A stretch of 64,000 nt of DNA. Source: Pyrodictiaceae archaeon (GTDB lineage Archaea > Thermoproteota > Thermoprotei_A > Sulfolobales > WANQ01). Below the pieces are notes generated by a model, which made no database searches, was not told the origin of the DNA, and saw only the letters and a program-made list of their open reading frames with translations. Position numbers and translations under genes: made by a program. This document shows positions 1 through 64,000 of this stretch, piece after piece (positions within the stretch are counted from its first letter, which is position 1; every line of letters begins with the position of its first letter). The DNA lies in the NCBI GenBank assembly GCA_015521735.1, contig WANQ01000030.1:30659-94658 (forward strand). The letters are read 5' to 3'.

Positions 1-695
1 TAATAGTAGTACCTGAGAATATTAGTGAAGAGAAGAGGCTCATGAAGCTTTTTGGTGCTGAAGTAGTAGAGGTGCCAGTAGCAAGTAATCCTAGAGAATA
101 TGTTGAGGAAGCAAAGAGGATAGCGCGTAGTTTAGGGGCATACTATGTAGGTCAGTACGAGAATCCAGCTAATCCCGAAGCACATTACCGGACAACAGCA
201 CCAGAGATATGGAGGCAGTTGAAGGGTAATGTAGACGCGTTTGTAATGGGTATTGGTACTGGTGGGACAATTACTGGTGTTGCAAGGTATCTTAAGGAGA
301 GGAAAAGAGATGTGCTTATTGTAGCAGTAGAACCTGAGGGAAGCATAATATCAAAGCTATTGAGGGGTGAAAGAGCAGTGTTTAAGCCTCATGTAATAGA
401 AGGATTGACAGGGTATACTATACCGGGAAACCTTGATACTAGCTTAGTGGATAAATACATAGTTGTATCCCAGAAGGATGCTATAGAAACATGCTATAAG
501 CTACTAAGACTTGAAGGAATATTTGCAGGACCAAGTACTGGAGCACACGTATACGCAGCATTACAGGTAGCAAGAGAGCTAGGTGAGGACAAGAATGTTG
601 TGACTATAGCAGCTGATACGGGATACAAATATCTCACAACAATATATAGTAAAGAATGGGTTAAGAGCAGACTAGGATTAAATCTAAGAGCATGA
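1..695 (+). CDS. Cysteine synthase / O-phosphoserine sulfhydrylase family PLP enzyme, C-terminal ~230 aa (5' end outside the window)
   Basis: The frame is open from base 3 (IVVPENISEEKRLMKLFGAEVVEV...), upstream of the ORF-track Met at 42. GQYENPANPEAHYRTTAPEIW and GIGTGGTITGV are the fold-type II PLP (CysK/CysM/CBS) signatures. Confidence 0.85.
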   Translation, partial: IVVPENISEEKRLMKLFGAEVVEVPVASNPREYVEEAKRIARSLGAYYVGQYENPANPEAHYRTTAPEIWRQLKGNVDAFVMGIGTGGTITGVARYLKERKRDVLIVAVEPEGSIISKLLRGERAVFKPHVIEGLTGYTIPGNLDTSLVDKYIVVSQKDAIETCYKLLRLEGIFAGPSTGAHVYAALQVARELGEDKNVVTIAADTGYKYLTTIYSKEWVKSRLGLNLRA

Positions 696-717
696 GTTAT
701 GGGGCTTTAACTTATTA

Positions 718-1404
718 GTGAGGAGAATGTATTTATACGATATTGAGTGGAACGATTTGGTAAAGAAAATACCACCGCTGCTTGCTGAAGCAATAGTTAA
801 GTCTATAAGAAGGGTTTATTCTAAGTGTGCTGAACTTAATCTCAAATGTACTGATCCACCATGCGTGATTTCTCCTCTTCTAAAATGTTTAGGGTACAAT
901 GAGTACCAGGTTCGGAGATTTTGGTCCATACTTGAGAGTTTAGGGGACAATATTTCCCTGGAAATATATCGTCACTCATTGGCACACTTCAACCTATTAC
1001 TTAGCTATAGGAAGGAAACTGTAATGCACTTAAGGAACAATTGTATACCGTTAGATGAAATTGATTGTCTAAGACTTGGATCAGAGTGTATTAAAACTCC
1101 TCACGCACATGCACTGTACGTTTACATAGATGGCAGAATTGAGCATACAAGCATTCGTGTTAATGTTATTAGAGCACTATATTTCCTCTACTTGAAGAAT
1201 CCTAGAATTGTTGATGAGCTTATGAATGCATTAATAGATGTTATATGGGAACGTGGGAGCCCACTTAAACTATACAATATGGTGTTAAGCGCATTAAATA
1301 TTGGTAGTAGTATCTTGCAGTTGATTCTTCCCATTGTACCAGGTAATATTAGGGATCTTCTTAGACTATCGCCTATTCTTAGAAAGATATCGTCAAGTAA
1401 GTAG
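718..1404 (+). CDS. Hypothetical protein (228 aa, Cys-containing, no recognised motif)
   Basis: Single long ORF with a GTG start. It sits tightly between the cysteine synthase and the radical SAM genes on the same strand. Confidence 0.5.
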   Translation: MRRMYLYDIEWNDLVKKIPPLLAEAIVKSIRRVYSKCAELNLKCTDPPCVISPLLKCLGYNEYQVRRFWSILESLGDNISLEIYRHSLAHFNLLLSYRKETVMHLRNNCIPLDEIDCLRLGSECIKTPHAHALYVYIDGRIEHTSIRVNVIRALYFLYLKNPRIVDELMNALIDVIWERGSPLKLYNMVLSALNIGSSILQLILPIVPGNIRDLLRLSPILRKISSSK

Positions 1405-1539
1405 TACTAGGCTTTAATAACCGTGTTAATTACCTGGGCATACCTAGTTATCTACAGAACACCGTAGAGTTTTGTTGGAGTTATTCTACAGTTATCCTTA
1501 TTCTAAAAGAATACTATTGTATAATACATGGTGTAGTAA

Positions 1540-2949
1540 TTGAGGGTACTATTGACTTTACCGCCAGACATTCATAGACTTGAAATATACCGTATTACGG
1601 GTATGAAGGCTCCACCGCTAGGCTTAGCCTACATAGCTGCTGTGTTAGAGGAGAACGGTCATAAGGTTAAGATAATAGATACAGCAACACTCGAGATGGA
1701 TACTAGTAAGTGGATTAAGGAAGTTAGGTCTTGGAAACCAGATATAGTAGGCTTGTCAATGCTTACCCCAACAGCACCTAAGGGTTATAGAGCTGCTAAG
1801 CTTGTTAAAGAAAAGTTAGGTAGAGATGTAGTTGTAGTAGCTGGAGGCCCTCACCCTACTTACATGTATAATGAAGCACTTAGTGCTGGCATAGACATTG
1901 TTGTTCGAGGTGAAGGAGAATACACTACGTTAGAACTCGTCAATGTTTTAGAGAAATACGGGTTATACAAGGATGCTTTAGTAAAGGTTAAGGGTATAGC
2001 ATTTAAGGACAATGGGAAGGTTATTGTTACCCCTAATAGGCCGTTTATAGAGGATCTTGACAAGCTTCCATGGCCTGCAAGGCATTTACTTCCAATGGAT
2101 AAGTATACGTTGTTTGGTAAGCCTATAAGAGTAGCACATGTTATGGCTAGTAGGGGTTGTCCTTATGGATGTATGTTTTGTATAACAAGTTATTTCTGGG
2201 GGCGTAGACTAAGATTTCGTTCACCTGAAAACGTTGTAAGTGAAATAGAGTATCTTGTAGACAAGTTTAAGGTTAAACAGATAGTATTTACGGATGACGA
2301 GCTTACAGTTAATAGGAAGTTCATATATGGTCTAGTAGAGGGGCTTAAGAGTAGAGGAATAGATATTACGTTTGCTTGTGGTTCTAGAGTTGACCATGTT
2401 GATAAGAAGATACTAGAATTCCTTTATAAGAATGGATGTGTTGCCTTATACTTTGGAGTAGAATCTGCTAGTCAGGAAACACTAGATCGTATTGGTAAGA
2501 AGATTAGAGTTGAGCAAGCTGAGAGGGTATTTAAGTGGATTAAGAGTATTGGTGGCTTTGCAACTGCATCCTTTATACTAGGTTTTCCATGGGAGACTAT
2601 TGATGATATGAAGAAGACTATAGAGTTTGCAGTGAAATTGGATCCAGATTATGCTCAATTCACTGTTCTCACACCATATCCTGGTACCCCACTATATCAT
2701 TATGCGTTAAAACATAATTTAATAGAAGATGATAATTGGGAACACTATACAACACTTAAACCTGTTATGAGAGGTTTCAAGTTTACGCGAAAGCAGTTGG
2801 AACGTATGCTTAGATATGCTTATCGAAGATTCTATCTTAGGCCAAGATTCATACTTAGGGAATTGAGGGCTGGTAGACTAGGGGATATTGCTAGAATAAT
2901 TCTAAGAGAACTATTTTCTTGGATGAGAGATAAGTTGGTTGTCCACTAG
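1540..2949 (+). CDS. B12-binding-domain (class B) radical SAM protein
   Basis: N-terminal Rossmann-like cobalamin-binding region (PPLGLAYIAAVLEENGHKVKIIDT...VVVAGGPHPT). This is followed by the CX3CX2C radical SAM motif SRGCPYGCMFC. Confidence 0.85.
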   Translation: MRVLLTLPPDIHRLEIYRITGMKAPPLGLAYIAAVLEENGHKVKIIDTATLEMDTSKWIKEVRSWKPDIVGLSMLTPTAPKGYRAAKLVKEKLGRDVVVVAGGPHPTYMYNEALSAGIDIVVRGEGEYTTLELVNVLEKYGLYKDALVKVKGIAFKDNGKVIVTPNRPFIEDLDKLPWPARHLLPMDKYTLFGKPIRVAHVMASRGCPYGCMFCITSYFWGRRLRFRSPENVVSEIEYLVDKFKVKQIVFTDDELTVNRKFIYGLVEGLKSRGIDITFACGSRVDHVDKKILEFLYKNGCVALYFGVESASQETLDRIGKKIRVEQAERVFKWIKSIGGFATASFILGFPWETIDDMKKTIEFAVKLDPDYAQFTVLTPYPGTPLYHYALKHNLIEDDNWEHYTTLKPVMRGFKFTRKQLERMLRYAYRRFYLRPRFILRELRAGRLGDIARIILRELFSWMRDKLVVH

Positions 2950-2952
2950 GAG

Positions 2953-4491
2953 GTGAGAGACGTGACTGGATCTAAGAGTAGGGGTGGAGAAAGAGGAGGT
3001 ATTGGTGCACTATTAGCTGGTCTAAGAATCTTGTTCAATAACCCAGTGAGTAGGTTATTGTTAAGGATAGCTACTAGTGAGGTTAAGTGTGGTTATTCGG
3101 GTAGGTCGGTGAAGGCTCCGATAATATATCATGCTCTATCAATGTATGCTGGTGAAAACCCTTCATGCTCTCTTGCTGTTAGGTTTACAAGCATTATAAT
3201 AGACAATATAATAAGTCTTGGAGTAAAGTTGTTGAAGGGAAGAGAAGAAGAGGTGAGGGAAGCTCTAAAGGATCCTGCTCTAAGACGTGGTGTAGCATTG
3301 GTTTTGAAAGGACTAGGCTTGTATGGTGTAACTGTTCCTCAGAAACTACCTGCTCCATTCCTCATAGTCTGGAACTTCACTAATATGTGTAATCTTAGGT
3401 GTCTACACTGTTATCAGAGAGCTGATAAGCCATTGCCTAATGAGCTTAGCTTAGAGGAGAAGATTAATGTTGTGGATCAATTAGATGAAGCAGGAGTAGC
3501 TGCGATAGCGCTGAGTGGTGGTGAGCCTACAATACATCCACACTTCTATAGAATACTATATGAGATAGCTTCTAGGGGAATGTATGCTGCTGTAGCAACT
3601 AATGGTTGGGTTTTTGCTGATATTGAGAAGTTTGAGAAGGCTAAGAAGCTAGGTTTAAGGTATGTTGAGGTGTCAATTGATAGTGCTAACCCGAGGAGAC
3701 ATGACTGGTTTAGAGGTGTACCGGGTTCGTGGGAGAGAGCTGTAAAGGCGTTAGAGAATGCTGTAAAGCTTGGATTAAACCATGCTATGGCGGTAACTAT
3801 TACGAAGGTAAATATCCATGAAGTAGAAGAGATACTGGATTTAGCTGAATCTATAGGGGTTAAGAGGGTAGTCTTCTTCAACTTTGTGCCGACTGGTAGA
3901 GGGAAGGAGAATGTATGGCTAGATCTAGATCCGTTTGAAAGAGAAGAGTTCTTGAGGACAATATATAAGGAGATGTGTAAGCGGAAAATAGAGATAGTGA
4001 GTACAGCACCACAATATGGTAGAGTAGCATTACAGCTTAGTAGTGGGGGTAGTGTAGCTCCAACACACTTCTATGTAGGTGGAGATCCTATTGTGAAAGC
4101 TGTAGCAGAATTCGTAGGAGGATGTGGTGCTGGGAGAATTTATGCTGGAATACAGCCAGATGGAACACTAATACCATGCGTATTCATGCCAATACCTATT
4201 GGAAACTTAAGAAAGGAGAGCTTCTGGAAGCTTTGGACAAGCTCACCACTACTGAACTCTCTAAGGGATAGAGGAAAACTTAAGGGATATTGTCGTAACT
4301 GTATTTACAGGAATATATGTGGTGGATGTAGAGCAAGAGCTTACGGATACTTTGGAGACCCCTTAGCACCAGATCCAGGATGCATATACAATGCAAGATA
4401 CTGGAAAACCATAGTAGAAGAATCCATAGACAATAAGGAGATTTCAAAGTCAAGAAAAATACTTGTAACAAGGGCTTCTAAGCATAAGTAG
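2953..4491 (+). CDS. Radical SAM protein with C-terminal SPASM-like Cys cluster domain and ~130-aa N-terminal extension
   Basis: CX3CX2C motif in FTNMCNLRCLHCY, then ALSGGEPT. The C-terminus is Cys-rich (GGCGAGR...PCVFMP...CRNCIYRNICGGCRARAY). It starts 4 nt after the upstream radical SAM stop codon. Confidence 0.85.
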   Translation: MRDVTGSKSRGGERGGIGALLAGLRILFNNPVSRLLLRIATSEVKCGYSGRSVKAPIIYHALSMYAGENPSCSLAVRFTSIIIDNIISLGVKLLKGREEEVREALKDPALRRGVALVLKGLGLYGVTVPQKLPAPFLIVWNFTNMCNLRCLHCYQRADKPLPNELSLEEKINVVDQLDEAGVAAIALSGGEPTIHPHFYRILYEIASRGMYAAVATNGWVFADIEKFEKAKKLGLRYVEVSIDSANPRRHDWFRGVPGSWERAVKALENAVKLGLNHAMAVTITKVNIHEVEEILDLAESIGVKRVVFFNFVPTGRGKENVWLDLDPFEREEFLRTIYKEMCKRKIEIVSTAPQYGRVALQLSSGGSVAPTHFYVGGDPIVKAVAEFVGGCGAGRIYAGIQPDGTLIPCVFMPIPIGNLRKESFWKLWTSSPLLNSLRDRGKLKGYCRNCIYRNICGGCRARAYGYFGDPLAPDPGCIYNARYWKTIVEESIDNKEISKSRKILVTRASKHK

Positions 4492-4588
4492 CTATAACGT
4501 CATCGTATTGAATATTGGAGGAGTAGGAAGAGTCACCGTTAGCAGGGCTTAACTACTATAGGCTTGTTTAGAATGACTTAACAGTTAG

Positions 4589-5446
4589 TTGTTTTTAACT
4601 TTAGTGGTATTTCTAAGGAACGTCATCTGTATTCTTAGAAGGGGGTTATCTGTGTCTAGAGGTTGTAGTAGGAGGTATATAGTGTTAATTGTTCTTGCAA
4701 TTATTTTGTTGGGATTACTGAATAGTTTTATGGTTGTAGAGGGTGTTTCTACTGCTAATGGGAAAATTCTTACATATGTTGTGGAAGAGCCTAAATCATG
4801 GTATATGGATATGGTGGCTTCGCTTATTGTTAACGATACAACTGTGATTGAGGGGTATTATTCGTTTACAGTACTAGTAGCATATAATCCTAGAGAAAGC
4901 GAGCTCATTGTTAAGGGTATTCCTCAGTTCATTTCCGTGAATGTAGATAGCGTATTTGGACTACTACGTGTTGTCCCTAAGCTATTCATTAACGATATTG
5001 TGAATAAGAGTGTATTCACCTTAAAACTTGTCTACTCGAATAAGAGTATTAGTTCAAGAGAAATTAAGGTACGCGTAGAGGAGACAGTCTATGAGGGATA
5101 TAATGCAGTTAGAGTAGTGATTAGGTCTTTGAATACAACGCCTATTCTAATATACAGAGATGATGGAGTATTGCTTAAAGCTGAAGGAGTGAAAATGTAT
5201 TATAGTTCAAGACAGGCAGGCATGGTGCTTATAGCTGAAGATGATTTAGTAAAAAAGCTTTCAGAGACAACTAAGACATCTACTAGCCCGTCAGCTAGGT
5301 TAGTTGCTAATGCTACTAGGTTATTGGAGGAGAATACATCAGCTAGTGGAGTGTGGTTATCTAATCTCATGGCTACTGCTATGGTTGCTGTTGTTGTGGG
5401 AATACTAGCTATTGTCTTGGCTTACAAGTTGAGGAGAAGGTCTTAG
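4589..5446 (+). CDS. Hypothetical membrane-anchored protein (N- and C-terminal TM helices)
   Basis: Hydrophobic N-terminal segment (YIVLIVLAIILLGLL) and C-terminal TM plus basic tail (AMVAVVVGILAIVLAYKLRRRS). The TTG start is uncertain. Confidence 0.5.
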   Translation: MFLTLVVFLRNVICILRRGLSVSRGCSRRYIVLIVLAIILLGLLNSFMVVEGVSTANGKILTYVVEEPKSWYMDMVASLIVNDTTVIEGYYSFTVLVAYNPRESELIVKGIPQFISVNVDSVFGLLRVVPKLFINDIVNKSVFTLKLVYSNKSISSREIKVRVEETVYEGYNAVRVVIRSLNTTPILIYRDDGVLLKAEGVKMYYSSRQAGMVLIAEDDLVKKLSETTKTSTSPSARLVANATRLLEENTSASGVWLSNLMATAMVAVVVGILAIVLAYKLRRRS

Positions 5447-5463
5447 GAACTTGTGCTTGTTTG

Positions 5464-5739
5464 CTAGGATTGTTTTCTCATACACATTATAGCGAATACA
5501 AGGTGTATTATGCCGTAGCCTATTATGAACCATAATGGTGTTAGTGTTAGTAGGAATGCTATTGCTTGAAGGTATTGGCCTTGGCTCCATAGATTTTGTG
5601 CTACTCCGGTAATGTATTGTGTAGCTATGAGAGTCATAGGTAGTAGTATTAGTAGTAATAGTATTGCTAGTACTAGTCTCTGTAGAGGGTCTAGTCCATC
5701 AATATAGCATACATTATTGCTAGACACTTTGCTACTCAT
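5464..5739 (-). CDS. Small integral membrane protein (91 aa)
   Basis: Three hydrophobic stretches (LVLAILLLLILLPMTLIA, IAFLLTLTPLWFIIGYGIIHLVFAI). There is no competing ORF on the other strand apart from a short overlap. Confidence 0.4.
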   Translation of the reverse strand: MSSKVSSNNVCYIDGLDPLQRLVLAILLLLILLPMTLIATQYITGVAQNLWSQGQYLQAIAFLLTLTPLWFIIGYGIIHLVFAIMCMRKQS

Positions 5740-5772
5740 AGTATCTGTTTAAAATTTAGAGATTCCTAGTTT

Positions 5773-6885
5773 TTATCTTATTGGAGCTTCTAGTAATGCT
5801 TTTCTTAGTATTGGGTCTGTTATGGTGTACTTGTCTTCTTTTTTCTCAATGAATCCTGCGTCAACTAGGTTTTTTAGTAGGCTATTGAATGTTGGTTTCG
5901 GTACTTTGCCTAATTGTGCTTGTATGTAGTTGTATATGTTTGTCCATGTAGCATTGCCTAGTAGTGCTACTATTTTTAGTATTGCCTGGTATCTCTCCTT
6001 TGCTAATGGTCTTAGTTGTAGGAAGTGCTTTAGCTCCTGTAGTACTAGTTTGTATGCTTCTCTTACTACCTCGTCTACTACCTTGTTGTCTACTCTCTTT
6101 TTCTGAATTGTCTTAAAGCCTATGTAGGCTAACCAGCCTATAACGCCGTCAACTAAGCTTATTATGTACTCTATGGTTTCTCTTGAAGGCTTTATACCGT
6201 GTTGCTGGTATCCTAGTTCTAGGAACTCTCTAGACTTCTCAATAGATAGTTTTCCTAACCTGACCTCAGAGTATGCTCTACCATAGAGTGGTGCTTCTGG
6301 ATCACCTATCCTCAACAACCTGTATAGCAGGCCTACCTGTGATCCAGAAACAACTAGTCTTATATTTCTAAGGTTATCGTAGATATAGGCTAAGATGTAG
6401 TCAGCTCTATACCTTGCAAGTCTACGAAGCTCTTGTGCTTCATCTATAATGAGAACTACTTCTTCGCCCATATCATTAAGCCTACCTAGTAATTCGAATA
6501 GGTTTTGAGGCTTAAACCTTCTCAAATTAATGGTTACAGTGAACCCGCTAACACTAATACCTTCAATACTATCTAGTAGTCTAAGTATTCTCGAACGTAA
6601 ACCGCTATACCTTCTAGTAAAGGTATTCAATGCTTCAACAAATAATTGCATGAAGTCACCAATACTAATCATACCCGTAGGCAAAGCCTTACAGTCAAGA
6701 TAAACATACCTCACCTTGAACTCGTTTAAACCAGTAAGTATGAGAGAAGTCTTACCATACCTCCTTAAACCCAAGACAAGTGTTAGAGGAGAAGAACTAA
6801 TACTCCTCCTAAACTCATCAAGCTCACGTTCTCTATCAAAGAAGTCCTCTAACCTATCCTTAGGTCTAGGATCAAATAAGCTCAA
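5773..6885 (-). CDS. Archaeal AAA+ ATPase (Arch_ATPase type) with C-terminal wHTH-like domain
   Basis: Walker A GLRRYGKTSL and Walker B VVLIIDEAQEL. The length and the C-terminal helical/wHTH-like tail are typical of the archaeal ATPase family. Confidence 0.8.
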   Translation of the reverse strand: MSLFDPRPKDRLEDFFDRERELDEFRRSISSSPLTLVLGLRRYGKTSLILTGLNEFKVRYVYLDCKALPTGMISIGDFMQLFVEALNTFTRRYSGLRSRILRLLDSIEGISVSGFTVTINLRRFKPQNLFELLGRLNDMGEEVVLIIDEAQELRRLARYRADYILAYIYDNLRNIRLVVSGSQVGLLYRLLRIGDPEAPLYGRAYSEVRLGKLSIEKSREFLELGYQQHGIKPSRETIEYIISLVDGVIGWLAYIGFKTIQKKRVDNKVVDEVVREAYKLVLQELKHFLQLRPLAKERYQAILKIVALLGNATWTNIYNYIQAQLGKVPKPTFNSLLKNLVDAGFIEKKEDKYTITDPILRKALLEAPIR

Positions 6886-7004
6886 CTAGGTAACCCCCCT
6901 ATCCAGGTAGCCCCCCTACCCTACAAGAAGCTGAGGTATTTAAGGCTACGCGTAGTTTATATGCGTGTCTCCATATACTATTATTCTTGATAGGGTAAAA
7001 GCTT

Positions 7005-8165
7005 GTGTATAAGAGGAAAAGTAGTACTAGCATAGATGAAGTACTAGGAGGTAAATGGTTTATACTAGAACTAGTCTTCAATACAATTGATGAAAGCACA
7101 AGTCTACTTGGAATACTATCTAGGAGAGTAGTAGACAAGGTTAAATGGTTTATAGATAAGGCATTAGATCTACCATTAAGCTTACTCATATACTCTGGAG
7201 CCACGTTCATTCCACTAATATTCCGTGTAGGCAGCGAGAAAGCCGTTTTCATTGAAAGCCTATTGGGTAGAAGCTTAAGAGATCTTGGAGCTAAATCCAT
7301 AGACATACTATCAAGGCCAACCCAGATAATAAAGTACATTGCCTCAAGCAACATATTAGATGAAGACTACATGGATAAACTATACAACTTAACATGGAAG
7401 ATTATGGAAGAACTAAACACTAGAACCCGACACCTCTTCTCCCCCCTAACAACTCTTAAACACATACTATCACTAATGTACACGTTCCCCGAAAATTCTA
7501 GCCTACCAATACTCGAACAATACCTAGAATTAGAGGGCAAGAACAGGTACATTCCAATACCATTGAAAACACGGATAGTAAATGAAAGCATTATAGGCAT
7601 ACTCAGCACTCTTAGAGAAAAAATACTAGTACAACCAACCAACAAGTACATCACCAATCTCCAAACACTTATTAGAAAATACATAGAGGTTTTAGCTAAG
7701 ACAAGATACCTACTAGAAGAAAACGAGCAGAAAATAACATTCATAAAATTCAAGCTACAAGACTACGATAGCCTTGCCAAGTTCATAGTACATGCTAGGA
7801 ATAAGGGAGTAGACAACCATACAGTAAAAGCCGTAATACTAGATAAACTATACCTAAAAACAACAATACCATTAACCACGATTACATTCAAACTACTAGA
7901 ACTCCTAGAAAAATACCACATAGGAAAAAGAATTACCAGTGAAGACTTCACAAAACTTAGAAACATACTATACAAGTACAAAACAGTGTATAATAACTCC
8001 ATAAAGAGCGTTAAGGATGCTTGTAGAGATGGTATACTTGACATAGATACTGAAGGAATAGAGCTCGTGAAAAACAAGTCAGATAAACTATACCACTACG
8101 TAATGGATTCAATAAAACTACACGAAGACATGATTACTGGTCACGGACAACCAGTTAGCCCATAA
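7005..8165 (+). CDS. Hypothetical protein (386 aa)
   Basis: Long ORF divergent from the ATPase gene. No recognisable motifs. Confidence 0.5.
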   Translation: MYKRKSSTSIDEVLGGKWFILELVFNTIDESTSLLGILSRRVVDKVKWFIDKALDLPLSLLIYSGATFIPLIFRVGSEKAVFIESLLGRSLRDLGAKSIDILSRPTQIIKYIASSNILDEDYMDKLYNLTWKIMEELNTRTRHLFSPLTTLKHILSLMYTFPENSSLPILEQYLELEGKNRYIPIPLKTRIVNESIIGILSTLREKILVQPTNKYITNLQTLIRKYIEVLAKTRYLLEENEQKITFIKFKLQDYDSLAKFIVHARNKGVDNHTVKAVILDKLYLKTTIPLTTITFKLLELLEKYHIGKRITSEDFTKLRNILYKYKTVYNNSIKSVKDACRDGILDIDTEGIELVKNKSDKLYHYVMDSIKLHEDMITGHGQPVSP

Positions 8166-8180
8166 AACATTCTACTAAAC

Positions 8181-8756
8181 CTATCCTCCACCCTGAATAG
8201 TTCTAACCTTATCCCTAACCCTACTAAGAGACTCCCTCAACACCTTCCTAACATTAACTAGTGGTTCAAGGACCTTGTCCAGCAAACTGGTAACCTGCTC
8301 AATAAACCTACCAACCCTACCCATATCATCACCATTAACAACAACTAGTAATGGATCCACTAGCCTACGCCCACTAACATAGTGCACCAATACAACATCA
8401 GCACCACTTAAACCAGCAATAAACCCTCTAATAAAAGACTCAAAACAATCACTAGCCACTAAGTCAACATAAACAACCTTACCCAAACCCTCTAATCCAT
8501 CAGCAACAGACCTTAAAACATAGCTTAACTCAGGAACACTTAAGCTAATAGACCCTAACCGCAACTCAAGCAAAACATACCTTCCAATCAAACCCAAAGA
8601 CCTAAACTCAACCACAACCCCAGACTTAGCCAACTTAACCCTAAACACACTAGACGAGCCACGATCCACAAGAAACATTCTAGCCTCAAGCTCCTCTAAA
8701 AGACCAAGAAAAGCCTCCTCCAATGAACCACCCACATACACCACAGAAACCCCCAA
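8181..8756 (-). CDS. Hypothetical protein (191 aa), distant paralog of 10782..11429
   Basis: Val/Gly/Leu/Arg-rich ORF. Its C-terminal half (VDPLLVVVNGDDMGRVGRFIEQVTSLLDKVLEPLVNVRKVLRE) aligns by eye with TIDPLIILVRIDRGELLVKTLETIIRLIDKTLEAMTEVGKLVRE of the other ORF. Confidence 0.55.
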   Translation of the reverse strand: MGVSVVYVGGSLEEAFLGLLEELEARMFLVDRGSSSVFRVKLAKSGVVVEFRSLGLIGRYVLLELRLGSISLSVPELSYVLRSVADGLEGLGKVVYVDLVASDCFESFIRGFIAGLSGADVVLVHYVSGRRLVDPLLVVVNGDDMGRVGRFIEQVTSLLDKVLEPLVNVRKVLRESLSRVRDKVRTIQGGG

Positions 8757-8910
8757 CCATTACCCAGTAATCCTAGAATACAATACTTACCCTAGTTAAA
8801 CACCCTGAACCACCACGGAACAAAACACCGTTCAACTAGGTAAATCATCATCTACTCTTTTTAATCACTAACACCTCCTAACGGTATAGGAGCCTAGAAG
8901 AAGAGGTGTC

Positions 8911-9867
8911 GTGATGGGAAAACTAGCTTTAACCATACTCATAATAGTCGTTGTAGCACTAGTTGCTGGGGGAATAGCGTACTATATAATGCAGAAGGGA
9001 GGAATAAGCAGTATAACTAAAGGAGCAGTCAACATCACGAGCATAGAATTATACGTTAACCCGGAAAAAGTTACTGAAGCACAAACACCAATAGAAGTAC
9101 ACATAGGACTACGTAATAGCTTTCCAGTAAACGTTAAGCTAGGAGAAGGCAAACTCTCACTAATAGTCGATAGCCTAAAACTAGTAGAAATAAACATACC
9201 TAGCCAAGAAATAAGAAAAGGCCCTAATACACTAGTATTAAACGCTATAATAGACAACACACTAATAGACGAATTCTGGTACGACCACCTAAGTAGGGGA
9301 GAAAAATCAAACATAACAATCCAAGGATACATAGCATTCAAAACACCTATAGGAGACATAAAACTACCAGTAACACACTCAAGGAAACTAGAAACCAGTA
9401 TGTTCCCAGTAGAAAAAGAATTGAATAGAGAATACAATTTAGGGCCCATGGGCAAGGTAATTGTAGAGAAGATCAGAGTAGACCTAGTAAGAGTAACACC
9501 AACAAAAACAGATCTTAAAGCAAGCATAACAATTAGAAACGAGCTAAAAACAATACCACTATACATTAACGGCATAGTATTCAGGTTAAAACTAGGCGAT
9601 GGAACCATACTAGGTACTGGTCAACAAGAAGAAGCCAAGGCTATAGCACCAGGCGAAACAGATACAATAACATTCAACATAACGTTAGACAACACTAAAA
9701 TACCAATACTATGGTACAAGCACATAAAGAATAGAGAGCACACAAAGATAATAATAGAAGCATGGCTCAAAGTAAAGGTCGCTGGGAAAACAATAGAAAT
9801 ATTCAAAGAAAACCCGTTAACAACAACCATAGAGTTCAAGACAAACATATTCAAGTATAAAACCTAG
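8911..9867 (+). CDS. Membrane-anchored protein with two LEA_2/WHy-like beta-sandwich repeats
   Basis: N-terminal TM helix (LALTILIIVVVALVAGGIAYYI). Two similar segments (ITSIELYV...IGLRNSFPVNVKLGEGKLSL and VRVTPTKTDLKASITIRNELKTIPLYINGIVFRLKL) resemble LEA14/WHy repeats. The family assignment was made by eye only. Confidence 0.5.
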   Translation: MMGKLALTILIIVVVALVAGGIAYYIMQKGGISSITKGAVNITSIELYVNPEKVTEAQTPIEVHIGLRNSFPVNVKLGEGKLSLIVDSLKLVEINIPSQEIRKGPNTLVLNAIIDNTLIDEFWYDHLSRGEKSNITIQGYIAFKTPIGDIKLPVTHSRKLETSMFPVEKELNREYNLGPMGKVIVEKIRVDLVRVTPTKTDLKASITIRNELKTIPLYINGIVFRLKLGDGTILGTGQQEEAKAIAPGETDTITFNITLDNTKIPILWYKHIKNREHTKIIIEAWLKVKVAGKTIEIFKENPLTTTIEFKTNIFKYKT

Positions 9868-10564
9868 AACCCACTAGCCTCCAAACAAACCCCCTCAACA
9901 ACACAACCATTTTTACAACCCTCCTCCTAGCCCTCATAGTAACTATATTCAAGGCCTCAACACTAGCCTCAACAGGATCTGTGATCTTCCTCCAAACAAT
10001 AGCTAGAGACAAGAGGATAGGCATAGACTCAGGCAGCAATCTAACTAAACCAGCGAACCTAGGGTGAAGACCGTAGTCTACGGGCTTCATAAGAATTACA
10101 GCAAGATTAGACACATGGTGTAGTATTGCTACAATAGTCCCAGCATAAAGAAACCACCAAGGAGTCCAAGGCCTAAGCACAGTTAACAAGAGCAAAAGAG
10201 TAATAGTCATAGGAACAGTATAGACCATACGTACAAGTACAACATACTTACCAGCAACCACTAACCCCTTAGTAGTAAGCTCAATAAAACCACCACTATC
10301 CCTCACCAACCCCTTCTTCTTAAGAACCCTAACCTGCTCATAAAAACTAGCCTTACTACGAGTAGGAGTCCCAAGAACCAAGGAAACAATCCTAGGAATA
10401 GCAGTATAATTCGAAGGCAACCTACCAAGCACAGCCAAAGTCAACAACAACTCCTTACCAGACTCAGAAAGACCCATAAAATTAACACTCTCAACAATAC
10501 TCCTAATCCTATGAAAAGGATAGAGAACACCCCTCAAAAACCTCCTAAAACTAAACCCAATCAT
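9851..10564 (-). CDS. Membrane-tethered winged-helix protein
   Basis: N-terminal wHTH-like region (SFYEQVRVLKKKGLVRDSGGFIELTTKG), followed by several TM helices (VPMTITLLLLLTVL, WWFLYAGTIVAILHHV, MPILLSLAIVW). Confidence 0.5.
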   Translation of the reverse strand: MIGFSFRRFLRGVLYPFHRIRSIVESVNFMGLSESGKELLLTLAVLGRLPSNYTAIPRIVSLVLGTPTRSKASFYEQVRVLKKKGLVRDSGGFIELTTKGLVVAGKYVVLVRMVYTVPMTITLLLLLTVLRPWTPWWFLYAGTIVAILHHVSNLAVILMKPVDYGLHPRFAGLVRLLPESMPILLSLAIVWRKITDPVEASVEALNIVTMRARRRVVKMVVLLRGFVWRLVGSRFYT

Positions 10565-10781
10565 CAGAGCACCCCCTCAATAAACTATAACACAGAGGGT
10601 AGTATACTTTTCCCGGTAAACTTACTTGGACGAAAACAAACAATGAATAGATAAACACCGTACCCGAAACCATATATACCAAGAACACCAACTAAGTAAA
10701 ACATGATAGGGCGGGATACAGCAACTACATACAATTTAAGTAAAACTGTCAATTACAACGATCATATATTCATATAATTAG

Positions 10782-11429
10782 ATGATTATACCTACTATTA
10801 GGGCTCTATGGAACATCTTACTTATTACCCTCCTCTACATAGTGGGAGTAGTGGGGGTGCTGAGGGTGTCTGAGCGAGCAGTAGCAATAACACTTACTAG
10901 GGAGCATGAAGAACTTGCAGAGCCGTTAACCATAACCCTCACTAAGACTAAGGTAGTGCTGAAGATAACACCGCTTGGTAGAATAGCTAACTACATGGGT
11001 GTGCGATTGGAAGTCCTTACACCACGTAACTACCACTTAGACTACGAAGAACTATTAGCAAGAGCAGCTGAAAACCTGAAAACACTAAACGCAACCATAA
11101 ACTACGTAAACCTACCAGGCTATGGCATAGAAGAAGCATTCCTTAAAGGAATGATCACTTACTCAAGTAACCCAGACATAGTAGTAGCATACTATAGGCA
11201 AACCATAGACCCACTAATAATACTTGTAAGAATAGACAGAGGAGAACTACTAGTAAAAACACTAGAAACAATAATAAGACTCATAGACAAGACACTAGAA
11301 GCCATGACAGAAGTAGGAAAACTAGTAAGAGAACTAGTAGAAAAAATACCAGACATAGCAGTTAAGACTACACTAAGCCATAGAGAAATAATCGACCGCA
11401 TCATCAGAGGATACCGTTTATCACGATAA
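10782..11429 (+). CDS. Hypothetical protein with N-terminal TM helix, paralog of 8181..8756
   Basis: TM helix ALWNILLITLLYIVGVVGVL. It shares the motifs EEAFLKG, DPLIILV and LIDKTLE...LVRE with 8181..8756. Confidence 0.55.
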   Translation: MIIPTIRALWNILLITLLYIVGVVGVLRVSERAVAITLTREHEELAEPLTITLTKTKVVLKITPLGRIANYMGVRLEVLTPRNYHLDYEELLARAAENLKTLNATINYVNLPGYGIEEAFLKGMITYSSNPDIVVAYYRQTIDPLIILVRIDRGELLVKTLETIIRLIDKTLEAMTEVGKLVRELVEKIPDIAVKTTLSHREIIDRIIRGYRLSR

Positions 11430-11481
11430 ACACATAACTCAACCATTTTTTCCTACCCCTACACCCCCCTCTCCAAGGACT

Positions 11482-11949
11482 ATGAGAGGAGCCATCAACT
11501 TGAACCTCGTAGACGAAATGTTTAGTAGGTTTAGAGTTAAGCCTAAGGGGATAGTTGATAGGAAAGCCTATACTATAGCCTTATCCAAGCTCTACATGGA
11601 GGGCTATGTAAGTTTAACAGAACTATTAGAGTACATGGAGCCCGCCAAGGCCTATAACACACTATACGTTATCGCTAAACAGTTATTCCCTTACATAGGC
11701 ATAATGGTGGAAAGACCCACACATACCAAGAAGTACGGTGAAATAATACTATTCACAAACATAACTAGAGCATCCAAACAACTATGTAAAAGCATAGACG
11801 TAAACATACTAGAATCACTCACAGAAATACTAGAGAAGAAGACGGAGAAGCTAAAGAAAAACACAAGATACAAAGCACACAGCATGATAGAAGCATTCAT
11901 AGAAGTATGTAGGAGAGAATTAGAGGAGAAGGTGGGAGTAGGTGGCTGA
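11482..11949 (+). CDS. Hypothetical protein (155 aa, possible wHTH)
   Basis: ORF with an ATG start. It overlaps the next gene by 8 nt, suggesting co-translation. Confidence 0.5.
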   Translation: MRGAINLNLVDEMFSRFRVKPKGIVDRKAYTIALSKLYMEGYVSLTELLEYMEPAKAYNTLYVIAKQLFPYIGIMVERPTHTKKYGEIILFTNITRASKQLCKSIDVNILESLTEILEKKTEKLKKNTRYKAHSMIEAFIEVCRRELEEKVGVGG

Positions 11950-12550
11950 AGAAATCATAGAACTACTACGTAGTAGACCTGAATACGTAGAATACCTTGA
12001 ACGAATAATTAAAGCTGAAGAAGAACTAGGAGACAGCGACTGGGGATGGGAGCCAGGGCAAATAGGAATACCAGGACACGTCATAAGAATACTATTAGAC
12101 AACAACATCATAAAAAGAGTATACGCTAGTAGAAGACATAGGGAATATAGGCTAACAATACCATTAGAAGAAGCAAGAAGAGCCATAAACGAGGTAAAAT
12201 CCAGACCCCAAATATCATACAGGGACATAGCAACCTACGCTATGATAGTAACACTACACCCAGAAGGAATGCTCAAAATACTAGAATACATAGAAAACCT
12301 CATCGAGACAGGAAGACTAAGAGGAGCAGTAAGAATATTCGAGAGAATAGCAGTAAGAGTAGATAGGCTAGCTAAACTATACGATAGAGTAAGTAGAAGC
12401 CAATGGAAACTACTCAAGGAGAAACAAAAACTACTACAAAGAGTACTAGATAAAACCCTAGAAATAGCATTAAAAATAGACGAGAAACTCAAAGAACTAG
12501 AAGAAACACCACCACAAGAAGTAGCTAGAAGACTAGGCTACATAGACTAA
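11942..12550 (+). CDS. Hypothetical protein (202 aa, coiled-coil C-terminus)
   Basis: ORF overlapping the previous stop codon. The C-terminal part is helical and charged (QWKLLKEKQKLLQRVLDKTLEIALKIDEKLKELEE). Confidence 0.5.
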   Translation: MAEEIIELLRSRPEYVEYLERIIKAEEELGDSDWGWEPGQIGIPGHVIRILLDNNIIKRVYASRRHREYRLTIPLEEARRAINEVKSRPQISYRDIATYAMIVTLHPEGMLKILEYIENLIETGRLRGAVRIFERIAVRVDRLAKLYDRVSRSQWKLLKEKQKLLQRVLDKTLEIALKIDEKLKELEETPPQEVARRLGYID

Positions 12551-12756
12551 TAACCCACTCAACCAAGAACTCCACGGAAGAACACAGTCCAAGCCAAGCA
12601 AACACTTGACTCCAAGACAACTAGGCCCTAAAATCCATGTACTGGGATAAGCCCCACCTTCTCTATTAAATACTCGTGTAACCCTACACTGTTAGGGGGT
12701 CCGAACCATCCTAGTACTTTTATGGTGAACCATCCACTACATACTCTTGTGGTACC

Positions 12757-15700
12757 ATGAAGGCTAGGCCCACTATACTATTACTCATAGTAGTCCTCCA
12801 ACTACTCCTACCAGTTAACTACATAGGCTATACTACTACAAACTACGCTACCAGTACTGTAAGCTTAAGAATAATACCATCTACACCAATGGACATGGAG
12901 CCCACCCTAGTACTAGTAGAATACCCCTACAACGACAACCCATACCTAAACACCAACATCACAGTCAACACCGACTTCAAGCTAAAGTATAGTACAAGCA
13001 TAGTAGAGTCTACTGGTACTAAGACTCTCACAGTAAACGTTATCAGAGAAAACACTCCAACCCCACAAGCATACGTAGAAGTCTACGATATCCTAGGAAA
13101 CATTGTAGCATCAGGATTCACTGATAGCAATGGTAAAATAGTGTTCAGTGTTAACCCAGGCGACTACATAGTTAAAGCATTATACGACGTCGACGGCGAC
13201 GACCTATACGAGGAATTTGGTTTAAGCAACGTTAAAGTAGGACTACTATTTGGTGCTGAAACAACAATATACCTTAAAGACATAGATAGAGTACTAGAAG
13301 AACTATTAGGCATAGCATCTAAGTATAGCATAACAACAACAATACCACTACTACGAGTAGACAGCAGACTATACATTACAAGTATACCAGGCCTACCCTC
13401 AAAACAATACAGTACATGGGCTCCAAAACCACTTCCACCAGGCACATTATACGTTAACGTTTACTCAAAAACAGTCCTAACACTAATGGATAGTTACGGC
13501 AAAGTAATCGGCAGAGTAGAATACACTGTATCAATGCCTAGGCCTAAGGAAAACCTTAAACCACTAGTACTAATGTTCGTAAACGATACATTAGAGAACA
13601 ATAGGCTATGGTTCGAGACACTAGGTCTATCACCAGAAGGCTGGAGTATTAGCGAAAACAAAGAACTAGTAGTTAATGTAGTAGCAGTAGACGATGAAAA
13701 CATTAGTAAAGTAGAATTCTACGTATCAGTAAATAGTGGTGAATGGACTAGGAAACCACTCTACAATCACCCATACATGGATAAGCTAAGATTACTCAAA
13801 AACACCGTAGAGAAACTATTAGGCAATATAACAAGCCTACTAGGCAGCCTAGGCATACCAGTAGACTATAAGCCTAAGATAAGCTTAGGAGTATACCAGG
13901 CAATACTACGTTTACCTAAAGGCTCATACGTACTATACTATGCTTACGCAGTAGATAGTGAAGGATCGTCAAGCGAATCCCCTATGGGGCTAGTACACGT
14001 CTACACCAGTACGCCTAAACATAGAATACTCGTAGTTGACCCACATGTTAAGCTATGGCTACTTAGAGCTAATGGACTTGAACTACTAGACCAGGTAAAA
14101 TCAAGCATAGACTACTACAAGATAGCACAACTAGTATATACTAGGAACTGGAAGTACCGTGAAAACATTACAAAAATTATAGAAGCGTTAGTAGACTACG
14201 GGTTCACACCATTCCATTACTGGGGTTACATGCTAGGAGACCTCTACGAGTTCAAGATAGTATGGCCAGATGAAAACCTAAGCAGTGTACTAGAGGAGTA
14301 CAAGCCAGACGTAATAATACTAAGCAACCTGTATCTAGGAGTAAATGGCTCAGACATATTCGACTGGGATCTAAAAGACCTAGACGTACTAAGCAACCTC
14401 ATAGAATATGTTCAGGAAAACCATGCAGGCCTAATAGCTACTCATGGAACACTAAGCGACCTATACATATGGTATGATACTGGAGAATACTATAAAGTTG
14501 GTAGCCGAGGCCATGTAGGCTCTAAGCCCGAAGACATAGGCATACTAGTGGATAGCCTAGTAGAGGAGAAAACAGTTTCAGCTATGACAGGGCTTAGATG
14601 GACACCTCTATTCGAGTACATTAGGGATCAGATAGCATACCATGTATGTAGTCTTGGAGATAGCCTCATGGAAACAAACCCTATAGCAGGTACAGTTGTT
14701 AAAGCAGTAGGACTAGCTATTGGGTCAACACCACTACAAATACCATGGATACCCTGGAATGGCTCACTAAGGCCAACAAATGATACATTCATAGAAGGAT
14801 GGAGCATACCAAGCGAACCAGTAATAATACCCAGCCCATACCAAGAACTATCAAGTAAATACAAAGCCTACACACAAATAGGATGGCAACTAGGCTCACC
14901 CAAAATAGCATTCAACATAATGCTTAATGAGCTTAAGAAAAAGAAGCCAATCATAACAGAATTCTACGAAAACCTCTCAAAACTACTAAGCACCGCCACG
15001 AACAGAGAGTTAGCCAAGATACGAGAATACGTTAACAGGACAATAGATCACGGACTACTAGATCTTGTGAAAACCTACTCGCAAATGAATATCACAGACA
15101 ACACCATAACCATAAACCCCATAATACCTGAAATAGAAGAAAAGCCATGGGTTAAGGAGAAATTAAAACTAAACACAACGCTAACCAATAAGGTAAAAAG
15201 CATACTACTACAATACTATCCGGTAAAGATATTTGCTCTATCACCAGATTATCTCGCCGGCATTGTAGGATATGATAAGTTCTGGGACGAGGAGAAAGGT
15301 TACCGAGCAATATACTTTAGCTTCGAGGTAGAAGCATGTATAACCTACTCATGCAAACACTTGCTAAGACAAGCAGTTAACTGGACAACATCGTGGAAGT
15401 ACATAGACATACTAGAACTACTAGAAAACACTATCCCAGTTGAGAAGAAGAAAGCAGAGATAATAGACAAGGTACTAGAAGAACTAAACGCTACAGAAAT
15501 ACTATCACATACAACAATACTACCAAGTAATAGTACGTTAAAACTAAACGTAAGCGTAGAGGAAGGCCAACCAATACTCCTAGTCTACACACCCATAGAG
15601 GTAGGAGAAGTAGAGGTAAAACCCAAGCCCATAGAAGTAGAAGAAGTAGCCAAGGGAGTATACAAAATAGTATTGGAGAAGGTAAAGCCAGGTACACTAA

Positions 15701-16734
15701 GCCTAGAGCTAAGAATAAGAGGCGCAGACACCATAATCCAGCCAATACTAGTTAAACTAGTAGAGAAAATAACTGGGAAACCCAGCATAAAGAACATAGT
15801 AAGAATAAAAGTACTAGACAAAGAGAACGTAGAAGTATACTTCAATACAACACAACTACTAAGACAAGGCATAAGAGAAATAGTAGTCAACAAGACATTG
15901 CTAGGAAACCTACTACCAGCAAACATTACACTAAAAACCACGCTAACAATAAAGAACACACGTATAAGTATAAGCCTAAAAGACTACACAGACCCCAAAG
16001 ACAGGCTAAGAAAAGACCTCAACATCAAAAACATCCTAGAAGACATAAACACGTCTATAACACTAAAGCTGCGTAAGGGAACAAGAACACCAAGCCAAAT
16101 AACAATAACAGTCAAAGACAACATACCCAGAGCAAACCAAGTAATCCTACCAATAGCATGGAACCTAGAACCCAGTGGAACAGTCTTCGATAAACCCATA
16201 ACAATAACCATAACCTACCCAGAAAAATACGTTAAAGGCATAGATGAAGCCAACATAAGAATAGCATACTACGACGAAGAGAAAAACAGGTGGATACCAC
16301 TAAAAACAACCATATACCCAGAACAAAACAAAGCAATAGCAAACACAAGCCACTTCACACTATACACACTAATAATAACACCACAAGAACAAACAACTAA
16401 GCCAACACCAACACAAACCCCCACAACAACCATCACAGTAACCAAGACAACAACCACAAAGAAAACCACAACAATAACAATAGCCACAACAACTACAACA
16501 ACAAAAACAACCACAAAAGAAACAACCACAACAAGACAACTAACAACAACAACCACCCAAACAATAACAAAAACCTACACAACCCAGAAAACAATCCAGA
16601 AAACAACCACAATAACCCAGAAAACAATACCATACGAAACACTAGCAGCACTCACAATAGTAGCAATAATACTAATACCAATCACAGCAACCATAACAAG
16701 AAAAAGAAAAACAAAGAAAACAACCAAAACCTAA
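12757..16734 (+). CDS. Large secreted/surface-anchored protein (1325 aa) with Thr-rich stalk, C-terminal TM anchor and basic tail
   Basis: Signal-like N-terminus MKARPTILLLIVVLQLLLPV. Carboxypeptidase-regulatory-like segment VEVYDILGNIVASGFTDSNGKIVFSVNPGDYIVKA, with many N-x-S/T sequons. The C-terminus runs TTKPTPTQTPTTTITVTKTTTTKKTTT..., then the TM helix LAALTIVAIILIPITATI, then RKRKTKKTTKT. Confidence 0.8.
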   Translation: MKARPTILLLIVVLQLLLPVNYIGYTTTNYATSTVSLRIIPSTPMDMEPTLVLVEYPYNDNPYLNTNITVNTDFKLKYSTSIVESTGTKTLTVNVIRENTPTPQAYVEVYDILGNIVASGFTDSNGKIVFSVNPGDYIVKALYDVDGDDLYEEFGLSNVKVGLLFGAETTIYLKDIDRVLEELLGIASKYSITTTIPLLRVDSRLYITSIPGLPSKQYSTWAPKPLPPGTLYVNVYSKTVLTLMDSYGKVIGRVEYTVSMPRPKENLKPLVLMFVNDTLENNRLWFETLGLSPEGWSISENKELVVNVVAVDDENISKVEFYVSVNSGEWTRKPLYNHPYMDKLRLLKNTVEKLLGNITSLLGSLGIPVDYKPKISLGVYQAILRLPKGSYVLYYAYAVDSEGSSSESPMGLVHVYTSTPKHRILVVDPHVKLWLLRANGLELLDQVKSSIDYYKIAQLVYTRNWKYRENITKIIEALVDYGFTPFHYWGYMLGDLYEFKIVWPDENLSSVLEEYKPDVIILSNLYLGVNGSDIFDWDLKDLDVLSNLIEYVQENHAGLIATHGTLSDLYIWYDTGEYYKVGSRGHVGSKPEDIGILVDSLVEEKTVSAMTGLRWTPLFEYIRDQIAYHVCSLGDSLMETNPIAGTVVKAVGLAIGSTPLQIPWIPWNGSLRPTNDTFIEGWSIPSEPVIIPSPYQELSSKYKAYTQIGWQLGSPKIAFNIMLNELKKKKPIITEFYENLSKLLSTATNRELAKIREYVNRTIDHGLLDLVKTYSQMNITDNTITINPIIPEIEEKPWVKEKLKLNTTLTNKVKSILLQYYPVKIFALSPDYLAGIVGYDKFWDEEKGYRAIYFSFEVEACITYSCKHLLRQAVNWTTSWKYIDILELLENTIPVEKKKAEIIDKVLEELNATEILSHTTILPSNSTLKLNVSVEEGQPILLVYTPIEVGEVEVKPKPIEVEEVAKGVYKIVLEKVKPGTLSLELRIRGADTIIQPILVKLVEKITGKPSIKNIVRIKVLDKENVEVYFNTTQLLRQGIREIVVNKTLLGNLLPANITLKTTLTIKNTRISISLKDYTDPKDRLRKDLNIKNILEDINTSITLKLRKGTRTPSQITITVKDNIPRANQVILPIAWNLEPSGTVFDKPITITITYPEKYVKGIDEANIRIAYYDEEKNRWIPLKTTIYPEQNKAIANTSHFTLYTLIITPQEQTTKPTPTQTPTTTITVTKTTTTKKTTTITIATTTTTTKTTTKETTTTRQLTTTTTQTITKTYTTQKTIQKTTTITQKTIPYETLAALTIVAIILIPITATITRKRKTKKTTKT
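16381..16635 (+). repeat. Low-complexity A/C-only coding tract (Thr/Lys/Gln-rich stalk of the surface protein)
   Basis: The DNA here is almost exclusively A and C (ACA/ACC/AAA/CAA codons), e.g. acaacaaccacaaagaaaaccacaacaataacaatagccacaacaactacaacaacaaaaacaacc. Confidence 0.8.
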
Positions 16735-16763
16735 CACAAAAAACATCCCACAACACACTCAAT

Positions 16764-16772
16764 CCTTTTTTA
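16764..16772 (+). terminator. T-tract (ccttttttag), possible archaeal terminator of the surface-protein gene
   Basis: A run of six T at 16766-16771, about 30 nt after the stop codon and just before the last CRISPR repeat. Confidence 0.3.
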
Positions 16773-16786
16773 GAACTCCACATCAA

Positions 16787-17640
16787 CTTTCAGTTCTTTT
16801 TGGTTTGATTGAACTAAGCAAAGCGTTGTGGAAATTAACTTACCTCTAGAGTTTCTCTTTCAGTTCTTTTTGGTTTGATTGTAGAGCTTTAATTGAATCA
16901 TATAACTTAGGCTAGCTTTTAACTCACTTTCAGTTCTTTTTGGTTTGATTGGAAGAAAACAAAAAGAGCAAGGTATCACGATACTCAGAGTGATCGCACT
17001 TTCAGTTCTTTTTGGTTTGATTGCAGTATACAAGGATAAGTCTTATGAAAATGAGGTAGTAATATATGCTTTCAGTTCTTTTTGGTTTGATTGAGCTTCC
17101 TTACAGTCATGTTCTGCACCTAGTATACACTTGTATACTTTCAGTTCTTTTTGGTTTGATTGCAATGGGATCCTCAAAGTATGTGAATGTAAAGATTAGA
17201 AGAGCTTTCAGTTCTTTTTGGTTTGATTGCCATCCTTATAAAAGTCTATCGTCTCCGCCCAGTATTCACTAAACTATCTTTCAGTTCTTTTTGGTTTGAT
17301 TGAGAATGCGTGGTGTGATATGATGTTGCCGACAATTAACGACAACTTTCAGTTCTTTTTGGTTTGATTGACACGGGTGAGCCACTACAGGGTGCAACAA
17401 TAAAAGTTAATGGTCTTTCAGTTCTTTTTGGTTTGATTGAGACGAGATAATTAAGATGGGCAGTGTAGTAGTTCAGTTGACTTTCAGTTCTTTTTGGTTT
17501 GATTGAACACCTTAATTGAAATGCTCAACAACATAGCAGACCACGAAACTTTCAGTTCTTTTTGGTTTGATTGAGCACGCCTTAGAGAAGTTGTTCGTGA
17601 AGCCGAGCGTAGGGCCTTTCAGTTCTTTTTGGTTTGATTG
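16787..17640 (-). CRISPR. CRISPR array: 13 identical 25-bp repeats and 12 unique spacers of 41-48 bp
   Basis: The repeat on the + strand is CTTTCAGTTCTTTTTGGTTTGATTG. Repeats start at 16787, 16857, 16927, 16999, 17069, 17138, 17205, 17278, 17346, 17415, 17481, 17549 and 17616. The minus-strand reading CAATCAAACCAAAAAGAACTGAAAG ends in the archaeal ...TGAAAG 5'-handle motif. The long AT-rich non-coding flank lies at 17641 onward, so transcription is inferred to be on the minus strand. Confidence 0.95.
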
Positions 17641-17800
17641 TGGACTTTGGGTGTTTCTTCGTGTTTTACTATGTTATTGTACTAGTATTTATTTTTATTG
17701 TACTGTTCTCTACGTTAGAAGGGGTTACACGATTTCCTAGTATATATGTTTTATATGTGCACCGGTGAAGAAGTGGGAGCAACCCTAGCCTATAAGCCTT
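17641..17800 (-). promoter_or_regulatory. Putative CRISPR leader with TATA-like elements
   Basis: AT-rich non-coding flank adjacent to repeat 13. It contains the duplicated ttattgtact (17674 and 17695) and tatatatgttttatatg (about 17741-17757), which reads ATATAAAAC/ATATATAC on the minus strand. The opposite flank is only 52 bp from a stop codon. Confidence 0.5.
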
Positions 17801-18000
17801 CTTGAACTCATGCCATTACTATGAATTCTATTAGTTGAGGCTTGGCCTTCAGAACCGTGATGTAGAGCTGAACGTGTAGAATCATGTAGATTTACCACAG
17901 CCATGTCTCATCACATAGAATTAAGTAATAAGTAGGAATAGAATAATATGGTGCACCAATAAGAAGAATAGAGGGATAGATTAAGGTGTTTTAAGGTGCT

Positions 18001-18655
18001 TTAGAATTGGTCTTTGTCTTGGAGCTTTGTGGTTTTTGCAAGGAGTTTTGATAGGAATATTTCACGGTCTTCGCAGAGTATTATTTCTATGTTATGGTCC
18101 ACGTAGGTCACCTTTAATGTCCTCTAGTTCATCGTATGCTTCTTCGCCACTGAGTACCTCGTAGTCTATTTCGCCATCTGGTAACCTGTATAACCTGATA
18201 ATGCTTACCTCGCTTAGCGTTTCCCGTTGTTTAGCGCTATCTAGTAGGGCCGTGCTTCCTTGCAAACCCGGTTAGCTCTCAAGCATACTTCTCTAGGAAA
18301 CCTGGGTGCATATGTAGTTCTGGCTCCTCAATTAGATTAATTCTTACACCATAAAATACTCGGCGTAAACAACTCCAGTAACGCTAGTAAGCCATCACCG
18401 ACAACATCTATTGGAACAACCTCCTTTCTCCCCATTAAACTTGAATACAACCATACCATTCCTATAGTCGTAGAAGTACGGGATAAGTGTACGTAGCCTT
18501 TCAACTAGCTCTATAACCTTCTCTACAGGTAAATCATCAAGCCTCCTAATAAGGCTCTTCTCACCATACATCCTCACATATACAGGCTGCAACCTTAAAT
18601 CAGTAAACTGGACTTGCTCAGACCTATATTCTTTCTCTCCTACGAGTGTAAAGTA
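18001..18655 (-). pseudogene. Multi-frameshifted gene remnant beside the CRISPR leader (original function unknown)
   Basis: Minus-strand coding-looking peptide runs continue one another in at least four different frames. These are ...EQVQFTDLRLQPVYVRMYGEKSLIRRLDDLPVEKVIELVERLRTLIPYFYDYRNGMVVFKFNGEKGG | VVPIDVVGDGLLALLELFTP | FYGVRINLIEEPELHMHPGFLEKYA | GSTALLDSAKQRETLSEVSIIRLYRLPDGEIDYEVLSGEEAYDELEDIKG | VTYVDHNIEIILCEDREIFLSKLLAKTTKL. Only one piece (18395..18592) appears in the ORF track. Confidence 0.35.
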
Positions 18656-18659
18656 GTGG

Positions 18660-18989
18660 TTACGTGATTTTTATTTTTGGTTTATTTTCTAGGTATTTTT
18701 GTGCTGTTTTCTCGTCTGTTATGTGGAATTCGTATAGATGGCTCCATTCTATTTTTTCTTTCTCTAGTATTTCCCTTATTTTTGCTGTTTTCTCTGCTAT
18801 TTCTTGGGCACTTGTTGGAGGGTTTCTGCATACTATTAGTACGTCTATGTCGCTTTTAGCTGTGAGCTTGTTTTCTGCTGCTCCTCCTATTATGTATGCG
18901 TGGCAGTTTGGTAGTGTTTGTTTTATGGCTTTTGCTAGTGTGTTGACGTGTTTTCTCCATTCTAGTAGTGCTCTTAGTCTTTCAACCAT
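18660..18989 (-). CDS. Minimal nucleotidyltransferase (MNT, HEPN-cognate antitoxin-type)
   Basis: NTP_transf_2 signature IIGGAAENKLTAKSDIDVLIV. It is 109 aa and starts 11 nt after the HEPN stop codon. Confidence 0.85.
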   Translation of the reverse strand: MVERLRALLEWRKHVNTLAKAIKQTLPNCHAYIIGGAAENKLTAKSDIDVLIVCRNPPTSAQEIAEKTAKIREILEKEKIEWSHLYEFHITDEKTAQKYLENKPKIKIT

Positions 18990-19000
18990 GTACTTGGTGC

Positions 19001-19492
19001 TTATTCTCCCTTCACCTCTCTCCTTATTTCCTCTAATAGCCTTACCAGTTTATCTGCGAATTCTAGAGCTTTTAGAGCGTCTTCACGTGTGTACTCGATG
19101 CTTACCGTGTAGCGTGCTCCTATGTAGCTTTCATCTAATAGGTCTATTATACTTCTATTCCCCCTAACCATGTCTGATAGCCTTGTAGCTAGTCTACTGT
19201 ATCCTGCAGTAGCTAGTTCTCGTCTAAGAATTGCTAGGTGTTCTAGGACTCCATGTACTCTTGTCTCAGTTCCAAACAACTCTACGAGTACTGCTTTAAG
19301 GTATAATTGTAGTGCTTGTTCTACGTCAAGACATGCTAGGTCATAGTCTCCCCACTCAATTCTAAGTTTCGCTGTCCTCAAATAACTCCTAGCTCTCCTC
19401 AAGAATTCTCCTACGAGAACTCCACTCAAGGGATACGTGTGCCTCAACACTGTTATTCTATAGAGAGACAGGATAGGGTAGTGGGATTGCAT
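19001..19492 (-). CDS. HEPN domain protein (partner of MNT)
   Basis: Classical HEPN layout: RARSYLRTAKLRIEWGDYDLACLDVEQALQLYLKAVL, then TRVHGVLEHL (the R..H site), then YIGARYT. Its ATG directly abuts the upstream stop codon (TAGATG). Confidence 0.85.
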   Translation of the reverse strand: MQSHYPILSLYRITVLRHTYPLSGVLVGEFLRRARSYLRTAKLRIEWGDYDLACLDVEQALQLYLKAVLVELFGTETRVHGVLEHLAILRRELATAGYSRLATRLSDMVRGNRSIIDLLDESYIGARYTVSIEYTREDALKALEFADKLVRLLEEIRREVKGE

Positions 19493-20332
19493 CTAGTATA
19501 GTATTGTTTCTAGTAGCCTTCTAGCCCATGGTGATAGCTTACCGTTTCTTACTTGTAGGCCTATCTTATCTAATAGTCTTCTCTCTGCTAAGCCTATCCT
19601 ATTGTTCAAAGCGTTCTCTAGTAGTTTACGTGCATTCTCGTCTACTCTTAACGGTATTACTGGTAATTCTACTATGTCCTTCATTGCCTCGTGTATATAG
19701 TATACTGTGTCTATTCCTAGTAGGCCTGAGGCCACTAGTATTGCTGCTGACTCAGGCTTAAAGCCTCCAGTAAGATTCGCTAAAACCCTATCATACCTAG
19801 CACCCACACTTAGTATTATCCTCTTAACCTCTGCTACCAAATTCAGTATTCCCTCAGAGAAGTCTACTCCTAGCTTCCCCACTCTACGTGCTTCTACTCC
19901 ATCTATTACGTGGCCCTCAACACCCCATACCCTGGATAAATCTTGGCCCACAAACCCTCTAAGATACTCTTCCAGCACCCTGGTAGAAAACCATCCAGCC
20001 CCAGTATCAGTACTCAATAATACTACGTGGTGTCTTACACCTCTAACACCATTACCAGCCAAGTACTCCAGATACCCTATGAACGCGTTAAGCTCAGCAC
20101 TAGCTCCACGGGGATTATCTGAGAGATAGCCAAGTACAGCCTTAAACTCATCCGTACCTAGTACAGCCCTATTACTAGCCTCTAAGTCCTCACTACTACC
20201 AGGCTGTGCCTTAGACCATGCTACCAGCTTGCTCCGTACGTCCACGCTTACACTGTCATGCATTGAAGCATTACGTATAATACTAGTACCAACAGTAACC
20301 AAGTGAAGAAAACCAAGCACTACATAGGACAC
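19493..20332 (-). CDS. CARF-domain protein (Csx1/APE2256-like sensor domain) with short helical C-terminal domain and no HEPN motif
   Basis: CARF landmarks LHLVTVGTS (beta1 loop), HHVVLLSTDT, and ANLTGGFKPESAAILVASGLLGIDTVYYIHE. The C-terminal ~60 aa (ARKLLENALNNRIGLAERRLLDKIGL...) is wHTH-like and has no R-x4-6-H. GTG start. Confidence 0.8.
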   Translation of the reverse strand: MSYVVLGFLHLVTVGTSIIRNASMHDSVSVDVRSKLVAWSKAQPGSSEDLEASNRAVLGTDEFKAVLGYLSDNPRGASAELNAFIGYLEYLAGNGVRGVRHHVVLLSTDTGAGWFSTRVLEEYLRGFVGQDLSRVWGVEGHVIDGVEARRVGKLGVDFSEGILNLVAEVKRIILSVGARYDRVLANLTGGFKPESAAILVASGLLGIDTVYYIHEAMKDIVELPVIPLRVDENARKLLENALNNRIGLAERRLLDKIGLQVRNGKLSPWARRLLETILY

Positions 20333-20356
20333 CTAAAAACCATTGAACTCCTCGCC

Positions 20357-20365
20357 ATATTAAAA
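20357..20365 (-). promoter_or_regulatory. TATA-like box (TTTTAATAT) for the CARF-HEPN-MNT operon
   Basis: Centred about 29 nt upstream of the GTG at 20332. This spacing is typical of leaderless crenarchaeal transcripts. Confidence 0.35.
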
Positions 20366-20515
20366 CATAACGCATTACCCAAAGACAAAAAGGACCACGA
20401 AACCCCACGATACAATACAAGCATAGCATCCTCGCCACACAGCTCCACGCATCCCTTTAGCTACGTGTAAGCTTTTAATCCAAGAACAAGCCCCAATCAC
20501 GTAGGTATCGCCCAC

Positions 20516-20662
20516 ATGCCTAAGCCTAACACAACAACGTTAAACAATGATGCAAGAAACAAGTTGCTAAAGCTACTGTATTCTGAGAAAAGATTACACG
20601 TAGACGAGGAAGAATTCCACTATCTCCGCAAAGAGCTAAGTAGAAGAATCGAAGATCGCTAA
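20516..20662 (+). CDS. Small ORF (48 aa), possible antitoxin of the decayed PIN gene downstream
   Basis: ATG at 20516 to TAA at 20660-20662: MPKPNTTTLNNDARNKLLKLLYSEKRLHVDEEEFHYLRKELSRRIEDR. It is below the ORF-track cutoff, and its position relative to the PIN remnant is the only support. Confidence 0.3.
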   Translation: MPKPNTTTLNNDARNKLLKLLYSEKRLHVDEEEFHYLRKELSRRIEDR

Positions 20663-20689
20663 TAATTGATATAACATACCTCTTACCCC

Positions 20690-21102
20690 TAGCTAGGGTC
20701 AGCGTTAAACGTGACTTGCTTAGAGCTATAGCTGATGGAAGAATTAAGGGGAGCGGATTTCAGTGATCTAGGAGTTAGCCTTATCTCACTATTCTAGCTA
20801 CAAGCTAAGGCTTCAAAACTAAGTGTAAACCCAGACCACGTTTCCAAAACAATAAAGGTAATACTCCATGTTTTCAGGATCACCCCATTCTACCGTAGAG
20901 ACGTGATCAGGGAAGCACATAGGCTACGAAAAATACTAGACTACTACATAACTACTACATAGACTACATCATACTCGCAACAGCCATAGCCTTAAACGAA
21001 GACCTAGTAACAGAAGACAACAACATCAAGAAGCTGTCAAGCCAAGTATCAATAAAATACTGTATAAAAATACTAGGCTACAACGACCTAATAAGCCATT
21101 GA
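20690..21102 (+). pseudogene. PIN-domain (VapC-like) gene disrupted by frameshifts/stops
   Basis: The C-terminal frame reads ...LLHNYYIDYIILATAIALNEDLVTEDNNIKKL...* (the PIN D-x-ilA...lvT-x-D signature) and ends at TGA 21100-21102. The middle part (ITPFYRRDVIREAHRLRKILDYY) is in another frame. There is no intact ORF of 60 aa or more. Confidence 0.45.
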
Positions 21103-21259
21103 GGTAAAAGCTGCCAAGACTACTAAGTTAACCTATACTTTAATTAACGTACCCATAACTCCTCCTACAACACGCTCATTGTATTGTAGAATTCTAGTAA
21201 ATCGCGGAGAGTAGGAAAAATATGCTTGCCCCCAACCCTATTGATGACGCATGTAGCGG

Positions 21260-22267
21260 TTATCTTGTAATAAGTGTATATGTGTGTAAGAGTGATAGTG
21301 CATGTATCTTTAACAAGTCTTCAGTATTTCTTAATCCTTTCATGACTGGTTCTATGACTTCGTGGAAGAATATATGTGCAGGTGGTCCTAGCATCCTATA
21401 ATACGCGTGTAGAGTTCTCAGCAAGTATGGTGTTACTGGAAAGTATAATGGGTGAGGTGGGAATGGTATAAGGGGGTATAGTAGGGCTACACGTTTTGTG
21501 GTCATCATGGTTGTGTACATGTAGAGGTATGTGAAGATATCTAACCTGTCTTCTAGTAACGGTATGAGTGTTCTCCAGGTATCGTACTCTATTGGTTGGC
21601 GTTTTGTTGAGGCAAGCATCACGTACTCGTAGACTCCCTTACTGCTTACTCTTCTTGGAGGATTAGTATACGCTACCATCTGTGCTAGTGCCTCCTCAAT
21701 TACCCTAACATACATCTTCTTGTACTCACGGTATGTTTCACCTCTACTCATCTTCCATGACAGCGCGTGGGCTTGTTCATGTGCTAACACTATTCTTAAA
21801 AGGGGCCTAAACACCTTATCCTCATCCAAGCCTAGCTCCTTACCTATAACTCTAGCTTCATTGAGTATCCTCTCCGGGCACAACATTATTGCTGGTAACT
21901 CTATGGTCTCTCCTGAAACATTTATGGTCTTAGAGCTTGTAGGAGCTATGAATACTCCTAAAGCAGGATACCTTCTACTTAACCCCTCAATCTCTCCGAG
22001 AACCCTATCTATCTCCTGTAGACTAGGATTCTTAAAGAAATCATCAAGTATGCTACCTATCCTTTCACTATACTCAACTGGTATACCAGTTACCCTCTCC
22101 GATGGACATATACTATCCATAGTGTCCGGGCTTACAAGATACACTCTTACTTCATGAGTTAACGTGTACGTCCAAGACCTAGCAGTAGAATACAACCATG
22201 CTCTCTCATCCAGTTCTACACGACTATCAATATTATGGAATAAGCCACCTCCCAAAGACATGAACAC
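21260..22267 (-). CDS. Hypothetical protein with HExxH zinc-metallopeptidase-like motif
   Basis: LLRIVLAHEQAHALSW contains HEQAH (HExxH). A downstream Glu-rich helix (VIEEALAQMVAY) could supply the third ligand. 335 aa. Confidence 0.6.
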   Translation of the reverse strand: MFMSLGGGLFHNIDSRVELDERAWLYSTARSWTYTLTHEVRVYLVSPDTMDSICPSERVTGIPVEYSERIGSILDDFFKNPSLQEIDRVLGEIEGLSRRYPALGVFIAPTSSKTINVSGETIELPAIMLCPERILNEARVIGKELGLDEDKVFRPLLRIVLAHEQAHALSWKMSRGETYREYKKMYVRVIEEALAQMVAYTNPPRRVSSKGVYEYVMLASTKRQPIEYDTWRTLIPLLEDRLDIFTYLYMYTTMMTTKRVALLYPLIPFPPHPLYFPVTPYLLRTLHAYYRMLGPPAHIFFHEVIEPVMKGLRNTEDLLKIHALSLLHTYTLITR

Positions 22268-22526
22268 ACCCCAGCTATACCTGGCCCCTAATAGTATATA
22301 GTGTTATAGAATTCCAGCCCCACTAATACCTATAACCTTCCACATAGTGTTGAAACAACACATAGCTTTCCCAGTAATTCTACACCATTAAAGCCCGGTA
22401 ACCCAAAACTAGTGAAATAATAGTGCCCTAACAGTACAGAGAGACAACTAATACTACATGAGAAGCTATCTTTATCTAGAACCAATACTACTAAGAACAA
22501 GTACAGGAATACCAAGGTAGTACGCT

Positions 22527-22940
22527 ATGAGCATAGAGTACGCTGAAACACTACTTAACCGTGCAAAAAGATACCTAGAATCAGCTACAACTAATCTAGC
22601 CAACAATAGACTAGACGTAGCCCTAGTCGAAGCCGAAATAGCAGCATAACTAGCTCTAAAAGCACTAATAGTTAAACTAGGATTCGAGCCACCACGTACA
22701 CACATGATTAGACAACTATTCTCATTCATAATAGACAATAAGCTATTACCAGACAATATATTAGAGGAAATCAAGGACTTTACTAGACGTAACCGTGAGA
22801 AACTCATAATAGTTGAAAGAGCAAGAATAATAGGGCAGTACGGAGCAACAAGTATAGACCTCGATGAAGCAGAAATAACAGTAAACACAGCCAAAGAGGT
22901 CCTAGACCTTGCAGAAAAACTTTGGAGAATGGCTATCTAA
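22527..22940 (+). pseudogene. HEPN domain gene interrupted by an in-frame TAA (22647-22649)
   Basis: ATG at 22527 gives MSIEYAETLLNRAKRYLESATTNLANNRLDVALVEAEIAA-TAA-LALKALIVKLGFEPPRTHMIRQLF... . The stop replaces the position normally held by Gln (CAA) in the HEPN helix, and the same frame continues into ORF 22704..22940. Confidence 0.7.
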
Positions 22941-23262
22941 AAGACTACACACACTAAGAAACTGGCACAACCTAGCAAACACCATAGCCAACATCCTAAA
23001 GAACACTATACCCGACATAGAAGTCTACGTATTCGGAAGCGTACTAGAAGAAGACAAGATCACCGGGTCAAGCGACATAGACATACTAGTAGCAATCCCA
23101 GAAAACCACGACGAAGCAAAAACACACCTAACACTACTAAAAACCCTAGAAGACAAACTAGGCAACACAGCCCACCTAATAGACCTACACGTAGTCCACA
23201 AAAACAAGCTAAACAAACCACCATACAAATGGTGGCTCAAAAAACACCACAAAATAATTTAA
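22909..23262 (+). CDS. Minimal nucleotidyltransferase (MNT), second copy
   Basis: VYVFGSVLEEDKITGSSDIDILVAIP signature. It overlaps the 3' end of the HEPN reading frame by 32 nt. Confidence 0.85.
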   Translation: MQKNFGEWLSKRLHTLRNWHNLANTIANILKNTIPDIEVYVFGSVLEEDKITGSSDIDILVAIPENHDEAKTHLTLLKTLEDKLGNTAHLIDLHVVHKNKLNKPPYKWWLKKHHKII

Positions 23263-23412
23263 AAATCACACAACTAAGTCCATAATCAATTAATAATCTT
23301 TGTTACAAGCTATTTTCTCTACCATTATTATTCTACTTACACTATTCTTACATCATTAAGGCATTTATTACGATATCTTAAATACAGTCCAATGTCATCA
23401 CTTATGTATACC

Positions 23413-24567
23413 TTAGTTATGTTTTGCGACCTTCAATTCGAGTGTATTAAGGGCTGTAGTAGGTATTGGTATTATGGTTCCCCATCCAAGCTCTTTATAT
23501 TCACCTGCACCTTCTATGTACAATTGTTTCCAATTCTTAATTGTTGCCTCAAATAATGCACCTGGCATTATTGAGCTACGTATAGGTCTTGGAATATTAA
23601 GGCATAGGTCATATCCTAACCCTACTACTGTAAATATTGTTCTATGTTCTTCTAGCCCTATACTTTTAGCTGGATCAATTATGTAAGATCTAACTGTTAA
23701 TTCCTCTGCTTTAAGATATTTGTTTAATAACTTACCTATGCATTTTATCGCATAATCTCTTGGATTGGTAAAAGCGTGAACAGAATCATTGGTATCGCGT
23801 TCATGAACCTTACTAATTACTATTGGTGATGCTACATATAGTAGTGCCCTACTGGTATTAGTTTTTCTCCACTCATTCTCTAAGAACTCATACAATGGTG
23901 TCTTACTCATAGTTTTAAGTAAGGCTGGTCTTGATTCTCCTCCCGCCACTATAATACCTTCCTTTACGCTTTTTCTACAATTATCGTCGAAACAGAAGAC
24001 CTCAGCTAGTACACCGTATTCCTTAACTAATGCATTATTGCCGATCAATTTTCTTGCTATAGCTTCTGCCAAGAGCTTTGGTGAGAACTCAACCTGCGTA
24101 TATATGAGTCCTTCAATAGTGCTTTTTGTATCGTTCCTTAGGGCTATTCCTATGTGTTGTACTCCAACTTCTTCAGCAATTATGTATGTTGCTCTTCTTA
24201 ATGAAATATCTATACATAGTAGTTTTTTGGGATACTTATGTAAACATATTACTTCATGCTCTTTTACCTTATTGTTAGAGGAAAAAGCCTTAACGTAAAA
24301 GTATGGGCCACGTATGCTAAACTTTGCACCTAGATTTACTGATAGTACTCTTTTAGTATTACTAAATGGGTCCTTATCTACGCATTTATTCTTATCCTTC
24401 CAGTTAACGTATGCGAGTACTCCAGCGATAGTGCTAGGCAATGGTAATATCTCTGAATAGGCGAATGCCGTTGGTCCTCTGATCTCAGGTGTAAATTCCC
24501 CCTCCCATCTGAATGAACTGGTTGCTAAATGCATTATTAGAATTGAGAGCTTGTACATAGTGGTCAC
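23413..24567 (-). CDS. cmr3: Cmr3 (Cas5-family RAMP subunit of the type III-B complex)
   Basis: N-terminal RGPTAFAYSEILPLPSTIAGVLAY and C-terminal glycine-rich loop GAGEYKELGWGTIIPIP. The GTG start overlaps the cas10 stop codon (GTGA). It is the last gene of the cmr operon, as in Sulfolobus. Confidence 0.8.
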   Translation of the reverse strand: MTTMYKLSILIMHLATSSFRWEGEFTPEIRGPTAFAYSEILPLPSTIAGVLAYVNWKDKNKCVDKDPFSNTKRVLSVNLGAKFSIRGPYFYVKAFSSNNKVKEHEVICLHKYPKKLLCIDISLRRATYIIAEEVGVQHIGIALRNDTKSTIEGLIYTQVEFSPKLLAEAIARKLIGNNALVKEYGVLAEVFCFDDNCRKSVKEGIIVAGGESRPALLKTMSKTPLYEFLENEWRKTNTSRALLYVASPIVISKVHERDTNDSVHAFTNPRDYAIKCIGKLLNKYLKAEELTVRSYIIDPAKSIGLEEHRTIFTVVGLGYDLCLNIPRPIRSSIMPGALFEATIKNWKQLYIEGAGEYKELGWGTIIPIPTTALNTLELKVAKHN

Positions 24568-27500
24568 CTACTACCCGACTTTAAGTAATCAGCCATACGT
24601 ATAATAGCCCAAGGTGTTAATTCACGAGATATTTCATTACCAATAATAGTCTCAATATTCTTTTCAACAACCATGTTTTCAAACTTCTTAAGCAACTCCT
24701 CTACATTGTCGACTACTTTCATTGAAGGTGCATGGGTATTCCTCTTTATTATTTCTATAAGAACCTTGAATGCAAGACTACTATAACTGTCGTTGTATGC
24801 ATAATTATAGTTAGTTATTACATCTTTAGGTAGACTACTGGAAAATATTCCCGATACGCCTAAGTTCTCTGCTATTATGGCTGCCAATAATAAGGCATAT
24901 CCTATGAAGTCATCGTTTGTATGATAATTGGGCAATGCTACTAATTGCCTAGTTAAGTCTCTTGTGAGTTGAGTAAGTCCGCTAATACGTCCATATAAGG
25001 CCACAATTACATCTTTCTCTATGGGTGTTTTGGACTCGTACATTGTCTTTATGTTGCTCTTAAGTTCTTCAAGCATATGGCATAATCTCCAAGCAGGCCA
25101 TAGGGGATCTTTATAATGAGCTATAAGTAGTCCATAACTTCTACCATGAGCAGGAATGGCTGCCATAAGCAAGTTACCTATAATGTGGAAGCCTTTAAAG
25201 TATGAGTCTACACTCCAGTAGTTTCTTCGTGTAGCAATTATCACATCTGCTGCTATGAAACCACTACATGGTATCTTTATCTTACCTAGTTTACCATTAG
25301 TAGGTATCTCACATACTAAATCTCTTTGATTATCTATACCACTTTGCAATTTTAATAAATCTCTATCAACGTACACAGGAGCCATGACAAAGATATCATC
25401 GCCTCCAGAATAGACTACGAATCCTCCAAGGAGATCATTTAACAATATATCGGTTATTGAAGTTATCATTAGACCCCTTGAAAGTGCTGAGTGATACGCT
25501 GGAGATATTATTAAAGTTGCATCGCTATGCTCTATTCCTAGAATACTTAGACTATTACGTATAAAGTCGTTAAATGCACTAACTAAGTTAATGGTAGCAT
25601 CGGTTATATTTTGGAATAAGCCCTGTATACCCCTTGGTAAGGCTTTGCTTATCTCGCTGAGGTACTCTTTTATAGATATTGGTGTAGCTCCTTTAATGAG
25701 TTTATCAAGATTATCTCCATCACCTACTATTATAGTATAGTATAAGTTGCTTCTTCTCTTAAGTTCGTCTAATAAGAATTTGAATTCTTCATCGTCCTTA
25801 GCTATTACTCTAACTATTTCATATAATAGCTTACAGTTTCGTTCATCGCATTTATCGGTTGCTAGCATTATTAACTGGTCATCTAGGCCTAACTGTGATA
25901 GAGCATGTGAAATCAGTTTTACTATCTTCTCCAAACTACTTAATTCTTTTTCCTTACCAACATACTTTGCCTTGAAAAGCCCTGGTACTATGTGAGTATA
26001 GAGTGACTCTTTATTAATATTAATTATCTCTTTTAATTTATCTAAGGCATTATTTTCTAGGGCTTTCTTTTCTAGATACAATATAGCATTAAGTGATGCT
26101 AGCTCATTTGTTGATGGAACATGCATTAAAGCGCCCTCAACGTGTAATCCTATTTTTTCTAGTATCTTTGTAAACCCTTTCTCTACCGAGAGCAACCTTC
26201 GCACTAAACAATAGGGGCAAAGGGTTTCTCCTTCAGTAAATAGCGTTTTAGGTAAACCTAATTTTTCCACAATAAGTTTGTCTCGTATCTTTGTAAACTC
26301 CTCACCATGAGGCAATCTTATGACAGCAGGTAGCTTGCTGCACATAGAGCACAATCTAATTCTTTTTCTCTTCTCATACAGCTTATTAGTGTATTCTTCT
26401 ATGGCTTTTGCAACCAAGTACCCAGGCTTAAACGAAATAATTGTATTAGCCTCTCTAAGATCTTCTCTAGTTAGGGCGTAAGCGAATAGCCAGTGATAGA
26501 ATAACTTATCAAGAATGCGGTCTACTCTTATATTTAGTTTGCTACTTACATTTTCAAGTATATCAATTAGCTTGTCTTTAGCAATCTTCTTAAACTCCTT
26601 GAACTCGTTACCTACATCTACAATTGTTACCCTTAACTGTAAAGGTGGTTCACTAGTAACATGTTCAAAATACTTCTTATTCAATTCTTTTTCATCTAAT
26701 CCCAATGAGCTTAGTAATTCCTCTATGTTCCTCTTACCTTCAAGTGATTCGTAGAGTGCTTCTATTATCCTTTTCCAACACTTCTTAAACCTTCTTATAA
26801 AATACTTCTTTAATGAATCCTTTACCGGGGAACCATTCATGACATCATTGATAAATTCTTTGAGCTCCTCTGAAAGCCTTGTTGCATCAACCTTGTTAAC
26901 CAACTCTAATATTATGGCAGCTGGTGGAAGCGCTAAATATAGTGTGGCAGGTATTACTGGTTGAGTAGGAACCTTAAATAATTCGCTATGAATATTGCTT
27001 AAGACGTTCTTCTCCAAGAACTTTGCTAACTCATCTAACCCCAAATTAATCGCTTCTCTTAGAATAGATGATGTATAGAATGGATTTAAACTAATATTGG
27101 GCAAGAGTACTGTATCCGCCCCAAGATATAAGACAAGTTCTGATAAAGCACACCACGCTAACGCTGAAACAAGCCAGCTACCAATCCAAAGATCTCTAAT
27201 CTTACGAGCACGTGATATAAAATCTTGTACACTAGCAACATCTATTTTAACCAAATACCCTTCAGGAGCCTCACTATCTGAACCTATAAACCAGTTCACC
27301 ATTGAAGCTGTAGCATTAACATGGTCAAAGACTGTATGCGTTGGTGCACGAGTATCAGCAACAGGCACACACAGACTACAGTTCTTATACCATAGAAGCT
27401 CGTAAGCTAGTAGCAAGACATTGTATGCCAACCATTTTGGAGCATTACTTAGCTTTCTCGCAAGTTCTAAGAGATCCTTAGTAAAATTACATATAGATTT

Positions 27501-27962
27501 CGCGCCAATCTTATCCTTTATGATATTATGTAATTCATCATAATTTATGTAATATCTTGGGTTAACAATATTCACGATTCTCAAAGGCATTTCTATACGT
27601 CCGCTAGCCTTTAATGAAGACTCTATGAACCATCTATCAATAGATGATGCAAAAGAGTCAGCATTGCTAACTATATTACTTGTCATCAGCTCCTTTAATC
27701 TCTTACTTAATTCTTTAAAACCTTCTATATTCTCGGCAACATGCTTTAGTAATACCATAGCTTCCCTCTCATGTTCATCTATATCCGCAAATGGCACTAC
27801 CTCAACTATGTCCCTGCAATATTTTTCACCATCAACTCTTTCGCCAGGTTCTTTCTTCGATAGAACCCTTCCCTTGCCACTAAAGTATTGTGTAATCACC
27901 CAAGGTTTCCAAGGTGGATCATGTAGAAGTGCAACTAATTTATACTCATGGATGTCAACCAT
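24564..27962 (-). CDS. cas10: Cas10/Cmr2 large subunit with HD domain and intact cyclase (GGDD) palm
   Basis: N-terminal LVALLHDPPWKPW (HD motif) and THTVFDH. Treble-clef zinc-finger Cys pairs CSMCS...CPYC, first palm IIVGDGDNLD, and second palm VVYSGGDDIFVMAP. 1132 aa. Confidence 0.95.
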   Translation of the reverse strand: MVDIHEYKLVALLHDPPWKPWVITQYFSGKGRVLSKKEPGERVDGEKYCRDIVEVVPFADIDEHEREAMVLLKHVAENIEGFKELSKRLKELMTSNIVSNADSFASSIDRWFIESSLKASGRIEMPLRIVNIVNPRYYINYDELHNIIKDKIGAKSICNFTKDLLELARKLSNAPKWLAYNVLLLAYELLWYKNCSLCVPVADTRAPTHTVFDHVNATASMVNWFIGSDSEAPEGYLVKIDVASVQDFISRARKIRDLWIGSWLVSALAWCALSELVLYLGADTVLLPNISLNPFYTSSILREAINLGLDELAKFLEKNVLSNIHSELFKVPTQPVIPATLYLALPPAAIILELVNKVDATRLSEELKEFINDVMNGSPVKDSLKKYFIRRFKKCWKRIIEALYESLEGKRNIEELLSSLGLDEKELNKKYFEHVTSEPPLQLRVTIVDVGNEFKEFKKIAKDKLIDILENVSSKLNIRVDRILDKLFYHWLFAYALTREDLREANTIISFKPGYLVAKAIEEYTNKLYEKRKRIRLCSMCSKLPAVIRLPHGEEFTKIRDKLIVEKLGLPKTLFTEGETLCPYCLVRRLLSVEKGFTKILEKIGLHVEGALMHVPSTNELASLNAILYLEKKALENNALDKLKEIININKESLYTHIVPGLFKAKYVGKEKELSSLEKIVKLISHALSQLGLDDQLIMLATDKCDERNCKLLYEIVRVIAKDDEEFKFLLDELKRRSNLYYTIIVGDGDNLDKLIKGATPISIKEYLSEISKALPRGIQGLFQNITDATINLVSAFNDFIRNSLSILGIEHSDATLIISPAYHSALSRGLMITSITDILLNDLLGGFVVYSGGDDIFVMAPVYVDRDLLKLQSGIDNQRDLVCEIPTNGKLGKIKIPCSGFIAADVIIATRRNYWSVDSYFKGFHIIGNLLMAAIPAHGRSYGLLIAHYKDPLWPAWRLCHMLEELKSNIKTMYESKTPIEKDVIVALYGRISGLTQLTRDLTRQLVALPNYHTNDDFIGYALLLAAIIAENLGVSGIFSSSLPKDVITNYNYAYNDSYSSLAFKVLIEIIKRNTHAPSMKVVDNVEELLKKFENMVVEKNIETIIGNEISRELTPWAIIRMADYLKSGSR

Positions 27963-27966
27963 AATA

Positions 27967-36729: not shown

Positions 36730-36898
36730 AACCAGTAAGTGTTGGTTGGAGGCTTGCTCGTGTGTTTAGTGTTTTCTTGGCTGGGTAGTCTTGTTTTCAC
36801 CTAGTCTTCCCACTACGTATCCTGTTGCTACGTGTTCTTGGTTTAAGGGTTTTGTTTGACTGGTTTGTTGGGTCTTTCTCTTCTCCTTAGGGGCTGCA

Positions 36899-37498
36899 TT
36901 GAGGGCATACTGTCTCCCCTTGATGGTGTGTTATTCTCTCTTGGTAGTGGTAGGGGCTTGCAGGGGCTTCTCCTGCAGGGTGGTCTACGCTATCCTAGTA
37001 CGCCTGTGTCTGGTGCCAGCGGTGTGGTTCCGGGCCATCAGAACATATATATTGGGGGGAGAGGTGGAGTCGCGTAGGTCTAAGGGTAGGGAGTTCAATA
37101 GTATACTAGTTGCTGTAGCACTGGTGCTGGTAGGGGTAATTGTAGGTATTGTAGGGATATACTACTACTATGCTAGGGGGCCCTATTCTCCAAGTGGTGG
37201 TAGCGAGTACGTTGTAGCTAGGGTTCCGAGAATACAGGTAGTTAATGTTTACGCTAAGGGGTATCTTAGGGGACTGGATTATAGGGCGAATGTTACGGCT
37301 GTTCTAGAGAACCTGGGGGATCGTGGATGCTATGCTAACGTATACCTCTACTGTACATGTGATGGTGTAACTAAGGGGGTTTACGACTACGTGTATGTGC
37401 CTGGGAGAAGCTATGCTTATGCCTACGGGGATGTGGATGTAGCTTTTTGGAGTAACTGTAGGTGTGGGGCAAGAGTAGAGGACATAGAGTGTCCCTAG
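36899..37498 (+). CDS. Hypothetical membrane protein with Cys-containing extracellular domain (start uncertain)
   Basis: TM helix ILVAVALVLVGVIVGIVGIYYYY. The C-terminal domain has CYANVYLYCTCDG...NCRCGARVEDIECP. The true start may be the in-frame GTG at 37064. Confidence 0.5.
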   Translation: MRAYCLPLMVCYSLLVVVGACRGFSCRVVYAILVRLCLVPAVWFRAIRTYILGGEVESRRSKGREFNSILVAVALVLVGVIVGIVGIYYYYARGPYSPSGGSEYVVARVPRIQVVNVYAKGYLRGLDYRANVTAVLENLGDRGCYANVYLYCTCDGVTKGVYDYVYVPGRSYAYAYGDVDVAFWSNCRCGARVEDIECP

Positions 37499-37619
37499 AC
37501 CTCTGGGGAGCACCCTCTTTGATTAAATAATATCTTTTTTCCTTCTACGCCTAGTGTTCCCTCTCCTCTCTCTTTATAAGGTTCTCTACTTGTAACAAGG
37601 TATTCAGAGGGTTGGAGGG

Positions 37620-38813
37620 TTGTCTAGTCTTATTCAGGCAGTGGATTCTTTGGCTAGGTTGTTTGCTGGTATTAGGGGGTCTATGGGCAGTATTGTTGTG
37701 TCTAGGGTTGAGAGGAGTTTGGATGAGTATGTGGAGGCTACTGGTGTTTCTAGGGCATTGGAGTCTCCGGGTATTGTGGGTTTGTGGGAGGGTGGGCGTG
37801 GATTTGATGGTGTTGTGGGTTATGTGGATTCTAGTTCGCGTAGCATAGGCTTTAATCAGTCGAGGTTCACCATAACGGGTTTAGCTGTTAGCGTTAATGG
37901 TTTAATAGAGTTTTCGCCCAACGTGAGCGGTGTCTTAGCTACTAGGTTTCTTGGTGTAAAGTCTGTTAGACCGGTGCTTGAGAGAGTTGAGTCTAGTGGT
38001 TTGGGGTTTACGGTTGTTAAGAGTGTTGTTGGCGAGTACTATGATGTAGACTATAAGGATGATAATATTGGTGATGAGCTTAGAATAGAGTTGGAGAACC
38101 GTGCGTTGGAGAAGCTAGGTGGAATGGGGAGTGTGGATGTAGTGGTAGTTGATGGGCCAGTATACCATGCCCAACAGATACTATTCCACGATAACTGGAG
38201 GGAGAATAAGTATGCTAGAGCATTCTATGAGCTATTAAAGGATAGGGTAAAGGTCTTAGCAAATAGTAGTAAACCCGTAGTGGGGTTTGTTAAGAGGGTA
38301 GAGTATAGCCGTAAACTAGCGAAATGTGATGAAGTAGTGGAGATAATAGAAAAAGCTATGGGTAGGAGGCCTTCACCGGAAACAACTGATCCATTGATAG
38401 TTGAGTATCTTGCTGAAACCTATGTAAAGCCTAGGCTAATGCAGTTAGTGGTGATAGGCCCACTTCTACTAGAGTACAAGAGGAAGCCTAGAGGACTAGA
38501 AGAACTACTAGTAGAGAAGGTGTACTGGTACATTGCCCGTAAGACGCCACGAGGATACCAGATTGCACGAATAGAGGTGTTGAGGAAGCACTGGGATAGG
38601 TGGAAGAACACTATCCTGGAAGCACTTGACTTGTTGTTAAGCTCTCTTAGTCTTAGGGGTGTTCCAGTAGGCCTAGAAATAGTGGATAGGGCTTCACGTA
38701 GGCTAACAGCACTACTCTACATGTTGTTGTATCAGAGGCTTGCAGGTATAATTAGCTTAGCCTACGATGAATACGGTAAAGTTAACGAGGTTTATAGAGA
38801 ACTAGTAGAATAG
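37620..38813 (+). CDS. nurA: NurA-domain nuclease
   Basis: NurA landmarks GYVDSSSRSIGF...GLAVSV, VDVVVVDGPVY and VVGFVKRVEYSRKL. 397 aa, immediately upstream of a HerA-type ATPase. TTG start. Confidence 0.65.
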   Translation: MSSLIQAVDSLARLFAGIRGSMGSIVVSRVERSLDEYVEATGVSRALESPGIVGLWEGGRGFDGVVGYVDSSSRSIGFNQSRFTITGLAVSVNGLIEFSPNVSGVLATRFLGVKSVRPVLERVESSGLGFTVVKSVVGEYYDVDYKDDNIGDELRIELENRALEKLGGMGSVDVVVVDGPVYHAQQILFHDNWRENKYARAFYELLKDRVKVLANSSKPVVGFVKRVEYSRKLAKCDEVVEIIEKAMGRRPSPETTDPLIVEYLAETYVKPRLMQLVVIGPLLLEYKRKPRGLEELLVEKVYWYIARKTPRGYQIARIEVLRKHWDRWKNTILEALDLLLSSLSLRGVPVGLEIVDRASRRLTALLYMLLYQRLAGIISLAYDEYGKVNEVYRELVE

Positions 38814-38837
38814 TATTCCTTAGAGGGTTGGCTGGCT

Positions 38838-40739
38838 ATGGGGTTTCAGGATGTTTCTGATAAGCTTAGGGAGTTGATTAGTAGTGCTGTGGAGTTGGCT
38901 AGGAAGTTATCGGTTGATGGTAGAGTTATTGGTAGGATTACGAGGGTTCAGCCAGTAGAGGTTGTTGAGGATAAACGTGTTGTCTCGATAGAGGTTTCGT
39001 TTAAGGAGTACTTGGACTATATTGTGGGTGGAGGAGTGTTAGGGCTAGGCTCTATACTTGGCATAGTTAACCCTATAGTTAACCGTATAGTGTTGGGTAG
39101 GGTTATTGGTTATAGGAGGGAGGATCTATTATCGGCTATGAGGATACCTGTTACCACTGTAATAGAGGATCCGTCAACGCTTCAAACACCACTAGTACTA
39201 GGCTTAGACCTGGTAGCTGAAGCAGAGATAGGAGACAACGGGCTAGGTGAACCACAGCCACCGACAACCCCTATTGAGCCTGGATCACCTGTGATAGTTC
39301 CTAAGCCATTCATAGCGAAGAAGCTCTTGGGTATACCAGGTGAAGGCGTGTTGTTGGGCTACTTGGTTACTGGTAGTATTGTTAGGAGAGATATTGATGT
39401 GAGACTACCGTTGAAGACACTATACCATCACGTACTAGTTATTGGTACAACTGGTAGTGGTAAAACAGTGTTAATGAAGAATCTAGCATTATCAATACAC
39501 TATGAGTACAGGGACTTGAATCCACTAGTAGTAGCATTTGACTTACAGGGAGACTACCTAACACTTGTGGAAGAGAATAGTGAGCTAGACCCCAGTGATA
39601 AGAGGTATAGTCCACTAGAGAGACTAACAGTAGTATTGCCGGTAACCAAGACCTTTCTAGAAGAGTTGAAGAAGAGCATAGATAGGAGTGTAGGGAGTGT
39701 TGAAGAGCTAGCAGGAGAGTTGGCTAGGAGGATAGCTGAGGAATATGTTGGTAAAACTTATCGTGACTACAGTATAGTTGGAGTAAACCCTAGCTTAAGG
39801 AGGGTAGATGAAGAAGACGTAGTGCTGGAGGCAGTAGACGTGGTTTTGGAGGGAGGGGGTAGAGAGTTATCCTTAACGATAATTCCGTGGAGTTTAAGGT
39901 ATGTTGATGTTAGAGGCCAGTTAGGAGAATTTATGCCCATGTTTACTGATCAAGCAAGACTATTCCTACCAAAACTATTGGAGAAAGCACGGTGGAGTAG
40001 GCTTGAGAAAATAGTTACCAATATAGGTAATGTTGAAGCAATAGCTAGTAGGGATTTACAGCTACATAAGTCTACTACAGCTAATATCCTTAGAGGACTA
40101 CTAGCACTAAACGATACGGGATTGTTCGATAACTATGTTGAATTAGATAAAACTGTTGGCCAAGGAGTCTATACGCGTAAGCCTCTTGTATGGATAGCTG
40201 AACCAGACTACAGGGTACTCTTCGAATTAGTAGCTAGTACGCTAGTAGTAGATCTTAGATGGGCTAACATGTATGCTACATCACCTTACACGCAGACAAT
40301 AATAGTTTACAGGGTATTGGAGAGGATATTTAACTGGAAGGATGAGAGGCTTAGAGAAGGAAAGACTACTAGGCCAACAATAATACTAGTAGATGAAGCA
40401 CACAACTACTTCCCACAGTCAATGAGAGAGAACTTTAGCAAGGATATAGTAGAGGCAACTATAAACAAGCTAACAAGACTTGGAAGGATTAGGAGGATAG
40501 GAGTAGTATTTGCAACTCATCAACCACAAGACCTAAACAACCTAGTAATCCAGTTAACTAATACCAAGGTAGCTTTTAGGAGTGATAAGAGGAGTTTAGA
40601 AGCAATAGGGCTGGGAGAATACTATGAAGTACTAAGAAACGCTCCAAGCGGATACACGGTGACGTCAAGCTACGCTATAAGAGCTCAGACAATAACAGTT
40701 CAAACACTGCCGCCACAAACAAGGCATCAGAAACCTTGA
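38838..40739 (+). CDS. herA: HerA/FtsK-class (DUF87-type) hexameric ATPase
   Basis: N-terminal barrel-like region, Walker A VIGTTGSGKTVLMKNL, Walker B PTIILVDEAHNYFP, and VVFATHQPQDLN. 633 aa. Confidence 0.85.
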   Translation: MGFQDVSDKLRELISSAVELARKLSVDGRVIGRITRVQPVEVVEDKRVVSIEVSFKEYLDYIVGGGVLGLGSILGIVNPIVNRIVLGRVIGYRREDLLSAMRIPVTTVIEDPSTLQTPLVLGLDLVAEAEIGDNGLGEPQPPTTPIEPGSPVIVPKPFIAKKLLGIPGEGVLLGYLVTGSIVRRDIDVRLPLKTLYHHVLVIGTTGSGKTVLMKNLALSIHYEYRDLNPLVVAFDLQGDYLTLVEENSELDPSDKRYSPLERLTVVLPVTKTFLEELKKSIDRSVGSVEELAGELARRIAEEYVGKTYRDYSIVGVNPSLRRVDEEDVVLEAVDVVLEGGGRELSLTIIPWSLRYVDVRGQLGEFMPMFTDQARLFLPKLLEKARWSRLEKIVTNIGNVEAIASRDLQLHKSTTANILRGLLALNDTGLFDNYVELDKTVGQGVYTRKPLVWIAEPDYRVLFELVASTLVVDLRWANMYATSPYTQTIIVYRVLERIFNWKDERLREGKTTRPTIILVDEAHNYFPQSMRENFSKDIVEATINKLTRLGRIRRIGVVFATHQPQDLNNLVIQLTNTKVAFRSDKRSLEAIGLGEYYEVLRNAPSGYTVTSSYAIRAQTITVQTLPPQTRHQKP

Positions 40740-40800
40740 TTGCATAATAGTTGATTTTACCTAGGTTAAGGGTTTTAGAGAGTGATTAAGCTATTAGGTG

Positions 40801-41559
40801 TTAATCCTTAAACAATACTCCTATGCCAGCCCATCCTTGCTTCCAGTCTTTAACTATTTCTACGTGCTTGTACTTGTGCTTTATTTCCGTCCAGAATCTA
40901 GGTACTCCGACAATGCCTTGGGGATCATATTTAGGGTCGTGGGGGGCTATGTCGTGGAAAGCTATTATGCCGTTTCTCCTAACTAGTGGTGAGTACATTT
41001 CAAAGTCTTTTCTAATACCTTCATATGTATGGTCTCCATCTATGAACAAGAAGTCTAGTTTTCCACTATCTAGTATTTTCTTGACTTCTTCAAGAGTCTT
41101 AGGGTTGTGGGAGTCTGCTCTTAGCAGGTATAGTCTTTGCCTTGGCTTCTTAAAGTACTTGTATAGAACTCCTCTCCACCTTGGATAACCTCCTCCAAAT
41201 AATCCTCCTGGAAGATCAATGCTGATCACGGTAGCGTCTTCTCGAGCTAGTCTACACCAAATGAATAGTGTACCGCCATGTGCAGTACCTATTTCGAGAA
41301 CGGTTTTGGGCTTAAGCTTGTCGACGAGTTCAGCGAGTCCTAGGATTTCCTCGTATACTTGAGCTGGCTTAATGTCAATGTAGGTATCGTGTCCTAGAAG
41401 GACACTTGCAATAGGATCCCTATACTTGAAGCTAAAGGCTAGGTCTACGACCTCCTTTGGGGAGGAAATATTATTGGATAACTTTTTGAGATGCCGGCCT
41501 GCTAGCCTAGCGATAAGCAAGTATCTTACAATATTGTAAACTGTTCCTGTAAGCCCCAT
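40801..41559 (-). CDS. Class I SAM-dependent methyltransferase (CmcI/Methyltransf_24-like)
   Basis: VLEIGTAHGGTLFIW (SAM motif I), VISIDL, and FLFIDGDHTYEGIRKDFEMY. Confidence 0.8.
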   Translation of the reverse strand: MGLTGTVYNIVRYLLIARLAGRHLKKLSNNISSPKEVVDLAFSFKYRDPIASVLLGHDTYIDIKPAQVYEEILGLAELVDKLKPKTVLEIGTAHGGTLFIWCRLAREDATVISIDLPGGLFGGGYPRWRGVLYKYFKKPRQRLYLLRADSHNPKTLEEVKKILDSGKLDFLFIDGDHTYEGIRKDFEMYSPLVRRNGIIAFHDIAPHDPKYDPQGIVGVPRFWTEIKHKYKHVEIVKDWKQGWAGIGVLFKD

Positions 41560-41698
41560 AAGCTATTCAACCCTAGCTATCGCTACAGCGTTTACACTAA
41601 GTAAAAATACTTACGGCCTAATTACTGTTCTATACGAGTTTTTCATGGAGTATTATTCAGGTTGGGTTGGAGTTAAGGGGTGTATTCTTGAATTACTC

Positions 41699-42904
41699 TT
41701 ATTCTGTTTGTGCTAGTATTTTTGGTGGTATTGTAGGTTTTCTTGTTTTTCTTAGTAGTTGGTTGTATAGGTTTTGGTGTCTTTGAGCCATTCGATGCCA
41801 TTGTGTTCTTATTGCGTAGCTGTATAGTGAGCTCATGTATGGTACTATTAGGTCGTAGTTCCTCGTTACTGTTTTTATGGTTCGTGCTAGTTGTTGTGGT
41901 TTTTCTGGTGGTATTGTTAGTCTTGGTGCATGCTGGTATAGTTCTATGAGTTTGGGTACTCTGGTTCCTATTATTGGTTTTAAGCTCCCCATTGATAGGT
42001 GTAGCATTCCGCTTACGCTGTAGAATTTTACGCTTCTGTATGGTAATACTATTATGTCTGCTAACGCGTTTAGTTGTAGTATTTCATCGTTTTCTAGGTA
42101 TCTTTCCCAGAAGACAAGATTTACTACTTTGTCTAGGGCTTCTAAGTGTTCTAGTACTCTTTTATCCCAGACTTCGCCTGCTACTATTAGTGTTAGGTCT
42201 TTCCTGGCTATTTTCATTATTTTTAGTGCTTCCAATAGTATGTCTAGTCCCTTATCTTTTTTGAGGAATCCTGGTATGACTGCTATTAGGCCGTTTATTC
42301 TTTCTTCTCTTAACTTTAGGTTTTCTAGTAGCTTTCTACGTGGGTACCCTAGGTATGGGTTTAGTAGTGTTCCATGGGGTATTCTCCATACTTTTCCTGG
42401 TTCTACTCCCTGGTTTCTTAGCTCGAATTCCTGTAGGTGACTGTGGACTATTACTGCGTTGTATTTGTTTAGTTTTTTCTGGAAAGGTATTGTTTCTGGC
42501 TCATTAGTGTATGGGTGGTGTACCGTGTGCATTGTTATTACTGTTTTATCTGCTAGTTCTTGTTGCTGTGCCCATTCAGTTATTCTTATTATCTCGTCAC
42601 TGTAGCCGTATAGGCTGTAGTCGTGTTGTATGTGTAGTATGTCTACTCTACCTATTTCGTCTAACACCTTCCTTATGTTTGCTAGATTTGATCCTCCTCT
42701 AATGAATGCTGGGTATATGTATGCTCCAGCGTACTCATCGTACCATGTTTCCTTCTTAACTGTTTTATCGGCTACAACGTATACTTCTATTCTAGGGTTA
42801 AGGGATTTTAGTGACGCTATTAGCATTCTAGTATACTCAGCTATACCGCAATGTGTTGGCGGGTATGTTGAGATAAAAGCTACTCTCATATCGGCTCTCC
42901 TCAT
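41699..42904 (-). CDS. Glycosyltransferase, GT4 (GT-B fold) family
   Basis: RVAFISTYPPTHCGIAEYT N-terminus. The C-terminal half has LIVAGEVWD...ADIIVLPYRS...SGMLHLSMGSLKPIIGT. Confidence 0.85.
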   Translation of the reverse strand: MRRADMRVAFISTYPPTHCGIAEYTRMLIASLKSLNPRIEVYVVADKTVKKETWYDEYAGAYIYPAFIRGGSNLANIRKVLDEIGRVDILHIQHDYSLYGYSDEIIRITEWAQQQELADKTVITMHTVHHPYTNEPETIPFQKKLNKYNAVIVHSHLQEFELRNQGVEPGKVWRIPHGTLLNPYLGYPRRKLLENLKLREERINGLIAVIPGFLKKDKGLDILLEALKIMKIARKDLTLIVAGEVWDKRVLEHLEALDKVVNLVFWERYLENDEILQLNALADIIVLPYRSVKFYSVSGMLHLSMGSLKPIIGTRVPKLIELYQHAPRLTIPPEKPQQLARTIKTVTRNYDLIVPYMSSLYSYAIRTQWHRMAQRHQNLYNQLLRKTRKPTIPPKILAQTE

Positions 42905-43017
42905 ATATTTTTCCGGGGTTTGCTAGATATCTACGTTGTCCTCTACAACCATGTTATCGGCTCATAGCCGTTCTACCTCTTTTTACTCCCCCTAAGTCAT
43001 TACTAGTACTTGAAGGT

Positions 43018-43635
43018 GTGTTGGCCCTGACGTCTAACTCATTGTTTTCTCCTAGTAGGCTTGGTAGTGTGGCTGGGTTATTTGATGAGGTTAGGCGTAG
43101 AAGTATTGGATTAGGTATTGCATCTATAGATTCTGTTGATGGTGTTGTCCTCTACTCTATAGCGTTTACTATTGCTTCTAGTAGGAGTAGTGTTCTCGTA
43201 CTTGATCTTGGAGCTGGTATAGGCTATTCTACGCTATGGATTGCTGCTGGTGTTGAAGATGAGTGTAGGAGTGGTTCGTGTAGTGTTGTTGCTGTTGAAC
43301 GTGTAGCTAGTAGGGCTAGGGAGATAGAATACCATGTTGGTAGGCTTGGGCTTAGGAAGACTAGGATTAGTGTTTGGGTAGGTGATGCACTAGTATTCCT
43401 TAAAGGACTAGACAAGGGGGTAGTTGACCTTGCATTCGTGGACGTAGATAAGGCATTGTATAAGGATGTATTAGAGCTACTTGAGGATAAGTTGAAGAGG
43501 GATGGTATAGTAGTATTCCATAACGCCTATTTTCCTACACCACCTAGTGAGTTCTTTAAAGCATTAGAGGATGGCTCATGGATTACTGGTTTTACTCCAA
43601 CAAGTACTGGCATGATTATTGCTAGACCAGCATAG
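43018..43635 (+). CDS. O-methyltransferase family 3-like SAM-dependent methyltransferase
   Basis: VLVLDLGAGIGYSTLWIA, VVAVER, and LAFVDVDKALYKDVLELL. Confidence 0.8.
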   Translation: MLALTSNSLFSPSRLGSVAGLFDEVRRRSIGLGIASIDSVDGVVLYSIAFTIASSRSSVLVLDLGAGIGYSTLWIAAGVEDECRSGSCSVVAVERVASRAREIEYHVGRLGLRKTRISVWVGDALVFLKGLDKGVVDLAFVDVDKALYKDVLELLEDKLKRDGIVVFHNAYFPTPPSEFFKALEDGSWITGFTPTSTGMIIARPA

Positions 43636-43870
43636 CAAGTAGTAGATGGATTAGCTTAGCTAAGTGAGCTTGACTTGTACGAAAAGGCTTTTAGAGTAGT
43701 CCAAGTTGTATTCTTTAACTAATATAGTGTTGGGAAACGCTTTTGCTAAGTGTTAAATAGTTTCCTAGAGAGATCTATTCTGTGTAGGTGCTCGTCTTTG
43801 GTTAGAGTTGGTAGGATAAAAGCTAGGAAGGTTAGGGTTGGTAGGATAAAGGGCTTTATAGGTGTAAGGA

Positions 43871-44287
43871 GTGGCGGTAAGGGTAAGACTCAGGATTATG
43901 AGGGAGGATAGGCGTTTAGATGTTGTTGCTCTCCTTAATAGTGGTTATGAAGCTGATAGCCCACAGCTCATGATACCTGTAGACCTAGCTAGGGTGTTAG
44001 GGCTATGGCCTCCACCACCATTAGCTCGTGAGGAGGTTTTTGAAACAGCTGGTGGGCCTATAAGGGTGTGGGTTGTTAGGAATGCTGCTGAAGTCAAGGT
44101 TATAGCGGGGGATGCTGAGTCTAAGACTGTTAGGGTAGATGTAGTGGTTTCACCTTTAGCTGATGAGCCCTTGATAAGTGATGTACTAGCTGGTGAACTA
44201 GAGTTAGCTGTTGAGGATTTTGCTAAAGGGTTGTGGAGGTTTAGGTGGGAGCCTAAGGAGAAGGTTAGAGAAAGTGAGAAGAAGTAA
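43871..44287 (+). CDS. Retropepsin-like (clan AA, archaeal small aspartic-protease-like) protein with Asn in place of the catalytic Asp
   Basis: The pattern VVALLNSGYEADSPQLMIPVDLARVLGL...ETAGGPIRV...EPLISDVL follows the v-alvDTGf...lp...a..LGL template, but reads NSGY. The start is GTG 43871 or ATG 43898. Confidence 0.45.
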   Translation: MAVRVRLRIMREDRRLDVVALLNSGYEADSPQLMIPVDLARVLGLWPPPPLAREEVFETAGGPIRVWVVRNAAEVKVIAGDAESKTVRVDVVVSPLADEPLISDVLAGELELAVEDFAKGLWRFRWEPKEKVRESEKK

Positions 44288-44416
44288 ACCATGTTTCTGG
44301 GTAACTTGGTTTTCGGGTTCTCTTAAACACTGTTTTGCTGTGAATGGATAGTGTTTGTATACTTATTAGTTAGCGTCTTAGTATTTTTAGGGTGGAGTTT
44401 TGCCTTGACTTCTAGT

Positions 44417-45817
44417 ATGGGTTTAGGTATTGACTTGGAAGACATAGTTAATACTGCGTTGAAGCTTGGTGCTAGTTGGGCTGATGTTAGGTTTCAAGAG
44501 TATCGTTACGAGTACATTGTTGTTGAGAATGGTGTGTTGAAGACTTATTCTACTAGTTTTAGCCGTGGTATTGGTGTTAGGGTTTTAGTTAACGGGTATC
44601 AGGGATTTGCTTCAACGAGTAGACTTGACTCTAACAGCATTGTTGAGACTGTTAAGCATGCTATATCTATTGCTAGGAGTAGTAGTCGTAGAGGAGTTAG
44701 GATTGAGTTGGAGGAGGTTAAACCTGCTAGGAGTAAGGTGTCATCTAGTTTCAAGGTCGACCCCTTCATGGTTGATCCTGAGGTTAAGGCTAAGCTTTTA
44801 TTAGAGTTGAACAAGATTGCTACGAGTATCGATGGTGTACGTGCTGCTACTACGAGTATGGGGTTGCAGTTTGATAGACGCGTATATGTTTCTAGTGATG
44901 GAGGGTTCGTTGACTTAACTGTAAGGCTTGTTGGGTTAAGTCATCAAAGTATTGCTGGTGAAGCTGGTGTTATGGAGCGTGTCCATGATAGTCGTTCTCG
45001 TGTTGCTGGCTACGAGTTTATTGAGAAATATGAGTGGGAGGGTCTTGTACGTGAGGTTTCAGAGTTAGCTGTTAAGGCTTCTAGAGCTAAGACCCCTCCT
45101 CCCGGCTCATATACTGTTATATTATCACCTGAAGTAGTTGGCTTATTACTTCACGAAGCTTTTGGGCATGCTAGTGAGGGGGATAGTGTCTATTCTGGTG
45201 CTAGTGTTCTTGCAGGTAGGCTTGGTGAGAGAGTAGCTAGTAGGCATGTCACCATAATTGACGAGGGCGTTGTTGAGGGTGGCTACTACCATCCCTACGA
45301 TGATGAGGGTGTTCGTAAGGAGAAAACCATTGTAGTTGAGGAGGGTGTGTTGAAGAATTATCTTACTTCTAGGGAAATTGCTTGGAGGCTTGGATTAAAG
45401 CCTACTGGTAATGCTCGTGCACAGGATTACGAGAATATACCTTTGGTTAGACAGACAAACTACTACATGGCTCCAGGAGACTATAGCTTTGATGAGCTAT
45501 TAGAGGGTGTTGAGAGAGGATTATATGTTACAGGTAAGGGTGCTACTGGTGGTGAAGTTAATCCAGGTACTGGGACATTTACTTTTGGTGTAGGTGTTTC
45601 ATGGATTATTGATAGAGGCGAGCTTAAGGAAATTGTTAGAGGTGTAAGTCTTAGTGGTATGATACTAGAGACTTTGATGGAGGTTGATGCTGTGGGCAGA
45701 GACTTAGAGATACGTACTGGTGTTTTCGGTGGATGTGGTAAGCATGGGCAAATGGTTAGAGTTGGTTTTGGTGGACCAACAATTAGGGTTAAGAGGATAA
45801 CTGTTGGTGGGAGGTGA
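44417..45817 (+). CDS. tldD: TldD-family metalloprotease
   Basis: HEAFGHASEGD (the HExxxH zinc site) and GGxxxPYDDEG. The ATG at 44417 (MGLGIDLEDIV...) is preferred over the GTG at 44351, which would add an atypical hydrophobic extension. Confidence 0.9.
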   Translation: MGLGIDLEDIVNTALKLGASWADVRFQEYRYEYIVVENGVLKTYSTSFSRGIGVRVLVNGYQGFASTSRLDSNSIVETVKHAISIARSSSRRGVRIELEEVKPARSKVSSSFKVDPFMVDPEVKAKLLLELNKIATSIDGVRAATTSMGLQFDRRVYVSSDGGFVDLTVRLVGLSHQSIAGEAGVMERVHDSRSRVAGYEFIEKYEWEGLVREVSELAVKASRAKTPPPGSYTVILSPEVVGLLLHEAFGHASEGDSVYSGASVLAGRLGERVASRHVTIIDEGVVEGGYYHPYDDEGVRKEKTIVVEEGVLKNYLTSREIAWRLGLKPTGNARAQDYENIPLVRQTNYYMAPGDYSFDELLEGVERGLYVTGKGATGGEVNPGTGTFTFGVGVSWIIDRGELKEIVRGVSLSGMILETLMEVDAVGRDLEIRTGVFGGCGKHGQMVRVGFGGPTIRVKRITVGGR

Positions 45818-45824
45818 AGCTGGG

Positions 45825-47177
45825 ATGATGTCTTCCGAAGTACTTGACCTGGATAAAGTGTTTAGTAGAGCTAGTAGTCTAGGTGTTAGTGAGCTAGAAG
45901 TCGTAGTCGACTACTCTAAGACTCTTGATATGGCTACGGTAAGGGATAGGATTGAGAAGGCTAAGTATTCTTCATCCGTAAGAATCGGCTATAGAGTAGT
46001 CGTTGACGGGAGAAAGGCTTTTCATGGAGCAACTATTACCTCAACTAGTGATGCTTTAAGGGTTCTAGAAGATGCTGTCAAGGTTGCTCGTATAAGTCCT
46101 AGAGATCCCTATTGGAGGAGTCTACCTAGAGGTATTGGTGGTGGAGTAGAGGTAGACGTGTATGATGAACGTACTGCAAGACTTGATGCCGACATAGTTG
46201 TTGACGTTATCTCGTCTACTATAGACTTGGTTAAGGACTATGATCCACGTACTAGCCCTGTAGTCGTCTCCATGTCTCTAGGTGTTGGTGAAAGAGTTAT
46301 AGCTAATAATTATGGTGAAGAGGCTTCGAGGAGGGAGACATCAGTCTTCTTTACTGTTGGTGTTAGAGCTAGTGATAATGGTAGGGAGGGAGTGTACTAT
46401 GAGTATAGGCTTTACCGTAGACTAGGTGATGTAGACTATGAGGGGTTGAGTAGAAGAGCTTGTAGTAGGGCATTAGATTCACTAAATGCTAAGCGCTTGG
46501 AGACTATGAAGACTACTATAGTATTTGAACCACTTATATGGGCGAGTATTATGACTGCTGTCCTGGTACCACCTATTACAGCTGATAATGTACAAGAGAA
46601 TCGCTCACCACTTAAGAATAGGATTGGTGAGCAAGTTTTCAGCGAAGAAGTAGATATAGTTGATGACCCTCATATGCCCTGGAAACCTGGCTCAAGAAGC
46701 ATAGATGATGAGGGCTTAGCTACTAAGAGGAAGAAGGTGTTTGAGAAAGGTGTTCTTAAGACATTCCTATACGACCACTACACTGCTAGTAGGGAAGGAA
46801 AGAGTTCTACTGGTAACGCCTACCGTAGAAGTCCTTGGAGTAGTCCTAGGCCTTGGCCTACAAATCTTCTATTAGAGCCAGGTAGCAGTAGCTTAGAAGA
46901 ACTAGTTAGGGATGTAGGGTCAGGTATACTAGTAGCAAGTACTGTTGGTGAATGGCTATCTAATCCAGTTAGCGGGTTAGTAAATGCTACTATTAGCCAC
47001 GGCTACGTAATTAAGAGTGGTGAGCTAGTACAACCAGTTAAAGGACTAACACTCTCAGATAACTTCTACGAAGCACTAAGCAAACGCCTCATAGGTGTAT
47101 CCAGAGAATACGAATGCCTATTCAACGTATGCTCTCCTGGAGTAGCAATAAGAGATGTAGTAGTAGCTGGCAAATAG
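45825..47177 (+). CDS. pmbA: PmbA/TldE-family protein (TldD partner)
   Basis: It lacks HExxxH but has the conserved C-terminal beta-barrel motifs (RSIDDEGLATKRKKVFEKGVLKTFLYD, GNAYR). The ATG lies 8 nt after the tldD stop codon and is preceded by ggaggtga. Confidence 0.85.
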   Translation: MMSSEVLDLDKVFSRASSLGVSELEVVVDYSKTLDMATVRDRIEKAKYSSSVRIGYRVVVDGRKAFHGATITSTSDALRVLEDAVKVARISPRDPYWRSLPRGIGGGVEVDVYDERTARLDADIVVDVISSTIDLVKDYDPRTSPVVVSMSLGVGERVIANNYGEEASRRETSVFFTVGVRASDNGREGVYYEYRLYRRLGDVDYEGLSRRACSRALDSLNAKRLETMKTTIVFEPLIWASIMTAVLVPPITADNVQENRSPLKNRIGEQVFSEEVDIVDDPHMPWKPGSRSIDDEGLATKRKKVFEKGVLKTFLYDHYTASREGKSSTGNAYRRSPWSSPRPWPTNLLLEPGSSSLEELVRDVGSGILVASTVGEWLSNPVSGLVNATISHGYVIKSGELVQPVKGLTLSDNFYEALSKRLIGVSREYECLFNVCSPGVAIRDVVVAGK

Positions 47178-47338
47178 ACCCAAATCCCCTACTACTCTAA
47201 ACAATGTATTCTAACGCCAATAGTTAACCATACAGTCTCTTCAACTTACCTAAATGGATTTTTAATACAATTAATTGAGCTCCGTAAAGAAAATAATCTC
47301 TACCTAGAGTGCGATCCATGGTTTGTTTTCATGATTAA

Positions 47339-48229
47339 GTGGGCGAAAATACGATACCTATATATAGGATTGGGTTTCACGGTTCCAGTGTGGAACTTAG
47401 TTCCGGTGCGGAACCTTTGTCTTCGAATCCTAGAGTTAAGTCTTCTAAGAGAGAACTATCCGATAGCGAGCAAGAACTAAGTAAATCTAGCGAAACAGCT
47501 AAAAACACCACTAGGTCATCCGCATCAACTCCATCTACTTCACCAACTTCCAAGAAGCTAGTGCTCCACACTCCTAAGCTTGTAAGTGTTAAGGAGGTTT
47601 TAGAAGCTATAGAGGCTAGTATGATCAAGCTCCCTGAGAACCTTAAGAAGACGTTATCCAAGCTACCTATCGGACCATTAGGTGATCCACCCGTACTATT
47701 ATACCAGGTAGCAGCGAACGATATTCTACTAAACTATCTTGAAGAAAAACACTCATCGCTGGTTGAGCTGCTGAAGCTTGTTTCTAAGGAGGTTCCAGGT
47801 GAGCTTCAGAGCTATGTTTGGTACCCTGTAAGCGACATGTTCTACAAGCTCAATGTAAGGTATAGTAAGCGTACTAGGACTTGGAGGTACGAGTTAAAGC
47901 CTGTAACCATTGCTAGTGTGATAAGTGGTCTTGCTAGAGCATATAGGAGTGCCACGAGGCTTAGAACACTAGAGCAGTCAGCCACCTACGCTAGGCTTAG
48001 AACCCTAATGACACGGGCAACACACTACGTCATGCCAGGCATGCCAGCACCACCAACAGGTGGCTGGGCACTTAAAGAACTATTTGATATACTTGGTCTA
48101 CCAATACCAGTAGAAGAAGACGTATTCATAGAAAGATTCAAAGAAGTAGTTGGTGAGCCTCCAACTAAGGAGGGACTAGAAGTTCTTAGACGCATAGGGT
48201 TTATAATACCTAAGAAGAAGAAACCATGA
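47339..48229 (+). CDS. Hypothetical protein with Ser/Thr/Lys-rich N-terminal region (true start probably GTG 47390)
   Basis: Long ORF. A palindromic TATA-like element at 47357-47368 lies inside the annotated 5' end and about 25 nt upstream of the in-frame GTG at 47390. Confidence 0.55.
   Translation: MGENTIPIYRIGFHGSSVELSSGAEPLSSNPRVKSSKRELSDSEQELSKSSETAKNTTRSSASTPSTSPTSKKLVLHTPKLVSVKEVLEAIEASMIKLPENLKKTLSKLPIGPLGDPPVLLYQVAANDILLNYLEEKHSSLVELLKLVSKEVPGELQSYVWYPVSDMFYKLNVRYSKRTRTWRYELKPVTIASVISGLARAYRSATRLRTLEQSATYARLRTLMTRATHYVMPGMPAPPTGGWALKELFDILGLPIPVEEDVFIERFKEVVGEPPTKEGLEVLRRIGFIIPKKKKP
47357..47368 (+). promoter_or_regulatory. Palindromic TATA-like element CCTATATATAGG
   Basis: Perfect 12-nt palindrome, with spacing to GTG 47390 that fits a leaderless start. 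Confidence 0.3.
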
Positions 48230-48515
48230 AAATAATGTAATGTAAAAAACAATGGTTTTATTCTATTTTCTTTAGGCTACGAGAGCTATAGCTGCTACGC
48301 CTGCTCTTCCTCCAGCCTTCTCCTTTAGTTCCTCTACTCTTGTTCCTTTACCTACATAAGCTATGGCTATAGACTATGTTGACGTTTTATTGAAGTGTTC
48401 AACTACTATGGTGGTCTATTTAGACATTACTCTAAGTCGCTAACGAGGAGTATAAAATTGGGCAGTCAAATAAGACGCACCTTATATGAGAGCTTAAGGA
48501 TTAAGCATTCACGAT

Positions 48516-48965
48516 CTATATGGGTAGATGTATTTCATCTTTAACCTTACGGAAGACAATACTAGTACGGGTTTGCCTAACGTAGGGGTTTCTTAGCACG
48601 TTTTTAACGAAGGAGTCTAGTTCATCGATAGTCTTGAAGGATGCTATTACAGCTATATCGTGTTCGCCAGTAATATCGTATACAGCGAGAACATTAGGAT
48701 GCTTTGAAAGCCATTCTTCAACTTCAAGAATATGTTGTCCATCAACATTAACTAGTATTAGAGCTGTAATCTGGTAGCCAAGCTTCTTATAGTCAATTCT
48801 AACAGTGTAGCCTAATATAATACCGTTTCTTTCAAGTCTACGAATACGTTCATAAACAGTTGAGTGTGGAGCACTAGCTCTACGAGCAATTTCACGTACA
48901 CTAAGCCTAGAATCCTCAACGAGTACTCGGAGAATCCTCCTATCAAGATCGTCTACTCCGGACAA
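48516..48965 (-). CDS. Lrp/AsnC-family transcriptional regulator
   Basis: N-terminal HTH LDRRILRVLVEDSRLSVREIARRASAPHSTVYERIRRLERNGII, plus a C-terminal RAM/ACT-like domain. Confidence 0.9.
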   Translation of the reverse strand: MSGVDDLDRRILRVLVEDSRLSVREIARRASAPHSTVYERIRRLERNGIILGYTVRIDYKKLGYQITALILVNVDGQHILEVEEWLSKHPNVLAVYDITGEHDIAVIASFKTIDELDSFVKNVLRNPYVRQTRTSIVFRKVKDEIHLPI

Positions 48966-49107
48966 GTGTACACGCCCAGTATAGCTTATCTAAGGATTTC
49001 CTGGACAAGTGTATAGTAGGTTAAACCTGCTAATATATTTACTCGTACAATGCTAAGTTCAAAAACCAGTACAGCTAAAACCACCGGTAAGCAGGGGAGT
49101 ATTACAC

Positions 49108-50451
49108 TTGACCATATACCTACAACTACACTACACAGATCTATTAGGGGTATTAAGGTCGATAACTATAACATTAGAAGAGGAGCCACATAATCCAGGA
49201 GTAGAGGAAGTAGAAGTATTCATAGACGGATCAAGCGTGTACGGGTTTAGTGGAATAGAAGATAGTGATTTAAAGATAAAACCAGTACCAGAAACACTAG
49301 CTAAAACACCATGGGAAAGAAACATATACTTAGCAATATCAAGAGTATACAGAGTCAGTGGTAGGAGATTAGAAGTAGATCCAAGATACATAGCCGAGAG
49401 AGGACTAGAATACACGGAAAACATGGGATATAAGCCAGTAATGGGTGTTGAAATAGAGTTCTTCCTATTCAATAAGGTAAACGCTGTAGTAGAGCAGGGT
49501 AAACAAATACTAGAAATCACGTCAACTGAATCACCATGGTCTAATGGCATAGGGTTACCAGTAAAGAAGGTATACCATGTACCAGAACCACTAGATACAA
49601 CAGCAGGTGTGAGAAGAGAAATAATAGAGGCTATGAAGGAGTTAGGCTATAAACTAGGTAAATCACATCACGAAGTAGCAAGTAGTGGTCAACTAGAAAT
49701 ATCATCGGGTAGCTACGACAATGTTAGGTTAGCTGACTATACACAGTTGTTTAAGAAAACAGCTAAAACAATAGCACTAAAACATGGGCTAACAGCAGTA
49801 TTCCTACCTAAACCAATACCATGGGATAATGGTAGCGGTATGCATGTACACGTAAGCTTGTGGAGAAGTAATGAAAACTTGTTCTACGATCCAAACGATG
49901 AATATGGGCTAAGTAGCCTAGCAAGATACTTTATAGGAGGACTAATAGAGCATGGGCAAAGCCTATCAGCAATAGTATCCCCAACAACCAATAGCTATAA
50001 GAGACTAGTACCAGGCTATGAAGCACCAATATACCTTACATGGGGTCCAAGGAATCGTAGTACAGCAATACGTATACCAGCAACTAGTAAACCAGAACAC
50101 ACTAGAATAGAATATAGGCCACCAGATCCAACAGCAAACCCCTACCTAGCGTATACAGCAATACTATTAGCAGGACTTGATGGAGTAAAGAAGAAGATAG
50201 AGCCACCTCCACCTGTAAAGGAGAACGTATACAAGTGGGATAAAAGCAAGTTGAGAGAATACGGTATAAGACAGCTACCAAGAAATCTACTAGAAGCGCT
50301 AGATTACCTAGAATCTGACCATGATTACCTTAAACCAGTATTCTCCAAGCAAGTAATAGAAGAATACGTAGAGCTTAAAAGAAAAGAAGCATTAATAGTA
50401 GACTACATGCCAACACCAATGGAGTACAAGTACTATGCAAGTCTATGGTAA
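49108..50451 (+). CDS. glnA: Glutamine synthetase, type I
   Basis: MGVEIEFFLF, GSGMHVHVSLW, NSYKRLVPGYEAP and RIEYRPPDPTANPYL. Divergent from the Lrp regulator gene. Confidence 0.95.
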   Translation: MTIYLQLHYTDLLGVLRSITITLEEEPHNPGVEEVEVFIDGSSVYGFSGIEDSDLKIKPVPETLAKTPWERNIYLAISRVYRVSGRRLEVDPRYIAERGLEYTENMGYKPVMGVEIEFFLFNKVNAVVEQGKQILEITSTESPWSNGIGLPVKKVYHVPEPLDTTAGVRREIIEAMKELGYKLGKSHHEVASSGQLEISSGSYDNVRLADYTQLFKKTAKTIALKHGLTAVFLPKPIPWDNGSGMHVHVSLWRSNENLFYDPNDEYGLSSLARYFIGGLIEHGQSLSAIVSPTTNSYKRLVPGYEAPIYLTWGPRNRSTAIRIPATSKPEHTRIEYRPPDPTANPYLAYTAILLAGLDGVKKKIEPPPPVKENVYKWDKSKLREYGIRQLPRNLLEALDYLESDHDYLKPVFSKQVIEEYVELKRKEALIVDYMPTPMEYKYYASLW

Positions 50452-50534
50452 CATAGCTCATAGTGAATGGAACCCGTCAACATAAGGATAAGATATTTTA
50501 CGAGAAGAGGTTTAACGAATACTGTGGTGTATAG

Positions 50535-51062
50535 ATGAAGGTTGTAGCAATCGCTGCTTATAGTGGTGTTCCTCCCCAAGAACTAGTAGAGAAAGCCAAT
50601 GTATTCATAGAGGAACTAGCTAAATGTAACCCTAAGCCTATTCTAGCTCTTGGAGGCTACTGGGGCTTAATGAAAAACATAGTGGATAAAGCATTAAGTA
50701 TAGGATTCACTGTACTCATATTCCCACCAATAGAACGTGAAGACTGGGATTACCCCGAGAAAACCATAGTCATTAAAAGTGGGGTTGGCTTTAGGCTAAG
50801 AAGTGTTATGCTTGTAAGAACAGGTGATGTGCTAGTAGCTATGGGTGGTGGAGCAGGCACAATGCAGGAAATAGTAACAGCTTATACTGAGGGAAGAGAC
50901 GTCTACATGCTTTACCCAACAAGTCTACCAAGTGATAGGATTACTAGTATGACTCCACATCTAGATGATAGGGCTACTGCAACCATAAAAGTGTATAAGG
51001 ATCCTAGAGAAATGGCTAAAGAAGTATGTAAAGCTATTAGAGGATGCTTTGAGGAAAAGTGA
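50535..51062 (+). CDS. LOG/TIGR00725-like Rossmann-fold protein
   Basis: LALGGYWGLM...GDVLVAMGGGAGTMQEIV matches the LOG / lysine-decarboxylase-like signature. Confidence 0.7.
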   Translation: MKVVAIAAYSGVPPQELVEKANVFIEELAKCNPKPILALGGYWGLMKNIVDKALSIGFTVLIFPPIEREDWDYPEKTIVIKSGVGFRLRSVMLVRTGDVLVAMGGGAGTMQEIVTAYTEGRDVYMLYPTSLPSDRITSMTPHLDDRATATIKVYKDPREMAKEVCKAIRGCFEEK

Positions 51063-51080
51063 TAGTTCTCAAGCCTTCTC

Positions 51081-51926
51081 CTAGGCCTTTACACCTGTAT
51101 AGGCTAGCCCCCTTATAACATATTTCTGTACATAGAATGTTAATGCTAGTACTGGAAGCATTGATAGAATACCTGAACCAGCTAGTCTTCCCCAATCTAT
51201 TGTGAATTCCTGGATATAGTTTGCTACTATCACAGTCACTGTGTACTTTTCAGGTGAGTTTATGAATATGAGTGCGTAGAGAAACTCATTCCAAGACATT
51301 ATCATTGATAATACTAGTACAGTTACCAGTCCTGGCGCCATTGCCGGCAATATCACTCTTAACAGTGCTTGTAGTCTAGTAGCACCATCAACTAGTGCAG
51401 CCCACTCTATATCTCTTGGAACAGCTGTAAAGAATCCATGGAGCAACCATATAGTATATGGTAGAGTATAGACCTGGTAAGCTATTATTAATCCTAGCCT
51501 AGTATCCAGTAAACCCATACTTCTCAATATAGTGAATAATGGTATAGCTATTGTTATTGGAGGTATCATTCTTATAACCAGTACCCATACCAGGAACAAG
51601 TTACCTAATCTTGCAGGTAAACCTATACGCGCTAATCCGTAGGCTGCTAAGCTACCCAGTAGCAATGATAGTGTTGCAGCACCAGTTGACACTATGAGGC
51701 TATTCAACATGTATACATAGAATCTATCCTTGAATACCAGTTTAGCATAGTTCTCAAGCGTTGGGTGTAAAGGTACTGGTGTTGGAGGCCATAATAGTAC
51801 TTCCCAGCTTTGCTTAAACGATGTAACTATTATCCAGTATAATGGGAATATTGTCCACGCTAATGCTAAGGCAATTACAACCCAATGTATTATACGTCCT
51901 ATCTTAGAAGTTGTCCTCATATTCAA
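51081..51926 (-). CDS. Carbohydrate ABC transporter permease (MalG-like)
   Basis: Six-TM protein with the EAA loop region (DIEWAALVDGATRLQALLRVILP). It overlaps the upstream permease gene by 4 nt. Confidence 0.9.
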   Translation of the reverse strand: MNMRTTSKIGRIIHWVVIALALAWTIFPLYWIIVTSFKQSWEVLLWPPTPVPLHPTLENYAKLVFKDRFYVYMLNSLIVSTGAATLSLLLGSLAAYGLARIGLPARLGNLFLVWVLVIRMIPPITIAIPLFTILRSMGLLDTRLGLIIAYQVYTLPYTIWLLHGFFTAVPRDIEWAALVDGATRLQALLRVILPAMAPGLVTVLVLSMIMSWNEFLYALIFINSPEKYTVTVIVANYIQEFTIDWGRLAGSGILSMLPVLALTFYVQKYVIRGLAYTGVKA

Positions 51927-52789
51927 CCACCTCTTCTAGTTATCTTTATATAAGTTATGATTATTGTAAGGACAACAGCTAACATTATAACTGCTTGTGC
52001 AGCAGCATAGCCGAAGTCGTAATAGCGGAAAGCATTCTTGTATATTATGAACGATAATACCTCAGTGGCGTTGCCCGGACCACCACCAGTTAGCGCAAAA
52101 ACCTTATCGAATATCCTGAACGTATCGATTATTCTAAGCATTGCTACTACGAGTATGTGTCTTTTAACCAGTGGTAGTACTATGTATCTTGTTATCTGTG
52201 GTAGTGTTGCCCCATCAACTAGTGCAGCATTTATTATACTTGGCGGAATAGATTGTATTCCAGCATATATTACTAGGAATGCGAATGGAGTATACTGCCA
52301 TAAATCAACTATTATTATTGACAACATAGCTGTTCTGACATCGCCTAGCCAGTTAACTGGTGGAAGCCCTACTAGCTTTAACATAGCATTTATTATACCG
52401 AATTCTGTATGATACATTATTCTCCAGAAAGACGAGATTACTATTGTTGGAAGCATCATAGGCATAACTATTAATGGTACTATTTTCTCGCGTCCACGAA
52501 ACTCTATTGAGAAAGCTACTGCTAAGAGAAGACCTAGTAGAACCTCTAATACTGTTGCTCCTACAACAAATTGTAGTGTATTGATAAAAGCTGTTCTAAA
52601 TAAGTTATCTGCTATTAGCCGGGCATAGTTTGATAATCCATTGTAGATTAGCTTAAAGCCTGCATATACGTCTACTTTGTGAAACGATAGAAATACTACA
52701 TCTACTATAGGGTATACGGCTAGTGTTAAGAGAATTAAAGCTGCTGGTGCTATGAAGACTAAGCCCATGTACTCATCTCTAATCCTCAT
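51923..52789 (-). CDS. Carbohydrate ABC transporter permease (MalF-like)
   Basis: EAA loop IINAALVDGATLPQITRYIVLP and multiple TM helices. Confidence 0.9.
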   Translation of the reverse strand: MRIRDEYMGLVFIAPAALILLTLAVYPIVDVVFLSFHKVDVYAGFKLIYNGLSNYARLIADNLFRTAFINTLQFVVGATVLEVLLGLLLAVAFSIEFRGREKIVPLIVMPMMLPTIVISSFWRIMYHTEFGIINAMLKLVGLPPVNWLGDVRTAMLSIIIVDLWQYTPFAFLVIYAGIQSIPPSIINAALVDGATLPQITRYIVLPLVKRHILVVAMLRIIDTFRIFDKVFALTGGGPGNATEVLSFIIYKNAFRYYDFGYAAAQAVIMLAVVLTIIITYIKITRRGG

Positions 52790-52905
52790 ATTTAGGCACC
52801 GAGAACTATACTACATGAGGATGGGCTCTGCTAGATCTTATGAGAGTTGTTAATGGTAAAAAATATTATGTTTTGTACCGAGTATAAAATAGTTTATTAA
52901 GCTAC

Positions 52906-54177
52906 TTAGCCTCCAAGAACTTTCTCTAACTCCTCTTGAGCTTTCTTTAATGCTTCTTCTGGCGACAGTGTACCTGTAAGTGCTTGGTGTATATAGTTTG
53001 CTAGTATGTCCTCTACTCTACTCCACTGTGGTAGCCTTGGTCTTGGCTGAGCGTTTCTTAGTGCTTCAAGTTGTGTTGGATACCATGGATACTTAGCTTT
53101 AACATCATCGTCTAGGTATACGCTTGCACGTGTTGGTGGTACACCTACTTCTAATGCAAGCTTCTTCTGCATATCCTTGCTTAACACGAATAATATGAAG
53201 TCTAGTGCTAGATCCTTGTTCTTTGACGTAACAGGTATTCCTAGGAGCCATGCACCAATCATAGGTTTAGCTCCAGGTGGAACAGTTACAACGACCTTGC
53301 CTGCAACCTTAGACTTCTCGGGGTTGTTTAGATCGGGTACCCATGCTGGCCACACAATACTCATAGCTGTTTGTCCATTGTATAGTGCAGCTTTTATTTC
53401 AGGTGAATCGTAGTTTTCAACACCAGGTGGAGCATACTTCTTCAACTCTAAGAATGTTTTTAAGGCCTTTATCCCTGCATCACTATATACTGCTGGCTTA
53501 CCGTTCTCGTCAACTATTCTAGCACCATAACCCCAGAATATTGGTAAGAAGTTGGTTACTACGGGATTACCCTTCTTGCCCCTTATAACGTAGCCGTAAA
53601 CCTTGCCATTCTCACCTTCATATATTGTTTTAGCAGCTTTTAACACGTCATCCCATGTCTTGGGTTCTGGTAGACCATACTTGTCGAATAAGTCTTTGCG
53701 ATACACGAATAACTGTACATTACCAACATATGGTAACGCATATAGTTTACCCTGATACTTACATACCTCAATAGTTGTTGGTATAAAGTCTGGGTCAACT
53801 TGTATACCCTTCTCTTGTAACATCTTACCTATATCGACAAGGAATCCTTGAGAAGCAAATCCTGCAAGCCATGGATCATCCATCATCACTACATCGAAGG
53901 CTCCAGTCTTCTCTATAGCTTCAGTAGAAAGCTTATCATATAGCTCTTTATATCCTAATTCTTGTACAACTACCTCAACACCCTTCAACTTCTGATACTC
54001 TTGTGCTGCAACCTTTAATCCCTCAGCATAAGTACCACTACGTGCAAGAACTACTAGTTTCTTAGGTGGTGCTTGCTGAGAGTAGTAAGCCCATATTCCA
54101 ATACCTATTACTACAATGACGACAATTATAATTGCTACTAGAACAGTTTTAGAGAGACCCTTAGCTAAAAGGCTCAT
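52906..54177 (-). CDS. Extracellular solute-binding protein (sugar ABC family 1), N-terminally anchored
   Basis: N-terminal TM anchor VLVAIIIVVIVVIGIGIWAY. Family-1 SBP features include VVMMDDPWLAGFA and LPYVGNVQLFVYRKDLF. Confidence 0.9.
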   Translation of the reverse strand: MSLLAKGLSKTVLVAIIIVVIVVIGIGIWAYYSQQAPPKKLVVLARSGTYAEGLKVAAQEYQKLKGVEVVVQELGYKELYDKLSTEAIEKTGAFDVVMMDDPWLAGFASQGFLVDIGKMLQEKGIQVDPDFIPTTIEVCKYQGKLYALPYVGNVQLFVYRKDLFDKYGLPEPKTWDDVLKAAKTIYEGENGKVYGYVIRGKKGNPVVTNFLPIFWGYGARIVDENGKPAVYSDAGIKALKTFLELKKYAPPGVENYDSPEIKAALYNGQTAMSIVWPAWVPDLNNPEKSKVAGKVVVTVPPGAKPMIGAWLLGIPVTSKNKDLALDFILFVLSKDMQKKLALEVGVPPTRASVYLDDDVKAKYPWYPTQLEALRNAQPRPRLPQWSRVEDILANYIHQALTGTLSPEEALKKAQEELEKVLGG

Positions 54178-54430
54178 ATAGTTTTACACCTCCTAAGAAA
54201 GCTGATTATTTCTTACTCTCTGACTTACAGTATACCCACTATGTAATTATTAAATATAACTGAAAACACTTTTTAAGCAAACACTATTAGCACAAACTAC
54301 TACTTATAGGTAGTATAATACTTTAAATACAACGTAGCCTAGTATCATCCACATTATGTTGTTACTCATGTAATTATTGATAGAAAACTAGAAAGAACAC
54401 CTATAACAAGTTTATAGCGAGGTACAAGTC

Positions 54431-54880
54431 TTGGAGAGAAATGACCTCATAACTATTACCATGAATATGGCGAAGAAAGAGAAAGAATATGCCGAGTCAG
54501 TAAAGGATACTGCAAAATTCTTCCGACACCCACTTGTCAAGGTGTTAATTGAAGCTATTTCACTAGATTCAGAAAAGCATCACTTATTGTTTAATGTCCT
54601 AGCACAACTATTTGAGCAGAAGGCTTTAGCACCAGTTGTAGATGAACTCTTAACATTACCTAAAGAGGACATAAATATTGTTATTTCAATGATACGTGAC
54701 CATATAAGAGTTGAAACAGAAATGATTGAAATGGTTAGGAAACTTATGGATAAAGTAGAAGATGAAGATATTAGGACAGTGTTAAGCTACATTTACGACG
54801 ACGAGGTTAGACATCATAAACTGTTAACTGATATAGAGCAGAAGATCATTACTAAGTACGAGGAAAAGAAAGAAGAGTAG
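54431..54880 (+). CDS. Ferritin-like four-helix protein (two E-x-x-H motifs)
   Basis: LDSEKHHLL and DDEVRHHKLL are separated by about 75 aa. The sequence is predicted all-helical. Confidence 0.45.
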   Translation: MERNDLITITMNMAKKEKEYAESVKDTAKFFRHPLVKVLIEAISLDSEKHHLLFNVLAQLFEQKALAPVVDELLTLPKEDINIVISMIRDHIRVETEMIEMVRKLMDKVEDEDIRTVLSYIYDDEVRHHKLLTDIEQKIITKYEEKKEE

Positions 54881-55017
54881 GCGTCGGCTCGCTCCACCAT
54901 ATTCTTCACAAAGGTTTTTCTGTAACGTCCCTGCCTCCTCATCCGCCTATAATGTATTCTACCCAATGAGGTAAAAAATAATATGTTTTTCTCGTAATAC
55001 TGGTTTCAAAGATTATG

Positions 55018-56346
55018 CTATCTTGGTTGTGTTGCTCTATGGAAGTACGTGTCTACTACTTCCCATTTACCCTTATAGAATACTTTGAGTTGTCTTTCTG
55101 GCCCAGTATTATCTGCTATTAGTTTACCGTTTCTTATCACGTATAGTGGTGGTCCTAGTATTCTTAGTACATCTACATCTGTGAGACCGTTTAGTATTAC
55201 TAGGTTTGCTTTCTTACCCTTTTCTACACCATAGTCTTCGTAGCCTTTTCTCCAAGCTTTAGCAGCGTTATAGGTTATTAGGTCTAGTGCTTTGAATAGG
55301 TCGCTCCAACCCATCATTTGGTCAACGTGTATGGCCATGAATAGTGCTTGTAGCATATCCCCTACTCCAAGTGGGTACCATGGGTCTAGTACGCAGTCGT
55401 GTCCTAGTGCAACGTTTATGCCGTTCTCTAGGTATAGCTTTATTGGTGCCATGCCACGTCTCTTGGGGTAGAAGTCGAATCTTCCCTGTAAATATATGTT
55501 TATTAGTGGGTTAGCTATGATTGTTATACCTGCTTTTCTTATAAGTGGCATGATTCTGTAACGGTATGCTGGATCCCAGCTATGACTTGCTGTTACGTGT
55601 CCTGCTGTTACTCTACCCTGCCATCCATACTTTAACGTGTACTTAGCTACTACTTCTAGGTTCCTTGATATAGGGTCATCTGTTTCATCTACGTGTCCAT
55701 CTATGTCTCTATCGTACTCCTTAGCTATCTTGAAGGCTACTTCAATGGACTTTACAGCGTCTTCACGGGTGTATTCATTGTGTGGTATCATTCCGACATT
55801 ATCTGCTCCAAGTTCTACTGCTTTTCTGAGGTACTCAGCGTTTTCTGGTTCAGTCATTATACCGTCTTGGGGAAAAGCTGTTACCTGTATGTCTACTAGA
55901 TCCTTGAATAATTCTCTTGCTTTAACAAGTGCTTTTACTGTTGTTAGAGTCTTCTCTGTTGTATCAGCATGTGTGCGTATGAATAGTGTACCGTATGCTA
56001 CATGCCATTTAATGTATTCTTCTACTCTTCTAAGGATATCCTCTTCTGTTATCTTCTTCTTGTACTCTGCCCAAATAGCTATACCCTCCCATAACGTACC
56101 AGATTCATTGTATTTTGGATCACCTATTGTTAGAACTGAGTCTAGGTGGTGGTGCATGTTGAAGAAGGCAGGTGATACTAGTCGGCCTTTAGCATCTATT
56201 TCTACTTCGCCGTGCCCGTTTATATGTTCTTTTATATCCTCTATTCTATCATTAACTATTGCTATGTCAAATGTTTTATCATATGGTCTACCACGTATAC
56301 GAGTATTTCTTATAACTAAATCATATTTTTCAACCACTACTGACAC
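55018..56346 (-). CDS. codA: Cytosine deaminase (amidohydrolase superfamily)
   Basis: FFNMHHHLDSVLTIGDPKYNESGTLWEGIAIWAEYKKK parallels the CodA metal-site region (H-x-H-LD...NQSGTLFEGIERWAERK). It is adjacent to an NCS1 permease. Confidence 0.8.
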   Translation of the reverse strand: MSVVVEKYDLVIRNTRIRGRPYDKTFDIAIVNDRIEDIKEHINGHGEVEIDAKGRLVSPAFFNMHHHLDSVLTIGDPKYNESGTLWEGIAIWAEYKKKITEEDILRRVEEYIKWHVAYGTLFIRTHADTTEKTLTTVKALVKARELFKDLVDIQVTAFPQDGIMTEPENAEYLRKAVELGADNVGMIPHNEYTREDAVKSIEVAFKIAKEYDRDIDGHVDETDDPISRNLEVVAKYTLKYGWQGRVTAGHVTASHSWDPAYRYRIMPLIRKAGITIIANPLINIYLQGRFDFYPKRRGMAPIKLYLENGINVALGHDCVLDPWYPLGVGDMLQALFMAIHVDQMMGWSDLFKALDLITYNAAKAWRKGYEDYGVEKGKKANLVILNGLTDVDVLRILGPPLYVIRNGKLIADNTGPERQLKVFYKGKWEVVDTYFHRATQPR

Positions 56347-56459
56347 CCAAAGAGCAATTTGCTAGGAGTATACACCATGCATAGGAAGATAGAGGGGTAG
56401 GACAGTAGTTAAGAGTAAACAAAGTTACATTACACCTAAGATGTTTGTTAACTCTTATT

Positions 56460-57938
56460 TTAGCTAACTTTCTTTTCCTTTAAGTACCTTAGCTCTGGTA
56501 ACATGTAGTCTTTCATTGCTAGCCCGAAGATTAGCTGGAAGAATGCTGATATGAAGAATCCGTAGTACCATGCTAGTTCTATTCCAGGTACTGGTATGAA
56601 GCCGAAGTATACTTGTAGGTTTCCTTGTATAGCGCTTATAATGTATTCTCCTATTATTCCTAGGAAGAATGCTGCTAAACTATAGACGTTGAATCCTCCA
56701 CTATAAGCGTAGATACCACGTGGGTTATAGAGTTCTTCTAGTACTATTCTGTGTCTTCTTAGTACCCAGTAATCTATGACCATGACTCCTGCTATTGGTC
56801 CTAGCCACATTGAGTAGTACCAGTTGAATAGTAGTAGGTAGTTTGCTACGTCTAATGCCTTACTCCAATAGACTATGCTGTAGGGACCTATGACTAGCCA
56901 TGCAAGGAATGTTGCTATGCTAACAGCTTTCTCCCAAGACACGTATACTAGTCTTATAACACCATTAGCTGCTGCTGGTACATCGCCAGTAACATTTGTT
57001 GAGCCAGTAGCTAGTGTAGCGAATAGTAGTCCGAAGAATCCTAGTGCTGGTATTGGTGCGTACTTAGCTATAATGTCTATTGGACTATATATTCCTCCTG
57101 TAAGCACTGTTGCTACATAGCCTAGGTATGTTCCTACTACTTGTGGGAGAATTAGGCCAAATACGTGGCCTATTGGTAGTGTTGACATGGACTTATTGTA
57201 GCGACAAATATCTGATACGTTTAACGCTATAGTACCCCACCATGCTGTCTGCACTGCTACTTCTAGGAAGAAGTTACCACTAAGCCATCCTACTTGTTGC
57301 TCCCATACAGGTATTGGTACTCCTGGAAACCTTTGTGTAAGATACCATACAAACCATGCGAAGAATACCATTAGTAGTGGTCCAGCAATAACATCTAGGT
57401 ATTTTATGCCTTTAATTTTCTTCATTCCAACAGCCCATACGAACAACAAGTATACTACGAATGTTATTGGAGTATACTTGAGGCCTTCAGTTACTATAAC
57501 TTCTGTTGGGAATCCTGCTATTAGCATAGCCATTTCCGTTATAGCCCATGCAGCAATATAGCCGTCAACACCATACCAGAATATCGATACAATTACTCTT
57601 ACAAGCAATGGTATTATTGAGCCCTTATACCCGAAAGTGTATCTCAACTGTACTGGGAATGGTATACCGTACTTAACGCCTACGTATCCGTTAAGAGTCA
57701 TTATTATTGCTACAACAGTATTACCTATAGTAGCAGCTACTATTGTTTGCACTAGATTCAATTTCAGTATTTGAGCAAACCATCCTAGGAAGAATATAGA
57801 TGTAGTGATAGCCATTGACAATATCATTAACGTGTAACCAATAGTTCCTACATGTCTTTCTTCAGGTTTTGTTGGTAGAAGTTCAGGTCTATCAACGTAT
57901 TTGAATCCCACTGTTGTAGGAGAACTCACTGCTCCCAC
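56460..57938 (-). CDS. NCS1-family nucleobase (cytosine/uracil/allantoin-type) permease
   Basis: 492 aa with 12 predicted TM segments and NCS1-like motifs (WWGTIALNVSDICRY, GSTNVTGDVPAAANG). Confidence 0.85.
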   Translation of the reverse strand: MGAVSSPTTVGFKYVDRPELLPTKPEERHVGTIGYTLMILSMAITTSIFFLGWFAQILKLNLVQTIVAATIGNTVVAIIMTLNGYVGVKYGIPFPVQLRYTFGYKGSIIPLLVRVIVSIFWYGVDGYIAAWAITEMAMLIAGFPTEVIVTEGLKYTPITFVVYLLFVWAVGMKKIKGIKYLDVIAGPLLMVFFAWFVWYLTQRFPGVPIPVWEQQVGWLSGNFFLEVAVQTAWWGTIALNVSDICRYNKSMSTLPIGHVFGLILPQVVGTYLGYVATVLTGGIYSPIDIIAKYAPIPALGFFGLLFATLATGSTNVTGDVPAAANGVIRLVYVSWEKAVSIATFLAWLVIGPYSIVYWSKALDVANYLLLFNWYYSMWLGPIAGVMVIDYWVLRRHRIVLEELYNPRGIYAYSGGFNVYSLAAFFLGIIGEYIISAIQGNLQVYFGFIPVPGIELAWYYGFFISAFFQLIFGLAMKDYMLPELRYLKEKKVS

Positions 57939-58005
57939 AGAGGAACTAGTTTAAAGTGTAATATTTAAAATATTCCTTTATAACCTATTTCACAGAATCA
58001 AAAAT

Positions 58006-58395
58006 GTGAGGAGTGGCTCTAGGTTGAGTTCTGAAGAACTATTCTTCTATGGTTTAATAGCAGTTATAATAGGGTTAGGGATACCACTATTAGTATTATC
58101 GATTATAAGTATGTGGAGTAAGCATAAGGCATTAAAGCTCTACGCTAATCATATAAAAGCTACAATGAATCTTCCTGAGGTTAAGAAGTTTATAGATAAG
58201 GTACGTAAGCCGTTGATAGAAGTAGATGAGGATAAGAAGAAGGGTCAAGTAATAGTTATATGGAAGGATAGTATGAGGAGAGGATATAATCCCTCAGTTT
58301 GGATCTATGTTGACAAGTATTCTGTTAAGCCTTTGAAGATACAGGTTTACCCTGAAACACCTTATAAGAAGCCTAGTACTAGGAAGCTAGCCTAG
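58006..58395 (+). CDS. Hypothetical protein with single N-terminal TM helix
   Basis: FFYGLIAVIIGLGIPLLVLSIISMW, followed by a Lys-rich soluble domain. Confidence 0.45.
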   Translation: MRSGSRLSSEELFFYGLIAVIIGLGIPLLVLSIISMWSKHKALKLYANHIKATMNLPEVKKFIDKVRKPLIEVDEDKKKGQVIVIWKDSMRRGYNPSVWIYVDKYSVKPLKIQVYPETPYKKPSTRKLA

Positions 58396-58444
58396 CTACA
58401 TATCAGCAACAGACTTTGACCTATACATGGCTCTAATGTTATAG

Positions 58445-58849
58445 TTATGTTACCCAGATTCTCTTTACATGAGTGTTGTCGAAGTCTTTGTCTTCTGTTG
58501 CTATTAACTGTATACCATTATTATCCATTGTTGCAAGGTGTAATGCATCTGAGGGCTTTAAGCCGTATTTAACCATGTATTTCTCTGCCCTCACATACTC
58601 TTCTAAGCCTAGTGGTAGTATTGTAACGTAGGGTAGTATTGCCTTATCTATTAGCTCTAGGGTATCCTCTACTGGTACGCCATACTTCTTCTTTGAAACA
58701 TATATTGCCTCATCTAAAACTAGTACATTAGTGTATAACTCGCTTTCTACTAGTAGTTTTAACCAGAACTCTTCTATCCTCCTAGCATCTTTCTCTGGAA
58801 GTACTACATTTAAGTATATGATTAGGCTAGCATCTACGAAAACCCTCAT
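58445..58849 (-). CDS. vapC: PIN-domain toxin VapC
   Basis: MRVFVDASLIIYL...LDEAIY...SDALHLATM...LIATEDKDF provides the four acidic PIN positions. It overlaps the vapB stop codon by 1 nt. Confidence 0.85.
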   Translation of the reverse strand: MRVFVDASLIIYLNVVLPEKDARRIEEFWLKLLVESELYTNVLVLDEAIYVSKKKYGVPVEDTLELIDKAILPYVTILPLGLEEYVRAEKYMVKYGLKPSDALHLATMDNNGIQLIATEDKDFDNTHVKRIWVT

Positions 58850-59115
58850 TACTCAAACTCCTCTTCTAGGTCAACCAAGGCTAGTTCGCCAAGCCTAGCA
58901 GTTTTAGAGTACTTAATCCTACTTCTACGCTTTCTAATCCACTCCACTATTTCCCTAGGATCTTCAACACCCTTAACTAGTAGTCCATTACTTGTTGGCT
59001 CAACTATAACGTAGCCTCTCTCCCTAATGCGATAGGCTTCTCTTAGGATTTTGGGAATCACTATTTGTCCTTTAGGCCCGACTTTTACTCTTAGTTTAAC
59101 CACTAGTAGCACCAA
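58849..59115 (-). CDS. vapB: AbrB/SpoVT-type antitoxin VapB
   Basis: VKVGPKGQIVIPKILREAYRIRERGYVIV is the swapped-hairpin AbrB motif. Confidence 0.85.
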   Translation of the reverse strand: MVLLVVKLRVKVGPKGQIVIPKILREAYRIRERGYVIVEPTSNGLLVKGVEDPREIVEWIRKRRSRIKYSKTARLGELALVDLEEEFE

Positions 59116-59154
59116 GTATAACTACTAGTTAAACCGTTAAATAAGCTTATATAT

Positions 59155-59499
59155 CTATTTTCTAGGAAGGTTCTTCTTTATTATTTCAGCTAGTTTAAGT
59201 ACAAGCTCATCTAATGTCTTGATAAACTCCTCTTCACTCGACAAGACTAGCTGTTCCTTTTCTAGTATAGCTTTCTTTAACTCGATTAACTCAGGTGTTG
59301 CTCTTGATTCTTTCTCCATTAGCTCTACTAGTTTTACTGCTGCATCCAGTAGTCTTAGTGGAGCATATATTTGTGGTTCATCAATTACTCCTCTTGCACT
59401 AGTAATAAGGAATGAAAGTAGCTCAAAATATGGATCCCATAGCAGTCTTGACCTACTATTCAAGGCCAAGCACCCCCTATTAATTAGAGGTATAAGCAT
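59155..59499 (-). CDS. Hypothetical helical protein (114 aa)
   Basis: The ORF abuts the nitroreductase stop codon. No recognisable motif. Confidence 0.45.
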   Translation of the reverse strand: MLIPLINRGCLALNSRSRLLWDPYFELLSFLITSARGVIDEPQIYAPLRLLDAAVKLVELMEKESRATPELIELKKAILEKEQLVLSSEEEFIKTLDELVLKLAEIIKKNLPRK

Positions 59500-60074
59500 T
59501 ATTTACTGTTGTCTATTGAGCTACTTAGGTTATAGCCATAAGCGTTTACGTGGACTACCTTATTTAGAGTCTTCCTACTAGGAGGTTTAGGCCATTCTTT
59601 TGGGTAGCCTAGGCTTAATAGCATAACTGGTTCTACATGGTCTGGTATGTCTAGTATCTTCTTTAGGGCTTGCTTGTTAAATGATAGTATAGGGCATGAA
59701 CCTATTCCTAGTGAATAAGCCATTAACATCATGTTCTGGGCCGCCATAGCCGTGTCCATTACCGCCATTAATTCTCCTAGTCTTCCACCCTTTACTGCAA
59801 TCTTCTTATTATAGCATAGTACTATGATTGCTTGGGGATTACCGTAGAGTCCTGGTGATACTAGTTTTACAGCTCTAATAACGTCTTTGTCAGTGATTAA
59901 TATGAATTCACGTGACTGTAGATTACTTCCACTAGGAGCCCATAATCCTGCTTCTAGTACTAGTTTAAGATGATCCCATGGAATCTCCTTGTCAATGTAG
60001 TTACGTATACTTCTACGTCCTCTAATTACTTCGTAAACTATCTTAGCTTTCTCAGGTAATTCTCGAGGGGCCAA
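59499..60074 (-). CDS. Nitroreductase-family FMN oxidoreductase
   Basis: RRSIRNY...APSGSNLQSREFILI...MAAQNMMLMAYSLGIGSCP. Confidence 0.85.
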   Translation of the reverse strand: MAPRELPEKAKIVYEVIRGRRSIRNYIDKEIPWDHLKLVLEAGLWAPSGSNLQSREFILITDKDVIRAVKLVSPGLYGNPQAIIVLCYNKKIAVKGGRLGELMAVMDTAMAAQNMMLMAYSLGIGSCPILSFNKQALKKILDIPDHVEPVMLLSLGYPKEWPKPPSRKTLNKVVHVNAYGYNLSSSIDNSK

Positions 60075-60189
60075 GAATACTTCGACCCCGTAAACGTTTT
60101 AGTCACTATACTTGTTGTAGTAAAATAAGTATTTTACGTAAACCATGTAGGACGTATCCTGTAGGTACTGTAAATGTGTTGTCGGGTTA

Positions 60190-60816
60190 TTAGTATAGTT
60201 TAGAAATCTTTACTGGAAAGTAGTATTTCTTAAGCCATGTTGCATGCTTTGTAGTTCTTGGCGAGAGAGTTAAGCCCTCACCTACTACTTTGACCACGTG
60301 GTAGGGCTTTAGTGGTGGAGGCATTATAGTTACTACGTAGAGTCTTCCACTATTATCTTTAAGCTGGTTTAAATTATTGTATTCTTTCAATGTAAGGCTA
60401 AGATCTACTGGATCTACATGTAGTACTAGTTGCTTACTACCTATCCTTATTATTGTTGGCTCATCATACTTCTTACCGTGCTCTCTTAGTATTTCCTCTA
60501 CTCTAAGTAGTACACTAGCCTCATCCCTACCTGCTACAATTAACTTCTTAGTGAATGATCTTATTTCACTAATATCCCTGTTATAGTTTGCTAGGACTAC
60601 TGGTATGAATCGTACACCTAGTATTCTTAGTGCATTGTATCTATGGTGTCCATCTATTATTACATGGGTTTTCTCATCAACTATTACTGGTTTTTCTATT
60701 ATTTTTCTAGAAGCAAGGTCTCTCAATAGTATTGCTAGCCTATCACTGACTACATCTTCGTGTGGTATTAGTTCCCTTAATGGTAGTAGCTCTATTCTCT
60801 TCTTACTATGCGACAC
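60190..60816 (-). CDS. ParB/sulfiredoxin-fold protein; candidate free L-serine kinase (SerK-like)
   Basis: LRELIPHEDV...EKPVIVDEKTHVIIDGHHRYNALRILGVRFIPVVL is the ParB-like nuclease-domain signature (DGHHR). The kinase assignment rests on family resemblance and the neighbouring TrpB2 gene. Confidence 0.6.
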   Translation of the reverse strand: MSHSKKRIELLPLRELIPHEDVVSDRLAILLRDLASRKIIEKPVIVDEKTHVIIDGHHRYNALRILGVRFIPVVLANYNRDISEIRSFTKKLIVAGRDEASVLLRVEEILREHGKKYDEPTIIRIGSKQLVLHVDPVDLSLTLKEYNNLNQLKDNSGRLYVVTIMPPPLKPYHVVKVVGEGLTLSPRTTKHATWLKKYYFPVKISKLY

Positions 60817-60833
60817 AATGATATCATCCTCGT

Positions 60834-62243
60834 TTAGACTAGTTTCTCTTGTATTCTTGGAAGGTTCTTTAAGTTTACTTTATTTGGGCCTGTATCAACT
60901 AGTTTTCCTTCAAGGTAGTCTTGGTATCCCTTTAAGTCTAATAGTCCATGTCCGCTTAGATTGAATAGTATTATCTTCTTTTCGCCTTGCTTCTTTGCTT
61001 TTAATGCTTCATCTATTACTGCTTTTACTGCATGAGCACTTTCTGGTGCTGGTACTATTCCTTCTGTTTGTGCAAATAGTTGTGCTGCTTTGAATACTTC
61101 TAGTTGACTGTATGCTACTGGTTCTACTATTCCATGGTTTACAAGTATGCTTAGTGTTGGAGCAACTCCATGATATCTAAGTCCTCCTGCATGAATAGGT
61201 GGTGGAGTATAGTCATGTCCTAGTGTATGCATTTTTAGTAGTGGTGTTAGCCTAGCTGTATCACCGTAATCGTATGCGTATACTCCTTTAGTCATTGTTG
61301 GTACTGCTTTTGGTTCAACAGCAATGAACCTTGTATTGCTTTTACCCTTTAACCTATCCTCCATGAAGGGGTATGCTAGTCCTGCAAAATTGCTTCCACC
61401 TCCAACACACCCGATTACTAGGTCTGGGTTTTCTTCTCCTATTAGTTCTAGTTGACTTTTTGCTTCAAGGCCTATAACTGTTTGATGCAATAGTACGTGG
61501 TTTAATACTGATCCTAGACTATACTTTGTATCATCCCTACTTAATGCGTCCTCTATTGCCTCGCTAATAGCTATTCCAAGACTACCAGGATTATCTGGGT
61601 CTTTTTCAAGTATGCTTCTACCACTCTTAGTGTACGGGCTTGGACTTGGTATTACCTCAGCTCCGTAGAGTTCCATTAGTATTCTCCTATATGGTTTTTG
61701 CTCATAGCTAATCCTAACCATGTATACTCTAAGTTTTAAGCCAAAGAAAGCTGTTGCTAATGCTAAAGCACTACCCCATTGACCTGCACCAGTTTCAGTT
61801 GTTAGCCTCTCTACTCCTTCAGCATGGTTATAGTATGCTTGAGCTATAGCCGTGTTAACCTTATGTGAACCAGTTGGTGTTACTCCCTCATACTTGAAGT
61901 ATATCTTAGCGGGTGTACCTAGTAGTTTTTCAAGTCTTCGGGCTCTTAGGAGTGGTGTTGGTCTACCAATCTCAATGTAGGCTTCTCTAACCTCGTCTGG
62001 TATCCTAACATACTTCTCCGTGGAGAACTCTTGTTCTATTAAGCTACGAGGAAATAATGGTTCTAGGTCTCTAGGTTTTACGGGTTCTCCACTAGGTTTT
62101 AATGGTGGTGGAAGTTGTTCTGGTAGAATTGGTAGTATGTTAAACCATTTAGTTGGAACTATTTCTTCTAGTTGAGGAGATCTTATGAGGCTTAACTCCA
62201 TTGGCGCATGTTCTAACCTCACTTGGTGGGAGTACTTTCCCAT
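60834..62243 (-). CDS. trpB2: Tryptophan synthase beta-like protein, TrpB2 class
   Basis: [17 protein letters not shown] (PLP lysine), [10 protein letters not shown], and [11 protein letters not shown]. The N-terminal extension and 469-aa length are typical of TrpB2. No trpA is adjacent. Confidence 0.9.
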
Positions 62244-62371
62244 ATATAAGTTTTGTGTACTATGGTTACAGTGTCGTACTTTTCGACTACACGGTTTCTC
62301 TAAGATAATGTTTTTAAGGGCTGAGAACTCTTAAGCTCTTAGAGTACTTTAACAGTGTTTAAGGTGATTCT

Positions 62372-63118
62372 ATGCCATTGCAGGTAAGGGACCTAGTGGT
62401 GAGGATCAGGGGGTTAGGCAAGGTAGTTGTAGATGGTGTTAACTTAGAAGTTGGTAAGGGTGAGATAGTAGCATTGATGGGTCCTAATGGTAGTGGTAAG
62501 AGTAGTTTAGCCTACACTATCATGGGTCATCCACGATACGAAGTCGTTTCTGGGGACATTGTTGTTGATGGTGAAAGTATAGTAGGTTTATCGCCAGAAG
62601 AGAGGAGTCTCAAGGGCTTATTCCTTGGCTTCCAAAATCCAGTAGAAGTTGAGGGTGTTAAGCTCTCAAACCTAATAATTGCATCCTATAATAAGAGGAT
62701 TGGTGAAAGAGATTTATTGAAGACTAGTAATCCTAGAATAATAGTTGAGATAAACAAGTATGCTTCTATCCTAGGTTTGCGTAGAGAGTTATTGTATAGA
62801 GACGTTAATGTAGGTTTCAGTGGTGGTGAACGTAAACGCTCGGAAATGCTTCAAGCCCTCATACTTAATCCACGCTACGTTATACTAGATGAACCCGATA
62901 GCGGATTAGATGTTGATGGTGTTAAGGTTATTGCTAATGCTATAGAAACGCTTAGGTCTAGGAATACTGGTGTATTATTGATTACACATTACACTAGGAT
63001 CTTAAGGTATGTTAAACCTAGTAGAGTATACGTTATGGTTAATGGTAGAATAGTTGAGAAGGGAGGCTACGAACTAGCTGAGAAAATCGACCGTGAAGGC
63101 TATAGCGTGTATCAATAA
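62372..63118 (+). CDS. sufC: Fe-S cluster assembly ATPase SufC
   Basis: LMGPNGSGKSSLAYTIMGHPRYEV, FSGGERKRSEMLQ, and YVILDEPDSGLD. Confidence 0.95.
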   Translation: MPLQVRDLVVRIRGLGKVVVDGVNLEVGKGEIVALMGPNGSGKSSLAYTIMGHPRYEVVSGDIVVDGESIVGLSPEERSLKGLFLGFQNPVEVEGVKLSNLIIASYNKRIGERDLLKTSNPRIIVEINKYASILGLRRELLYRDVNVGFSGGERKRSEMLQALILNPRYVILDEPDSGLDVDGVKVIANAIETLRSRNTGVLLITHYTRILRYVKPSRVYVMVNGRIVEKGGYELAEKIDREGYSVYQ

Positions 63119-63131
63119 GAAGGTGAGGTTT

Positions 63132-64000
63132 ATGGCTGGTGGCGGATTAGAGGAATTAGCTAAGATTAAGAGCTTTGATGAACTACTAGGTATTGCTAGT
63201 ACTTATCCTAGAGAGATAGTATTACGTGGAAGGATTGAGCGAGGACTAATTGAGGAGATCTCTAGGGTCAAGAAGGAACCCGACTGGATGCGAAGACTTA
63301 GACTACGTGCTTTAGAGTTATTTGAGAAACTACCTACACCTAAATGGGTTATTGGTTTAGACGAGATTGATTTAGAGGAAATAGCTTACTATGTTAAACC
63401 ACTAGCTGATAGAGTTGAGAGCTGGGATGATCTACCACAGTGGATAAAGGATTACTATAAGAAGCTAGGATTACCTGAAATAGAAGCGCGATTCCTCTCC
63501 GGTATAAACACGGTCTTTGACAGTGAAACAGTATTACATAGAGTTAAAGAGGAGCTTCGTAGTAAAGGCGTTGTAATGATACCTCTTGAGGAAGCTCTTA
63601 GAAAATACCCTGAATTCGTTAAAGAATACTTTGGTAGAGTATTCCCTATGAGTGATCACAAGTTTGCAGCACTACACTATGCCTTATGGAGTGGTGGTGT
63701 ATTTGTATATGTACCACCTAGTGTAAGAGTTGAACAGCCTATTGAAGCATTCTTCTTCGTAGGCTCTGAGCTTGAAGGACAATTTGAGCATACACTTATC
63801 GTGATGGGTGAGGGTAGTAGTCTACATTTTATTGAGGGTTGTAGTGCACCTATGTTTAAGAAATATAGTTTCCATGATGGAATGGTTGAATTATACGTGC
63901 ATCGTGGAGCTGAGTTAAAGTTTACGACTGTGCAGAACTGGAGTCGTAACATAGTTAACTTTAACAATAAGCGAGCAATTATTGAAGAAAACGGCTATGT
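63132..64000 (+). CDS. sufB: Fe-S cluster assembly scaffold SufB (3' end outside the window)
   Basis: The ATG at 63132 opens a frame that stays open to the window end. It reads ...DHKFAALHYALWSGGVFVYVPPSVRVEQPIEAFF...FEHTLIVMGEGSSLHFIEGCSAP...TTVQNWS. Not in the ORF track because it has no stop codon. Confidence 0.9.
   Translation, partial: MAGGGLEELAKIKSFDELLGIASTYPREIVLRGRIERGLIEEISRVKKEPDWMRRLRLRALELFEKLPTPKWVIGLDEIDLEEIAYYVKPLADRVESWDDLPQWIKDYYKKLGLPEIEARFLSGINTVFDSETVLHRVKEELRSKGVVMIPLEEALRKYPEFVKEYFGRVFPMSDHKFAALHYALWSGGVFVYVPPSVRVEQPIEAFFFVGSELEGQFEHTLIVMGEGSSLHFIEGCSAPMFKKYSFHDGMVELYVHRGAELKFTTVQNWSRNIVNFNNKRAIIEENGY

Follow-up and report, generated by a model that had tools for sequence, protein, structure and literature searches.

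A nuclease gene of the NurA family and a gene for a HerA-type ATPase stand side by side in the 64-kb window, the whole stretch of DNA analysed here, next to a CRISPR-cas island (Table 1). The sequence-only reading of this locus had asked whether the pair is the housekeeping repair pair or has a role in defence or DNA translocation, and had remarked that mre11 and rad50 are missing from its surroundings. A phmmer search of the window's six-frame translation, queried with two canonical operons, detected no Mre11, Rad50 or second NurA or HerA in the 64 kb, which bears out that remark at this scale.

Table 1. Features of the nurA-herA locus and of the adjoining CRISPR-cas island, in window coordinates.
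Feature	Position	Strand	Description
CRISPR array, 13 repeats, unit CTTTCAGTTCTTTTTGGTTTGATTG	16787..17640	.	Repeat family D2, spacing 66-73 nt
CARF7/Cas_APE2256 protein	19493..20332	-	PADLOC CARF7 4.5e-64; Pfam Cas_APE2256 1.5e-29
Type III-B cassette cmr3, cas10/cmr2, cmr6, cmr1, cmr5, cmr4	23413..32269	-	PADLOC and Pfam assignments
Three overlapping co-oriented genes (184, 485, 446 aa), candidate accessory	32889..36168	-	End of Cmr cassette
62-aa ORF	36505..36693	+	First conserved element right of the cassette-swap breakpoint at ~36480
Degenerate orphan CRISPR repeat	36705..36729	+	15-mer match to array repeat
Cys-rich protein ORF	36899..37498 (gene callers: start 37064)	+	A single hydrophobic stretch, by eye a probable membrane span
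TTTATAA, putative TATA box of the nurA-herA transcript	37573..37579	+	From sequence; predicted promoter role
nurA	37620..38813	+	TTG start; 397 aa; NurA-family nuclease, RNase H-like fold, CRISPR-associated paralogue type
herA	38838..40739	+	ATG start; 633 aa; HerA/FtsK-type ATPase
Methyltransf_24/CmcI methyltransferase	40801-41559	-	Convergent, downstream of herA

The open reading frames and motifs described earlier, a NurA with DSS, VVDGP and KRVEYS motifs followed 24 nt on (38814-37) by a HerA with Walker A and B motifs, were confirmed, and gene predictions made independently on four public contigs gave the same two ORFs. The putative TATA box is preceded by a T-run (37531-37547) that follows the upstream gene, and lies ahead of a GAGGG Shine-Dalgarno-like motif that recurs in front of herA; the TTTATAA region is preserved in three strain variants. 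We take the two genes to be one operon. Both ORFs that had been named as its neighbours, for a Cys-rich membrane protein upstream and a convergent methyltransferase downstream, were also found. The Cys-rich protein matched no family among the Pfam, NCBIfam and PADLOC profiles. Only in close relatives (L002, L056 and L060) does a homologue immediately precede nurA, and none takes that position in L057, L059, L062 and L063; as it is missing from the more distant relatives, it was rejected as a core part of the module.

Both proteins belong to the superfamilies to which they had been assigned. The nurA product matched the Pfam NurA domain (PF09376) at 3.7e-17 (63.1 bits; cut-off 21). When its AF2 model (pLDDT 88.9) was compared with the PDB by Foldseek, NurA structures took all of the first 13 places. 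D70-SSS, E153, VVVD178-GP, K225-RVEYS and D356 were invariant across 12 NurA homologues. Judged by order and spacing, D70, E153, D178 and D356 would correspond to the metal-site residues D51, E105, D126 and H411 of Pfu NurA (PMC3300031). A domain score above the gathering threshold, an RNase H-like fold and conserved acidic residues therefore all place the protein in the NurA superfamily. This relationship is detectable solely through the Pfam and PADLOC profiles and by comparison of folds: a sequence search of the PDB with NurA returned no matches, and an hhalign comparison with a canonical NurA yielded a probability of just 0.4%. The herA product matched the Pfam HerA central domain (DUF87) at 1.9e-9 (38.4 bits; cut-off 23.2). 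Its Walker A (GTTGSGKT, residues 203-210) and Walker B (LVDEAH, residues 517-522) motifs were invariant in 11 homologues. The protein combines a barrel at the N terminus with a RecA-like core, and the insertion between the two Walker motifs, at about residues 245-500, is enlarged. The best PDB matches of its AF2 model (pLDDT 85.2) were the HerA proteins of T. kodakarensis (Foldseek, 5.5e-21), S. solfataricus and D. radiodurans. Central domain, Walker motifs and HerA fold together identify it as a HerA/FtsK ATPase.

Correct folds and intact active sites in both proteins speak for a housekeeping end-resection pair that in this host is unlinked from mre11-rad50, as does the fact that the canonical operon of the source genome was not located, the candidate canonical HerAs that we looked up (P0054, P0055 and P0043) being those of other samples. 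The canonical archaeal HerA-NurA end-resection complex has been studied in detail (PMC3326311, PMC5715905, PMC12977600), and its structures (S. solfataricus 4D2I and 2YGK, P. furiosus 3TAI, T. kodakarensis 9X1L-P) are the best structural matches of the pair described here. The two have in common their folds, both Walker motifs, an RNase H-like D-E-D-(D/H) site and the adjacency of their genes. However, sequence identity is only about 13%, canonical NurA is undetectable by sequence, and HerA, with its enlarged insertion, has 633 residues compared with about 500-540 in canonical proteins. Against HerA, NCBIfam NF040937 (HerA_Thermprot) scored 33.1 bits with a cut-off of 800, and NF040819 scored 28.7 bits with a cut-off of 970, so that the canonical equivalog threshold was missed by more than 750 bits. 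Custom HMMs gave the same result: the canonical HerA model scored 39.8 bits versus 413-427 for the non-canonical clades, and the canonical NurA model 3 bits versus 119-155. Clustered canonical nurA-herA-mre11-rad50 genes were seen in Desulfurococcaceae and Sulfolobales relatives (L039, L065, L066 and L067-L074), in line with the earlier statement that the canonical genes are normally linked, and a canonical operon with a HerA of 521-537 residues was present in every sampled relative. One MAG, Bin S21, carries both a canonical and a non-canonical pair. Grouping with canonical repair orthologues, which had been proposed beforehand as one test of a non-housekeeping role, thus came out negative, and the other refuting case that had been named, canonical genes normally unlinked in this lineage, is contradicted by the clustered operons. 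On these sequence comparisons the pair is not orthologous to the housekeeping repair pair, and a housekeeping identity is highly improbable.

If not canonical repair, the pair might act in defence or DNA transfer, and for defence the parallel offered had been with bacterial HerA modules. Anti-phage systems of this kind include Sir2-HerA (Nezha; PMC11472057) and DUF4297-HerA (PMC11291478), with which the pair shares a HerA-family motor, a degradative effector and a defence-rich neighbourhood: in L060, L062 and L063 its surroundings contain toxin-antitoxin, HEPN-NTase, PIN and Fic genes. The HerA model matched defence HerA structures with a similarity probability of 1.0, and with the subfamily profile defence HerAs of the PDB were matched at about 1e-9 to 1e-10. 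These likenesses would fit an innate defence module that is autonomous, with a HerA motor and a nuclease, sitting in a defence island and working independently of CRISPR. However, similarity to the repair HerAs was structurally at least as good, and the HerA_antiphage equivalogs NF042943 and NF042944 scored 31.4 bits (cut-off 800) and 24.4 bits (cut-off 850). Moreover, the effector is a NurA rather than a Sir2 or DUF4297 protein, the pair is archaeal and CRISPR-linked, and what recurs specifically beside it are CARF genes and CRISPR arrays. We therefore rejected membership of the bacterial anti-phage HerAs and regard an autonomous module as decidedly unlikely. Ced-type DNA import was also rejected, with CedD at 35.3 bits (cut-off 600) and CedB at 25.7 bits (cut-off 700); canonical, anti-phage and Ced equivalogs were each missed by more than 500 bits. 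Of the original defence or translocation idea, the CRISPR-linked part is supported, with linkage in five of eight related lineages; the bacterial anti-phage parallel is an analogy, and Ced-type import is not supported by the equivalog scores.

CRISPR-linked NurA-HerA pairs have been known for some time, as nurA-csm6-herA clusters in Pyrobaculum and Thermoproteales (Bernick 2012; PMC3396285), as 'Cas HerA/Cas NurA', for example Tagg_0815/0814 (Vestergaard 2014; PMC3973734), and as clusters 57/58, 'Type III coevolved' (Shah 2018; PMC6546367); the CRISPR association was also published in PMC10910872. We found no biochemical or genetic study of any such pair in the literature. The top PADLOC match of each protein was to a 'Type III coevolved' profile, PDLC01055 for HerA (239.3 bits, residues 84-615) and PDLC01056 for NurA (85.6 bits), the HerA score comparing with 493-662 bits for Thermoproteales members. 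Since the HerAs of a non-CRISPR clade II also matched PDLC01055 best, at 137-171 bits, this profile is not fully discriminating, and a match to it was rejected as sufficient proof of membership. Custom HMMs for the CRISPR-linked clade I and for clade II gave 427 vs 413 bits with HerA and 155 vs 119 bits with NurA, a small margin in favour of clade I. The near equidistance of HerA would suit a second DNA-metabolism paralogue that is independent of CRISPR, like the clade II pairs, and that borders a CRISPR-cas integration hotspot by chance; against this, clade I was favoured by the NurA HMM in all eight proteins tested and by the HerA HMM in seven of them. Neighbour-joining trees of HerA and of NurA, built without the reference proteins Tagg_0815, PAE0128 and VMUT_1471, placed the pair with CRISPR-linked loci, with low bootstrap at the deep nodes and perhaps some distortion by re-rooting. 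The Desulfurococcaceae-like subfamily of this pair forms a separate branch whose deep placement is weakly supported. As deep bootstrap values were low, we gave weight to gene neighbourhoods and HMM scores and not to monophyly.

The neighbourhood check of orthologues that had been called for revealed CARF genes, cas4, cas6 or CRISPR arrays beside the pair in five of eight related lineages, although the adjacent genes themselves differ. Among relatives whose HerA is 43-66% identical, the pair is accompanied by a Csx1-CARF gene, an array and cas6 (L057), by CARF7 and cas4 (L062) or by CARF7 (L063), and in L059 a Csx1-CARF-nurA-herA trio lies between two inverted arrays. CARF genes adjoin the pair in L008, L012 and L013 as well as in these four loci. 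Around clade I pairs, four CARF7/Csm6 proteins, a Cas3 and a Cmr6 were counted among 74 neighbours, and around clade II pairs neither CARF proteins nor type III effector genes occurred among 100. The metabolic surroundings of the clade II pairs L010 and L064 agree with a paralogue that has no part in CRISPR, and so do three related contigs on which no cas genes were seen; these three are short, however, ending within 1.5 kb of herA, and linkage in five of eight lineages, together with the trio enclosed by two arrays, argues the other way. An equally diverged sister clade that is not linked to CRISPR provides a natural comparison group.

As in the known Cas NurA-HerA loci, the genes described here are neighbours whose products have diverged strongly from the repair pair. 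A type III module and a CRISPR repeat adjoin the operon, and a CARF7/'csm6' gene is present in the locus. CARF7/APE2256 is the 'csm6' of the Pyrobaculum clusters. Its gene in the window has a GC content of 0.445, like nurA, and an orthologue (433 bits) adjoins nurA in L062. In contrast to the Pyrobaculum clusters, no CARF gene was found within or next to the operon in the window, the nearest being this CARF7 gene 17 kb away; later papers on the family do not require an embedded or adjacent CARF gene. Cas10 of the type III-B cassette carries both an HD motif (H13 D14) and, at residues 853-856, a GGDD motif. The 184-, 485- and 446-aa proteins encoded at the cassette's end matched no Pfam, NCBIfam or PADLOC family, save for a weak CARF/Csa3_N similarity of the 184-aa protein; with a GC content of 0.32-0.36, their genes resemble the Cmr genes. 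The array itself was missed by Tandem Repeats Finder and recovered by a general repeat search. The orphan repeat reported about 0.9 kb from the pair is real: it ends 891 nt before nurA, it has a 15-mer (36714-36728) in common with the array repeat save for one missing T, two 15-mer matches occurred in none of 100 shuffles, and it is kept in three strain variants, including L002 and L056. One further match to the repeat 15-mer, with one mismatch, lies at 8586-8600.

An alignment of three strains showed unrelated sequence to the left of ~36480 and 85-99% identity to the right, where homologues of the 62-aa ORF are found in L002 and L056. The three variants carry this Cmr cassette, another Cmr cassette or a cas4 cassette, each abutting one conserved nurA-herA flank. 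The pair is a fixed anchor bordering a cassette-swapping CRISPR-cas hotspot and, as in other Cas NurA-HerA loci, appears to be inherited vertically while the cas cassettes change. A low-GC block extends from about 23000 to 36480, and nurA-herA, 1.45 kb from the end of the Cmr cassette, has a host-like GC content of 0.43-0.45. Since both genes are part of the conserved flank with host-like GC, outside the mobile low-GC cassette, their linkage to CRISPR here could be positional. This position counts in favour of a CRISPR-independent paralogue, which, weighed against the recurrent linkage in other lineages, we consider rather unlikely.

Taken together, our data make the pair a further member of a CRISPR accessory family that has been catalogued since 2012, and support the view that it is not a housekeeping pair. 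To specialists, the context of the locus will be unsurprising, and an uncultured MAG is no better an experimental entry than the cultured carriers. The explanation that we favour, with moderate confidence, is that the operon encodes a CRISPR-associated NurA-HerA paralogue of the 'Type III coevolved' type that processes DNA for the CRISPR system. The pair is probably an ATP-driven DNA-end processing machine that serves interference or spacer acquisition. The solved canonical complexes suggest, by analogy, that HerA would form a hexamer and, powered by ATP, drive a DNA end through a dimer of NurA, where the D-E-D-D metal site would degrade one strand or both. As this machine is apparently kept beside a CRISPR-cas island and not beside mre11-rad50, we infer that it handles DNA for CRISPR. 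In our preferred version, invader DNA is destroyed processively after the type III-B system next to the pair, which appears competent for cyclic oligoadenylate (cOA) synthesis, has fired; in many relatives an adjacent CARF protein may provide the coupling. In a second version, the pair would make or trim DNA fragments for spacer acquisition. CRISPR-linked NurA-HerA pairs bear on how archaeal type III systems handle DNA, be it in interference, spacer acquisition or the repair of self-inflicted damage.

The recurrent CARF adjacency in the subfamily hints at a link to cOA signalling. Crn1 ring nucleases have been assigned to the CARF7 family. A bolder proposal, which we put forward tentatively and consider unlikely, is that type III cOA signalling destroys DNA by way of this pair. 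A Crn1-family CARF7 or Csx1-type CARF protein would then sense cA4 made by Cas10 and license or recruit NurA-HerA, which would processively shred invader or host DNA, with breakdown products that might also feed spacer acquisition. If this is true, the pair would act as an ATP-driven ancillary effector of several subunits, without counterpart among the CARF effectors characterised so far.

A nurA-herA pair with 24 nt between the genes had been proposed from the DNA alone, and we found both open reading frames (ORFs) exactly where that sequence-only reading had placed them; gene callers predict the same two genes on four public contigs with identical HerA. The nurA product contains a NurA domain (Pfam, 3.7e-17), and the herA product matches several HerA/FtsK-type P-loop families. 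The motifs quoted for the two proteins are all present and invariant among the collected homologues (NurA: D70-SSS, E153, VVVD178GP, K225-RVEYS and D356; HerA: GTTGSGKT, 203–210, and LVDEAH, 517–522). The neighbours were also as described: upstream of nurA lies a Cys-rich ORF with a single hydrophobic stretch, probably membrane-spanning, and downstream of herA a convergent CmcI-type methyltransferase gene. The motif AGAGGGTTGG precedes both starts (37605–37619 before the nurA TTG, 38820–38833 before the herA ATG) and is probably a ribosome-binding element common to the two genes. When two canonical nurA-herA-mre11-rad50 operons were used as phmmer queries against the six-frame translation of the 64-kb window, their sole match was the herA ORF (35–37 bits). 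The window therefore contains no detectable Mre11, Rad50 or second NurA/HerA pair; the lack of mre11 and rad50 beside the genes had been noted in the sequence-only reading.

Features of the nurA-herA locus and its CRISPR-cas surroundings
Feature	Coordinates	Strand	Remarks
CRISPR array	16787–17640		13 repeats
CARF7/Cas_APE2256 gene	19493–20332		
Type III-B cassette cmr3-cas10-cmr6-cmr1-cmr5-cmr4	23413–32269		complete
Three overlapping co-oriented genes	32889–36168	-	184, 485 and 446 aa; directly after cmr4, inside low-GC cassette
62-aa ORF	36505–36693	+	no family; kept in 3/3 strain variants; just inside conserved flank, immediately before orphan repeat
Degenerate orphan repeat	36705–36729		two matches in 0/100 shuffles
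nurA	37620–38813	+	TTG start, 397 aa
herA	38838–40739	+	ATG start, 633 aa

That these genes are simply the housekeeping end-resection pair is very improbable. HerA scored 33 bits against the NCBIfam equivalog of the Thermoproteota repair HerA versus a cut-off of 800, and its BLASTP alignment to canonical Desulfurococcaceae HerA was limited to the Walker A and Walker B regions. Aligning the NurA family to one canonical NurA with hhalign gave a probability of 0.4%. With HMMs built from five canonical operons, HerA reached 40 bits and NurA 3, versus 413–427 and 119–155 bits, respectively, with HMMs of the non-canonical clades. Among the matches to a canonical HerA query, none lay on the contigs of the window's genome; the classical nurA-herA-mre11-rad50 operon is present in relatives (loci L039, L065, L066 and L067–L074; HerA of 521–537 aa), and the MAG Bin S21 carries it together with a non-canonical pair. 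Given these scores and clustered operons, the pair does not group with canonical orthologues, nor is mre11-rad50 normally unlinked from herA-nurA in this lineage, two outcomes that had been named as arguing against a special role.

The top PADLOC match of both proteins was instead "Type III coevolved" (HerA, 239 bits over residues 84–615; NurA, 85.6 bits). These profiles (PDLC01055/PDLC01056) were derived from two clusters, 57 and 58, in Shah et al. 2018 (PMC6546367), which follows Bernick et al. (PMC3396285) and Vestergaard et al. 2014; the latter listed "Cas HerA/Cas NurA" (Tagg_0815/0814) as specific to type I and type III systems (PMC3973734). Altae-Tran et al. 2023 again placed NurA and HerA among putative CRISPR auxiliary genes, and our literature search found no functional study of CRISPR-associated NurA/HerA. 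The kind of system is thus already described, and the pair is a further member from an uncultured Desulfurococcaceae-like lineage. Among structural matches to the AlphaFold model of HerA (pLDDT 85), T. kodakarensis, S. solfataricus and D. radiodurans HerA were best, followed by bacterial defence HerAs, all at ~13% identity. Despite this resemblance, an autonomous defence module seems improbable. For the NurA model (pLDDT 89), the top 13 matches were NurA structures without exception, and Argonaute PIWI and RNase H came next; D70/E153/D178/D356 resemble the Pfu NurA site D51/E105/D126/H411 (PMC3300031) in order and spacing, and probably correspond to it.

The family is rare, with only 95 representatives at E<=1e-30 among 1.84 billion. 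A neighbour-joining tree of HerA resolved three groups: clade I (the window's subfamily plus Vulcanisaeta, Metallosphaera, Sulfolobales and Thermoproteales loci), clade II (bootstrap 63) and the canonical set; the NurA tree had the same topology, with poor deep support in both. The PADLOC HerA profile does not discriminate between these groups (Thermoproteales 493–662 bits, window 239, Sulfolobales 186–218, clade II 137–171, canonical HerA 80), but neighbourhoods do. Clade I flanks (74 ORFs, eight loci) encode four CARF7/Csm6 proteins plus Cas3 and Cmr6 matches, whereas clade II flanks (100 ORFs, nine loci) lacked CARF proteins and type III effector genes and had a single solo Cas4. Among loci of the window's subfamily (43–66% HerA identity), a Csx1-CARF gene, a 46-repeat array and cas6 lie beside the pair in L057/58. 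In L059 (1–5750), two inverted CRISPR arrays that share one repeat (CTTTCTATTCCCTTATATGGGATC) flank a Csx1-CARF-nurA-herA trio; the second array begins 27 nt past the herA stop codon. L062 carries cas4 and an orthologue of the window's CARF7 (433 bits), a family to which Crn1 ring nucleases are assigned (PMC12409355), and L063 a CARF7-like gene; L060, L077 and L005, short contigs ending just past herA, had none of these features. A CRISPR-independent second paralogue with purely positional linkage, as the clade II neighbourhoods might suggest, is unlikely beside this recurrence in the window's subfamily. The earlier preference for a non-housekeeping, CRISPR- or defence-linked pair is supported.

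In a sister clade of equally non-canonical pairs (L009–L011, L014–L016, L018, L020, L021 and L064; HerA 620–745 aa), the neighbouring genes are metabolic, and neither CARF proteins nor type III effectors are encoded close by. This clade is probably equivalent to the third of the Pyrobaculum paralogue groups; in L011 such a pair lies ~6 kb from canonical nurA-herA genes.

We aligned three strain variants, the window, L002 and L056 (HerA identity 96%), and found them alignable only right of ~36480, where all share the 62-aa ORF, orphan repeat, Cys-rich gene, nurA, herA and downstream genes. Left of this point the cassettes are unrelated: the window's Cmr module, a cas4-containing segment and a different Cmr module. 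The pair is therefore a conserved anchor at the edge of a cassette-swapping CRISPR-cas hotspot, outside the mobile cassette. The end of alignability coincides with the right edge of a low-GC block (~23000–36480, GC 0.31–0.37) comprising the Cmr cassette and three unknown genes; flanking DNA has a GC of 0.40–0.48, and the CARF7, nurA and herA genes 0.43–0.45. This suggests that whole cassettes are replaced at a fixed hotspot.

On balance, we favour a CRISPR-dedicated, ATP-driven machine for processing DNA ends, built from a HerA hexamer and a NurA dimer. Most likely, NurA-HerA would act after type III targeting and break down the invader DNA, and in many relatives CARF proteins may control this activity; alternatively, it could make or trim spacer-acquisition substrates, a role proposed by Bernick et al. 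(PMC3396285). Of this picture, the analysis shows the folds, the motifs, the non-orthology to the repair pair and the association in the genome; assembly of the complex, its substrate and its coupling to CRISPR are inferred. The added value is modest: the pair anchors the border where cassettes are swapped, a sister clade without CRISPR links offers a contrast, and the repeated CARF adjacency suggests a testable link to cyclic oligoadenylate signalling.

Cas10 in the window retains its HD and GGDD motifs. The three proteins encoded after cmr4 matched no Pfam, NCBIfam or PADLOC family, the 184-aa protein having only weak CARF/Csa3_N similarity, and are candidates for novel type III accessory proteins; in L056 their place is taken by other unknown genes, of 600 and 392 aa. 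Apart from the orphan repeat, the repeat search gave just one further match, with one mismatch (8586–8600). This partial match to the repeat's 3' half (TCTTTGGGTTTGATTG; 8585–8600, minus strand) falls within a 191-aa ORF of no family and may be a repeat remnant or a chance match. A 1325-aa ORF without a Pfam match (12757–16734, plus strand) ends ~50 nt before the CRISPR array and has an ACA/AAC-rich low-complexity C-terminal region (16377–16627).
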